Source of the DNA: Raillietiella orientalis | Taxonomy: Eukaryota | DNA: 64,000 nucleotides | Direction of reading: 5' to 3' | Assembly: GCA_036172245.1 (NCBI GenBank) | Contig: JAYWIR010000030.1 | Location: 1 to 64,000, forward strand | In this document: in pieces, positions 1 to 64,000 of the stretch | How positions within the stretch are numbered: position 1 is the stretch's first letter | Layout: every line of letters begins with the position of its first letter | Translations under genes and position numbers: made by a program | The notes under the pieces: model-generated | The model's input: only the letters and a program-made list of their open reading frames with translations | The model's database searches: none | What the model was told of the DNA's origin: nothing

Positions 1-279
1 GCAACGGGCGCCTTCATTTCGCAGGCTGTGCCGCAGACAGCGTGCGAAGTGCGCAGGAAGCCTCGTAAACCGAAACGTCGTCAGCCAATCGACTACGAAG
101 GTCACGTTGCCATCTGCCTTCTCTTTTCCGTCTTCTTTCACCATCTTGCGCGTGCTCCCTCGACTTTCTCTTCTGGGGTTGATTTCCGGATGCCTTCCCT
201 TCATCCTCATTCCCATCCCTTCGTCCTTTGTTCCAGCTGGATTCCTCAAAAAGCAACAGGCATCCCTCCTGGTTTGGCT

Positions 280-880
280 TTATGTTTCTGGAACGGCCTT
301 TCTTGCGTCCAGATGGGAATGCTTTTACTTTCTGGACATCCAGCGCCACGCCTCCGATTCCGGGAAACGAAAAGTCTCGGTTGCCGTATGCAGATCCCTC
401 AGCTTACCCACGAGCTTACCTAACCTCAGCCAACACGAGAGATGGCTCGGAGGCGTGCTCGCAATCCCTCGACTCCCCTGGGAAGATGCAGGACGGGCAC
501 GTGGTGGCCCCCGACACCACGCAGCCCGGCTGCTGTTTTTCTTCGAGATCCGCATCCGGGGGAGCGCCATCAGCCCTGCAATCTGGAGACGGACGCAGGA
601 AACTTGGAGAATCCTCAGGCAGGTGCACCTACCTCCTTCCTCATGATGCAGAGGGTGGCCGCTGCCCCCACACCGCATACCATCCACGTCTGTTGAGACG
701 GCATGGTTGCCAAGGAGGAAGTGTGAGCTTCCAGAGCTCAGGATGAACTTCGGGTTGAGTAAATCCCTTCAGCTTCTTTGTCTTTTTCTTCTATTTTGGG
801 AAGAAGCGTATCCTAGGAAACGATCTCGGCTAACATGGGCTTCGTCTGCTGAGTGGTGGCTTACGCGCCGCCCATTTTCT
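280..880 (-). mobile_element. Decayed non-LTR retrotransposon ORF1-like fragment, older paralog of ~9290-9890
   Basis: Clear but diverged nucleotide similarity to the reverse complement of 9290-9890 (e.g. CAGATGGGAA...CGCCACGCCTCCGATTCC...AAACGAAAAGTCT). ORF1 identity is inferred only from the paralog lying upstream of an APE-like relic. Confidence 0.4.
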
Positions 881-1284
881 GGAGCGGAGATGGGCGACGA
901 TCGGTTACCCGGCTCGCCTTGCGTCCGCCTTTGCGGGGATTGTGGCGAAGGTGGTCCCCACTTGTACCACTAAGACGTATCCAGGGAACCTGCTCACATC
1001 TCGGGGAGGCTGCAAAGAAAGAACGGCTTTCTCTCGCTCCCTTTTTCTTTTATTCAATTTATTCATGTTTCCGCTCTGTCCTTTCTGTCCGACCTGAGTA
1101 TGGGTTCAGTGGAATGGATGTCTCTCCAGAGCCGTCTTCCTCATCCGACGTGCTTGAAAGGTGACGCTGGCGCGAGCTGGGCGTCGGCTCCAAGTTCCAA
1201 GAGTTGTCCTTGACGCAACGTTGCGGACGACGCCTTGGTGCGCGCCAGCGCGTCCCCTCGCCAAGTGAGCATCCGGCCGCAACG

Positions 1285-2470
1285 GACCGACTGCGATGCT
1301 TAACATGAAGCCTCATCGTGCGACTATCAACTTCGACAGAATGTTACCTCGGTAGAGGAGAACATTTGGACGTTGTGCCCCTGCTCGCAAACCGTATTGC
1401 CTGGCTTCAGGAGTCAGTTGACGCGTGGGGGAAGATTGAAGGCTCGAGCGATGCGGAGCACGCCTGCCTGCGGGGGGAAACGACCAGCTCGTCAGTCTGT
1501 GCGGGAGATGTTGTGCAGCTCACGCAAGATGCGGTGGGTCTCGTCCACTCCTTTTGCCTCAGTAGAAGCAAGGGACAGTGACAATCCGGCAAGCTGGAAG
1601 AAACCTGCTGTACTGCAATACGAAAACGAAACTTCTGGGTGGGTGGACAACTCGGTAGGTGACGGACGCGGCAACCGCGAGTGTCTCACCACAAGGACTT
1701 CTACGCTGGGGCGATACCTCCGTCAGAGGTGAAGTGGCCCTTGGCATTCTGGAACGGTGGCGCTCTTCCCCTCAAGTGGCAGGAGGTGGCGTTGCTGGTG
1801 TTGCATGGGGGGATCCTGCACCAAGAGCGCCTCCATCGTTGTACACGAGGGGGGGAGTGTCGATGCGCATTGTGCGAAGTGCGGCCAGAAGCCAGTCTTT
1901 CGCGCACTTATTGACAGACTGCTCTTCCCTTCGACCCCTTTGGAATCGTCTCTCGACGATCCATCCTAGGAACTGCGCAGGGCTAACCCAGAGGCATTTT
2001 CCGGCACGTCTTCGTGCGGGCTGCACTGCCTCCAGGTGCGTCCCTCGCAGTCCTCTGTTGCCTTCAGCGGGGAAGTGACGACCTGGAACGCAGGAATAAG
2101 AGGCCAGAATGGGAGAGGCTCCATCTACCGGGCGAGAATCTTTTCAAGGACCGTCACCAGATGGCCTTATGTGGACAACTTAAAAACAGCACTTGTCAGC
2201 ATCCTGAGCGAGATGCAGAGGACGCCTCTCAACACGGAGGAATTCCTTCCTCCGCTTTCCTGTCCCGGGAAAAACTCTCCCTCCTTTTTTCGTTTGTTTG
2301 ATTTTTGTTGTTCTTTAAACCATCGCTGCCGAAGTGGACTTCGCCTGTCTGAGCACCGGGAATTTGCTTGTTTCGGTGCACGTGGTAGAACCACGCGTTC
2401 TATCACCTTCCTGTAATTTTTGTTACCGTATTTTTATTATTCTATTTAATAATCAATTAGCCATAAAAAG
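1285..2470 (+). mobile_element. 3' part of a decayed L1/Tx1-clade element: ORF2 C-terminal zinc-finger region plus 3' UTR
   Basis: Frameshifted peptide WPLAFWNGGALPLKWQEVALLVLHGG...CALC...HLLTDCSSLRPLWNRL fits the CxxC...H-L-x-x-C-x5-W C-terminal motif of L1-like ORF2. It is followed by a T-rich, hairpin-containing UTR. Copies at ~14925-16110 (minus) and ~34931-36117. Confidence 0.8.
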
Positions 2471-2499
2471 CGGATGGAAAACCTGTGTGTCGGTGAACG

Positions 2500-4080
2500 C
2501 TCCACGCGGACTCCTACCTGTGGCCGTTGGCATCCGGGTTTACGAGCGTTTTCAAAGAAGCGACCTCCCCGGAGTAACTGGGTGAAAACGGGAAGCTCGG
2601 TCAATGCTGCCTACGGGCGCGGGCGTCTCCTCTGCTTGCAACGTTTGCATTTCTTTTCGCTTCTTTTTCTCTCCTCCGCATCCTTCGGCGCTTTTCCGTT
2701 CTTCCTGGCCCGTCCTGCGGGTGAACCTGGTGTGGCCCTTCTGGATAGACCGCCGCCGACTCGCGATGAAGGAGAACCGTTTCTTGAAGCGCCTCACTTC
2801 CTCAAAGTGACCGCGAACCTTCTCCCTGTCCCTTCCGCTTCCCTACGCGGGGAGACGGGGGCGTCGTCCCATTCCTGCAGCAAGGGGAGAGGGTGGGTTC
2901 CCGGCAGAGCACCGCGGCGCGCTTTTCCCATCCTCCCCGTCACCTTCGGGGTTCCGCCTGCGCCAGACGGCGCGCTCCTCGAGGGATGCCGTGCAGTTTG
3001 CGCGTCCCGCGACCCGGGGCGGTGGTAGTCCTTCAGATGAATCACGCGCAAGCGGTCCACCTCCGAGAGAAGAACGTTCTGCCCTTTCGGGAAAGTGCAG
3101 TGCTCGTTGGGTGCCGCCGCCTGCCATGCATCACTCCCGCTCGCAGGCACGAGGGAGGTCCTCTAACGCATCCTTCAGCTCGGTCAGCTCGTTTCCTTGG
3201 CACTCCGAATCGGCGCTTCTGCTGCTGCACTGGAGCTTCCCGCCGATCTCACTGGACTCGGTGGGGGGAAGGGGGGAGGGGATGCCAACTCGAACAGATG
3301 CGGGGAACACGAATCCCTCACGTAACCCATGGACGATGCACACTTCGGTAGGTTGATGGCCGATCCCGGAGGTGCTGCAATATGGGATCATCCCGAGACG
3401 GGAGAGGAGCAAGCTCCAAGCATCCCGTCCACTTCCAAAAAGAAGACGGATCGTCTTTCGCCTTCGGGAACGGTTTTCAGTGGGCAGCGCGACAAAAGAG
3501 CAATCTGGATCGCAAGGTGGTAGAGTCATTGTCCAGGTTATTAAGAGGAGCTCGCCGGCATTTTTCGAAGGATGCAAGAACCCCGCATCGCTGTTTGTGA
3601 TCGCATCTTTCCCTCTCCCAGTTTCGGCAGACAGTACTGCAGCATAGGATGTGACTTTCAATCTAGACCATTTCCTGGAATCCTGCAGCAGCACTTCCGA
3701 ACGATGCGCAGGTCCTGCAAGGCACAAAGTTCTCCTGGGGTCTCTTGGAAGGTGGACAACCAGGTTTCCACGGTCTCCTGTTTTGAGACATTGAAGTTCC
3801 TCAGACGGCAGGCGATCCAGCGACCTCGCCGCAGAGTTCAAGACGTTCACCTCACAGGATATCCGTACCTCTTCACCTCTGGGGGCTCGCGCGTTTGTAG
3901 TTGGGCCTTCGTGACCTGCGCGACACCGGCAAATGAAGCGGGCGGGTGCACAGAAACGGGAGCACAAAAAACCGTACTTCCGAAGCAAACTTTCAGACCC
4001 AGCTCATCCAGCTGGACGATGTCAAGCTCAGCATCCGGACGCGTCTCCATCAAGCCCTTGAGGTGAATCCTTGACCTCAT
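2500..4080 (-). mobile_element. Decayed 5' part of an L1/Tx1-like element (ORF1 zinc knuckles, start of APE endonuclease)
   Basis: LQCLKTGDRGNLVVHLP resembles a degenerate CxxCGxxGHxxxxCP knuckle. LLLITWT resembles the ORF2 start (ISWN) and CMAGG resembles ILAGDFN, in the expected order. Mirrored at ~13320-14900. Confidence 0.55.
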
Positions 4081-5250
4081 AGGTCCTTGGGAGCTCTTCG
4101 TGCAGCCGGCGTTTTGTCCAGAGCTTTACGGATCGGAAAGGAGAGGAGGGAACCAAAGGTGCTCCAGGTGGTGGTGGTCCGTTCCAGCAAGAGAAATTCA
4201 TCATCCAGAAACCGATCTCAGCCTTCTGAACCAGCTCATCATTGACGTGCACATCTCGTACCTGTCCAGCTGTTTGGCAGGATGTCTCTGCAGAGAATCG
4301 CCGTGGAATCGACCACATGGGCTCGCGCATCCTCCACATTTTCGGCTGCGGCGTGCAGTCTCCTCCATAGGAAAGAAACGACGGCCTCCTTGCAGAGAGG
4401 TGGGAGTTCTGCACCGTCGCGGAAGTCGGTGCAGGAAATGAATGCTCCTACACGACGGTGCTGGCTGACGCGAATACGCCCTGCTGGCAGGCGGGAGGAC
4501 TCCATCGATGGGTGGAAATTTTAAGCATGCCCCCGGATGAACTCCGTGTCCCTCCCCTCTGTGTCCCGACAGTTCTGTCGCCCCCTCTTCGATGGCAACA
4601 CGACGTGATGCTGTTCTTGCTTCGGGGTCTCTCCTGCAGCGAACGCATGGAAAATGTGACCAGTGGTAGGTGGGAAGTTTCAGCGGAGTATCGAGTGCAG
4701 GGAGATCGAATCGCTCCCCTACCTGATGATGAATCGCGGAGCCCTCAGTCAGTCGTGCGATCGGCTCTCTTCAACGCTTCTGCACCTGCAAAGTACGTCG
4801 ATTCATCTCCTGCGCCCGTTTCTTCACGCGAGAGGAACTCTTTCGTGTGCATCGCGTTCCCGCCACGTTGTGCGGAGACTATGGCGTGTCCACGTCCCGC
4901 TGTTCGCTGAAGCAGCACCAGCGGCAGCGAGAGACCGCCTGCATCGCTGTGGCCCTACCTGAGGGAAGCGCGCAGGTGGCCTCACCTGAAACCGGAAGTC
5001 ACCAAGATCTCGGAAGATTCAGAAGATAGGCAGCAAACCCGGTGTTTCCATCCCCACCCACCTCTTATTTATTTGTCCGTTCCCTCAGTCTCTAAATGCT
5101 GAAGGCAATTTGTTCTTTTCCCTTCAGGGTCGGCCAGTCTTCACAGCTGAACTTCTTTTTTTTTCAAATATGCATGCACCACCCTAGGAACCGTGTTCTC
5201 TATTTTTTGATGTTTTGGTTTTTTTTTTTTCATTATAATAAACGCCCCGA
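4080..5250 (+). mobile_element. Second decayed L1/Tx1-like ORF2 3' end plus UTR
   Basis: WVEILSMPPDELRVPPL...PLRWQHDVMLFLLRGLSCSER...SLPYLMMN aligns by eye with the 203-aa ORF at 24365-24976. Ends in AATAAACGCCCCG at 5237-5249. Mirrored at ~12147-13320. Confidence 0.75.
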
Positions 5251-6520
5251 ATCATCCGAGTGGAAAGTCCTTTGAAAAGTCCGCTCATCCGCCACACCTC
5301 TGGTGGTCTCGCTCTGTCTTCCCTATGAGAAAGCAGCCACAGTCGCCATATGGCAAGATGGCAGCTCTCCTGCACGATCACAGCAGAAGAGAAACTTCCG
5401 GGCGAGTGCCTCTCCATGCAGCTGGTGAACGTGGCCACGCCCGGCATCCACGCGAAAAGACTGCGGGCGCATGGAAGATTCGGGTGTGTACTCGGAAGAA
5501 CTGCTCGCTCCTTCCCCAGGCTGGCGCACTCCCGTGTTCCCCCCTCGGTGGCAACACGACCTGGTGCTTCTCTTGCACTGGGGTCGCCGCCCTTCAGCAA
5601 GCTCCTGCACCAGGTGAAGGCGGGAGGATTCTCCAAGGAAAGTGTCAGGTGCGTGGTGAGCGAATCTCCCTGTTACGAGGATGAAGTCACCCGCCCTGCC
5701 GACCGGCAGCCGCCGTTTGTCCAGAGGGGAGGACAGCCACGCGGCTAGGATAGGGTGTGGCAGCGACTCAGGCTCACTACTTCTGGACCCTTCCCGTTCC
5801 CTCCAGGGAGACTTCCCCCAAGTTCACGGGCCTCTTCCTCCCCACGTTGTGGTCCACGGGAAGGCGGGAGGTGCATCGGCGATTCTCCGAGGAATCGGCG
5901 ATCCGCCTCAGCTGGAACGCAAGCGTTTTCATGCGAGGTGGCAACGGCGCCGCGCCTTCGCCATCGACCTCGCGCCCCAGGGCACCTTCCACGCGCAGAC
6001 TGACACCCATGCAGCACCCACTCATCGTCAGCTGCCCGGCCTCCGGTCTTCAAGCTCATTCGCGCCCGCATCTTCCTGGAAGAAAGGATGCCGGCAGTTC
6101 CCTGCATCCTTCTTCAGGAAGACGTGAGATGTTCGAGGCGACTTCCGGTGTCCCGCCGTGTTTCCTCCGGCTGGTCGGTCTTCCCTGCGCCTCGCGCCCC
6201 GCTTCGCGCTGCGGACAGGAGCAGCCGCAGGAGGAACGCAGCGAATATTCGCCAAGCGAACCTCGCAACCCCGGAGCGGAGACAACACGCGCCATCTCCG
6301 CCTTCCGGGTGCCAGTCGCCCCCGCTCCTTTGGGCTAGCTGCGTACGAATTCCGCGCTCCTCAATCCCAACGATGTTTCCGTTCGAGGGCCGCACCGGCC
6401 CTTCTCGCGAGGGGGTCCCTTGCCTACCGCCGATGTCGCAGCGCCACGTTGCACCCGCGGCGTCCTGAAAGGCCCGCCGCTCGCTAGAGCTGCAGCGACG
6501 CCAACGCAAGGCGCCATTTA

Positions 6521-8780
6521 CGACCTGACTTTAGCGGGCGTCGGCGACAGTCGGCGCGGGAACTGCAAAGAAGGCATCCTTCATGACGCATGAGAAGCTC
6601 TTAAAGGGGGGGGAGGGCGCTGGAGGGAAACGAGGAGGTGCAAGCGGAGGGAAGAAGATAGGAGTGCGAGAACAGTGTGCGGAAACAACCCTGGACACCG
6701 GTGTTCGAACGATGCAGACTTTGTTGAGCTTGTCGAATCCTCACGTCCAACTGGACGCCAGCCACGTCTCTGAGAAAGGATGCGGACTCGTCGAAGAAGA
6801 CGAACGACCGGGAGTGGCGCCTGTCGCTCAGCGGGATCATCGACAGCAATCGGAGAGTAGAAAAAGCGCGGATGTTCGCGGACGGTGGTGCATAACAGTG
6901 ACCTAGCGTGTCGCGCGCAAATCTGTGCGTCGAGCACCAGCTGCCGGTGAGTTGCCCTTCGGCGACCAATCGCCTCCGATTTGCTCTGCATCCACCATTG
7001 CAGCGAGGTGAGAGGCAACGCAAACCTCCTAAAGAGGCTTCTCTTTAGCACCAAAAACCCAACCCGCCTTTCTCCCCGTTGCTTCCGCGACCGTTCCCAC
7101 GTACCGGCAGTCGTGCAAGCTTCACGCCATGCGGTTCCTGGAACCTTGCGTGGCTGCTTCCTCCGCTCCTGGTCCAGAGCTTCCGTTGTTGAGGATTTCC
7201 TCCCTGTGATGGAGAAGAGTTGAACGTTTTCGATCATCCTGTCCATTGTCTTCCATAAAGGATTGTGCATAACCCCACGATTCCAAGAGACTCCTGTCCT
7301 CCCATTTGAAAATTCTGTTTCCAATCAATTGAGAAACACTGCAGCGTTTCCATGGTTCCCATTTTCCCCGGAAGAAAGCAGAAGTGACTCTTTGTGTTCC
7401 TCCCGGCTAGTGCGATGGCGAACGGTTAGCTCTACCTCCTTTCTGGAATTAAAAAAGAAAAGGCAACCAAGCTTCCTGCAACCAAGAGACGGGATTTGGG
7501 GTCGTGCGCAGCGCTGAACAACATCCTTCTTTTCGTCGGAAGAGCGAAAGTGAGCAGGAATGTTTGCCTTTCCCACGGACATGCAATGCAAGCGCTGCGA
7601 TGCCAGTTCTGCCAGTGTAGCCGCACGTCAATACCTTCGCAATGGCGTGCACAATTCCGACGCCAGTGGACGAAGCATCCGGTTTTCCTGATTGCAGAAG
7701 GACGTAGGCGGTCAGGGGGGGCACCGTCGCCCCAACGAAAAGACATCAACAGCGTGGGGTCGCTTTTTCAGCGGTTGCCCATCGTGATTCCATTTTTTCA
7801 AAGCGGCTGACCTAATCCGCGAAGAGCAATCCAGATGAGGAACTGAGGGCAGAGCACGCACGAGAGCAAACTGTCCACTGTGAAAGAGGGAACTCCGTTT
7901 TCCACCGTGCAGTGGACGTCGGGCCTTTTTCTTGTGGTGGAACGATGAGAGGAAGGTTGTAGTCCAAGGTTTCTGCAACACTTCTCGGAGGTGAGATTTG
8001 CGAGGACGCACACCGCCATCCACCTGCACCGAAGCGAGGTGAACACACGACGGCACCTGAAGTCGCCAATGGAAAATTGGAGAGAACTTTGTTGCTATGG
8101 ATTACGCGGTATTTGCACCAAAAGTCGACCATCCAGCACGGAAGCAGCCTTTAATTCTTCCCTCCTTTGTACTTCCGCCCCCCTCCGCTACTGGCCTCTT
8201 TCCTCCTACGAATACGCTTTTTCGTTTTGGAAAGGACGCGGCCCCTGCTTCAGACTCCTTTCTATGCGTTTCCTATCAGCACACTTGGAAGCGTCCTTTC
8301 AGACATCCGTAATCTTTCATGTTGAAATGGGCACGACTTGGCCACAGACCACCCTTTCCAGACATGATGCACAAAATTCAATGGGTGCATTAGTGCACGA
8401 GGAACCGAAACACCAGAAGAAACAACATGACCGCAGTCGACTGCTGACTTGCTTACGGAAACCGATCGCGATGGATTCAGGCGGAAATGCAGTCGCCAAG
8501 CGCAACTCGCGAAATGGATATTTGTGGTTGCTGTGCGCCATTGCAAACAGCCACGTGACAGCGACTCATGAGGAAACCTCGCTCTCCACATGACACCGTC
8601 ATGAAGCTGAGTAGAATGAGCGGCGAATGGGAGTGCACCCGCAGGAAGATTGCGGTATCCCGAAGCTTTTCAGCGTCTCCTCGTATCCGCAACCACTGAA
8701 GTTTCCCCATGGCTGCAGAATTCGCTCCGTGTTCTTGAGAAAGATTCATGAAGGAAAGAAGAGCAGCTGCGGAACAGCGT
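6521..8780 (-). mobile_element. Decayed reverse-transcriptase region of an L1/Tx1-clade ORF2
   Basis: Frameshifted motif relics in correct order: VDFWCKY (PGxDGxxxEFY), GGWR...LPLIVPPQ...GKRS (WRPISLL...LPxII.PxQ...GRS), LKKWNHD (KAFDRVxH), LGRRCPP/AYVL (RQGCPLSPxLYVL), FSITGRK (LSxxGR), RGERRVG (GGLG). Copy at ~17394-19670. Confidence 0.65.
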
Positions 8781-10320
8781 GAATACGAAAAGTGTTCTTC
8801 TTGTACCTTCTGTATTTTGCAAGGTGGATAATAAAAAGTCTCGGAGCAAATCCTCGCGCCAAAAGAATTGTGGGAAGGGAATAGAGCAACATTCTTCAGT
8901 AATTGAGAAAACTGGGTAGGCAACAAAAAGAGGGAAGCAGGGGATGAAACTGCTCTGATAATGAAGACGCGGAAAAAGGAAGGGGGATGAAAAAGCGGGA
9001 GAAAATAGGGGTACGATGAGAGACCTAGGAATCAAGTTAAGAAGGTGATGAAGAAAGGGAGGCTGGTCGTTGGAAGGAGAAAAAGCGACAGGCAGAGCGA
9101 AAGAAGATGGCGGAACGAAGGAAACGATCAGAATGGTTTGGCAAGAAGGGGACAAGAAGGGGAAAACAGGGAAGAGCCTTCCGAGATTTCGGGTGTCCGG
9201 AAGCCACGGTATTAGTTTTTGCTTTCGCTCTTCTTGCTTCCTTTCCCCCCCCCCCCCTTTACATCGACATCGCCACGCAAATGGGCAGCGCGTAACTCAC
9301 CAGTGCCACTCGGCAGACGAAGCCCACGTTAGCCGAGATCGTGTCCTAGGATACGCTCCATTCCAAAAAAAAAAAAAAAGAAAAGGACCGAGAAGCTGAA
9401 GGGATTTCCTCCACGCGAAATTGATCCTGTGCTCTGCCAGCTCCTATTTCCTGCTTGGAAGCCATGCCGTCTCTCAAGACCTGGCTGGCGTGCGGTGTGG
9501 GGGCAGCAGCCACCCTCTGCATCTTGAGGAAGGAGGTAGGTGCACGTGCCTGGGGATTCTCGAACTTTGCTGCGTCCGTTTCCAGATCGCAGGGCTGATC
9601 GCGCACACCTGGAGGCGCTCCCCTGATGCGGACCTCAAAGAGGAAGAGCAGCCGGGCTGTGTGGTGTCGGGGGGCACCACACGTCCGTCCTGCATCTTCC
9701 CATGGGAGTGGGAGGGTTGCGTGCACGCCTCCGAGCCACCTCTCGTGGTGGTGTGGGTAAGCTGAGGGAGTGGCATGCGGGCAAGTCAGACTTTTCGTTT
9801 TCAGGAATCGGAGGCGTGGCGCCGGATGACGGGAAAGTGAGAAAGTTCCCATCTGGACGGACGGGGGGCCGTTGCAGAGAAGAATAAAACAAAACCAGGA
9901 AAGATGCGTTTTAGAGAATCGGACTGGCACAAGGGAGGAAGGGGTGGAAACGGGAAGGAAAGGGGGCAAAAGAAAGAAAGGCAAAGAAAAGTGACTCGGA
10001 AGACAGAGAGATGGCGGCGGCGGCGGAGGAATCGAACGTGAAAAAAAGCAGGTGAGCAGGAGGAAGGAAGGGAGCTGACTGACGAACGGAGGGGAGGGAG
10101 CAGACAAACGGGATGAGTCAACCGAAGAAGGTGGAAAAAAGTGAAAAGCGGCAAACCAAGATGTGGGACGAAGAAGCAGTTGCCGTGAAGACGAAGATGG
10201 TGTTGACAGGAACGGAAAACGAAAGGAAGACGAACAAAAAAAAATGATTTTTTCACGAAGTCTAAGCTTCCGGGATTTACGAATTTCAGGGGTTGTCAAC
10301 TTGAAAAGTGAGACGTGCAC
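6521..10320 (+). repeat. Segment B, first copy of a ~3.8-kb direct repeat
   Basis: Matches 17394-21194 with an offset of ~10873 (identical ORFs 6583..6906 and 17456..17779). Confidence 0.96.
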
Positions 10321-11710
10321 TTGTCCCCTCGCCCTCAGCGGTGCTGACCAGGCACCGGTGCGATTTCATCTTTTAATTTCTTCCGTTCGGTTCTTGTTCC
10401 CTACCTTCTGAAGTTCTTTGTCTTTTTGTGTGCCCAACCCGCTCAGTGGATGGATGGTCCATTTCCCCTTCGAGGCGTCACCGGCTGACAGTGGCACCAG
10501 CAAGTTCGCAGTGCTCTTAGGGGAAGACGTCTACACCTCAGAAGTCCGGTCCGGCTGCTTCTGGTAGCCTTTTCTTCCGGTCACTCCGGGACGTTTCTCC
10601 ATGAAAAATGCAAAGGAAAGGGGTAGTCGTTTTCCTTGTAATTCCAGAAAAGCGGACGCAAAAAGGTGCTCAATCGGTCAGGTCAGCTGCTTGTTCGTTG
10701 CAGCGGTAGAGCAGGTAGGGTGGATGACCGACCTGCCGCAGGACGACGGAGGTGGACACCGGGATCACCACGCGTCTCCCGCAGACTGCGCAAGACTTTG
10801 GCGATTTGCCTGCTGACCTCGTTGGCACCACCCGCAAGCCTTCTATGGAAAAGGGAAGTAGCGAATGAGACGGCGATGCAGGGCGCCTTGCGTTGGCGTC
10901 GCTGCAGCTCCAGCGAGCGGCGGGCCTTTCAGGACGCCGCGGGTGCAACGTGGCGCTGCGACATCGGCGGTAGGCAAGGGACCCCCTCGCGAGAAGGGCC
11001 GGTGCGGCCCTCGAACGGAAACATCGTTGGGATTGAGGAGCGCGGAATTCGTACGCAGCTAGCCCAAAGGAGCGGGGGCGACTGGCACCCGGAAGGCGGA
11101 GATGGCGCGTGTTGTCTCCGCTCCGGGGTTGCGAGGTTCGCTTGGCGAATATTCGCTGCGTTCCTCCTGCGGCTGCTCCTGTCCGCAGCGCGAAGCGGGG
11201 CGCGAGGCGCAGGGAAGACCGACCAGCCGGAGGAAACACGGCGGGACACCGGAAGTCGCCTCGAACATCTCACGTCTTCCTGAAGAAGGATGCAGGGAAC
11301 TGCCGGCATCCTTTCTTCCAGGAAGATGCGGGCGCGAATGAGCTTGAAGACCGGAGGCCGGGCAGCTGACGATGAGTGGGTGCTGCATGGGTGTCAGTCT
11401 GCGCGTGGAAGGTGCCCTGGGGCGCGAGGTCGATAAAGGGCGCCAGCCGTTGCCACCCTCGCATGAAAACGCTTGCGTTCCAGCTGAAGTAGGGATCGCC
11501 GATTCCTCGGAGAATCGCCGACGCACCTCCCGCCTTCCCGTGGACCACAACGTGGGGAGGAAGAGGCTCCGTGAACTTGGGGAAGTCTCCCTGGAGGGAA
11601 CGGGAAGGGTCCAGAAGTAGTGAGCCTGAGTCGCTGCCACACCCTATCCTAGCCGCGTGGCTGTCCTCCCCTCTGGACAAACGGCGGCTGCCGGTCGGCA
11701 GGGCGGGTGA
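9270..11710 (+). mobile_element. Decayed 5' half of an L1/Tx1-like element (ORF1-like region followed by APE-like region)
   Basis: Weak APE-like relics FAVLLGE (xxLQET), VSCLF (GVAIL), LLTSLAP (NVYAP), DWHP (DxWRxxHP), in the expected order downstream of a putative ORF1. Confidence 0.45.
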
Positions 11711-14700
11711 CTTCATCCTCGTAACAGGGAGATTCGCTCACCACGCACCTGACACTTTCCTTGGAGAATCCTCCCGCCTTCACCTGGTGCAGGAGCTTGC
11801 TGAAGGGCGGCGACCCCAGTGCAAGAGAAGCACCAGGTCGTGTTGCCACCGAGGGGGGAACACGGGAGTGCGCCAGCCTGGGGAAGGAGCGAGCAGTTCT
11901 TCCGAGTACACACCCGAATCTTCCATGCGCCCGCAGTCTTTTCGCGTGGATGCCGGGCGTGGCCACGTTCACCAGCTCCATGGAGAGGCACTCGCCCGGA
12001 AGTTTCTCTTCTGCTGTGATCGTGCAGGAGAGCTGCCATCTTGCCATATGGCGACTGTGGCTGCTTTCTCATAGGGAAGACAGAGCGAGACCACCAGAGG
12101 TGTGGCGGATGAGCGGACTTTTCAAAGGACTTTCCACTCGGATGATTCGGGGCGTTTATTATAATGAAAAAAAAAAAACCAAAACATCAAAAAATAGAGA
12201 ACACGGTTCCTAGGGTGGTGCATGCATATTTGAAAAAAAAAAAGAAGTTCAGCTGTGAAGACTGGCCGACCCTGAAGGGAAAAGAACAAATTGCCTTCAG
12301 CATTTAGAGACTGAGGGAACGGACAAATAAATAAGAGGTGGGTGGGGATGGAAACACCGGGTTTGCTGCCTATCTTCTGAATCTTCCGAGATCTTGGTGA
12401 CTTCCGGTTTCAGGTGAGGCCACCTGCGCGCTTCCCTCAGGTAGGGCCACAGCGATGCAGGCGGTCTCTCGCTGCCGCTGGTGCTGCTTCAGCGAACAGC
12501 GGGACGTGGACACGCCATAGTCTCCGCACAACGTGGCGGGAACGCGATGCACACGAAAGAGTTCCTCTCGCGTGAAGAAACGGGCGCAGGAGATGAATCG
12601 ACGTACTTTGCAGGTGCAGAAGCGTTGAAGAGAGCCGATCGCACGACTGACTGAGGGCTCCGCGATTCATCATCAGGTAGGGGAGCGATTCGATCTCCCT
12701 GCACTCGATACTCCGCTGAAACTTCCCACCTACCACTGGTCACATTTTCCATGCGTTCGCTGCAGGAGAGACCCCGAAGCAAGAACAGCATCACGTCGTG
12801 TTGCCATCGAAGAGGGGGCGACAGAACTGTCGGGACACAGAGGGGAGGGACACGGAGTTCATCCGGGGGCATGCTTAAAATTTCCACCCATCGATGGAGT
12901 CCTCCCGCCTGCCAGCAGGGCGTATTCGCGTCAGCCAGCACCGTCGTGTAGGAGCATTCATTTCCTGCACCGACTTCCGCGACGGTGCAGAACTCCCACC
13001 TCTCGGCAAGGAGGCCGTCGTTTCTTTCCTATGGAGGAGACTGCACGCCGCAGCCGAAAATGTGGAGGATGCGCGAGCCCATGTGGTCGATTCCACGGCG
13101 ATTCTCTGCAGAGACATCCTGCCAAACAGCTGGACAGGTACGAGATGTGCACGTCAATGATGAGCTGGTTCAGAAGGCTGAGATCGGTTTCTGGATGATG
13201 AATTTCTCTTGCTGGAACGGACCACCACCACCTGGAGCACCTTTGGTTCCCTCCTCTCCTTTCCGATCCGTAAAGCTCTGGACAAAATGCCGGCTGCACG
13301 AAGAGCTCCCAAGGACCTATGAGGTCAAGGATTCACCTCAAGGACTTGATGGAGACGCGTCCGGATGCTGAGCTTGACATCGTCCAGCTGGATGAGCTGG
13401 GTCTGAGAGTTCGCTTCGGAAGTACGGTCTTTTGTGCTCCCGTTTCTGTGCACCCGCCCGCTTCATTTGCCGGTGTCGCGCAGGTCACGAAGGCCCAACT
13501 ACAAACGCGCGAGCCCCCAGAGGTGAAGAGGTACGGATATCCTGTGAGGTGAACGTCTTGAACTCTGCGGCGAGGTCGCTGGATCGCCTGCCGTCTGAGG
13601 AACTTCAATGTCTGAAAACAGGAGACCGTGGAAACCTGGTTGTCCACCTTCCAAGAGACCCCAGGAGAACTTTGTGCCTTGCAGGACCTGCGCATCGTTC
13701 GGAAGTGCTGCTGCAGGATTCCAGGAAATGGTCTAGATTGAAAGTCACATCCGATGCTGCAGTACTGTCTGCCGAAACTGGGAGAGGGAAAGATGCGATC
13801 ACAAACAGCGATGCGGGGTTCTTGCATCCTTCGAAAAATGCCGGCGAGCTCCTCTTAATAACCTGGACAATGACTCTACCACCTTGCGATCCAGATTGCT
13901 CTTTTGTCGCGCTGCCCACTGAAAACCGTTCCCGAAGGCGAAAGACGATCCGTCTTCTTTTTGGAAGTGGACGGGATGCTTGGAGCTTGCTCCTCTCCCG
14001 TCTCGGGATGATCCCATATTGCAGCACCTCCGGGATCGGCCGTCAACCTACCGAAGTGTGCATCGTCCATGGGTTACGTGAGGGATTCGTGTTCCCCGCA
14101 TCTGTTCGAGTTGCATCCCCTCCCCCCTTCCCCCCACCGAGTCCAGTGAGATCGGCGGGAGGCTCCAGTGCAGCAGCAGAAGCGCCGATTCGGGGTGCCA
14201 AGGAAACGAGCTGACCGAGCTGAAGGATGCGTTAGAGGACCTCCCTCGTGCCTGCGAGCGGGAGTGATGCATGGCAGGCGGCGGCACCCAACGAGCACTG
14301 CACTTTCCCGAAAGGGCAGAACGTTCTTCTCTCGGAGGTGGACCGCTTGCGCGTGATTCATCTGAAGGACTACCACCGCCCCGGGTCGCGGGACGCGCAA
14401 ACTGCACGGCATCCCTCGAGGAGCGCGCCGTCTGGCGCAGGCGGAACCCCGAAGGTGACGGGGAGGATGGGAAAAGCGCGCCGCGGTGCTCTGCCGGGAA
14501 CCCACCCTCTCCCCTTGCTGCAGGAATGGGACGACGCCCCCGTCTCCCCGCGTAGGGAAGCGGAAGGGACAGGGAGAAGGTTCGCGGTCACTTTGAGGAA
14601 GTGAGGCGCTTCAAGAAACGGTTCTCCTTCATCGCGAGTCGGCGGCGGTCTATCCAGAAGGGCCACACCAGGTTCACCCGCAGGACGGGCCAGGAAGAAC

Positions 14701-17394
14701 GGAAAAGCGCCGAAGGATGCGGAGGAGAGAAAAAGAAGCGAAAAGAAATGCAAACGTTGCAAGCAGAGGAGACGCCCGCGCCCGTAGGCAGCACCGACCG
14801 AGCTTCCCGTTTTCACCCAGTTACTCCGGAGAGGTCGGTTCTTTGAAAACGCTCGTAAACCCGGATGCCAACGGCCACAGGTAGGAGTCCTCGTGTAGCG
14901 TTCACCGACACACAGGTTTTCCATCCGGTTATTCTAGCTGATTTATTATTAAATAGAATAATAAAAATACGGTAACAAAAATTACAGGAAGGTGGTAGAA
15001 CGCGTGGTTCTACCACGTGCACCGAAACAAGCAAATTCCCGGTGCTCAGACAGGCGAAGTCCACTTCGGCAGCGATGGTTTAAAGAACAACAAAAATCAA
15101 ACAAACGAAAAAAGGAGGGAGAGTTTTTCCCGGGACAGGAAAGCGGAGGAAGGGATTCCTCCGTGTTGAGAGGCGTCCTCTGCATCTCGCTCAGGATGCT
15201 GACAAGTGCTGTTTTTAAGTTGTCCACATAAGGCCATCTGGTGACGGTCCTTAAAAAGATTCTCGCTTGGTAGATGGAGCCTCTCCCATTCTGGCCTCTT
15301 ATTCCTGCGTTCCAGGTCGTCACTTCCCCGCTGAAGGCAACAGAGGACTGCGAGGGACGCACCTGGAGGCAGTGCAGCCCGCACGAAGACGTGCCGGGAA
15401 ATGCCTCTGGGTTAGCCCTGCGCAGTTCCTAGGATGGATCGTCGAGAGACGATTCCAAAGGGGTCGAAGGGAAGAGCAGTCTGTCAATAAGTGCGCGAAA
15501 GACTGGCTTCTGGCCGCACTTCGCACAATGCGCATCGACACTCCCCCCCTCGTGTACACCGATGGAGGCGCTCTTGGTGCAGGATCCCCCCATGCAACAC
15601 CAGCAACGCCACCTCCTGCCACTTGAGAGGAAGAGCGCCACCGTTCCAGAATGCCAAGGGCCACTTCACCTCTGACGGAGGTATCGCCCCAGCGTAGAAG
15701 TCCTTGTGGTGAGACACTCGCGGTTGCCGCGTCCGTCACCTACCGAGTTGTCCACCCACCCAGAAGTTTCTTTCGTATTGCAGTACAGCAGGTGACTTCC
15801 AGCTTGCCGGATTGTCACTGTCCCTAGCGTTCACTGAGGCAAGGGGAGTAGACGAGACCCACCGCATCTTGCGTGAGCTGCACAACATCTCCCGCAGAGA
15901 CTGACGAGCTGGTCGACCCCCCCGCAGGCAGGCGTGCTCCGCATCGCTCGAGCCTTTAATCTTCCCCCACGCGTCAACTGACTCCTGAAGCCAGGCAATA
16001 CGGTTTGCGAGCAGGGGCACAACGTCCAAATGTTCTCCTCTACCAAGGTAATATTCTGTCGAAGTTGATAGTCGCACGATGAGGCTTCATGTTAAGCATC
16101 GCAGTCGGTCCGTTGCGGCCGGATGCTCACTTGGCGAGGGGACGCGCTGGCGCGCACCAAGGCGTCGTCCGCAACGTTGCGTCAAGGACAACTCTTGGAA
16201 CTTGGAGCCGACGCCCAGCTCGCGCCAGCGTCACCTTTCAAGCACGTCGGATGAGGAAGACGGCTCTGGAGAGACATCCATTCCACTGAACCCATACTCA
16301 GGTCGGACAGAAAGGACAGAGCGGAAACATGAATAAATTGAATAAAAGAAAAAGGGAGCGAGAGAAAGCCGTTCTTTCTTTGCAGCCTCCCCGAGATGTG
16401 AGCAGGTTCCCTGGATACGTCTTAGTGGTACAAGTGGGGACCACCTTCGCCACAATCCCCGCAAAGGCGGACGCAAGGCGAGCCGGGTAACCGATCGTCG
16501 CCCATCTCCGCTCCAGAAAATGGGCGGCGCGTAAGCCACCACTCAGCAGACGAAGCCCATGTTAGCCGAGATCGTTTCCTAGGATACGCTTCTTCCCAAA
16601 ATAGAAGAAAAAGACAAAGAAGCTGAAGGGATTTACTCAACCCGAAGTTCATCCTGAGCTCTGGAAGCTCACACTTCCTCCTTGGCAACCATGCCGTCTC
16701 AACAGACGTGGATGGTATGCGGTGTGGGGGCAGCGGCCACCCTCTGCATCATGAGGAAGGAGGTAGGTGCACCTGCCTGAGGATTCTCCAAGTTTCCTGC
16801 GTCCGTCTCCAGATTGCAGGGCTGGTGGCGCTCCCCCGGATGCGGATCTCGAAGAAAAACAGCAGCCGGGCTGCGTGGTGTCGGGGGCCACCACGTGCCC
16901 GTCCTGCATCTTCCCAGGGGAGTCGAGGGATTGCGAGCACGCCTCCGAGCCATCTCTCGTGTTGGCTGAGGTTAGGTAAGCTCGTGGGTAAGCTGAGGGA
17001 TCTGCATACGGCAACCGAGACTTTTCGTTTCCCGGAATCGGAGGCGTGGCGCTGGATGTCCAGAAAGTAAAAGCATTCCCATCTGGACGCAAGAAAGGCC
17101 GTTCCAGAAACATAAAGCCAAACCAGGAGGGATGCCTGTTGCTTTTTGAGGACTCCAGCTGGAACAAAGGACGAAGGGATGGGAATGAGGATGAAGGGAA
17201 GGCATCCGGAAATCAACCCCAGAAGAGAAAGTCGAGGGAGCACGCGCAAGATGGTGAAAGAAGACGGAAAAGAGAAGGCAGATGGCAACGTGACCTTCGT
17301 AGTCGATTGGCTGACGACGTTTCGGTTTACGAGGCTTCCTGCGCACTTCGCACGCTGTCTGCGGCACAGCCTGCGAAATGAAGGCGCCCGTTGC
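10882..17394 (-). repeat. Right arm of the 6.5-kb inverted repeat (segment A reversed)
   Basis: Reverse complement of 1-6515 with scattered substitutions and a few indel clusters (e.g. ~11430-11500, ~14925-14945). Confidence 0.97.
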
Positions 17395-20300
17395 GACCTG
17401 ACTTTAGCGGGCGTCGGCGACAGTCGGCGCGGGAACTGCAAAGAAGGCATCCTTCATGACGCATGAGAAGCTCTTAAAGGGGGGGGAGGGCGCTGGAGGG
17501 AAACGAGGAGGTGCAAGCGGAGGGAAGAAGATAGGAGTGCGAGAACAGTGTGCGGAAACAACCCTGGACACCGGTGTTCGAACGATGCAGACTTTGTTGA
17601 GCTTGTCGAATCCTCACGTCCAACTGGACGCCAGCCACGTCTCTGAGAAAGGATGCGGACTCGTCGAAGAAGACGAACGACCGGGAGTGGCGCCTGTCGC
17701 TCAGCGGGATCATCGACAGCAATCGGAGAGTAGAAAAAGCGCGGATGTTCGCGGACGGTGGTGCATAACAGTGACCTAGCGTGTCGCGCGCAAATCTGTG
17801 CGTCGAGCACCAGCTGCCGGTGAGTTGCCCTTCGGCGACCAATCGCCTCCGATTTGCTCTGCATCCACCATTGCAGCGAGGTGAGAGGCAACGCAAACCT
17901 CCTAAAGAGGCTTCTCTTTAGCAACAAAAACCCAACCCGCCTTTCTCCCCGTTGCTTCCGCGACAGTTCCCACGTACCCGCAGTCGTGCAAGCTTCACGC
18001 CATGCGGTTCCTGGAACCTTGCGTGGCTGCTTCCTCCGCTCCTGGTCCAGAGCTTCCGTTGTTGAGGATTTCCTCCCTGTGATGGAGAAGAGTTGAACGT
18101 TTTCGATCATCCTGTCCATTGTCTTCCATAAAGGATTGTGCATAACCCCACGATTCCAAGAGACTCCTGTCCTCCCATTTCAAAATTCTGTTTCCAATCA
18201 ATTGAGAAACACTGCAACGTTTCCATGGTTCCCATTTTCCCCGGAAGAAAGCAACACCGAGGAGAAGTGACTCTTTGTGTTCCTCCCGGCTAGTGCGATG
18301 GCGAACGGTTAGCTCTACCTCCTTTCTGGAATTAAAAAAGAAAAGGCAACCAACCTTCCTGCAACCAAGAGACGGGATTTGGGGTCGTGCGCAGCGCTGA
18401 ACAACATCCTTCTTTTCGTCGGAAGAGCGAAAGTGAGCAGGAATGTTTGCCTTTCCCACGGACATGCAATGCAAGCGCTGCGATGCCAGTTCTGCCAGTG
18501 TAGCCGCACGTCAATACCTTCGCAATGGCGTGCACAATTCCGACGCCAGTGGACGAAGCATCCGGTTTTCCTGATTGCAGAAGGACGTAGGCGGTCAGGG
18601 GGGGCACCGCTCGCCCCAACGAAAAGACATCAACAGCGTGGGGTCGCTTTTTTCAGCGGTTGCCCATCGTGATTCCATTTTTTCAAAGCGGTTGACCTAA
18701 TCCGCGAAGAGCAATCCAGATGAGGAACTGAGGGCAGAGCACGCACGAGAGCAAACTGTCCACTGTGAAAGAGGGAACTCCGTTTTCCACTGACATGGGG
18801 TTGCATCGCCTTTTTCTTGTGGTGGAACGATGAGAGGAAGGTTGTAGTCCAAGGTTTCCTGCAACACTTCTCGGAGGTGAGATTTGCGAGGACGCAATAC
18901 CGCCATCCACCTGCACCGAAGCGAGGTGAACACACGACGGCACCTGAAGTCGCCAATGGAAAATTGGAGAGAACTTTGTTGCTATGGATTACGCGGTATT
19001 TGCACCAAAAGTCGACCATCCAGCACGGAAGCAGCCTTTAATTCTTCCCTCCTTTGTACTTCCGCCCCCCTCCGCTACTGGCCTCTTTCCTCCTACGAAT
19101 ACGCTTTTTCGTTTTGGAAAGGACGCGGCCCCTGCTTCAGACTCCTTTCTATGCGTTTCCTATCAGCACACTTGGAAGCGTCCTTTCAGACATCCGTAAT
19201 CTTTCATGTTGAAATGGGCACGACTTGGCCACAGACCACCCTTTCCAGACATGATGCACAAAATTCAATGGGTGCATTAGTGCACGAGGAACCGAAACAC
19301 CAGAAGAAACAACATGACCGCAGTCGACTGCTGACTTGCTTACGGAAACCGATCGCGATGGATTCAGGCGGAAATGCAGTCGCCAAGCGCAACTCGCGAA
19401 ATGGATATTTGTGGTTGCTGTGCGCCATTGCAAACAGCCACGTGACAGCGACTCATGAGGAAACCTCGCTCTCCACATGACACCGTCATGAAGCTGAGTA
19501 GAATGAGCGGCGAATGGGAGTGCACCCGCAGGAAGATTGCGGTATCCCGAAGCTTTTCAGCGTCTCCTCGTATCCGCAACCACTGAAGTTTCCCCATGGC
19601 TGCAGAATTCGCTCCGTGTTCTTGAGAAAGATTCATGAAGGAAGCAAGAGTAGCTGTGAACAGTGGAATACGAAAAGTGTTCTTCTTGTACCTTCTGTAT
19701 TTTGTAAGGTGGGATAATAAAAAAGTCTCGAGCAAATCCTCGCGCTAAAAGAATTGTGGGAAGGGAATAGAGCAACATTCTTCAGTAATTGAGAAAACTG
19801 GGTAGGCAACAAAAAGAGGGAAGCAGGGGATGAAACTGCTCTGATAATGAAGACGCGGAAAAAGGAAGGGGGATGAAAAAGCGGGAGAAAATAGGGGTAC
19901 GATGAGAGACCTAGGAATCAAGTTAAGAAGGTGATGAAGAAAGGGAGGCTGGTCGTTGGAAGGAGAAAAAGCGACAGGCAGAGCGAAAGAAGATGGCGGA
20001 ACGAAGGAAACGATCAGAATGGTTTGGCAAGAAGGGGAAAAGAAGGGGAAAACAGGGAAGAGCCTTCCGAGATTTCGGGTGTCCGGAAGCCACGGTATTA
20101 GTTTTTGCTTTCGCTCTTCTTGCATCCTAGATGGGAATCCTTGAGCATCGACATCGCCACGCAAATGGGCAGCGCGTAACTCACCAGTGCCACTCGGCAG
20201 ACGAAGCCCACGTTAGCCGAGATCGTTTCCTAGGATACGCTCCATTCCAAAAAAAAAAAAGAAAAGGACCGAGAAGCTGAAGGGATTTCCTCCACGCGAA

Positions 20301-21194
20301 ATTGATCCTGTGCTCTGCCAGCTCCTATTTCCTGCTTGGAAGCCATGCCGTCTCTCAAGACCTGGCTGGCGTGCGGTGTGGGGGCAGCAGCCACCCTCTG
20401 CATCTTGAGGAAGGAGGTAGGTGCACGTGCCTGGGGATTCTCGAACTTTGCTGCGTCCGTTTCCAGATCGCAGGGCTGATCGCGCACACCTGGAGGCGCT
20501 CCCCGATGCGGACCTCAAAGAGGAAGCCACATAGGCCGGGCTGTGTGGTGGCCGGGGGGCACCACACGTCCGTCCCGCATCTTCCCATGGAGTGGGAGGG
20601 TTGCGTGCACGCCTCCGAGCCACCTCTCGTGGTGGTGTGGGTGTCTCGAGGGAGTGGCATGCGGGCAAGTCAGACTTTTCGTTTTCAGGAATCGGAGGCG
20701 TGGCGCCGGATGACGGGAAAGTGAGAAAGTTCCCATCTGGACGGACGGGGGGCCGTTCCAGAGAAGAATAAAACAAAACCAGGAAAGATGCGTTTTAGAG
20801 AATCGGACTGGCACAAGGGAGGAAGGGGTGGAAACGGGAAGGAAAGGGGGCAAAAGAAAGAAAGGCAAAGAAAAGTGACTCGGAAGACAGAGAGATGGCG
20901 GCGGCGGCGGAGGAATCGAACGTGAAAAAAAGCAGGTGAGCAGGAGGAAGGAAGGGAGCTGACTGACGACCGGAGGGGAGGGAGCAGACAAACGGGATGA
21001 GTCAACCGAAGAAGGTGGAAAAAAGTGAAAAGCGGCAAACCAAGATGTGGGACGAAGAAGCAGTTGCCTTGAAGACGAAGATGGTGTTGACAGGAACGGA
21101 AAACGAAAGGAAGACGGACAAAAAAAGGATTTTTTCGCGAAGACTAAGCCTCCGGTTTTTACAAATTTCAGGGGTTGAAAAGTCAGACGAGCAC
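17394..21194 (+). repeat. Segment B, second copy
   Basis: Direct repeat of 6521-10320. Similarity ends at AGTCAGACGAGCAC, after which unique AT-rich sequence begins. Confidence 0.96.
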
Positions 21195-21603
21195 AATGAT
21201 GAAAATTAGCACGAGTGCACTGCATTGCATTCTTTAATTGAACTGAAGCGCACTACTCGTTCGGTTTTGTTTTCAAATTAGTTCCTTTCTGCATACTGCT
21301 CATCCGTCAATGGTAGAAGAGTAGTGCAATGAACGCATGGAGCTCTTGCCATTGACGAAGAATGGGGATCATGAACCTGATAATTTACTTAGTAGTTTAG
21401 TAGGAGCTCGCACTTGTAATTGGCAAAATGTAGACCGATCTGTAAATGGATCTCTCCGGTGTTCATTTATGCTGTTTCCAAGTAAAGAATAAGTTAAATT
21501 CTATTATTTACTTCAAACAAGGCATGAAGAAATATCTTTGTTTTCGCCATCATAACTTCATGCACAGCCGTATTAAAGTAATATAATCTGCAATAAAATC
21601 CAC

Positions 21604-22980
21604 TTATTTGGATAAATCGACATCACCCCACTTCATCTGTTGCCAGTCCAAACCAATCGCATTTTCATCGGTGGAAGTTTTAGGTAACAATTTTTCAGCA
21701 TGAGCCCATGGTAAATACTTGGAACAGAGCTGGAAAAAATCCCACTTGGATTTTATGAAGCCTTTCTCATATAACAGTCTAATGGCATCTACTGGTTGAA
21801 TGTCAAGTCGACAGTCTTCAAGTGCATATTGCATCATACTGTTCAACCCATTTAAGCACATTTTATGTATAACTTCCACCAAAAGATTCAAAGCATCTTT
21901 ATCCAAATGTAACTCTGAAGCTAAATCGGCAATAAATGACTTTGTGAATGTTTTTAGCATATGTGCCTTCAAAAAAGTAAATGTATCAAATTCATCATCA
22001 TCAGATCTTTTCTTGGAAGCTTTCCTGGAAGATTTGATGGTAGTTGCAAGTTTATTCCTCTTCCTTACATCAACTGACAGCTGTGGGTTAGTGAGGTTAT
22101 TGGACTTCACCTGCAGCACAGTCTTCTCTTTTGTCTTTCTTGCTGGTGATCTCAATTTGGCATCCATCTGAACCAGTGTGGATCCTGCACTTCCAATACT
22201 TGCAAATTCGGTGGAGTTTCGTGCAATATGAACACTTGAAGCAGCTAACGTTTCTGATTCTTCAAAAAGGAAATGCTGAGATGCAACTGAAGAATGAAGT
22301 GCTTTCGATTTTGGGGGATTTGGGTGTTCCTGTGCAACACTTGACCTTTGGGAGGCAGGACTTCTCACCAATGTATCAAGATGGCTTTTCTGGGAAAAGT
22401 CAGCTGCACGTTCAGCCTCTGAATGAACTGATTGTCTGGTAAAATAATGACTTTGCTTGGTGGGTTCGGAAAAGTCTTTTGGAGACTGGCATTTCACATC
22501 TAGCATAGATGCTGAACTTCTGGATCTTTTCATTTTTTCAACAATGCTTAAAAAATCAGTGTTAGTTACACAAGAAATGTTGGGAGAATGTGAAGAAGGA
22601 ATACGTGACTTTGTTATGGAAGAGGTTTCACAGGATTGGGGTGTGATCAGGTCTGCAGAATACGCATCAAATCTCAATGCCTTTCCGGCCTTCAAGGGGG
22701 TTATGCTTCCCATCTCACTAATGTCAACGGTGGAAGAGTAATTGGAGGACATGCTTTCCATTGGAAGTGGAACGTATCTTTCAATTTCTACTCTTGGTGA
22801 GTAGGCCAGCGGATAGCGAATTGCATCCATCTCTTTCAACATTTTCTCGTCTTCGTTCTCAATGAGGGATACATCTACCTGGACGTTACTATCCCCAGTC
22901 TCCTGACTTGAACTGCTAGAAGCTCTCGGGGACTTTGCCGGGATTGAGGCGGCTTTCTCCATGGAAAATTTCTTGCCCAT
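21604..22980 (-). CDS. CENPT: Intronless 458-aa CENP-T-like kinetochore protein: long Ser-rich N-terminus, C-terminal histone fold with CENP-T extension
   Basis: Longest ORF in the window, ATG in AAAATGG context. The C-terminus LDKDALNLL...QYA...R.DIQPVDAIRLLYEKGFI...FFQLCSKYLP...KLLP follows the CENP-T_C pattern (KEAL...YAxHAGRKTIxxxDxxLLMxRQG...LxxxYLPxE..xLIP). Eight S/T-P sites lie in the N-terminal tail, with a basic patch before the fold. Confidence 0.8.
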   Translation of the reverse strand: MGKKFSMEKAASIPAKSPRASSSSSQETGDSNVQVDVSLIENEDEKMLKEMDAIRYPLAYSPRVEIERYVPLPMESMSSNYSSTVDISEMGSITPLKAGKALRFDAYSADLITPQSCETSSITKSRIPSSHSPNISCVTNTDFLSIVEKMKRSRSSASMLDVKCQSPKDFSEPTKQSHYFTRQSVHSEAERAADFSQKSHLDTLVRSPASQRSSVAQEHPNPPKSKALHSSVASQHFLFEESETLAASSVHIARNSTEFASIGSAGSTLVQMDAKLRSPARKTKEKTVLQVKSNNLTNPQLSVDVRKRNKLATTIKSSRKASKKRSDDDEFDTFTFLKAHMLKTFTKSFIADLASELHLDKDALNLLVEVIHKMCLNGLNSMMQYALEDCRLDIQPVDAIRLLYEKGFIKSKWDFFQLCSKYLPWAHAEKLLPKTSTDENAIGLDWQQMKWGDVDLSK

Positions 22981-24160
22981 TTTGTTTTACAAGGTTGTTC
23001 TTTCCGGGAAAAAAAAAGTTACTTCCGTCCACAACAACAATCTTCAACGCAAACTTTCTTCGAGATCACTAACAAGCGACATACCACTTTCACATCCACT
23101 ACTAAATCAACACACGAAAGGGGCAAGCAAAAACAGGGCATTCACAATGCACGAATCAAGCAGTGATGAATTCGTTTTGTCGTGTCAGAATCAAATACAC
23201 ACCTCCCAAAAGATATTTCAATTCCCGCACTTCTTTTTCTGGCAATTTCACAGGTGCCACCTTATTTCAAATAAAAGTTGCACCAATTGCTATTTTTTTT
23301 GGCTTGTTCTTTCACTTTCACAACGACAAGTTCACTTTTCGTGTTTATTCTGTTTTTTCATAGAAGTGAGGAAGAAAAATCGAAATCTTAACGGGATAGG
23401 CAAATGTGCGAAATATTCGTCATTCAATTGAAAATCAGTCAGTCTCGGGTGTTTCATTGAATGCGTTCGACTCAAAGAATGTTTTGCGCAACTACTTTTT
23501 ATCCAAACGTCATTTTCAATTGCTAATTTCAGTGAGCAAAATCATGAACGAATGACTAGATATACGGAAATTGACAATTATAAAGCGGCTCCAACTAAAG
23601 TATTCTACTAAAGAAAATGCGATCTTTCAAATAAAAATTCAACGTTATAGTACACTAAATATTTATGCGTAAGAAATATTTACAAAAAAAGGTCAAAATA
23701 GTCCGACGTTTGACTACAGAGGCCATTTGCACTTGTAGCCTTGGAAGTTTCCTTTGAATCTGATGGAGCAGAGAGCAGCAGTCTGGCAATTGAATAGATG
23801 CGAAATACTATGCATAGAAAGTCAGATCCGTGATGTTGAAGACGCGCGAGCTGTTCTCCTTGTTTTTGTACGGTATAAGAGAAAGCATTCTGGGGAGGTT
23901 ACCCGAAAATGTGCCACTCGTAAAAGCAATATGATGCCATGAAAAGCGCATCAACAAGCAGTTTTAAAAGGAAAATATGACGAATAGAGGAATTTCTGGA
24001 ACGCATGCATTATGGAAATAAGGAACTCTGAGTTGAAAATGTTGAAGGGTTGTATCATTCGTGCTTAGAAATTGAGAAATGACAAAGCTTATGTTTGTGT
24101 AAATTGATGGAAAACTTCAGGGAGTCTCGTGACCAATCTTACAAACCCAATTCGGTTAGT

Positions 24161-25000
24161 TGCCACCCGGTCACGCCGGGGCGTTTATTAAAATTCTCTA
24201 TAGTTCGTGGTACGAGGCCCCACTACGGCCAACTCAACAGGACCTGCCGGGTTGCCGGTACGCAGACCGGCGCGACTCTCCTCGGCAGCGGAAGGGGATG
24301 GGGGAAAAACAAAAAGAAAAATAAAACATAAGAAACAAAAAGATTTTGGAGGGTTGGGGAGGGATCACTGACCACTGAGAGGAGGGTCCATCCTTTGCAG
24401 GATGCCCTCGAGGTCCGTCCGCATGATTCCCAGGTGGGGCCATCTGGTCGCAATCCTCAGGTAGCGGACTGCAAGTTCGACGGCAACCCTGTCGTGGCTC
24501 GGTGTTCTCACGTCGCTCCAGCACGTCACGATCCCACGGACGCAGCAAAGTGCAGCCAGGGCAGCGGCTGGTCGCAGGGCATCCTGCACGAACAGAAGCC
24601 GAAACACGTCTCTGGGCTGGCTGCCCTCCTGGATCCGTAGGGAGGCACGAAGACGTTCCCACAGGGGTCGGAGGGCAGCACAATCAACAAGGAGGTGGGG
24701 GAGGGTTTCCCGCTCCCCACACCTGATGCAGGCAGGATCTACTCGACCCCTAGTCCAGTGGTGGCGGCGTGCGTTGCAGGGCAGGCCCCAATGCAACAAC
24801 AGAAGCGCCGACTCCTGCCACTTCAGGGGGAGGATCCTCGAACCAATAAATAGCGGGGGCCACTTCAGGTCATCCATCGGGATGCCGAGCAGCTCGCCCC
24901 ATCTCACTAGACCTCTCGGCTGGACGCTAGGGGTAGTGGCGTCCGCCAGTTCCCCCATGGACCAGCCGCTCATCAACTTCTCTCTGCCTGCGATACGGCA
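24161..25000 (-). mobile_element. 5'-truncated L1/Tx1-clade copy with an uninterrupted 203-codon ORF2 C-terminus (24365-24976) and complete 3' UTR
   Basis: HWTRGRVDPACIRCGERETLPHLLVDCAALRPLWERL is an intact CxxC-x5-ETxxHLLxxC zinc finger. The UTR has a T-rich tract, a stem and AATAAACGCCCCGGCGTGACC. Confidence 0.88.
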
Positions 25001-25449
25001 GGAGAAATTCGGTTAGCCTAAACATAGGTCTTGAAAGGATATGTGTACAATTGGAAGATGAAGGAGAACACATACAAAAGGAAACATGAATATACGACAA
25101 CTTCAATAATTCCATCGGCAATTATTATCGATGACATAGTTGTATGTGGACATAATTACTTGGAATGAACAAACGCATCTAGGATGGAATAGATTTGAAC
25201 ATTCGGAAAATCATTCCCAATTACCTGTACAGGAAGAAAGGTCTCATGTTAGTCAAGATAAGAGGATTTCAGTAGCTTTTGCAAGGGAAAAGAAAACGCA
25301 ATATTTTGGAGCGTATTCCAAAACATACGGCAGCGCGGATGTGCAAAGATCACTGTAACGCTGACTGTAACACGATCTTGTAAAAACAAAGCCTCCCCGC
25401 GGAAGGAATCCGTGAGCACGGACACTGTTCATTCTAAAGTCAAAATAGA

Positions 25450-26780
25450 ATCCGCAGTCGCAAATGGCTTTTGGCGTCTTGTACGATCGTACTTGAAATC
25501 GTCCAATTCTACGGACTGCAAATGCTACAACTGCGTGTATATGTATTTTTCTCATGATGCATGGGTTGTGTACGATTTTGCAACTGCCATGAATGATAGG
25601 AAGATACTCTCGCCCGAGTGGAAAATTCCTTCGAGATGGAATGGGAGCATCGCAATCTTAAATCGTCATGGTTCCCAGAAAAGGAAAATTGCACGGTGGA
25701 CGCTTGGGAAGGAACCGTTCTCTTCTCCTCGTTTGCACGAGAAGTGTCTCTCTGGCCAGTGCTTTGCTGGTTCGCGGTCCTTTCTACTACCACGGTAGGG
25801 GCTGCATCAGCAGCAATGGAAGATAGAATAGAATGTCGTGTGTAGGAATTCACATGAAACTAAAGATTCATTTTCAAAGGAATCACAGGAATAAGAAGAG
25901 CAATTCCATGTTTTGGGTCCGATTTCAGGTTTTCAATGGATTGCTAGAGATTCGACATTCCGCGCATTCTAAAATTCGGATACTCTAAAATTTCACATAA
26001 TAATTTGGGTTCAGTAGAGATTCGAAACTTGAGGGAGTGTGCTTACTCTTTGTTCTAACCATGGTTGCACATCTGAAGCTGGATTTTGATCAAAAGCGAA
26101 AGATTACTGCAAAAGAAATGTACTCAAAAGTTGGCGGAAAACGGAGCAAAGTAGGGAAATGTCTGTTCAGTTCTGTATTCGGATTCACTCTGCATTCTTT
26201 CAAGACATGCTGTCGACTTTTCGCAATCACCGGCAAGTTGCGCCTCCCCTTCAGTTGACCGAGCGCTCTTGTCTGGGCCGCCGACTCGAGACAGCGATCA
26301 GCAAAAAATGCACATGCAGGTAACTCAAGATGGCCCGTGGTGATTGCGAGGCAACTCATCTCGTAAACGTTCCCTATGAAGCAGAGCCACGAAAGAAACA
26401 AGCCTGATGATTTGTTCGGTTTGGAGGCATACCATCGGAAGAGGCATAGAGGAACTTTTGGAAATGCATGGTCTGGAAGTAGCCATGTCCTACTTGAAAA
26501 TTACGTCATCTTCTGTATGTAGCAATGCATTTCTCATTACTCGGAAAGAATAAGAAAACGTGCGTCGGAAGGCTCGTGATTTGCTTTCTTCTGCGGTTAC
26601 AACACATCTCTTTCCGATGCGTCGGCATCCCCATTTTCCAGCGAACTCCTTCATCTGCACAGCTTGAGCAAAGTGTGCATCCTTGCACAAGATGGGCTTG
26701 TTTTGCTTCGGAATGGAATGTGTCGTTCAACACTGTAAGTCCGAGTCACTTTCACAGATGAACCTCATATATTCAAAGTG
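25450..26780 (-). mobile_element. Highly decayed Gypsy-like pol relic (RT start and integrase zinc-binding region)
   Basis: Faint frameshifted motifs only: VIFK*DMA (FSKLDL/M), PMVCLQ...RL (GLFQYxRLPFG), and a downstream ..YHSW...CSIC resembling the integrase HHCC. Confidence 0.35.
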
Positions 26781-28419
26781 CACATCGAGGCAGCGATGCA
26801 GCAGCGGTCGCCACAACGACCGATGACCCAACCGATAGGTTCAGGAAGTACCTGGGCAGAGCTGGACGTTGCCACACATCGCTTTGCTGACGAGTTCCGC
26901 ATCGTGACACGGGGTCCTCAGTCCTCTGGACACGTTAGATTTCCTGGGTCTCATCTCCGGATGTGCGGGGTTCCACGACAGGTGCCCTTACCGGAGCTCT
27001 TTGATGGTGGAGAGGCAGTCATCGTTGTTTGCCCTCTTTCTCTCTGCCTTGCTTCCTCGGAGTTCATGGGGCGCTTACGAAGGAGCAAGTGACGTCCAGT
27101 ATGACGACTTACCCCTTGTCTTCCGTGGCCTCTTGATCCCTATGGTTCAGCAAGCGCTGTGCATCGTCAGAAAAACGAAGTTCCTTGATTTTCAACAGAT
27201 GACGGCTATGCTAATTTTTGTGCCTCATATCCGTATCTCCTCGTTATAATTGCTGTTGGCTCGGAGAACGCGTACACACATTTCTCCGAGGTAGAAAAAG
27301 AAAAAAAAAAAAAAAACGAGGTAACGAGACTTTTATGTTTCACAGTTTGCACAAAAAAAAGAAAAGAAAACATTCTTTGTGGAAAAGTGGTCGTCCTTAG
27401 CACTTCGTTGGCACTGTTAAGCACCGTGAAACACTCTTTTAATTAATGTGCAGAGGCGTTGAAGGATTTTTGGTGTTAAGAAGCGAGCATTTATTTTCTG
27501 TGGGAAGGAGCAGAGACAAGGAGATGGGAGGTAGAGGGGAAGAGAACAGTGAGTGGAAAGTTTTCCCGGAACCTCTAGACGGAGCGAAATGAGGCGCAGC
27601 GAAGCAGGAAGAGATTGCACGCGACAGCTGGAAGGGAAAGCACGCCAGAAGGACCGACAGGAGAGTTGCACATTCCGGAGAGAGCCTTCATTTGATCACT
27701 TGGTTGTTTTTTGCACGAACCGCGAGGGAGCAAAGCGACGATGGCTCACGGGTTGAAGCGGCGCTCCGGGACCAGCGTGGCGCCTCGTTCAAAGCCTGGC
27801 CGATTCTCAGTGTTGCCACGTTCTCCAAATTGAAGTGCTGCATGGACGATGCTCGCAAATGTTATCCGGCCGAGGAAAACGATCCTGCAGAATTCGGGAA
27901 TCCGGGAAACTCAAGAAGTGAGCACTGAGCGTTGTTTGCTGTACGGAAAATGGCTGTTTATGGAGGAAGAGCGAAATCGGTGGTTTTATCTGACGAAATG
28001 TATCGACATGGGAAGCAGCGTGCATGGAATGATGTTACGTCCCAGATAAGAGGAGATGCCATGCTTCGATGTAGGAACGCCACAAGAGCATGCGACATCA
28101 CAGAAATATGTGCGAATGCATAACGTGGTTTTGATTTATGCAGTTGTATAATATACAGGAATGTAAAGAAATCGCATTATAATCTTATGCAGATGTATTA
28201 TCCTTTGTGGATTATGCATAGTAACTACGCACGTAATTTCCCAGGTGAAGGTAGAGAATTCGTTTTATGGAGCGTTGCTGACTGTTTCGTTTGTGGTATC
28301 TACAGCTTCGTAACGACGGGATGATGCTACTGAGACGGCGTACAAGCTGCAAGAGGATCCCCAAGCTGACTGCAGGTGCATGGCGAGAGGGTAGCGAGTG
28401 CTGGTGCTTAATAAGTGTT

Positions 28420-29060
28420 ATGTTACATGGGGGTAGCCACGGCTAAGCGATGGATCGTACACTGTCATCTTGTCGGTGAAGAGTAACGTCGGACAGCTCA
28501 AGAAATGTTCGTTGATAACGGCATGAGGCGAATCCCTCCCACTATGCAAAGAGCGAAGTGATACTCGGAGGGAGACTGCGGAAGTGCGAGCAGTCTGCAA
28601 GAGGATGACTTTTGACTTGCAAGCTGAATGAATGAAGGAGGAGTGTTCGATGAAGAAGGTGAGGAAGCGTTCGCGGCTTCCCTTCACGGCATGAGGGCAG
28701 CCCTCTACAGAAAGCGAGAACGAGGCACAAATTCCCATTGGTTCTCACAAGGGGAGAGAAAAAATCAACTCTTCAAGGGGAGGTGTCGATAGGCGATTTC
28801 CAGGCATAATGAGAATGGAAAGCTCCCTCCCCGTAAGAAATAGAAAACGAGACACCATCAAAGCGCAAAGAGAACTTTCCCTTTCGCTGACGCCCTTATT
28901 TGATGGGTCGCCCTTGACTTCCGGGTCGAACGATTCGAATTCAATCCTCGCTCTGAGTAGCGGCATTCTCGAATCGGGATGTTGCACGAAACCTTCGTCA
29001 TCAGATGTGCTTCTCATGGAGCGGCAACCCTTAAGATGCATGGCTCTTTCTTCGATAGCA
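28420..29060 (-). mobile_element. Decayed L1-like ORF2 C-terminal fragment
   Basis: GCPHAV / PSCREGKPRTLPHLLH resembles the CPxC...ETLxHLL zinc finger across a frameshift. Confidence 0.45.
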
Positions 29061-29976
29061 AAAGAGATGATGAGTGATGGATGAATGCTTCGGTGTTCCT
29101 TTACGAGATATATCCTTTTTCGCGGATATCTATCTATCTATATATGTTGCATATATTGCCGGAACACAAACACGTGATTTTAGTAGGTCGAATTCCATTT
29201 CGTTCCTTTTTTTTGCGAACAACGTAGCGCAAGAAGATGCAGTTTCCAACAACAAGAGTGATGGAGCTGAGACGACGGAATCTTTTAAATTGGTTACCCA
29301 TCAAGAAATGCCTACAATTTTTTTTTTTTTTTTATCTTCAAGTCGAATGATGAATGAGCACATCGAATTTCCTTTGCTGTTTCAAATATTGAATAATAAA
29401 TATTGCGTCTTTATCACGTTTAGGAGACATTTCATATTTTTCATGGATGCTATTTGATCACGAGTGAGTAGGGCTCGTAGAACGCGTGTTGATACAATGG
29501 GAAACGTTTCCCGCGTGCTACGTGAGGCTGCTGTGCATGCGTAAGCTCACAAGCAAAAGACACGGGAAGGGACTCGGGACAGGGAAGAAGAGTGCGGAGA
29601 TGAGTGTCTAGCTCTCGGGATGCAAACAGGATGCCCTGCTTCCGCTTCATTTGGAAGCCCGCATCCTCTTCCCGTTTGTCATCGGACATCTGTGCATCAA
29701 ATCCGCGGAGATGATTCTTCAAGTATCTGTAGACTTTATATGGACCAGCTTGAGCTGCTGCGTATGGTAAGAAACTCCTGATCCACGTCTTCACGCAGAT
29801 CTGACCTTCTTCGCGCGGGGTGTTCGCGACACGCGCAGAAACACGAAAAGTCGAGCAGTTATCCTTATCTGCGAAAGAAGTTGCAGATGAAGAGATGGAT
29901 GATGGAGGAGAAAACACTTCCAGCTCGGGTCAAAGGATGAACCTGACGTTTCCGGGATGGAATGCTCGGATTTGTA

Positions 29977-30650
29977 CCTGGGGTCACGCCGGCACGTTTA
30001 TTTTAAAATAAACTACAATCCAGGGGAAAAGAGTCCCCTAAATACAGAAGATGACAAAAACAAAAAAACAAAAAGAAAGGTTCATTTGGGATGACCACCG
30101 GCACGTAGCCCGCTTCTAGAAAAGTGGGGAACAAAGGGAGGGGACAATAAATAGATAGAAACAAGGCAGGAAGGTAGGAACGAGGTCTTTGGTTTCCTTT
30201 CTTTTCTTCCTTTTCGGATGCCACAGATGGTTGCGATCGCGGCGTCCGTCTTCAGCTCTCTTTGAGTGACGATGCGCCGCAGCAAGCACGAAGCTGTGGC
30301 CTGAGGATGACGGACTGCCAAGGCTGGTCTCCGCCACGCGTCCTCCAAGGCACTGCAGGACAATAGGAGGTGCGGGATCGATTCCGTCGCCTGGAACAGT
30401 TCGGGGAGACTTCAACTCCCCTGGGAACCAGGTTCCTGCGCTGATTGCACTGGAATTCCCGGTGTGTAAACAGCAGAACTGCCACTTCCTCCTTGAGTTT
30501 CCCCTCCCTGGTCAGAAGAGAATCCAGGATTCTCTTGACCTGTCCGTGACTCGCGTTGGTCTCTATGGTACGTCCGGGAACGGAGCGGGAACAGGGAAGT
30601 TTCCGCACACAGAGGAGGAACCGAGAGTTCCTTGGAGGGCACACCATTCA
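29977..30650 (-). mobile_element. Decayed L1/Tx1-like 3' end
   Basis: KLKEEVAVLLFTHREFQCNQRR...RG.EVSPNC aligns with LKWQESALLLLHWGLPCNARR...RG.V.P.C of the 24.5-kb copy. Ends in AATAAACGTGCCGGCGTGACC (30002-29982). Confidence 0.7.
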
Positions 30651-30659
30651 GGTCCAAGA

Positions 30660-31810
30660 AAAAGAAAACTCCTGAGAATCTCCCTGTGGGGTAGAGGGAG
30701 GTCGCGAGTCCTCCTGAAACACTTGTGCGCTATGCATCGCGACGGAGGCCTCGGCCCCGTGACGCTGGATCGCCTGGAGCGGTAGCTCCGGTGGTGGACA
30801 CTTGCCCTAGTGACGAAGCTTTGGAGCAGGAACTGGCGCGAACCCGCACGCTGACTGGTCAAGCGAGCCACCGGCTACGCGGGACGGTCTTCGTTCTTGG
30901 AGCGGCGGCGTAAACAAACGTGTCCAGCTGCGGACTGGAGCTCCGGCCACTGGCCGAGCTGACCAGGACCAACTACTGGGTCTTCTTTCAGACCGCGCGA
31001 GGTGGTTCCTGGTTGCAGGAAACCGTCCGCACATGGGAAACACAAAAACAACGAAGCGAGTCTGAGGCTGCGGCAGCGACTGCTGCACTCCTCCAACAAG
31101 AACCGCTTGCTGCAGGACGTCATCGTGCAGCCTGCCACGCGTGCGTGGGCGCAAGGTGCCTCCCTTGTCGCGGCCCCGCCCTCGCTCAGGTAGCACCTGG
31201 GCAGTAACCAGACGGCCAAATGGATGATCAGTTGCGAAATGGACAATTGAACGAAGGAATTAGGTGGTTGGCCTTCGGGCCTCTTCACGGACGCTTCAAT
31301 CCCAAGTGTCCCATCGAAGGGACCATTGAGCTGGGGCGAGCTGCTGGAAATCTCACAGGAAGACATGGAAGCTGGACTCCGCCACACGCTGAAGAACAAC
31401 CACACCCTCCCCCTGAATTGTCGGCATTTCTGAGGTTGCATGGGGATCTCCCGTGCAAGGTCCGCTGCTCTCACTGGACCCGGGGAGCGGCGGACCCAAA
31501 CCGCTGCAGGTGCGCGGAACGGGAATCGCTCCCGCATCTGCTTGTAGACTGTGTTTCCTTCAGGCACTTGTGATTGCCCTTGGTGCACCGGCCGACAATT
31601 CCAGGGACTTGATGAAGCCCCTCTTCGTGCGCGATGCCCATTCGCCTTCCGCATCTCCAGGAACTCTTTGCTGCCTACGTAGGATCGTGGAGCTACGAGA
31701 GAGCAGGAGGGAAAGATTGGAAAGCTTCGCCATCTGTTTTGCAGGGTGTGTGACGCGCCGATATTTCAAAATGTTGTGTGTGTCCTTCCAGGTTCCTGAG
31801 ATCTCATGAG
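30660..31810 (+). mobile_element. Decayed L1/Tx1-like ORF2 post-RT and zinc-finger region
   Basis: SLWGRG...LCAMHRDGGLG (FLW...LPxxxGGLG) and LHGDLPCKVRCSHWTRG...CRCAERESLPHLLVDC. Confidence 0.8.
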
Positions 31811-32004
31811 CGACTTCTGCATCACCTACTGCCATTATACTCTCGTAGGGTATGGCGGCACTGCAACGTGGGAGTTGGATCCTTCCTGGTACCGCACCTT
31901 CCTGTGATCTTTCTCCCACCTCCTACAGGACGCACCGCCGGTATATGCGGTGTGTGTGTGACCGACCTAACGGAACTTTCGCCGCTCCTGCTCCGGGGCA
32001 CGAG

Positions 32005-34929
32005 GTCACCCGCCCTGCTGGCCGGCAGCCGCCGTTTGTCCAGAGGGAAGGAGAGCCACGCAGCTAGGATAGGGTGTAACAGCGACTCAGGCTCACTACT
32101 TCTGGACCCTTCCCGTTCCCTCCAGGGAGACTTCCCCGAGTTCACGAGCCTCTTCCTCCCCACGTTGTGGTCCACGGGAAGGCGAGAGGTGCCATCGGCG
32201 ATTCTCCGAGGAATCGGCGATCCGCCTCAGCTGGAACGCAAGCGTTTTCATGCGAGGTGGCAACGGCGCCGCGCCTTCGCCATCGACCTCGCGCCCCAGG
32301 GTACCTTCCACGCGCAGACTGACACCCATGCAGCACCCACTCATCGTCAGCTGCCCGGCCTCCGGTCTTCAAGCTCATTCGCGCACGCATCTTCCTGGAA
32401 GGAAGGATGCCGGCAGTTCCCTGCATCCTTCTTCAGGAAGACGTGAGATGTTCGAGGCGACTTCCGGTGTCCCGCCGTGTTTCCTCCGGCTGGTCGGTCT
32501 TCCCAGCGCCTCGCGCCCCGCTTCACGCTGCGGACAGGAGCAGCCGCAGGAGGAACGCAGCGAATATTCGCCAAGCGAACCTCGCAACCCCGGAGCGGAG
32601 ACAACACGCGCCATCTCCGCCTTCCGGGTGCCAGTCGCCCCCGCTCCTTTGGGCTAGCTGCGTACGAATTCCGCGCTCCTCAATCCCAACAATGTTTCCG
32701 TTCGAGGGCCGCACCGGCCCTTCTCGCGAGGGGGTCCCTTGCCTACCGCCGATCTCGCAGCGCCACGTTGCGCCCGCGGCGTCCTCAAAGGCCCGCCGCT
32801 CGCTGGAGCTGCAGCGACGCCAACGCAAGGCGCACTGCATCGCCGTCTCATTCGCTACTTCTCTTTTCCATAGAAGGCTTGCGGGTGGTGCCAACGAGGT
32901 CAGCAGGCAAATCGCCAAAGTCTTGCGCAGTCTGCGGGAGACGCGTGGTGATCCCGGTGTCCACCTCCGTCGTCCTGCGGCAGGTCGGTCATCCACCCTA
33001 CCTGCTCTACCGCTGCAACGAACAAGCAGCTGACCTGACCGATTGAGCACCTTTTTGCGTCCGCTTTTCTGGAATTACAAGGAAAACGACTACCCCTTTC
33101 CTTTGCATTTTTCATGGAGAAACGTCCCGGAGTGACCGGAAGAAAAGGCTACCAGAAGCAGCCGGACCGGACTTCTGAGGGGTAGACGTCTTCCCCTAAG
33201 AGCACTGCGAACTTGCTGGTGCCACTGTCAGCCGGTGACGCCTCGAAGGGGAAAAGGACCATCCATCCACTGAGCGGGTTGGGCACACAAAAAGACAAAG
33301 AACTTCAGAGGGTAGGGAACAAGAAACGAACGAATGAAATTAAAAGAGGAAATCGCACCGGTGCCTGGTCAGCACCGCTGAGGGCGAGGGGACAAGTGCA
33401 CGTCTGACTTTTCAAGTTAACAACCCCTGAAATTCGTAAAAACCGGAAGCTTAGTCTTCGCGAAAAAATCCTTGTTTTGTTCGCCTTCCTTTCGTTTTCC
33501 GTTCCTGTCAACACCATCTTCGTCTTCACGGCAACTGCTTCTTCGTCCCACATCTTGGTTTGCCGCTTTTCACTTTTTTCCACCTTCTTCGGTTGACTCA
33601 TCCCGTTTGTCTGCTCCCTCCCCTCCGTTCGTCAGTCAGCTCCCTTCCTTCCTCCTGCTCACCTGCTTTTTTTCACGTTCGATTCCTCCGCCGCCGCCGC
33701 CATCTCTCTGTCTTCCGAGTCACTTTTCTTTGCTTTTCTTTCTTTTGCCCCCTTTCCTTCCCGTTTCCACCCCTTCCTCCCTTGTGCCAGTCCGATTCTC
33801 TAAAACGCATCCCTCCTGGTTTTGTTTTATTCTTCTCTGGAACGGCCCCCCGTCCGTCCAGATGGGAACTTTCTCACTTTCCCGTCATCCGGCGCCACGC
33901 CTCCGATTCCTGAAAACGAAAAGTCTGACTTGCCCGCATGCCACTCCCTCAGCTTACCCACACCACCACGAGAGGTGGCTCGGAGGCGTGCACGCAACCC
34001 CTCCCACTCCCATGGGAAGATGCAGGACGGACCTGTGGTGCCCCCCGACACCACACAGCCCGGCTGCTCTTCCTCTTTGAGGTCCGCATCAGGGGAGCGC
34101 CTCCAGGTGTGAGCGATCAGCCCTGCGATCTGGAAACGGACGCAGCAAAGTTCGAGAATCCCCAGGCACGTGCACCTACCTCCTTCCTCAAGATGCAGAG
34201 GGTGGCTGCTGCCCCCACACCGCACGCCAGCCAGGTCTTGAGAGACGGCATGGCTTCCAAGCAGGAAATAGGAGCTGGCAGAGCACAGGATCAATTTCGC
34301 GTGGAGGAAATCCCTTCAGCTTCTCGGTCCCTTTCTTTTTTTTCTTTTGGAATGGAGCGTATCCTAGGAAACGATCTCGGCTAACGTGGGCTTCGTCTGC
34401 CGAGTGGCACTGGTGAGTTACGCGCTGCCCATTTGCGTGGCGATGTCGATGCTCAAGGATTCCCATCTAGGAAGCAAGAAGAGCGAAAGCAAAAACTAAT
34501 ACCGTGGCTTCCGGACTCCCGAAATCTCGGAAGGCTCTTTCCTGTTTTCCCCTTCTTTTCCCCTTCTTGCCAAACCATTCTGATCGTTTCCTTCGTTCCG
34601 CCATCTTCTTTCGCTCTGCCTGTCGCTTTTTCTCCTTCCAACGACCAGCCTCCCTTTCTTCATCACCTTCTTAACTTGATTCCTAGGTCTCTCATCGTAC
34701 CCCTATTTTCTCCCGCTTTTTCATCCCCCTTCCTTTTTCCGCGTCTTCATTATCAGAGCAGTTTCATCCCCTGCTTCCCTCTTTTTGTTGCCTACCCGGT
34801 TTTCTCAATTACTGAAGAATGTTGCTCTATTCCCTCCCCACAATTCTTTTGGCGCGAGGATTTGCTCCGAGACTTTTTATTATCCACCTTGCAAAATACA
34901 GAAGGTACAAGAAGAACACTTTTCGTATT
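32005..34929 (-). repeat. Third copy of the duplicated unit, part 1 (reverse complement of ~8782-11711)
   Basis: Near-identical sequence; e.g. ORF 32900..33115(-) equals 10601..10816(+). Confidence 0.95.
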
Positions 34930-34930
34930 G

Positions 34931-37092
34931 ACGGACGGACTGCGATGCTTAACATGAAGCCTCATCGTGCGACTATCAACTTCGACAGAATGTTACCTCG
35001 GTAGAGGAGAACATTTGGACGTTGTGCCCCTGCTCGCAAACCGTATTGCCTGGCTTCAGGAGTCAGTTGACGCGTGGGGGAAGATTGAAGGCTCGAGCGA
35101 TGCGGAGCACGCCTGCCTGCGGGGGGAAACGACCAGCTCGTCAGTCTGTGCGGGAGATGTTGTGCAGCTCACGCAAGATGCGGTGGGTCTCGTCCACTCC
35201 TTTTGCCTCAGTAGAAGCAAGGGACAGTGACAATCCGGCAAGCTGGAAGAAACCTGCTGTACTGCAATACGAAAGAAACTTCGGGGTGGGTGGACAACTC
35301 GGTAGGTGACGGACGCGGCAACCGCGAGTGTCTCACCACAAGGACTTCTACGCTGGGGCGATACCTCCGTCAGAGGTGAAGTGGCCCTTGGCATTCTGGA
35401 ACGGTGGCGCTCTTCCCCTCAAGTGGCAGGAGGTGGCGTTGCTGGTGTTGCATGGGGGGATCCTGCACCAAGAGCGCCTCCATCGTTGTACACGAGGGGG
35501 GGAGTGTCGATGCGCATTGTGCGAAGTGCGGCCAGAAGCCAGTCTTTCGCGCACTTATTGACAGACTGCTCTTCCCTTCGACCCCTTTGGAATCGTCTCT
35601 CGACGATCCATCCTAGGAACTGCGCAGGGCTAACCCAGAGGCATTTCCCGGCACGTCTTCGTGCGGGCTGCACTGCCTCCAGGTGCGTCCCTCGCAGTCC
35701 TCTGTTGCCTTCAGCGGGGAAGTGACGACCTGGAACGCAGGAATAAGAGGCCAGAATGGGAGAGGCTCCATCTACCGGGCGAGAATCTTTTTAAGGACCG
35801 TCACCAGATGGCCTTATGTGGACAACTTAAAAACAGCACTTGTCAGCATCCTGAGCGAGATGCAGAGGACGCCTCTCAACACGGAGGAATCCCTTCCTCC
35901 GCTTTCCTGTCCCGGGAAAAACTCTCCCTCCTTTTTTCGTTTGTTTGATTTTTGTTGTTCTTTAAACCATCGCTGCCGAAGTGGACTTCGCCTGTCTGAG
36001 CACCGGGAATTTGCTTGTTTCGGTGCACGTGGTAGAACCACGCGTTCTATCACCTTCCTGTAATTTTTGTTACCGTATTTTTATTATTCTATTTAATAAT
36101 CAATTAGCCATAAAAAGCGGATGGAAAACCTGTGTGTCGGTGAACGCTCCACGCGGACTCCTACCTGTGGCCGTTGGCATCCGGGTTTACGAGCGTTTTC
36201 AAAGAAGCGACCTCCCCGGAGTAACTGGGTGAAAACGGGAAGCTCGGTCAATGCTGCCTACGGGCGCGGGCGTCTCCTCTGCTTGCAACGTTTGCATTTC
36301 TTTTCGCTTCTTTTTCTCTCCTCCGCATCCTTCGGCGCTTTTCCGTTCTTCCTGGCCCGTCCTGCGGGTGAACCTGGTGTGGCCCTTCTGGATAGACCGC
36401 CGCCGACTCGCGATGAAGGAGAACCGTTTCTTGAAGCGCCTCACTTCCTCAAAGTGACCGCGAACCTTCTCCCTGTCCCTTCCGCTTCCCTACGCGGGGA
36501 GACGGGGGCGTCGTCCCATTCCTGCAGCAAGGGGAGAGGGTGGGTTCCCGGCAGAGCACCGCGGCGCGCTTTTCCCATCCTCCCCGTCACCTTCGGGGTT
36601 CCGCCTGCGCCAGACGGCGCGCTCCTCGAGGGATGCCGTGCAGTTTGCGCGTCCCGCGACCCGGGGCGGTGGCAGTCCTTCAGATGAACCACGCGCAAGC
36701 GGTCCACCTCCGAGAGAAGAACGTTCTGCCCGCCCGGGAAAGTGGAGTGCTCATTGGGTGCCGCCGCCTGCCATGCATCACTCCCGCTCGCAGGCACGAG
36801 GGAGGTCCTCTAACGCATCCTTCAGCTCGGTCAGCTCGTTTCCTTGGCACCCCGAATCGGCGCTTCTGCTGCTGCACTGGAGCCTCCCGCCGATCTCACT
36901 GGACTCGGTGGGGGGAAGGGGGGAGGGGATGCCAACTCGAACAGATGCGGGGAACACGAATCCCTCACGTAACCCATGGACGATGCACACTTCGGTAGGT
37001 TGACGGCCGATCCCGGAGGTGCTGCAATATGGGATCATCCCGAGACGGGAGAGGAGCAAGCTCCAAGCATCCCGTCCACTTCCAAAAAGAAG
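34931..37092 (+). repeat. Third copy of the duplicated unit, part 2 (direct copy of ~1282-3445)
   Basis: Offset ~33647; e.g. ORF 35306..35725 equals 1659..2078. Ends at CCAAAAAGAAG. Confidence 0.95.
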
Positions 37093-37299
37093 TCCGATCT
37101 GCTGGCTACAGATGGGTGGAGTATGAGGTACTAAGTTGAGAGAAGGAGATTTTATTTCCCTGATGTTACAACTGATGTTACACTTTGACCCTTGTGGCTC
37201 TACCCAATCTTCCTATTCTCTCTTCTGTGTAAGCATCCGCTGTTTGTTTTGCAGGGGGACTGTTGGCTTTCACTCAACCTGAACTTCCAAGTGGTCCCT

Positions 37300-39780
37300 T
37301 AGGTTGCGAGCATCGCCGGAAGTGTGGTCCAGTTGGTGTTCCCAGTACGTATCCCGGCCACATCGAATGGCGGAGAATACAGTTCTTTTTTTCATTTTCT
37401 CCTGATATCTCCGTGGGATGCGCACCTAATGTAGAAATCCACCATTCTTAGGGTTCCTCGCGCCGAGTGCTCCAATTATAAAGCCCAGGACATCGGTTTT
37501 GATGCCCTTTTGGGAGAGAGATCCTTCCATACCTTGGTACTTCTTTCTCCCTTCTGGCATGTTGAGTCGTCTTCGCGATTTCGAAATAGGCATGCAACGC
37601 CCGGAGCTGCCATCCTATTTTCCTTTTGGAGCACAAAGTCCTGCCAGAGCGAGAATTCCACTCCTTGGACTCGCTGGTTTTCGGAGATCTCTCTCCATCC
37701 AGCCGTCGAGGTGAGTGTGTTTCAGTCACTCCATGATCGCATTGTGCCTTTCTTTATAGAGGGAGGAATGCATCATGAAATGTTTTTACGTATGAGGCAG
37801 TGTTCGCTCCTACGTACTGCATCTACAGCATATTCTGTCCGCCTGGGGCCTTCCCTGTACACCTCAAATTGGCAACAAGTTCACCCTTGCATAAACACGC
37901 CCTTTCGTCGCGCAAGTTCAAATCTCCGGCTATCAGATGCGCTTCCTGCACGTGTTCTTTGGTAAGCCAGTCGCGTTTGAGGGTCACAAAAAACTCCTTT
38001 CGTCCCTGGGCTCTGTTTAAGCTGCCGAGGGAGTACACGTTGGTGGCCAAAAGGTCAATCGTTTGGGAACACTGAGAGTCAGTTGGTTGGATAAATCTGT
38101 AATCCGCAAACCGCAGGTAGCTAGGAGCATCCCGCACCGCATGGCTTTTCGTTGATCTGGGTGCTCTTTGGTCTGTGAAGGCCATGTTGATTCGTGCTGG
38201 GTATTCATAAAAATCGACGCTATCTCCTTCCTCTGGGTTGCATCGATTACCATACCCCCCCCCCCCCTTTAATTCTAGGATCTCCTTCACTAAATTTCCA
38301 TTTTGCAATCAATCTTTTCAAGACTTGACTTCTCACTGTCCACAGGCTTCTAATAACTCCACTTGCTCTCTGAAATTTCCTTTGACTATCTATTGAAAGG
38401 AATCTTCCCAGGTCCCCATCCGTGGGTGGTGATGATGACTTCTTTTGCACCACCACCCGAAGAGATTCCTTAGCAAGGTTCTTTACGACGGTGATGTGAT
38501 GAGCTCAAAGCAGCTGGCGATGATAAATGTGTCGGCGTCATCTGGCGGCCTCATCGTAATTGGCAGACTTCCTGTCACCATAACGTGGCTTGTCTACTGT
38601 ATGTTCCATCGGTGTAAATCTTATCGCCTTGTCAATTTGTCAGAAGAAAAGGACAGAAGTCCGCTCTTAAAGCGGACTGCTCTAATGTTTTCTTTCAACT
38701 ATCAGACTGGGAATGAAGAACAGAAAAGTGATCTCTTTGTTTTTTTTGATGTTTGAAAAAAATTTCAAGCCATGTCAATGGCATTCGAATCGATGTTGGC
38801 ACGATTGGAAAAAGTAGATAAGAGGCTGGAAGTTGCTGCAGAGGCGGTTCCACTCCGCAGGCAAGTAAAACGTGAATATCCATGCTGCCTGGAGTTGCCG
38901 AAATCACAAGTGCGAAACACATTTGCTGGGTGCATCGAAGATGAGTTTGGAACGCGATTCGTTGCTTTGTTCATCCTAGCTCATCCTTGGCTCATTTTTG
39001 TGACCATCAACTCAAAAACATGTTGCTAACAGCTCGACTTGCCGAAGTTGGAAAGAAATTTCTAATTCGTTATCGCATCCTTTAGTATAAGACTTTCTTG
39101 GCACTAGGCTCGTGATCTCAGAACTTTGATAGCGCTTATTAATCCCACGTTCGGAAAAGAGTGGCCTGCTCCTTCCCGACGCCCATCCGACTGAAATCGC
39201 ACATTTTGAAACGGAAAGACTTTCAAACGGAATGCTTACCTCCCAGTTACTCAATGACCTTCCTTGCAGGTAGATGAAGGAGCTCCTTCCGAACGAAGCA
39301 TTGGCAGAACTGCCTCATCCAGGAGCTTCCATTCACCTTTCGGATGCCTAGCCTTCCAAAATGAACAAGGCTGGTGTGGAAAGAGGTCTTCATCGCATCC
39401 AATTTTTGCCACGGTACAAGTCTGCTGGATAGGATTCTACTTGCCTTTTCCAATGCCCCCTCCTTAAGTGGGGTATTTGTTGGAAATTTCTATTCCAGGG
39501 GCCTCTCCCAATTATTTGTACGCTTCTGACGTTGGGTACGTGTTTGCCATTGACATCCAATGCCAGTGTTCTTGCTCCCTTCGGCGTTTTCCCGTGGAAG
39601 TGGAAAGGTGCAAGCTTCTATGGGTTGATGTCACTAAGGGATTTGCGGCAACGTTCAGTGGATGGGTTGATTGGAGTCCAGTCATAATTTCAATGCTTCA
39701 GGGTAGGTTATTTGCCGGGGGTACCGAAACACCATGTCTTCTTCTGATCCTGGCCTGGCATTACGTCTTAGGTCTTGGCT
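37300..39780 (-). mobile_element. Decayed L1-clade 5' region: ORF1 knuckle and APE endonuclease
   Basis: LLATNVYS...RKEFFVTL...HLIAGDLN (37823..38308 ORF) matches APE motifs NVYAP...R..FF..L...GDFN. Upstream NSRQHGYSRFTC resembles a knuckle. Confidence 0.7.
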
Positions 39781-39799
39781 GATGTGTACTAGGTCCTTC

Positions 39800-41250
39800 T
39801 CACGCTTCATTCGACCTCTGCACGCGAAATCGATGCCATTTTAGGTGGGCGGCTCCAGCATATGCGTTCTTCTTTAAGGCGACCATAGGTCATTATGGCG
39901 AGAAAACAGCCGAATCGATCTGGGCTTTTGGAATGGGCAAAATCTCTTTGTGGTCCCTGGCTGTGTGGGATCAATATTCTTGCTGCTCCGTATACACCCT
40001 GGTTCCGAACTGCTTGCTTCAGCAAGTCGAAAGCACGAAGACATTTCGTTCTCCCTCCACTCAGCACTTACTGCTCACAGAGCTCCTGTTGCTCTCCAGC
40101 GACATTCCTGCTGGAGTCAGGGGGGTGCCACCTAGGAGGTGGAAGGAGCCCTTCGGACGCACCAGGTTTCTTGATCAGTCCTCTGTCTCTCCTTTACCCG
40201 TTCCCTTGAAGTCCCAGAAAAAATACGAGCACCCATCGTGTTGAGGACATGGAACATGACTGCCCAGGGACGCACCGAACCCCTCTTCGTGAGCGCTGCC
40301 AGCCGCATCCCCATGCCTGCGCGGGATCGCGGCGTCCTGGAAAGAAGCCAGGGGAGGAGGCCGCTCTAGGGACGCCATCCACTTTTCCCTACGTTTCTCG
40401 CGGGGGGCAACGAGAGAGCCCCGCCTGGTGAACATGTGGCAGGAACTTTCCGGCCTCCAGCAATGAACATACTAAGGATCCCGGATGAAAATCCGCGAGA
40501 GGCTCCTCTGCTGGTGGTTTCCTTTGAGAGGGACGCGCACATATGTATGACGTGCAGCTGACCGCATTCCCCGCGCCGGGGAGGATGGCCAGCCGAGCTA
40601 GGGTCAACGATCCAAGAGGGCACAACATCTCTTCACCGGTTCACTCCAGCCCTGGCGGAAGGACGACGACCCGAGAACGGTGGTCGCCTTCCCAACGAAA
40701 ACCTTTCGCCAACCTGGATAGCGAGTCCGGTTTCCGGGCAAGGGCTGATCCGCCGCCGGGCTCCAAAGTGCGGGCAGATGCCTTCACCAGCGAGAAAGGG
40801 GGGGGAGAGGCGGACATTTTGTTCGCGGGGTTTGAACCCGCAGCCTTGGTTCGGTGCCAGAGTAATTAGGTTGCTTCTTCCCCTGCTCTGTCGTCAACTC
40901 CGCCGCAGCACACCTGATCGCCGAAAACGCGCCGGCGCTCGTTGTCTCGTAGGTTGGCAACCGCGTTTCTCGATTCTTCCCTGCTCGCTCGAATGTGCGA
41001 GGGCACGAGCCGTGGTCTCCTCTGCCTCTCCGTCGGGATCCCGGTGTGGAGGAACGTCCGCGTACACTGCGTTGGCAACTCAGCCAGCATCCCAGACTGC
41101 TTTTCCAGCTTCCGTTTCTGCGACTCCTTTATCTTCTTTCCTAGCCGCGCCGGCGGCCTGCGAGCAGGCAGCCGCCACCATTCCAAACGTTCGTCAGCCG
41201 CCGAGGGAGATCCTAGGGAACACTAGGAATCTTCTGGGGGCTTCGTTCAC
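39800..41250 (-). mobile_element. Another decayed L1/Tx1-like 5' region (ORF1 end and APE start)
   Basis: Relics MFIAGGRKV...RNVGKSG (knuckle-like), HVLNTMG (SLNVxG), QGVYGA (NVYAP). Confidence 0.4.
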
Positions 41251-41279
41251 CCCCTTCGTCCCAGTGCTGACCTCCCTAA

Positions 41280-42165
41280 GGGGAGCAATGGACAGCCAAC
41301 ATCCAGCGAAGTGGGAAGTGACCTGCTTAATACGAAACACGAAAAAACACCTGGGTGCTTGGACAACTCGGGAGTTGGCAGACACCGCGACATCGAGTGT
41401 TCCACCAAACGGACTGTTACGCTGAGAGTACTACGAATTCCTCTGGAGGAGGTACAGTGGCCCCCAGCGTGTTGGAACAGTGCTACCTTCCCTTTGAAGT
41501 GGCAGAAGTCGGCAACCCTGCTGTTGCATTGGGACCTCCCATGTAACGCCCGCCGACCCCATTGCATCCGGGGGAGTGTAAGCCCGAACTGCGGCAGGTA
41601 CGGCGAGAGAGCGTCCCTCCCGCCCCTGCTCATGGATTGTGTTGCCCTGCGTCCTTTGTGGGAACGTTTTGCTGCGTCCTTGTGGATTCCCGAGGGCAAT
41701 CCCAGAGATGCTTTGAAGGACCTCTTCCTGCGCGCCGCCTTCACATCGGCCGCATCCCCAGCAGCACTTTGCTGCCCATGCGACGGGATCGTGGCTACAT
41801 GGAGCAACGCCAGAGGAGGCCAGAACGACAGGGACGTCATCTATTTTACTATCTTACATGAGGACAGCGTCAAGATGGCACCATCTGGGAACCATAATAC
41901 AGGAACTTGCCGTCATCCTTACAAGGATGCAGGCGACGTCCTCCAGAACGCAGTGATGCCTTTCCGAACCCACCACTGTTTTTGTATATTTCCTTTTATT
42001 TTTCTTTTTGTTTGTATCTCCTTCCCCTGTGCTGCCGAGGCGAACCTCGCTGTCTTGCGTGCCGCCTCTCGGCAGCTTCCTTTTAGCACACTTATAACTC
42101 GGCAGGACCAACCGAACTGTCACCGACTTGTATGTTTACTTTTTATATAAATAAACGCTCCGACG
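41280..42165 (+). mobile_element. 5'-truncated L1/Tx1-clade 3' end plus UTR, same family as 24161-25000
   Basis: FPLKWQKSATLLLHWDLPCNARRPHCIRGSVSPNCGRYGERASLPPLLMDCVALRPLWERF. UTR stem at 42031-42076; ends AATAAACGCTCCG. Confidence 0.88.
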
Positions 42166-42166
42166 C

Positions 42167-42520
42167 ATATTAATGCATACATATAATATATGTATACAGT
42201 AATATACATATTAATATATATACGTATTAATATATGTATATATGAATATGTATATTAATATATACATATATTAAATGTAAACACATACACACATATTAAT
42301 TTATGCAAATAAACATATCAGTATATAGATATTAATAGACATATATTATGTATAAATTTATATATATTAAAATGTATATATTTATATGTATATTTATATA
42401 AACTGATATCTATATTTGTATAAATTGATATGTATATATATGTTAATATGCGTATTTATATATATATTAAAGATTGTAATGTGCATATTGCACTGATTAA
42501 TATATAATTATATGTATAAA
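42167..42520. repeat. Degenerate (TA)n-rich low-complexity tract
   Basis: Nearly pure A/T with interrupted TA and TATG runs. Confidence 0.85.
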
Positions 42521-42899
42521 ATAAATAATGGCGACAAAAATAGTAGAAGAAAATAAAAAAGCAAGCAAATTAAAAAAAAAAAAAAAAAGGTAATTTGGTA
42601 TTTCATTTTCCTGTCAACACAATAAATGAAACTTTCTCAGGAAGTGATGAGTTCTGTTGTCGGTATTCGGATTTTATGATAAATATTTCTGCTTATAATT
42701 CGATATTTACTCATTCGTTTCATATAAATTCGGTTTTTCATTATCCTTATCATATATATATGTATTATTTGAGCTAAACCTGCTCATTATGCACCCGAAT
42801 TATGGCATGATTGTACCTAAAAATGACACCTCCCATTCGATATTAATTGGATGTTGTGGAACAGTTGGCCGAATACTGAAGGAGGCAAACACAGGCAAT

Positions 42900-44560
42900 G
42901 CTCGGATGTTTCACGATCTGAGTGGCAGGAAACCAAGCGTTCCATGAAAGGGATGAACTTCATGGATTGAGAGATGAGAGCAGCCCGAAATGCGGTGGAC
43001 GGCGGCATCTTGGTAAGATGACCACCGCCGCCTTCGGATTATCCGATACTCCTGGCAGTGAAAAGTGGAATGGAAGGGAATGACGGGAGTTGTTTTCCAT
43101 TCACTGGGCTTCGGAGGATGAGCAGTCCTGGAAAAGGTGGCATCGTGTTTCGGATTCCTGCAGTGCACTTTTCGCCCAGACAGCAAGTGAGGCGTGGATC
43201 CTGCGCATATAAGGGTGTCGGCATGAAAGCACCAGTCGACTCGTGTCTGCTAAGGGGAGACCGAATGAACGCCACTTATGAATAAAGGAGGCCAAAGGCC
43301 ATCTCCTGTGTAAAGATACAATGAGCTACCGATGAATAGAGGCATTGCTCACAGCGGGAAATGCAAGCATCGAGTTGAGTAAAGCAAGATGAGTCAAGAT
43401 GAGTCACTAGTGATCCTTCACTTCGTCTAGCAGCTGGTTCGCTCTTACATTCGAATATCTCCTGTGCTGCAAAGTCTGAACGCATCGAATAAAATTAGAG
43501 GAATTACATGTTTTGCATCATGTTCCAGAGCAATGTACCGAGCATTCCAGTTGCATTTGCTCGTACGAAGAAATCGTCTCGGTGCCACGATGCCCATGCT
43601 ATGTGAAGTTTTGAGCAACTCACCGGTGGAATCTGAGTGGGAATTCGATTACCCAGAGCCCCATCCATGAGCACTTTGGGCTGCAGAGAAGCATTTTGTC
43701 TTCTTTCTAGACTCATGAACTATTTTCTATCCTCTTTATCACCTTAAACTCTTGAGTTCACGAGAGGTGTTATCTCGAGGGACCTTGAATACGACGTAAG
43801 TACGACTCTTTCTCCTATATTAATCTTTTGCTTCTCCCATACCCGGAAGTGTTCCAAATTTCTGAGAGCAAGTGGCCATTGCATGGAAGCCAAAATTGAA
43901 AAACCGTAACTTGAGGCGATCAGGATGGTTGGTCAGCTGCCTATTCTGCATTAAGAAGAAATTAGTGCTTCGATGATTCGGAATCTTTCTTTGAGTTGCT
44001 ATCCTTGCAATTGTGGATGCTACGCTTTCTAAATACAAATCATGTTTTCTAAATAGGTGGTAGAAGATTGCATGAAGCAGCCGTGCATCGAAAAACAACC
44101 GATGCATGTTTTCCATGAGTGTGCATCGTCTTTGGAGCATGCAACGGATCTACGTGCAAATTCCACGGACAACATTTTAAACACTTGTGGTGGAAATGAC
44201 CACACCCTCCAAAGTTCGAGGTTACCCATTTTGCCTTTAGCACGACTGTGTTTCGTTGCTGGGGAGTGGTAAGTTGATAGCCACAGGGACGGAAGATTCA
44301 ATCAGAGAAAAGGCTCTCTTTTCGTGTGCCACATAGTGTTCCATTTAATGTTTTAGTGCATCGAAACTTTGCATGTGGACACCTCTCAACTACTTCATGA
44401 TTTTGGAAATCAGTTGAAATTCTCCTGTTCCGTTGAGTCTCAGGATCAACCTTCAGGGTCTTTTTGAAGGCATTTATGTTTACTATTAGAAGATGGAAGC
44501 TTTCATTGCTTTATCGCTTGGGATAAAGAAACCAAAGTTTGGCTTATAACGCGATAGCAC
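42900..44560 (-). mobile_element. Highly decayed Gypsy-type LTR retrotransposon pol (RT-RNase H-integrase order)
   Basis: LHAIFYHLFRKHDLYL (LAIIFxxxKFHxYL), RLKLRFFNFGF...KFG (RWAL.L..YDF), and GALGNRIP...KLH / GHRG...NMMQN (WGxRVVIP...LH.GHxG...NMV..C). Confidence 0.5.
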
Positions 44561-45699
44561 ACAAGATCGTTAGTGTAATTTTCAATCTTCAATGATTGAT
44601 GTGAATTGCAAATTTAAAGGAGTAGGACTTTCAACTTTATAGAATGTGAGAGATTTATATGAGGGCGAAAACTGTTTGCTGTATCCACTGCATCCAAAGT
44701 AATTATAAAGAAGGCTACTATTGTTACTACTACAAATAATAATAATAATAAGAAATATGTATAATTTAATAAGATAGGAACACATACGCATCTCGAATGT
44801 AAATTTATTTACGTCTTCTTTCACCCCTTGTAATCGAAGTAAATTCAAGAGTTGCACCTTCGATTTTTATCCCATAAACAGCGGAAGATTCGTTAATTAA
44901 CTATTGATAATATTGTTCTTCCAGATCATTCTAAATATTTGCCATAATCCTTTCGCGTTTCGGCTTGATAAGACAGGTCATAGCTCGTATTTGAACCACT
45001 TGAGATACACAGAGTTCATACATAAATTAAAAGGAAATAATACTATGCAAATATAATTATGGGTACATTTCTAGATAATGTGGTAGTACTTACAAATAGC
45101 CTTTGCACAACTGTGTACTTAGACATGAATTAATTATCGCGAGTATCGATTGTTGTGAAAGAAGGGTTCGGAAAATCGCTTAGAACAAAGTAAATGACGT
45201 CATTTCTAATGACCGAGAGCGAGAGTCTCCTTATTAAAACAAAATAAGTACAAAAAAAAAAAAAAGAATTTTGCGGTTCGTGAAAACACATACAAGCCAG
45301 TGAGACCTCAGCCGGTGGATGAATGATTTGTAAGTGTTCGTGTGTGTTGGAAAATCTCCGGTGAGTTGGTGCGAGGCAGAAAGGGAGAGAAAGAGAGAGA
45401 GAGAGAGAGAAAAAAAATCGGACCAAAATCTTGGAGCATCTGCCGACAAGGGGCCCCACCCTCCCAGAAAATAAAGAAACGGGTAGGGAGAGACAACTGC
45501 AAGAATTTTCGGAACGGAAGCAATTTGGAAACCCTCGTTGTGTTTTTCCCTTTGGTTCGACATGATTGCTACTCGTGTTATTTCGTTATGTATTCGTAAC
45601 GAATTCCTACCAGTCGGTACTATTTTCCTGCTCCGTTTTCGTGCACCAGGCGCGATACCTACCCGCTTTGGCAGCAGCCAGTAGTATTCCTTGCACGTC

Positions 45700-46274
45700 C
45701 CGTGACTGACACGTTGCCGTGCCGTGGCAGTACCTACCGAGGTGTGCCCAAGGCGTGCCCCCTCCCCACCCCTCGGCTGCTCCCACGGCAGCCCTTCCGC
45801 TTGCCTGCCGCCGACCCCCGCTGGCGGCGGCGGCCCACCTCGTGCGTGAAAGAAGCCGACACGGGACACGCGCGAGCACGTGTCCCCCCGTGTCCCGGAC
45901 GTGTGCCGAACCAGTCGTTCCTGACCCGCGAGACGACCCGCGCTTGCCTCCGCAGCCGAAGGAAAAAGTGCACCCGCTGTCCCCTGCCGCCACACGCGCG
46001 CCGATTCGGCACGACCTTTGGGGCCTACGGTCGCCGCCTCCCCGCCCGCCGTGTAAAGAGAATTTCCGTGTTGCTTCTCGGGACGGATGCGTGGACAGCC
46101 GTGTCATTAAAACATCATCACTTGCGACCGGCCGTTTCTGTAATGCGGAATTTCATATCGTTGATGTCGATCCCCCGAGTTGGTGGGTATCTCACGGTAT
46201 CGTTGCAGGTCTCGAGAAGAAACACATGCAGCTTGGCGAACAGCAGCAATCTGTAAAGGAAAAGTGATGCAGCC
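45700..46274 (+). promoter_or_regulatory. GC/CpG-rich island and probable 5' leader upstream of HSBP1
   Basis: Abrupt GC-rich patch (~45700-46110) in AT-rich context, directly upstream of the HSBP1 ATG (GCAGCCATGG). Confidence 0.45.
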
Positions 46275-46379
46275 ATGGATGACCCTATAAGTAACCTTGA
46301 GTCAGTTGGCGAGGATTCCACGAAGAATGAGATTAAGCCCTCTTTTGATAAAAAAAATGTTCTAGACCTTGCAAAATAT
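46275..46379 (+). CDS. HSBP1: Heat shock factor-binding protein 1, coding exon 1
   Basis: ATG at 46275, 35 codons MDDPISNLESVGEDSTKNEIKPSFDKKNVLDLAKY, then GTAAGT donor at 46380 (phase 0). DKKNVLDL matches the HSBP1 DPKxVQDL motif. Confidence 0.85.
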
Positions 46380-49096
46380 GTAAGTTGTTCCGGAAGCCGT
46401 TATGTACATGTATGTGTGCAGATAAGGTTGAATTCGTAGAGAATGCACCATCGGTTTTCTTAAATCCGTATTTAAACGTCACAAGTAGCGGCCACTGTTC
46501 AGTTTCTTGTTTAAAAATGTGATTGTTTTTCTCGAGAAAATTTTACCCATACATTTGTCAAAGCCTTATGTTAAACAACTCTATGCACATGGTACAAATT
46601 TGGATTAATTGAATATTGTGCAGTCCATTACCTTGTAAGATAAACTTGGTTATCTGTTGTGTTAGATGAAACATTTTTCTGCAGTCAAGGTGAGTACATG
46701 TAAAAGTTTTGTTTCAAGAAGTGGTGGTAAACATTTGTGTAAGTTCAACGTAAGGAAGTGACCGTCACCATGAGGTGTGACGGTTCAGTGCCTTTTATTA
46801 AAAATGCAACGAATTATTGTTGCAAAACCACCTCGAAACCATTGTATTGAATGCAGATAAGTAAATGCATGATGTGCAAGGAAACCAATTACTAACTTCA
46901 GTTATTGAGAATGTACCCATTTCTGATCACAGAATATTAAGACAAAGTATAAGTTAATTCGAAATCTATAATTTTGAATAAAATAAGTGCAAAGAATTGA
47001 TCGACAATGAAAATTCTCAAGAAATGCTTATCATTTTGAAATGTCATAAGCTCAGATAACTATTGCGAAGTTTCTTACTTTTTTGAATATACATTGTTAC
47101 TACCTCCATGAAAGGTTTGGTTGGTCAAAAAATTTTGCAGTTAGGGTATTTTGCTGTCTTTTTATAGAGGTATTTATTTTGTCCATAAAATTCTTATATT
47201 CTCCCTAGCCCTGAATCAGTCATCAATCAAGTGAAGGTATAACAAGTCACCACTTGTGTAATTATTAGAAAAACTAGATCTTATTTACAATTACAATGGT
47301 TACGCAGGTTTGACTAGATGGTTTCAAAGGATTTCTATCTTTGATGTAGTTTCATAGTCGAAAATTGATTTTCAAATAGTTTCATTTATTACCAGTTTTT
47401 AACATGAAATTCTGGATTTTTACTTACTCTTGCTTTCTAATCAAGGTGGACATGCACAATAAATGTATATATAATTGTCACAGATGTGTCTTTTAGTTTC
47501 ATTTTCCACACAATCAAAGAGGAAACTATAGTTGCCAAAATGTAATTATAAATGAAACAATTGTTTGTAACTAATCTGATTTGGGGAAAATTATAAAGCA
47601 TACTTCTACTTCACAATTTTTGAGAACTGAAGCATTAAACATTTTGACATATAAAATTTCTAATAATTGAAAGGGTTGAATGAAAAAATTGAGCAGCCCA
47701 TATGATCAAGAGTTAATGACTGTGATTTGTATTTAATTTGATGATTCATGTTTCATCAGTCCATGTTAATGGGGCTTTAGTGATTACCTAACTTCTTTTG
47801 CTTCATGATGTGTCTTGTGTATTAATATGGATATTTAAAAACCGAAATTCCTTTGAAGAATGTATTTTGATTAATGGAAATGGCAGCCCTATTTTAGTTG
47901 CCTGAAAATTCTTTTCATTTTATATTAGTCTTACATCAAAGAAATATTTACTATGAGTTGATTAGCTTTATAAGAACACAGCCTCAGTTAAATTGGGGTA
48001 ATTGGGATTACTGAAATCTCAATTTAAAAATTTTTCTCAAGTTATTATATTTTATCAATATTTGTTGGGTACTTTTCAAGTAAATCCTTAGAAAAAAAAA
48101 ACAGATGTCTATCTAACATGCCAGCAGAAATGTACATACTAGATGTCTTTCAAAATTCCAAACAATCATTAGTAAAGTAAGTAATTTTTGGATGCTGAAT
48201 AATTGATTACATAGAGTTAGGTTGTTGGATTCCTTTTGTGTTGATTCCAGAGCCTTTTTTTGTTTCTGTGTTAGATCTTCCTTTAAACATTTGCATGTTT
48301 CAGGAGGGACCATAACTGGAAAATAATCAAGTCATTTGAGAGATTGTTTTAATTATCGAATGAAACAAGAATAAGTAGTTCAAATTCAGGATCAGCACTT
48401 TAAAGATTATTTAATTTAAATGATTATCTGATTTACTGAATTACTGAAGAAAGCACTGCACAAATTTTTGTTATCAAATAATTGAGTCCTCGTTCTCTAG
48501 TGTAAGAATGGTTTTCACAAGAAGTGTTCGATTTTCGTTCGCAATATTTGTGAGGAAACTATTTCTCTAGTTCCTCTTAATTCTCATCAAGGTTTTTTCA
48601 TTATCATTTTCTTCTATTTTGCACAGGTTTTGAATCCATGTATATGTGAAATTGTAAATGGGAATTTTTTTATTGTTTACAAAATTTCCCTTTTGATTAC
48701 TGAGGACTCTTTTTAGTGCCCTCTTTGTTCAGTCAGTTTTTTTTTTCCAAAAAACAAATCTGCAAATTTAATAATCAGTAGCATGTGGAACAAGTTCCAG
48801 TTTGCTCACCTGAAAGGGAATTTCATAATGAATGAGTAGCGGATGGTTGCCATGAATAGATTGATGACAAATTGTATTGTAACAAGTGTGTTACTGGATT
48901 CTCTCAGTAATACATGTTGTTACATGTGTTTAAAATATCTTCACTGATTAATTCATAAATGCTTAATTGAAGTCGTAAATATGAAATCTCACTCTTGGAT
49001 GTGTGGATTGATTAGAAATCATTCAAACATTCATAATATCTGGAAGAAGAGGGATTTTGTTTTTCCATTATGTCCTTGTTGAGAGTGTGCAGTTGC

Positions 49097-50076
49097 TTTT
49101 TTGATAAATATGAGGCATGCACACAGAATGTCAGTGATGAGCTCAATGAAAAGTACTTTTATAGCTTGCAGGATTTGTATTTTAAATGATGTAGAGTGAG
49201 TGCTTTTTCTGTTGACATATCTCATCCAACATATGACAAATACTTCTGTGGCAAAAGAGGCATTATAACTTGAAAGTTTTCTGTAGCTCCTCATTCTTTA
49301 AGGAGAATTTTGATTACAATCAAACATTGAGAATGACATGGATTGTTGAATTTCTTAAGATTTAAGAGCAGTAGACTTTTTTTTTTCCTCTTTTTTTTTT
49401 TTTTTTCTAGAAATGTGAGTTGTAGAAAATACGGCAGTTTTCGAAAACCTTAAGGCTTTTGTGTTTAGCTAATTTTTCCATAAATTTACTATTCAGAAAG
49501 GGTTTTTACGGTCAATAAATCTATTTATTTTTTGAAAATCTTGAGTTTTTACTGTACCCATTCTAGTAGAACAGCAATGAATGCAACTAGAGCTATGTGG
49601 ATATCTTTTGTGCTTCTGTATTTCACAGTTTGCATTTATTCCTGTCATGGTTCTCGTATCATTTCAGAAGAAATAATACGGTAAGTGTTTTCTTTGAAAC
49701 TACTTTAGTGTCTACAAAAAAAAAAAAAAAACCCTAATGTTATAGCAGCATGTTGTCAGTATGATTGTGTCATTATTAAGCAATTAATTTTTGATGCATA
49801 TCCTTTGTGTGAAAGCTCCAAGCCTATCCCTATTCTATGTAAACCTTATCCTTTTTGGACTGTTTAAATAAGTATGGATCCGTTTCAGTTGTATTTAAGC
49901 TTTTATGAATATAAATTTTCAGTTTGTCACTAATATTGTTCCTGGTTCCAATTTATCAATAATGGTGACAGTTCACTCTACATCGTTTGAAATACAAATC
50001 CTGCAAGCAATAAAAGTACTTTTCATTGAGCTCATTATTGGCAGTCTGTGTGCATGCCTTATATTTATCCAAAAAA
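49097..50076. repeat. ~100-bp imperfect inverted repeat (arms 49097-49199 and 49973-50076)
   Basis: Arm 2 TCACTCTACATCGTTTGAAATACAAATCCTGCAAGC... is the reverse complement of arm 1 with several mismatches. Also visible as the shared peptide HSTSFxIQILQAIKVLFIELI in opposite-strand ORFs. Confidence 0.9.
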
Positions 50077-51401
50077 CAAATAAGTCTTAGTAATGTTATC
50101 TTATTAAAGTAGCTGATTAAAGTTCGTGATTGAAAGAAGGGTTTAAATTTAATATAGCCCTTTGGAAACAAAACAAAAAACAAAACAGACCATGCAAAGT
50201 AAGCAAAAGTGAGTCAGTTTGTTAATCAGGTAATTGTTCTTTAGGTAGGACGCAATAAATCCAAGTTTTATCAACTACGGAATAATTTGTGGTTTTCTTA
50301 TTTTCAGTGTAATCTTTTGCTTAGCTCGAGGGACAGTAAGTGGGATGTGATTTTACTTTGGAAATTCGATTTTGTTCAGATTATATATTTGGTATTTTCC
50401 CAGAATGCAGAGTTTTGTGCAATCGTTGATCTGTGCCATCTTGAGCGCCAAATGTGAGAGGATGAAAAATCAGTATTTTTAGTCTGCTGGATATTTTAAT
50501 TCTTCATACTTCTCAGGGGAACCTAAACAAAAATCTTTGGCATCTTCGACAAGTGTATCTTCAGGACTGAAATAGGTTTCCAAGTAATTATAGCAACATA
50601 GTGAGTTGCTAGTAGTTGTGCATATAATTTCGTTGCAAGTAAATATAAGTTCTCTCAAGTTCCCGATGGTCACCGGTAAGCTCTGTGAAACAGTAAACGG
50701 ATGCATGCTTCTGTGGATGTTGTGAAAGTTTGAAATTTTACAGATGATTCCATTATTTCCAAATTTACGTCATGACTGAGTAAACTGGATAGGATTTTTT
50801 GGGGGAGTGAATTAATTTTCAAGACACCATTGGAGAAAACATGTACATTTTGCTAAAGCTGACAAGAGATAAATGATGATAAAGGAAAGTTGTTTTGTAA
50901 CGGAAACCGAAATGCTTAGGTGCAGTATGCGAATCGGATTCCAATTTAAAACTATTTGTTAAAAGCCACGTAGTTTGTGCTTTTAAATAGCCAGGTCGTC
51001 GTTCCTACCAAAAGATGCCAAATTCCTACATGTTTGTTTCGGTGTACATTGGCAAATGATGCATTCGGTTCCTGTTCCAACTTGCTTAGTTTCGGTTGTA
51101 GCAATTTTTCACCATAGTTTTCGTCATGACAACGGTATGCGTGTTTTCCGCGTGTTCAGTTCTTCACAAGTTATGTACTTCAATGCGACACAGTGTTTTC
51201 CGTCCTGCTGTAAGTGAAGAGCGTTTAGGTGCTTCAGAGGAACGAGCAACTCTTCACAGACACTTCAGCAGCTCCAGTCGACGGTCCCCATTTGCAATTG
51301 CCCTCTTCTTTTTTAGCAATGGGATCAGGGTTTGTCCGGGAGAGTTCCTTCGATTACGAATCCTGGAACGATTTCGTTTTGGGAATCGCAGAGTTTGGAT
51401 T

Positions 51402-51423
51402 TCTCTCTCTCTCTCTCTCTCTC
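51402..51423. repeat. (CT)n microsatellite
   Basis: Direct reading. Confidence 0.9.
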
Positions 51424-51677
51424 CAAGGGGTTTCCATTGGAATTTTCAAGGTCGTTGGTGTTTACATCGTGTACGTATGCAGTTTGGTACGTGGGATTCG
51501 GCCTCGTTGTCAATGTTTTCGTTTTTTCCTTCTCGATTCAGCGGTTTCGAGTCCTCCATTTTCGAAATCTAACGAGGAAAACGGAAGGAAATTCTTTGCT
51601 CCATACAAATCGGATTGAAACGCATTTTCACGGTACTGATCGTCGACCTGTTGATTACAACCATGTTGTCTGTTTTA

Positions 51678-51704
51678 TGTGTGTGTGTGTGTGTGTGTGT
51701 GTGT
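51678..51704. repeat. (TG)n microsatellite
   Basis: Direct reading. Confidence 0.9.
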
Positions 51705-53380
51705 TCTACTCATATTTTAGCATTTTCCTGTATTTCAGTGTGATGCCATCCGCTATTCCAAAGTTTGTGCGCGATTTCGCATGGCAGCCTTACCTTTTTG
51801 TCGTTTTCAGCCTCGGAACCCGTAGAGTTTTGTGCAAAACTTCGTGTTCCAAGGCTCGAACAAGAAGCTCTTATTGCCTGAGGTCTTCACGCACAGCCTC
51901 CGAGGGGCAGGTGAAAAGACAACCTCGCGTTTCCATTCGAGTAATCGGTGTGTTTGCTGGTCTTCCTGTTTGGATTCACATCGGTCTTTTCCCACTCCAC
52001 TTTGTGTACCGAATGTGCAAAGTTGGCGTGTCCATACGGTCCGTGCTCTGCATTTTTATCGGTTTAGTAACGTGTGACCGATAGATTCACTGTACAAGCT
52101 AACCGTAGTAGCTGAAGTATTATTCGGTGCGTGCAAACGAGACCCCAGGCAAGAGGAGAACGACGATGACTGAAACGTTCAAGGACTGCACCGACAAGTC
52201 AAACTTTGGAAACACGGGAAGATTTCGGAGGGGGGCAAATTCTGTGGATTTTCTCGAACCTAGAAGCGGGCAAGTCGAAGCTCATGGAGAAGTAGCCTTT
52301 GCCCAAATGAATCGATGGGTTAATTGCATCCACTATGTAGTTTCGTGGCGGTATCTATTCGAATAAGCGCGTTCAAATCATATGGAGAAGAATTAAAACC
52401 GTGTGGAGGAAACGTTTCGAATTCGCGTTGGCAAGTCGACGGTGGTAAATCGGGCGTGGTTTGCCTGGTCCACAAAGCGCAATCCACGTTCGGAATGGTT
52501 TCATGCGGAGGGCGTGTGTATGGATGGATGTGGGGATCGTTGGGTGCGTTTCGTGGTGTGCGGTCCTTGCGTGCTGAATTCGATGCCAGCACTGCCTGAA
52601 GAGGCGCAGCATCCGTGACTTCAGCAGCCATCGCTTGGGATTCAGAACACCTTCGGTTCTTAAAGAACCGCGTATCCTTCTGAACTTGTTCGCATGCACG
52701 CCTGTTGGGGCTGTCCCGCGCTTCGGCATTCAAGGTGCAAAGGATATAGTTCAGATCCCGGCTGAAACCTGACTTTCCACTGGATTTTCGCTTCTGACCT
52801 TTTCACTCGATCCGTGTGGCGGCGGCACGTTGCGGTCTCTGTCTTCAGCTCCGGGTGGTGACTCTGCTTTTGCCTTCGTCGCGCGAGATGCATGTGAGGG
52901 GGAGGAGGTTGCACCAAGCTGAAACCAAGGTGCATCAACAAGTGTAGGCAGACAAGCAGCGGTGTACAGTCGAATTCCTTTCGTGTCCTTGCTCCATTAA
53001 GATGTTTCCCTTTCTGAAGCACTTGGAATTCCCGAAACCGTTCCTCGAGAACAGTTTTTTGTACATGTGTTTGTTTTTCAAGAGTACCCCCTTTTTATTC
53101 AATTTCTGCAAGCGTTTCGATTAATCAGGAAAATTGTACAACATCGGATATCGAAGCATATGTATACATCGTGGTAGATGTATGCGATGAGCTATGGTGG
53201 GGCATGCGTCTGCATCACATGCACCTATGTGATGCTCATTAGTTCCGGTGTTTGCATCAAATGTAACTGCAACAGTTCCCTCAACATGGCGCTCATTGCA
53301 TTCGTGTATTGTATTCCATTAATAATGTGCACATTTTTAAGCAGTATTTGTAATATGTGCATTTTTTCTTTTGTTTTCAG

Positions 53381-53447
53381 GTGAATCAGTTGCTGCAACA
53401 AATGCTAGAGACATTTGAATCCATGTCCAATCAGATAATAACAAAAA
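53381..53447 (+). CDS. HSBP1: Heat shock factor-binding protein 1, coding exon 2
   Basis: Polypyrimidine tract plus TTTTCAG acceptor. Encodes VNQLLQQMLETFESMSNQIITK+A, matching HSBP1 VQxLLQQMQDKFQTMSDQII. Confidence 0.93.
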
Positions 53448-54063
53448 ATATCCTTTTTTTGTGTTGTGTCCGGAAAATCCATCAGTCTGTTTAATGAGAG
53501 CTTTTAGCATGTTCTGTGGTAATTTCCTACTTTGGATTATCTTGCTGGAAAGCACTTTCTTGATTCAAGCGGCTTTCGGCTATCTCATGTAATTTGGGAA
53601 AAAATTTACGCTTCGGTTTGCGTGCATTCTGCACTCCCTTTTCTCAAAGATGAGCACACTTTCAAGATTTAAAAATAAAATCTCATTTTCTTCAAGATAG
53701 AAAGCACCTTTTTGGTTGATGACTGTAGAAAGGACCGAATCTGCACCTGTAAGCACATCCCGGTATTTATCTATGTAAACACGGGTTTTGCTTGATAATC
53801 GGCTTCCCTCGCTTAGTGAATTTTGTTTTCGACTTTTGAATACGACGTGTACATCGTGTCCTTTGATATCTTGAGAATTTCGTTCTAGTTGTTTTATACG
53901 TGTTGTACATGTGAATGTCAGCAGACGATGTTGCGTGCATCGTCGTTCCAGTTTTCAAACCAGTTTGCTCATATGGGAATTTGAAGGGGAAAAAAAAAAA
54001 AAAAAAAAATATGTGTACAATTCGATCAAATGTACAAAAAAAAAATTCTTAATTCAGACATAC
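53448..54063 (+). other. U12-type (minor spliceosome) AT-AC intron, 616 nt
   Basis: 5' end ATATCCTTT, branch-like TTCTTAAT at 54046-54053, terminal AC at 54062-54063. Removal gives in-frame IITK-I-DEM. Confidence 0.92.
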
Positions 54064-54176
54064 TAGATGAAATGGGAGGTCGTATCGAAGATCTGGAGCG
54101 GAATATCACTGATCTTATGACTCAGATTGATCCTGCTGAGGAAGCTGAAACAGAATCAACCGTGAACAAATCTTGA
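54064..54176 (+). CDS. HSBP1: Heat shock factor-binding protein 1, coding exon 3 (total 94 aa)
   Basis: Encodes (I)DEMGGRIEDLERNITDLMTQIDPAEEAETESTVNKS*, matching HSBP1 IDDMxxRIDDLEKNIADLMTQ. Confidence 0.93.
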
Positions 54177-54269
54177 ACATGGGATCGCGTTGTGCATAGC
54201 ATCGAACTGTTATCTTTTCGTTCTGTTATGCTGCATTCATAACAGAGAAAAATGGAATGGTGATGTAGC

Positions 54270-54275
54270 AATAAA
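54270..54275 (+). terminator. Probable HSBP1 polyadenylation signal
   Basis: AATAAA ~95 nt after the stop codon, followed by a downstream T/GT-rich tract. Confidence 0.65.
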
Positions 54276-54342
54276 GGCATCACTGATTTGAATGAAAAAT
54301 GAGATTTTTTTTTTTTTTTTGGTGGTCATTTTTATATATATT

Positions 54343-54354
54343 TATATACATACA

Positions 54355-54408
<54 letters not shown>
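54343..54408. repeat. Compound (TACA)n(TA)n microsatellite
   Basis: Direct reading. Confidence 0.92.
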
Positions 54409-57013
54409 CGCACACGGTTCCTTTATAGTTGGCACGGGTTGATGAAACTTGGTTGAACCGCTTCATTTCTTTGAATCATGATTTCGTCATCAGCAAGGTC
54501 GCGGCTCTGCAGTCCGCCACGAAAGTTCCTCATGCAAGTTTTCCATCGAAGCCTCCGAACCGAATGAATTTTTGGATCTTCCAATTTTCCCTTTAGTTTC
54601 GCTGGAAGCGAAGTGCGGAATGGTAGCCTCGACGACTCCTTTTCTGATTAGGCGCGATCCACACGCATGGCGCTAAGCACTCTGTTGCTGTGCTTCGTCT
54701 TGGCATCCGAGTATCAATCAGGTAAGCAGTCTCGGGAACCTTTTGTGAGAACGAGCGAACGCTGGACTCTTTTGCAATGCCAGCCAGCCAGCCAGCCCCC
54801 CCTTTCGCCCCCCCCCCCCCCAATGGCTTCCGCGATGTGGTAAAGCTGCTGCTAATGTGAAAGTGGATTCGCTTGGTGGGTGCTCTCACGAGTTTGATCC
54901 TTTGGATCCGGAAGGTCGCATGCGAAACAGTTTCGCTCTTCCGGCGGTGTCAAAGACTTGGTCGGCGTGTGGGAAGATGCCCTTCGTAATACCGGGGGGT
55001 GTTTCTGTCGGATTTAATTAGTGATCCACGCGAGAGGTAACTGAGACGCAGGTGGGAATGCTTCCCTCCTGATTTCGGTTTCCCCGTGTCGTTTTCTCCT
55101 TGCCCCGTCGAAAGCCTTCCAGCGAAGGGAAGTATAGCTCGAAACGTGGTGGTCCTGACCGTTGAGGTGGTGGTGGTGGTGGTGGTGGTTGAATGCACTT
55201 GACGTCTTGCGGCATGCGCTGCGTGCTGGTGAACATGCGAAGGAGTGGTTGCATTTGGCGGCTTGCGTGCGGTCATTTCGGTCGTGCATTTCGGCTCTTT
55301 TTTCTTTCTTCCTTTTGTTTTTTTCTCCGTCACCTGCCATCTCGTTATGGGCGTTTCGTCCACTTTAAAAACTGTCGAAACGGGAAACCCCCCCCCCCCC
55401 CCTGAAAATCTGTTGGGGGGAATCTGCATGCCCCCTTGGGGTCTCTCCTTGCCTTGGGTGATGCGGAATCGGGGGGGGGGGGAAAAAAAACACCACGTAG
55501 GGAGCGAGTGGGCACCCGGAATTTTCGAATGGAAAGAGGTGGTCATGAAATCTCAAACAAGATGAAGGCGGATGTGCACGCAGTCGCCTCCAGAGGTTCG
55601 GAATCCGCCGCCTGGTGTTTCCTTTTTCCCGTTGGTATTGGTGATTATCACGTTGCTTTGTGATTTCGTGCCCTCACCGTGAGCACCGAGAGTTTCCTCG
55701 GGTGAGCGTCCCTAGCCCGCGTGCAGTAGGGCTGCATTCGGGAGTGCGTTTCTGATGAACACTCTGATGTGCTTGCTCGTGTAATGTGATCTGTTGATTC
55801 AAGACACGGATAAAGCCTTTTAAAGTTATCGCGTTTTTTTTTTTTTGTTTTTTTTTTTTCTTCCTTTTTCTTTTCTTTTCTTTTCTTTTGTGTGTGTGTG
55901 TGTGTGTCTCCAGAGGAGGGTGGCATCAATAAAAGTAGCTTGACTCAAGTCCCTCCCCCCCCCCTTCTTCCCCCAGGCAATCAGTGTCGGTTATTTAGGA
56001 TTGGTTGCAAGATTTTTTGTTTCATCTGAGAAGCTTTCCTCATCGAGAACGTTTTTTACGTTTTACGATTACACTAACGTTTTTGTTTGATGGTCATTTT
56101 GTCGTCAGAATGGAGTTTTATTAACACATTAGTAAGAATACATTAGGATACCTTCCTTCCTCAGCGTTCGTAGCACAAATGCCGATTTTGAACGATTGCT
56201 GCCTCGGGAAGGCGAAGCTTTTGAGGTGACGGTCCCCGAAGATGTCCCGTCTCCCGCAGTTGCGGGGCGCAGCAGCCAGCGGTCTCCCGAAAGATTCAGT
56301 GGTAAAGCAGCGATCACTTGCGGTGACGTCCGAGTGCACGAGTCGTGTGTGCACATGTGCACACGTTTGGTGCGCGCGCTTGCCCTACACTATCATAAAC
56401 TCGCCCGAAGGCACTGCCTTTCTTTAGGAGGAGTTTCCCTGGTCACCGGCAGGAGCTTGCTGCTCGGTTGATTGCATCATCCACGAAACAGGGATCTCCC
56501 GTTGCCACCTCAGTTGTGGTGATGGAATTCCCCGACGTGGATTCCGCTCGATCTTGCAAGTGTGCAGGAAACCGAGCCTGGAAACCTGGCGGGTTTTCGT
56601 TGGGATCCGACTGCCAGGGCCCGCCCCCCCGTCCCCCTCTCGCCCGTCGGTTTTTCGAATGGCTGACTTGCGGTGCAGGTCCTCGTAGAGTTCGGTTCCC
56701 GCGTCTCGAGCTCTCCTGCAGACTCCGGTGCAGACTTTCGTTTAGAGTTCTGGCACTCGACATCTGCCGCATCCAAAGCATCTGAACATCTAGGAGCGGC
56801 TTGAAGCGAACGAGATGGGGCAGTTTTTCCGTTTTTCCATCAAACCGCGTGAGATGCCCCCTTTCGACTGGTTGGAGCACAGTGCGCTGCTTCTTGTCGG
56901 CTACGTAATGTGCATAGATGACTTTTTTTTTCTTCTTCCTTCCCGTGCAAACCTCCAAATGTTTCAATCATGTTAATTGGTACATCAATTCCTACGGGCG
57001 GGCGGGGGGGTGG

Positions 57014-57015
<2 letters not shown>

Positions 57016-57047
<32 letters not shown>
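57016..57047. repeat. (GA)n microsatellite
   Basis: Direct reading. Confidence 0.9.
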
Positions 57048-57050
<3 letters not shown>

Positions 57051-59873
57051 CGTCGTGTTCCTTACTCAAAGTCCGACACGTCGTGTAGACGCTGGCGTGG
57101 TCCAAAGTGGTCATCCGGCCAGCTCTCTGCTTGTGACTTTGAGTTTCAGCATGTTTTATGCCTTCGAGAAGGTTGAAACGTTCTTTGAGTTTTTTTTTCC
57201 TTCCTTTTTTTTTTGTTCTGAGCGATTACAGCATGTCGCACCGTGATCCTTCTGCACAGGCATGGAGGAAAGTAGGGAGCACCTGCTCAAATTACCACTT
57301 GACGATTCAAACTGGGCGGATTAGGTGTTTTCGGTAATCCGAAATGCTAATTTCGGGATGACACTCGAAATCGTTCAGTGGTTTTGTGTTTTAACGTTCC
57401 CTTGCGGTTCTCTCGGCGTGGTGTTTTTGTTTCAGCCAAAAAAAAGAGGAGAAAAAAAAAAGAAATGCTCAGATATCTTCCGTATGCTTAGTCCAGCGAA
57501 TCTGAGGCAGCACGATTGCACTGCGAAAGAGGTATTCCGAGTTTTATCTCCACAGCACGTTGGCTTTCATCTCTTTGCGACCCACCCGCTCCGTCCCCGA
57601 GACAGCGACGACGAAATTTCCGAATGAATCCTTCTTCGTGGAAACCTGAAGATAAGTGCGGATGAACGGATGCAGGGGAAGCCCTCCCAAACTCGTGCTC
57701 AGGTGAAGATGAACCCTTCGTGCTGTACGTGCGAAAGTGCGGGGGAGATTTTTCGAAAAAATTGGGAGATGGGATCCCTCTTGAGTAAATAGCGCCTGTG
57801 GACCGCAGCGCAGGCCATCTTCCGGCCACGTTCTCCTTTGGAATCGTTTCGTGTGTATTCTTATTTTCTGAGGGGCTTACGTAGAAATGACGAGGTCGAG
57901 CGACTGTGCCTTCCTTCTAAGAACGGAGTAGAAATCTAAAATCTGGCGTGCAAATCGTAGAAGGCAGCTCGGCGACGTCAAGTGGAAGTCAAGAGAAAAA
58001 TAAGGTCAAATCTGTGAGAACTTGACCCGAATCCAGGTGAACATTTGTTTTTGATGGATCGCTCGTAGATGTAGACAGCGCATTTTTTGGCCCGCTACCT
58101 TCGAAGTCAACTTGTACAGATGATGCTGATGTACGGTATATACCCTTGTGTTTTGCAACGGAAGATAGCATTTTTTTTTTTTTTTGCTGTCGCGAATTCC
58201 AGTTTTGTCCTGAAATTGCCAACACTGCAATTCCACAAATAAAGCACAGAGTACTTTGAAACTTTCGTGTTTTTCATTTTCCTGTACAGAGTAGTATGAA
58301 GTGAATGTGCATGTCCAATGTAAAATGTGTACCATGCAAAAGTCTCGCACGTACTGAGGAACTGCAACCTGCTTGTATTTGCAACGGAAGAAACCCATCT
58401 GCCCGTTTGTCATGGCTCCATGCGATCATTTCCTTTTCGCGAGCCAACTGTGTTGGTCCATATTGCACCGCACCGTCTTCTCTGGTCCGTTCCTTGGATT
58501 CAGCATCACTCCACGTGATTCGAATCCAGGATATTGCCTCCCAAGCGGAACGGTTCTACGTTATCGAGCGGAGTGCCTCTTGCCGTTGACATCGTGTGAC
58601 CTCGCACAAAGTGCAGTGTTTTCCTTTGTTTTTCTTCAGTTTTCAAGATTTTTCTCGAACGAATGGCTTTATCGAAGAAGACAGCCTCCCCTCCCAGATT
58701 TATTGTTCGCTTTATCCTTCATGGAGACGATGCAGCCACCGTCACAGCTTCCCAGCTTGATGCTGTCGTTTCGAACTTTGTAAATGAAAATCGGTGCTCC
58801 ACCGAAAAGGTGGGCAGGAAAACGAACAACCACCGCTCTTGAGAAGAGAGGGGGGGGGGGGGGGAATCCTGAATTTCCACGGAATCCATAACTTGAAAGT
58901 TGTACTTCCAACTTTTGATGCCTACCTCCACCACCACGGGTCGACGTGGTTTCGCACTCTCCTGTGCACGTGTGGTTTACTCCGGACAGTGTCGTTTTTT
59001 GTCTCGGGTTTCCCTCTCGCCTCTAAATTTCGTGAGGCAGGTTTGACGCGTTGCTTCCAGAGTCTGTTTGCATCCAGGGGGATGCGTTGGTTTCAGGAAA
59101 CCGTCGTGTGTGTGCACGATGGAATTCGGGATCGAAAGCTCTCGTGCAAACCGCGTGAGCGGGAAACGATTTCTTCATGCCACTGTTGCGGTCGGGGGAC
59201 TGCCATTACGTAGTGGTTGAGGTTCATCGCTCGCTTTCCACGCTCGTTTCGCTCAGTTCGTTTTGAAAGCAGGGCGTTCATACTTTGGAAGCCTCTCGTC
59301 GTGTACGACAGGTTCCGCGAGGAAGGGGGGAAGCGTCCCACGAGCCACAGTGTGAAGGGTCCAGCGAGCGGATTCACAGCACGGAACCAGCCAACGGTGC
59401 ACGTGGTCAGAAGATCCGGGGAAGGGTTGCGCGTCCAGGTTCTCCGCAACCGTTTCCCAGCATCAGTGGGTCGCGCTGTCGTTTTCAATCCGCGAAGGGT
59501 GAAGTTCGGCGCAGGACGAGCATCGGTGACCGCGGTTGAATGCAATGGGAATGTGGACGAGGCTCCTGCATGTCGCAGATGCTATCGTGCCAAAGATTGT
59601 TTTTGTCTCCCAAGAGCGCTGTGTGTTTGTTCCGGAAGGAGGATGCCTTCCGATCTCGAAAGTAAGAGATATTTTCGGTGCGATCCCGGCTTGTGTGTCT
59701 CATAGCCTGCCAAAAAGTCGGCCTTGCAAATTGCTGCACAAATTTCTTAATTTGTCCGCTTTACGCTGACAAGGAAAATTCTTTCCCATGCTTCCTCCGA
59801 AGCACTTTATTGCATGCTCCCTTTATTGTTTGGTCGTAAAAAAGGAAATCCTCGAAGGATATCATGAACAACA

Positions 59874-59898
59874 ACACACACACACACACACACACACA
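59874..59898. repeat. (CA)n microsatellite
   Basis: Direct reading. Confidence 0.88.
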
Positions 59899-60368
59899 GA
59901 AACACAAGACCAAATTGACGTAAAGTTCAAGAGTAGTGAGGGGTTTCGAGCTGTAAACATTGTGGCGGAGAGCTGCGTCCAGACGGGAAGGCTGAAGTCA
60001 GCATGGCACGCGAAACTTCGACAAAGGGCGAGCCACACTTTTTGAGCTCGCTTCCGCTGTGTGCACTAGTGGGAAAACCACCACCATCCCTGCTGATTTT
60101 CTTCACCATTCTATTGGAGACGCTATCCGCAAAGGGGGTTGCCCCTCTCGTCACTGTTACCTGAGCGACCTCGTTTTCCTGTTTGCATCCCTCACAGAGC
60201 AGCTCGTCTCGGTCAAACATTCGAGAATCGGCGGAAAGAAGCAACAGCAGTCGATCAGCTGTTTTCCCCTGCAAATGGCTTTTTGGAGACAAGGGGTCAG
60301 GCAGCGGCCATCAGTCCGAATTCACGGCTCTGGACAGCGAAGCCGCGCGTTGATTCTAAACTCGGAGG

Positions 60369-60404
60369 TACACTTTGATCTTAGCCAAAAGGCCGAGGAG
60401 CGAT
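60369..60404 (-). pseudogene. U2: 3'-truncated U2 snRNA retrocopy (U2 nt 1-36)
   Basis: Minus strand reads ATCGCTCCTCGGCCTTTTGGCTAAGATCAAAGTGTA, the U2 5' end (canonical ATCGCTTCTCGGCCTT(T/A)TGGCTAAGATCA(A)AGTGTAG) with a T>C at nt 7. The rest of U2 is absent. Flanked by a 12-bp direct repeat. Confidence 0.9.
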
Positions 60405-63400
60405 TACGTTTGTGAAACCCTCAAAGGTGAACTCGGAGGTATTCACCTTTGAGGGTTTCGCTTGTCTCTTTGCTTAAGGACAAAACTTTATACAGACGGC
60501 TCCGACTTCGGCGGAAGGTGGGCTTCTAGAAACAGTCGGCGTAGGACCCAGCGTCACCTTGCCTGCACCCCACATGGGTAGCTGCTTATTGATCACTCCG
60601 TCTTTTACACGTTACCCTTGACGACTCCAAGGAGAGAGATATGAATGTCTCCGCCTTAAGCTGTTGATTACGTTTTGAGGTTATTCAAAAGGTTGTCGGC
60701 AGCTGAAATCGAGCAAAGACAAAGCGTTCTCTTCATATTAGCCCTCTTAATATACAAAAATGTGTGTGTTTTTTGCTTTCAAATCAATCCAGGCCTTCTT
60801 GATTTGAAACTGCGCCGTTGTTCAGAGGTCAGCTTCGAACCGACTTCGAAGAAAAAAAAAAAAAAAAAAAAAGAGAGAGATTTCCGAAAGTGAGAAACTG
60901 ATGAGACATTGCGGTGAGAAGTACGTCTGCAAGCTTTTGCTACGTCCATCTTGTGAAAAAAGTTTCCAGCTTCTTGTTCCTACATTGGGCAAGGGGCTAG
61001 ATCCTGTTGATGTCTGGTGATCTAGCTATTATCCAGGTAGCTTTTTTTCTCAAGTTGTCAATCACAGCTCGCGAGGCTGCAAACGTTCATCCAAGGCGGC
61101 GGACAAAAAACGCAGAGATGGAGAGAAGCAGCGGTTGCACGCTGGAAACCAACACTGCACTCTCGCAGAGCAGCTGTCGCGTCCACTGTCTCTTATTCTT
61201 CGGCGCGAAATACCTTCAGCTGAAGACTGAAACTTTGCATCTGCGATGGTCCTTGGAATACAAATCCTGGAAGCGCTCCAGGTCGTGACACGGTGTAACC
61301 GCGGAATGAATTTCGCCTGCATCCAGTGGGTAGGAAGGAAGCAGGAAAAAGGCAGCGCTCGATCGCCCCGAGGCGGAGACTTAACAGAGGCCTCTCTGCT
61401 GAGATCTTGTCTTCGGCAGTGACATCAGGAGCGAGCTGTATTCCTTCGATTCATCGAAGAACTTTCGAAACGAGTGGGGTGCCCGGCCGAACACTGCTGT
61501 GACCGGGACATCATTTCCTGCAACGGGGAAGCCACTGTGGTTACGGAATCCCGGTTGACAGCATCCCGGAGCGTCTCTGTCCCAACCACTCGTCCGGAGA
61601 TTGGCAATGGCGATAATCTCTTAATCCATTGCAAAACTCATTTCCAGTTTCCACCATGGAAGTCTGCCTGTGTCGTGGGAGCCCTTCGTCCATTTTCAGG
61701 TCCAGACTCCAGGTAGCCGAATCCATCCCTGGATTCATTTCCTCAAGGCTGGACGAACTCCTTAGAATGTAAAGTGCGCAATCTGCACAGCATCCGAATT
61801 CGTGTGAGGACAGTCTGCTGCTAAAGCTTTCGAATGACAAAGCTGGAACTCCATCGTTACGGTGTGGACAAAGCAAACAGTTCCCCGGAGTGACCATGCG
61901 GCTTTCTTTCACACCTACGTCTTCCGTCGGTGTGCTTGCGTGTGTTGCAGTGATGCCATCATCTCTTTGTCGAATTGAAGAAAAAACAAAGAAGAAGAAG
62001 AAGGAAGAAATTCAGTGCACTTGGTAAACTCAGCGATGGGAGACATCGGCCTTAACCGTTGGTACTGATTCGGCATGCTTGACATTGTCAACGAATTTTA
62101 GATCAAGCACTCAGGTCACCATGGCTCGCATGCGGCTTCTTTTGGTTAGAGGCAGTGCTGAACTGTCGTACGGAATCCAGGGCCTGCCTTCAGTGCGAAC
62201 TCTTTCTCACAAATCAAAATGGGGAACGGTGGTGACATTTTCGTCTCGTACTCCGGAGGGCCGTTGCGCGCCACCTGATTTGCATGCAGATCGAAAGCTA
62301 GACCTTGCAGTCTCCATTTTCTCGGGGTTTAGGGGCGGCCAAGAACTTCCCCATTGCCAGCTGATTGGTTAAAGCCACTTGTCAAATGTAATTCTGAAAA
62401 GTGCAAGCTTTCTGCTTTCGTTTGTTTGAGCAGCCGAAGGAAGACGACTTCCCCCAAGTCTTATCCCAAGGGGTGTTCTCAGTTCTGCAGCAAATAGGGT
62501 GGATTGCACTGAAGATTTTCCTTGCTAGGTCATTTTCTTGAATTTGTCCAAGCATTCCTTGATGTTCTTCAAGGGTTTCAACATATCTCGGGGTGGAAAG
62601 CAGTTGTGGCGTTTACCTTTGCTCCCTTCTGGGAGCAGGACCTTCGATTTCGTTTGCCTGCTTCGCCACCCTTTCTAGTGGTCTCGGATTTTTATCATTC
62701 GGGTGTTGCGAACTGTTTGGCAGGTAGCTGCCGCCACTTCTGCTTTTGCAGTGGACAAACGAGAATGGCGTTGGCTGCATTTGGGATCTGCTTCCTCGAC
62801 AGGCTTGGCATCAGGTGACGGGGTTGCTCTGGTGCACCCATCCTAATCTTCAGATGCAATAACAGGAATGATAGGCGAGGAGGACATTCGCTTTCTCTCG
62901 TTTGGTGCCCCGATATGAAGCCAGGCACTTGAGCTTCTTCGCGAAAACCAAAGATCCCTTTCGGTTCGATCCTCTGGTACGAAAAGAAGCCTCCTCACCA
63001 TGACAAGGAGGATTGAGGAGGCGATTTTCCTTTCGCTAAACCTTCTTGCTGGTGTGCCGAATTCCGTGTCGCGAGAGGATCCGCGTCTTGCGCGCTACTT
63101 GCGGTCTTTTTGATTCCAACCGTAGAATTTGGGCACCGAAGGAGCTCCCCACTTGCAGTTGCACTTTTGGCGTTCGTGAAATTCTTCCCATCAGCCTTCA
63201 GTCTCATCTTGTACGTTTGTACATCTCCAGTCTCTTCGTTGCTTCCTTCGCCGCCGCATGCTCTCACTTTGTTTTCTCCTTTCCCGTCGGGTTTAGAATC
63301 CCACATATATATATATATACATATATGTGTGTGTGTGTGTGTATGGACAGCTTCGTGTTTCTTTTAATCTTTCAAAGAGTTGCATGCCGGCAACAACCCG

Positions 63401-64000
63401 GAGGATGAAACCGACCCACGGATCTTCCCATCGCATACGGCTCCGTGGCTGGTAGCAGAGGGTCATTACCTACTCGTTCAGGTGCCATAAAGTCGTTGTT
63501 GTTTGTTAGTAGCAGCGGTTTCTGCGCCCTTTGGGTCTGGCGTGAGTGTGCAAGGCAACAAGCCTGCTTCGTTTGGTCGTCTAGTCGTCCAATGGCAAGG
63601 CGAGTCCGAATTCCTCTTTCGCGTCAGTTCGGGCCTCAGTCCCTCTGGAAACTGTTAACTGCAGGAAATGACTCTTGACGTTTATTTTTGTTGAAGATTT
63701 TCTTTATTCGAGTCTCCTATCCATCCATCCTTGATCTCTGCTCTGGGCTGCGCTGGATGGCGAGGAGAGCACGGCCTGCCGCAAAGAGTAATTGTGGGGA
63801 ATTTCTGGTCGCACCTCTGCGGCACAAAAAGGTTGGCACAAAAGGTGCTTTTGCCGGAGTGCGCACGATGTAGAGAGCGAAGGAGCACTGCAAGGAAAGT
63901 CAGCTGCCATTTGCAAGCCTGCCTCTTGGGGAAAAAGATCGCCAGGCTGGATCGAGAAAGAGGGGCGAAAGGAACACCGGACACCTTGTACAAAGATACT

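Follow-up and report, generated by a model that had tools for sequence, protein, structure and literature searches.

The window, by which we mean the whole 64-kb stretch of DNA that was analysed, has as its longest open frame a coding sequence at 21604–22980 on the minus strand. It begins with an ATG at 22980, in the context AAAATGG and with an in-frame TAA three codons 5′ of the ATG, and ends with a TAA at 21604; from stop to stop the frame comprises 460 codons. The gene lies within an island of about 3.2 kb (roughly 21.0–24.2 kb) that has about 40% GC and is bounded by GC-rich repeats. Its parts, from the N-terminus to the C-terminus, and its two neighbours are as follows.

21604..22980, minus strand: CENP-T-like coding sequence, 458 codons plus the TAA stop, uninterrupted.
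22006..22980, minus strand: N-terminal arm, amino acids (aa) 1–325, Ser-rich, assigned to no Pfam family, with eight S/T-P sites.
22645..22713, minus strand: candidate Ndc80C (Spc24/25) docking motif, aa 90–112 (GSITPLKAGKALRFDAYSADLIT), proposed from the CDK site at T94 and its position.
22006..22140, minus strand: basic patch preceding the histone fold, aa 281–325, at whose start lies SPAR278, the second of the two full CDK sites.
21766..21969, minus strand: histone-fold domain, aa 338–405, placed by the CENP-T_C match, with helices from low-confidence AlphaFold models.
21682..21747, minus strand: two-helix histone-fold extension, aa 412–433 (KWDFFQLCSKYLPWAHAEKLLP), with a profile match to aa 431 and predicted helices.
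21607..21681, minus strand: C-terminal tail, 25 aa (KTSTDENAIGLDWQQMKWGDVDLSK), which the profile match does not cover and for which the structure prediction has low confidence.
20598..21177, no strand assigned: downstream neighbour, the terminal portion of a large GC-rich repeat, placed from the repeat copies in the window.
24365..25012, minus strand: upstream neighbour, a 3′ fragment of a non-LTR retrotransposon, with a weak zf-RVT match (E 5.9e-4, below the cut-off).

The GC-rich repeat fills positions 1–21.2 kb, where successive copies start about 10.88 kb apart, and recurs at 32–37 kb; its copies lie in both orientations and are 97–100% identical. On the other side of the gene, GC-rich DNA associated with the zf-RVT fragment begins at about 24.2 kb and confines the private upstream region of the gene to about 1.3 kb. 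In non-LTR reverse transcriptases, zf-RVT corresponds to the zinc-binding part at the C-terminus; a homologue search with this ORF found no homologue. By eye, we also saw a very similar look-alike peptide tail at 41227–42150 on the plus strand. One DNA sequencing run contains the stretch; a small number of its 151-nt contigs match the window exactly, and one of these falls within the ORF (22691–22841). Read depth is about 1–5 on the island, 22.7 at its edge at 20.8–20.9 kb and 36–68 beyond its edge at 24.2–24.4 kb, and the higher depth at and beyond the edges indicates that the flanks of the island are repeated in the genome. The run that matched the window (share 0.07) is possibly the sample behind the window's own assembly.

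We scanned 297 other ORFs against Pfam. Of the 154 other stop-to-stop ORFs no shorter than 120 aa, 147 were included; the remaining 150 were the longest among 238 ORFs of 60–119 aa in 23–30.5 kb and 38–64 kb. The zf-RVT fragment was the only match, no other gene was recognised and none of the scanned ORFs was CENP-W-like; Rfam and tRNA scans of the window also returned no match. The premise in the original prediction that introns of several kb are the rule in this genome, so that a gene lacking them stands out, thus finds no support in the window. The original prediction had described the gene as isolated among retroelement debris. Its isolation among repeats holds up, whereas the retroelement part comes down to two fragments of a single LINE-like family, one carrying the zf-RVT match and one recognised by eye.

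The open frame is far longer than chance would produce. Among 2,000 shuffled versions of the 3.2-kb low-GC island, the longest frame had a mean length of 99 codons and reached 208 at most, compared with the 460 observed; a run of 460 open codons has, at the composition of the island, an analytic probability of about 1.5e-13; and each of the remaining five frames across the ORF stretch is interrupted by 13–36 stops. On these three grounds we reject a chance origin for the open frame. The 1,377-nt reading frame from which the original prediction set out is thus real, lies on the minus strand and encodes 458 aa. Its intronless status is known for the coding sequence, and introns may be present in the UTRs.

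The clearest indication of what the gene encodes comes from its C-terminal domain. With E-values corrected for 24,736 models, the sole Pfam family matched at E ≤ 10 is CENP-T_C (PF15511), which aligns in one stretch from aa 338 to 431 with positions 9–102 of a 108-position profile. The match scores 23.6 bits (E 5.5e-5) with the whole protein and 26.2 bits (E 8.9e-6) with aa 316–458 alone, against a Pfam gathering cut-off of 28.1 bits. Core histones, NF-Y, TAFs and CENP-S were all absent at E ≤ 10 in the Pfam scan of the protein, a threshold to be read in light of the HMMER filters, which discard most matches above an E of about 0.1. Neither CENP-T_N (PF16171) nor CENP-S (PF15630) gave a co-match in the protein. 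Among the 297 other window ORFs, which served as controls, none had a histone-fold match and only one matched any family at all. Given the model-corrected E-value, the near-full-length alignment and these controls, we take the homology to CENP-T_C as real, even though the score is sub-threshold. The profile comparison of the C-terminus, which the original prediction had proposed as a check, returns CENP-T_C as its best and only match and no rival histone-fold family. The profile is not specific to CENP-T, because PF15511 also covers histone H4, as reflected in clusters named 'CENP-T/Histone H4 histone fold'. In addition, PF15630 is carried by 26–100% of members in the CENP-T clusters listed by ESM-Atlas and is absent here.

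Individual motifs in this region can be read alongside the profile. The loop-2/alpha3 sequence of the protein, RLDIQPVD, fits R-x-x-[IV]-x-x-x-D, a pattern typical of histone folds. The C-terminal sequence reads ...CSKYLPWAHAEKLLPKTS..., and the KYLP...KLLP ending that had first drawn attention to the protein is indeed found there. According to two published accounts, a two-helix extension after the fold binds CENP-K and distinguishes CENP-T from ordinary histone folds (PMC12678787; PMC9427032). This feature of the family is also present, in that the profile match continues to aa 431 and two helices are predicted after alpha3.

Comparisons based on a protein language model also bear on the identity of the domain. 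With the whole protein as query, CENP-T/Cnn1 accounts for each of the ten top-scoring named ESM-Atlas clusters (best 0.89, with 178 shared features). For aa 330–458, the best is a cluster of chordate CENP-T fragments (0.87, 169 shared), and the remaining rows listed, a fungal CENP-T_C-type cluster together with TAF11, TAF12, TAF13 and TAF10, are histone-fold families, with the TAF11 and TAF12 clusters at 0.79–0.81. As the scores are below 0.9, we treat these neighbours as leads only.

Structure prediction was less informative. Two single-sequence AlphaFold models reached a pLDDT of only 58.7 and 63.6 and did not form a histone fold. Within these low-confidence models, helices are placed at aa 334–357, 361–384, 396–405, 412–422 and 425–431 (24, 24, 10, 11 and 7 residues), which agrees in order and approximate length with alpha1–alpha2–alpha3 followed by the two extension helices. 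In the extension, pLDDT is about 76–79 over aa 412–422 and about 53 over aa 425–431, within models whose overall confidence is low. Foldseek searches with both models gave no match at E ≤ 0.001, and VIA-align with the first model returned generic helical hairpins only (Z ≤ 7.7). The only kinetochore histone-fold protein among the Foldseek rows was CENP-S/MHF1 (3vh5_A and 4dra_B), at a non-significant E of about 4. The poor models and uninformative fold searches can be attributed to the absence of relatives from which to build an alignment. Histone folds are also obligate dimers, which, together with the missing alignment, makes a poor monomer model unsurprising.

The rest of the protein is a long N-terminal arm. 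Serine makes up 18% of the N-terminal 335 aa, and the N-terminal 315 aa have no Pfam match. Eight S/T-P sites are found, at aa 17, 61, 94, 113, 132, 166, 207 and 278, and just two of them, TPLK (94) and SPAR (278), fit [ST]Px[KR] in full; the Ser-rich tail with eight such sites, two of them of full CDK consensus, is therefore just as the original prediction had it. A long low-complexity N-terminal arm with CDK consensus sites is itself a feature of the CENP-T family. The enrichment of S/T-P sites in the arm is modest, even marginal, with 8 observed against 4.4 ± 1.8 in 5,000 shuffles of the N-terminal part (p = 0.045). The TPLK site at T94 is followed by a basic and hydrophobic stretch, AGKALRFDAYSADLI, and this region is the best candidate for an Ndc80C site, a proposal drawn from its position and full CDK consensus alone. 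Ndc80C-related sites mapped in CENP-T include Thr11 and Thr85 in human, Thr72 in chicken and aa 70–87 in S. pombe (PMC9427032), and the distance of T94 from the N-terminus is similar to that of these human, chicken and S. pombe sites. Directly before the fold, aa 281–320 carry a net charge of +10, another feature expected of the family. Positive residues within and upstream of alpha1 of CENP-T contact DNA (PMC12678787), and the basic patch at aa 281–325 would probably do the same.

Searches for relatives of the protein came back almost empty. A word-indexed search of 5.8 billion clusters (with the whole protein and with aa 325–458, E ≤ 10) found no pairwise relative, and an exhaustive phmmer search with the whole protein against 1.84 billion representatives found no credible one. 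The lone phmmer match, a 1,883-aa ankyrin-repeat protein, was aligned through seven repeated stretches and was judged spurious. Among PDB chains, solved CENP-T entries included, no CENP-T was matched at E ≤ 10, and matches to leucine-rich-repeat chains at E 0.07 were set aside as chance. No relative was found in metagenome contigs. The protein is probably missing from current catalogues, as neither it nor a relative was found in two large protein libraries.

Set against known systems, the architecture of the protein matches that of published CENP-Ts, namely an unstructured arm with CDK sites, basic residues, a histone fold, here placed by the profile match, and a two-helix extension (PMC12678787; PMC9427032). 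Compared with vertebrate and fungal CENP-T/Cnn1/Cnp20, we find the same CDK-site arm, the basic stretch before alpha1, a predicted fold and extension and an LP...LLP-type ending, but no detectable pairwise similarity to solved or catalogued members. Relative to the CENP-T profile family, the protein differs in its 25-aa tail after the extension, in lacking both PF16171 and PF15630 and in its sub-cut-off score. Vertebrate CENP-T genes are multi-exon, whereas the coding sequence here is uninterrupted.

Divergence of this degree has precedents. Yeast Cnn1 was recognised only through sensitive computation, according to one report (PMC9252888), and lepidopteran CENP-T was found by proteomics combined with remote homology, according to another (PMC12678787). 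The latter reports CENP-T homologues in all insect orders except beetles, as well as in ticks, horseshoe crab, shrimp and millipede (PMC12678787). The arthropod proteins it describes (from Bombyx mori, Spodoptera and ticks) are diverged in the same manner, were found by proteomics, profile or remote-homology searches and combine the fold and extension with an N-terminal recruiting arm, although those of Lepidoptera are much longer, with fragment numbering to aa 1314 and 1016 against 458 aa here (PMC12678787). In insects and some ticks, the same source describes CENP-T without CENP-W, with a monomeric fold in which alpha3 is repositioned (PMC12678787). The gene fits a documented pattern of diverged CENP-Ts that escape pairwise searches, and divergent invertebrate CENP-Ts detected only by profile methods have been published before (PMC12678787).

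Taken together, we consider it probable that the ORF is a real gene, probably functional and with a single exon, whose product is a strongly diverged member of the CENP-T (Cnn1/Cnp20) family, most likely a CENP-T orthologue from a poorly sampled eukaryote. The original prediction of a highly diverged CENP-T is upheld by CENP-T_C as the only profile match and by CENP-T/Cnn1 as the nearest ESM-Atlas clusters, and is weakened by the score, which at 26.2 bits falls below the 28.1-bit cut-off. If the gene does encode a CENP-T, its C-terminal histone fold (aa ~338–405) and basic patch (aa 281–325) would bind centromeric DNA, and the fold would pair with a CENP-W-like partner, or be self-stabilised as in insects if that partner has been lost. 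The extension (aa 412–433) would dock onto CENP-K of the CENP-HIKM complex. The Ser-rich arm, presumably disordered, would recruit the outer kinetochore: once CDK has phosphorylated its S/T-P sites in mitosis, it would take up Ndc80C and possibly Mis12C, with T94 (TPLK) as the best candidate for CDK-dependent recruitment of Ndc80C. The analysis itself establishes an intact, non-random frame with this architecture and a match to the family profile; the binding steps are inferred by analogy with characterised CENP-Ts, and expression of the gene and localisation of its product to the kinetochore are likewise presumed.

Several other readings of the locus must be weighed against a diverged CENP-T, and the one that bears most directly on the domain is that it belongs to a different histone-fold protein. 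A lineage-specific protein with, for example, a TAF/SAGA-type or H4-like fold and a disordered arm, acting in transcription or chromatin, would account for a CENP-T_C score under the Pfam cut-off, for a profile that models histone H4 too, for TAF11 and TAF12 clusters among the neighbours of the domain alone and for the failure of AlphaFold, Foldseek and VIA-align to provide structural confirmation of CENP-T. It sits poorly with the absence of every TAF, NF-Y, core-histone and CENP-S family at E ≤ 10, with a match that spans two helices after alpha3, which H4 lacks, and with a best ESM-Atlas neighbour that is CENP-T for the whole protein and the domain alike, and we regard it as unlikely while granting it a real, if small, chance. 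Two named members of the broader fold were also compared. Histone H4 is a protein of about 100 aa whose basic tail is short and whose fold ends with alpha3. It shares the PF15511 profile with the protein described here, but the latter is 458 aa long, has 335 aa before the fold and has two more predicted helices after alpha3, which together speak against H4 as its identity. CENP-S/MHF1 (PF15630) also follows its histone fold with extra C-terminal helices, but it is small and lacks a long N-terminal arm, and PF15630 is not listed at E ≤ 10 for our protein, which, with its long arm, reaches 458 aa; this identity fits poorly as well. That the frame is simply open by chance would agree with the lack of any homologue showing conservation, but a length with a probability of about 1.5e-13, more than twice the shuffle maximum of 208 codons, and a near-full-length profile match at E 8.9e-6 effectively refute this reading, to which we attach practically no weight.

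The remaining alternatives concern how an intronless CENP-T came to lie at this site. The gene could be a processed retrocopy of an intron-bearing CENP-T parent, either functional or young and non-functional, as its uninterrupted coding sequence and its location between repeats, with non-LTR fragments 1.3 kb upstream and at 41–42 kb, might suggest. The flanks, which the retrogene idea in the original prediction would have to draw on, lend it no support: in the 700 nt that follow the stop there is no trace of a poly(A) tail, and six or more consecutive A residues first occur at +469; there is no target-site duplication (the sole 10-mer common to both flanks is a T-run), and the frame itself is fully intact. 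Old retrocopies lose both poly(A) and target-site duplication marks, so their absence does not exclude such an origin, which we nevertheless hold to be quite improbable. The hexamers after the stop include the weakly signal-like AGTAAA at +92 and CATAAA at +133. Horizontal acquisition from a prokaryote or virus, also raised in the original prediction, would explain the absence of introns and close relatives, and nothing more. Every CENP-T_C cluster listed is 100% Eukaryota, libraries dominated by prokaryotic and metagenomic proteins gave no match, and the roughly 40% GC of the gene matches that of its unique flanks, all of which leaves horizontal origin hardly credible.

Within the preferred reading of a diverged CENP-T, one further variant is that the gene is the sole CENP-T of a barely sampled lineage, has become intronless and encodes a fold that, like that of insects and some ticks, works without CENP-W, shielded by the extension or tail. 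The 25-aa tail and the absent CENP-S co-match are compatible with an altered fold, and we think this variant very unlikely. Were it true, a histone fold would have become partner-free for a third time, independently of the other two.

Centromeric DNA is connected to the outer kinetochore, which binds microtubules, by two linkers, and CENP-T is one of them. Because of its rapid sequence divergence, it is uncertain for many lineages whether they have a CENP-T. Alone, the gene opens no new question. Greater significance would follow only from a lineage that proved to lack CENP-W, or from a retrocopy shown to have replaced its parent. If confirmed as CENP-T, the gene would supply one more data point on how kinetochore composition varies and would be useful for kinetochore catalogues.

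Around the CENP-T-like gene, a single-exon ORF on the minus strand, the window carries the following features.

1-21250 and 32200-37000, both orientations: large GC-rich repeat, ~57% GC
21800-22171, plus strand: ORF of 123 aa, antisense/overlapping, opposite or beside the CENP-T-like gene
22961-23431, plus strand: ORF of 156 aa, antisense/overlapping, opposite or beside the same gene
23000-23012, minus strand: near-palindromic TTTCCCGGAAA element, ~20-32 nt upstream of the gene's ATG
24365-25012, minus strand: reverse-transcriptase-like fragment 1, weak zf-RVT match
41227-42150, plus strand: reverse-transcriptase-like fragment 2, peptide very similar to fragment 1
42167-42327: tandem repeat, AT-rich, 2-3 copies with a period of 44/85

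The two plus-strand ORFs are probably chance frames; the 156-aa ORF, scanned as 22907-23431, had no Pfam match. Just 5' of the start codon, a T-run is followed by TTTCCCGGAAA, which resembles a TTCnnnGAA STAT-type site as well as an E2F-type site. This element may serve in the promoter or may have arisen by chance.

Judged by their peptides, both reverse-transcriptase-like fragments seem to encode the zinc-binding C-terminus of a non-LTR reverse transcriptase. Fragment 1 alone gave a match to zf-RVT, the Pfam family for that part, and a weak one (E 5.9e-4). The peptides share LLLHWxLPCNARR...C..C/YGER..LP.LL.DC.ALRPLWER., and A-rich loose ends lie near 24306-24343, beside fragment 1. Contig depth in the single matching DNA run reaches 36-68 at 24.2-24.4 kb, by this fragment, and indicates a high-copy family. 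AT content across the window peaks at 46-50 kb (30-35% GC), and the AT-rich tandem repeat borders this part.

Copies of the large GC-rich repeat are 97-100% identical and occur in both orientations; none of its scanned ORFs matched Pfam. Two direct copies (6.5-10.4 kb and 17.4-21.2 kb) lie ~10.88 kb apart, and between them runs a second segment present in inverted copies (1-6.5 kb versus 10.9-17.4 kb). Because read depth at its edge is only ~5x that of unique DNA, this repeat may not be a genome-wide transposon but a segmental duplication/inversion of local extent.
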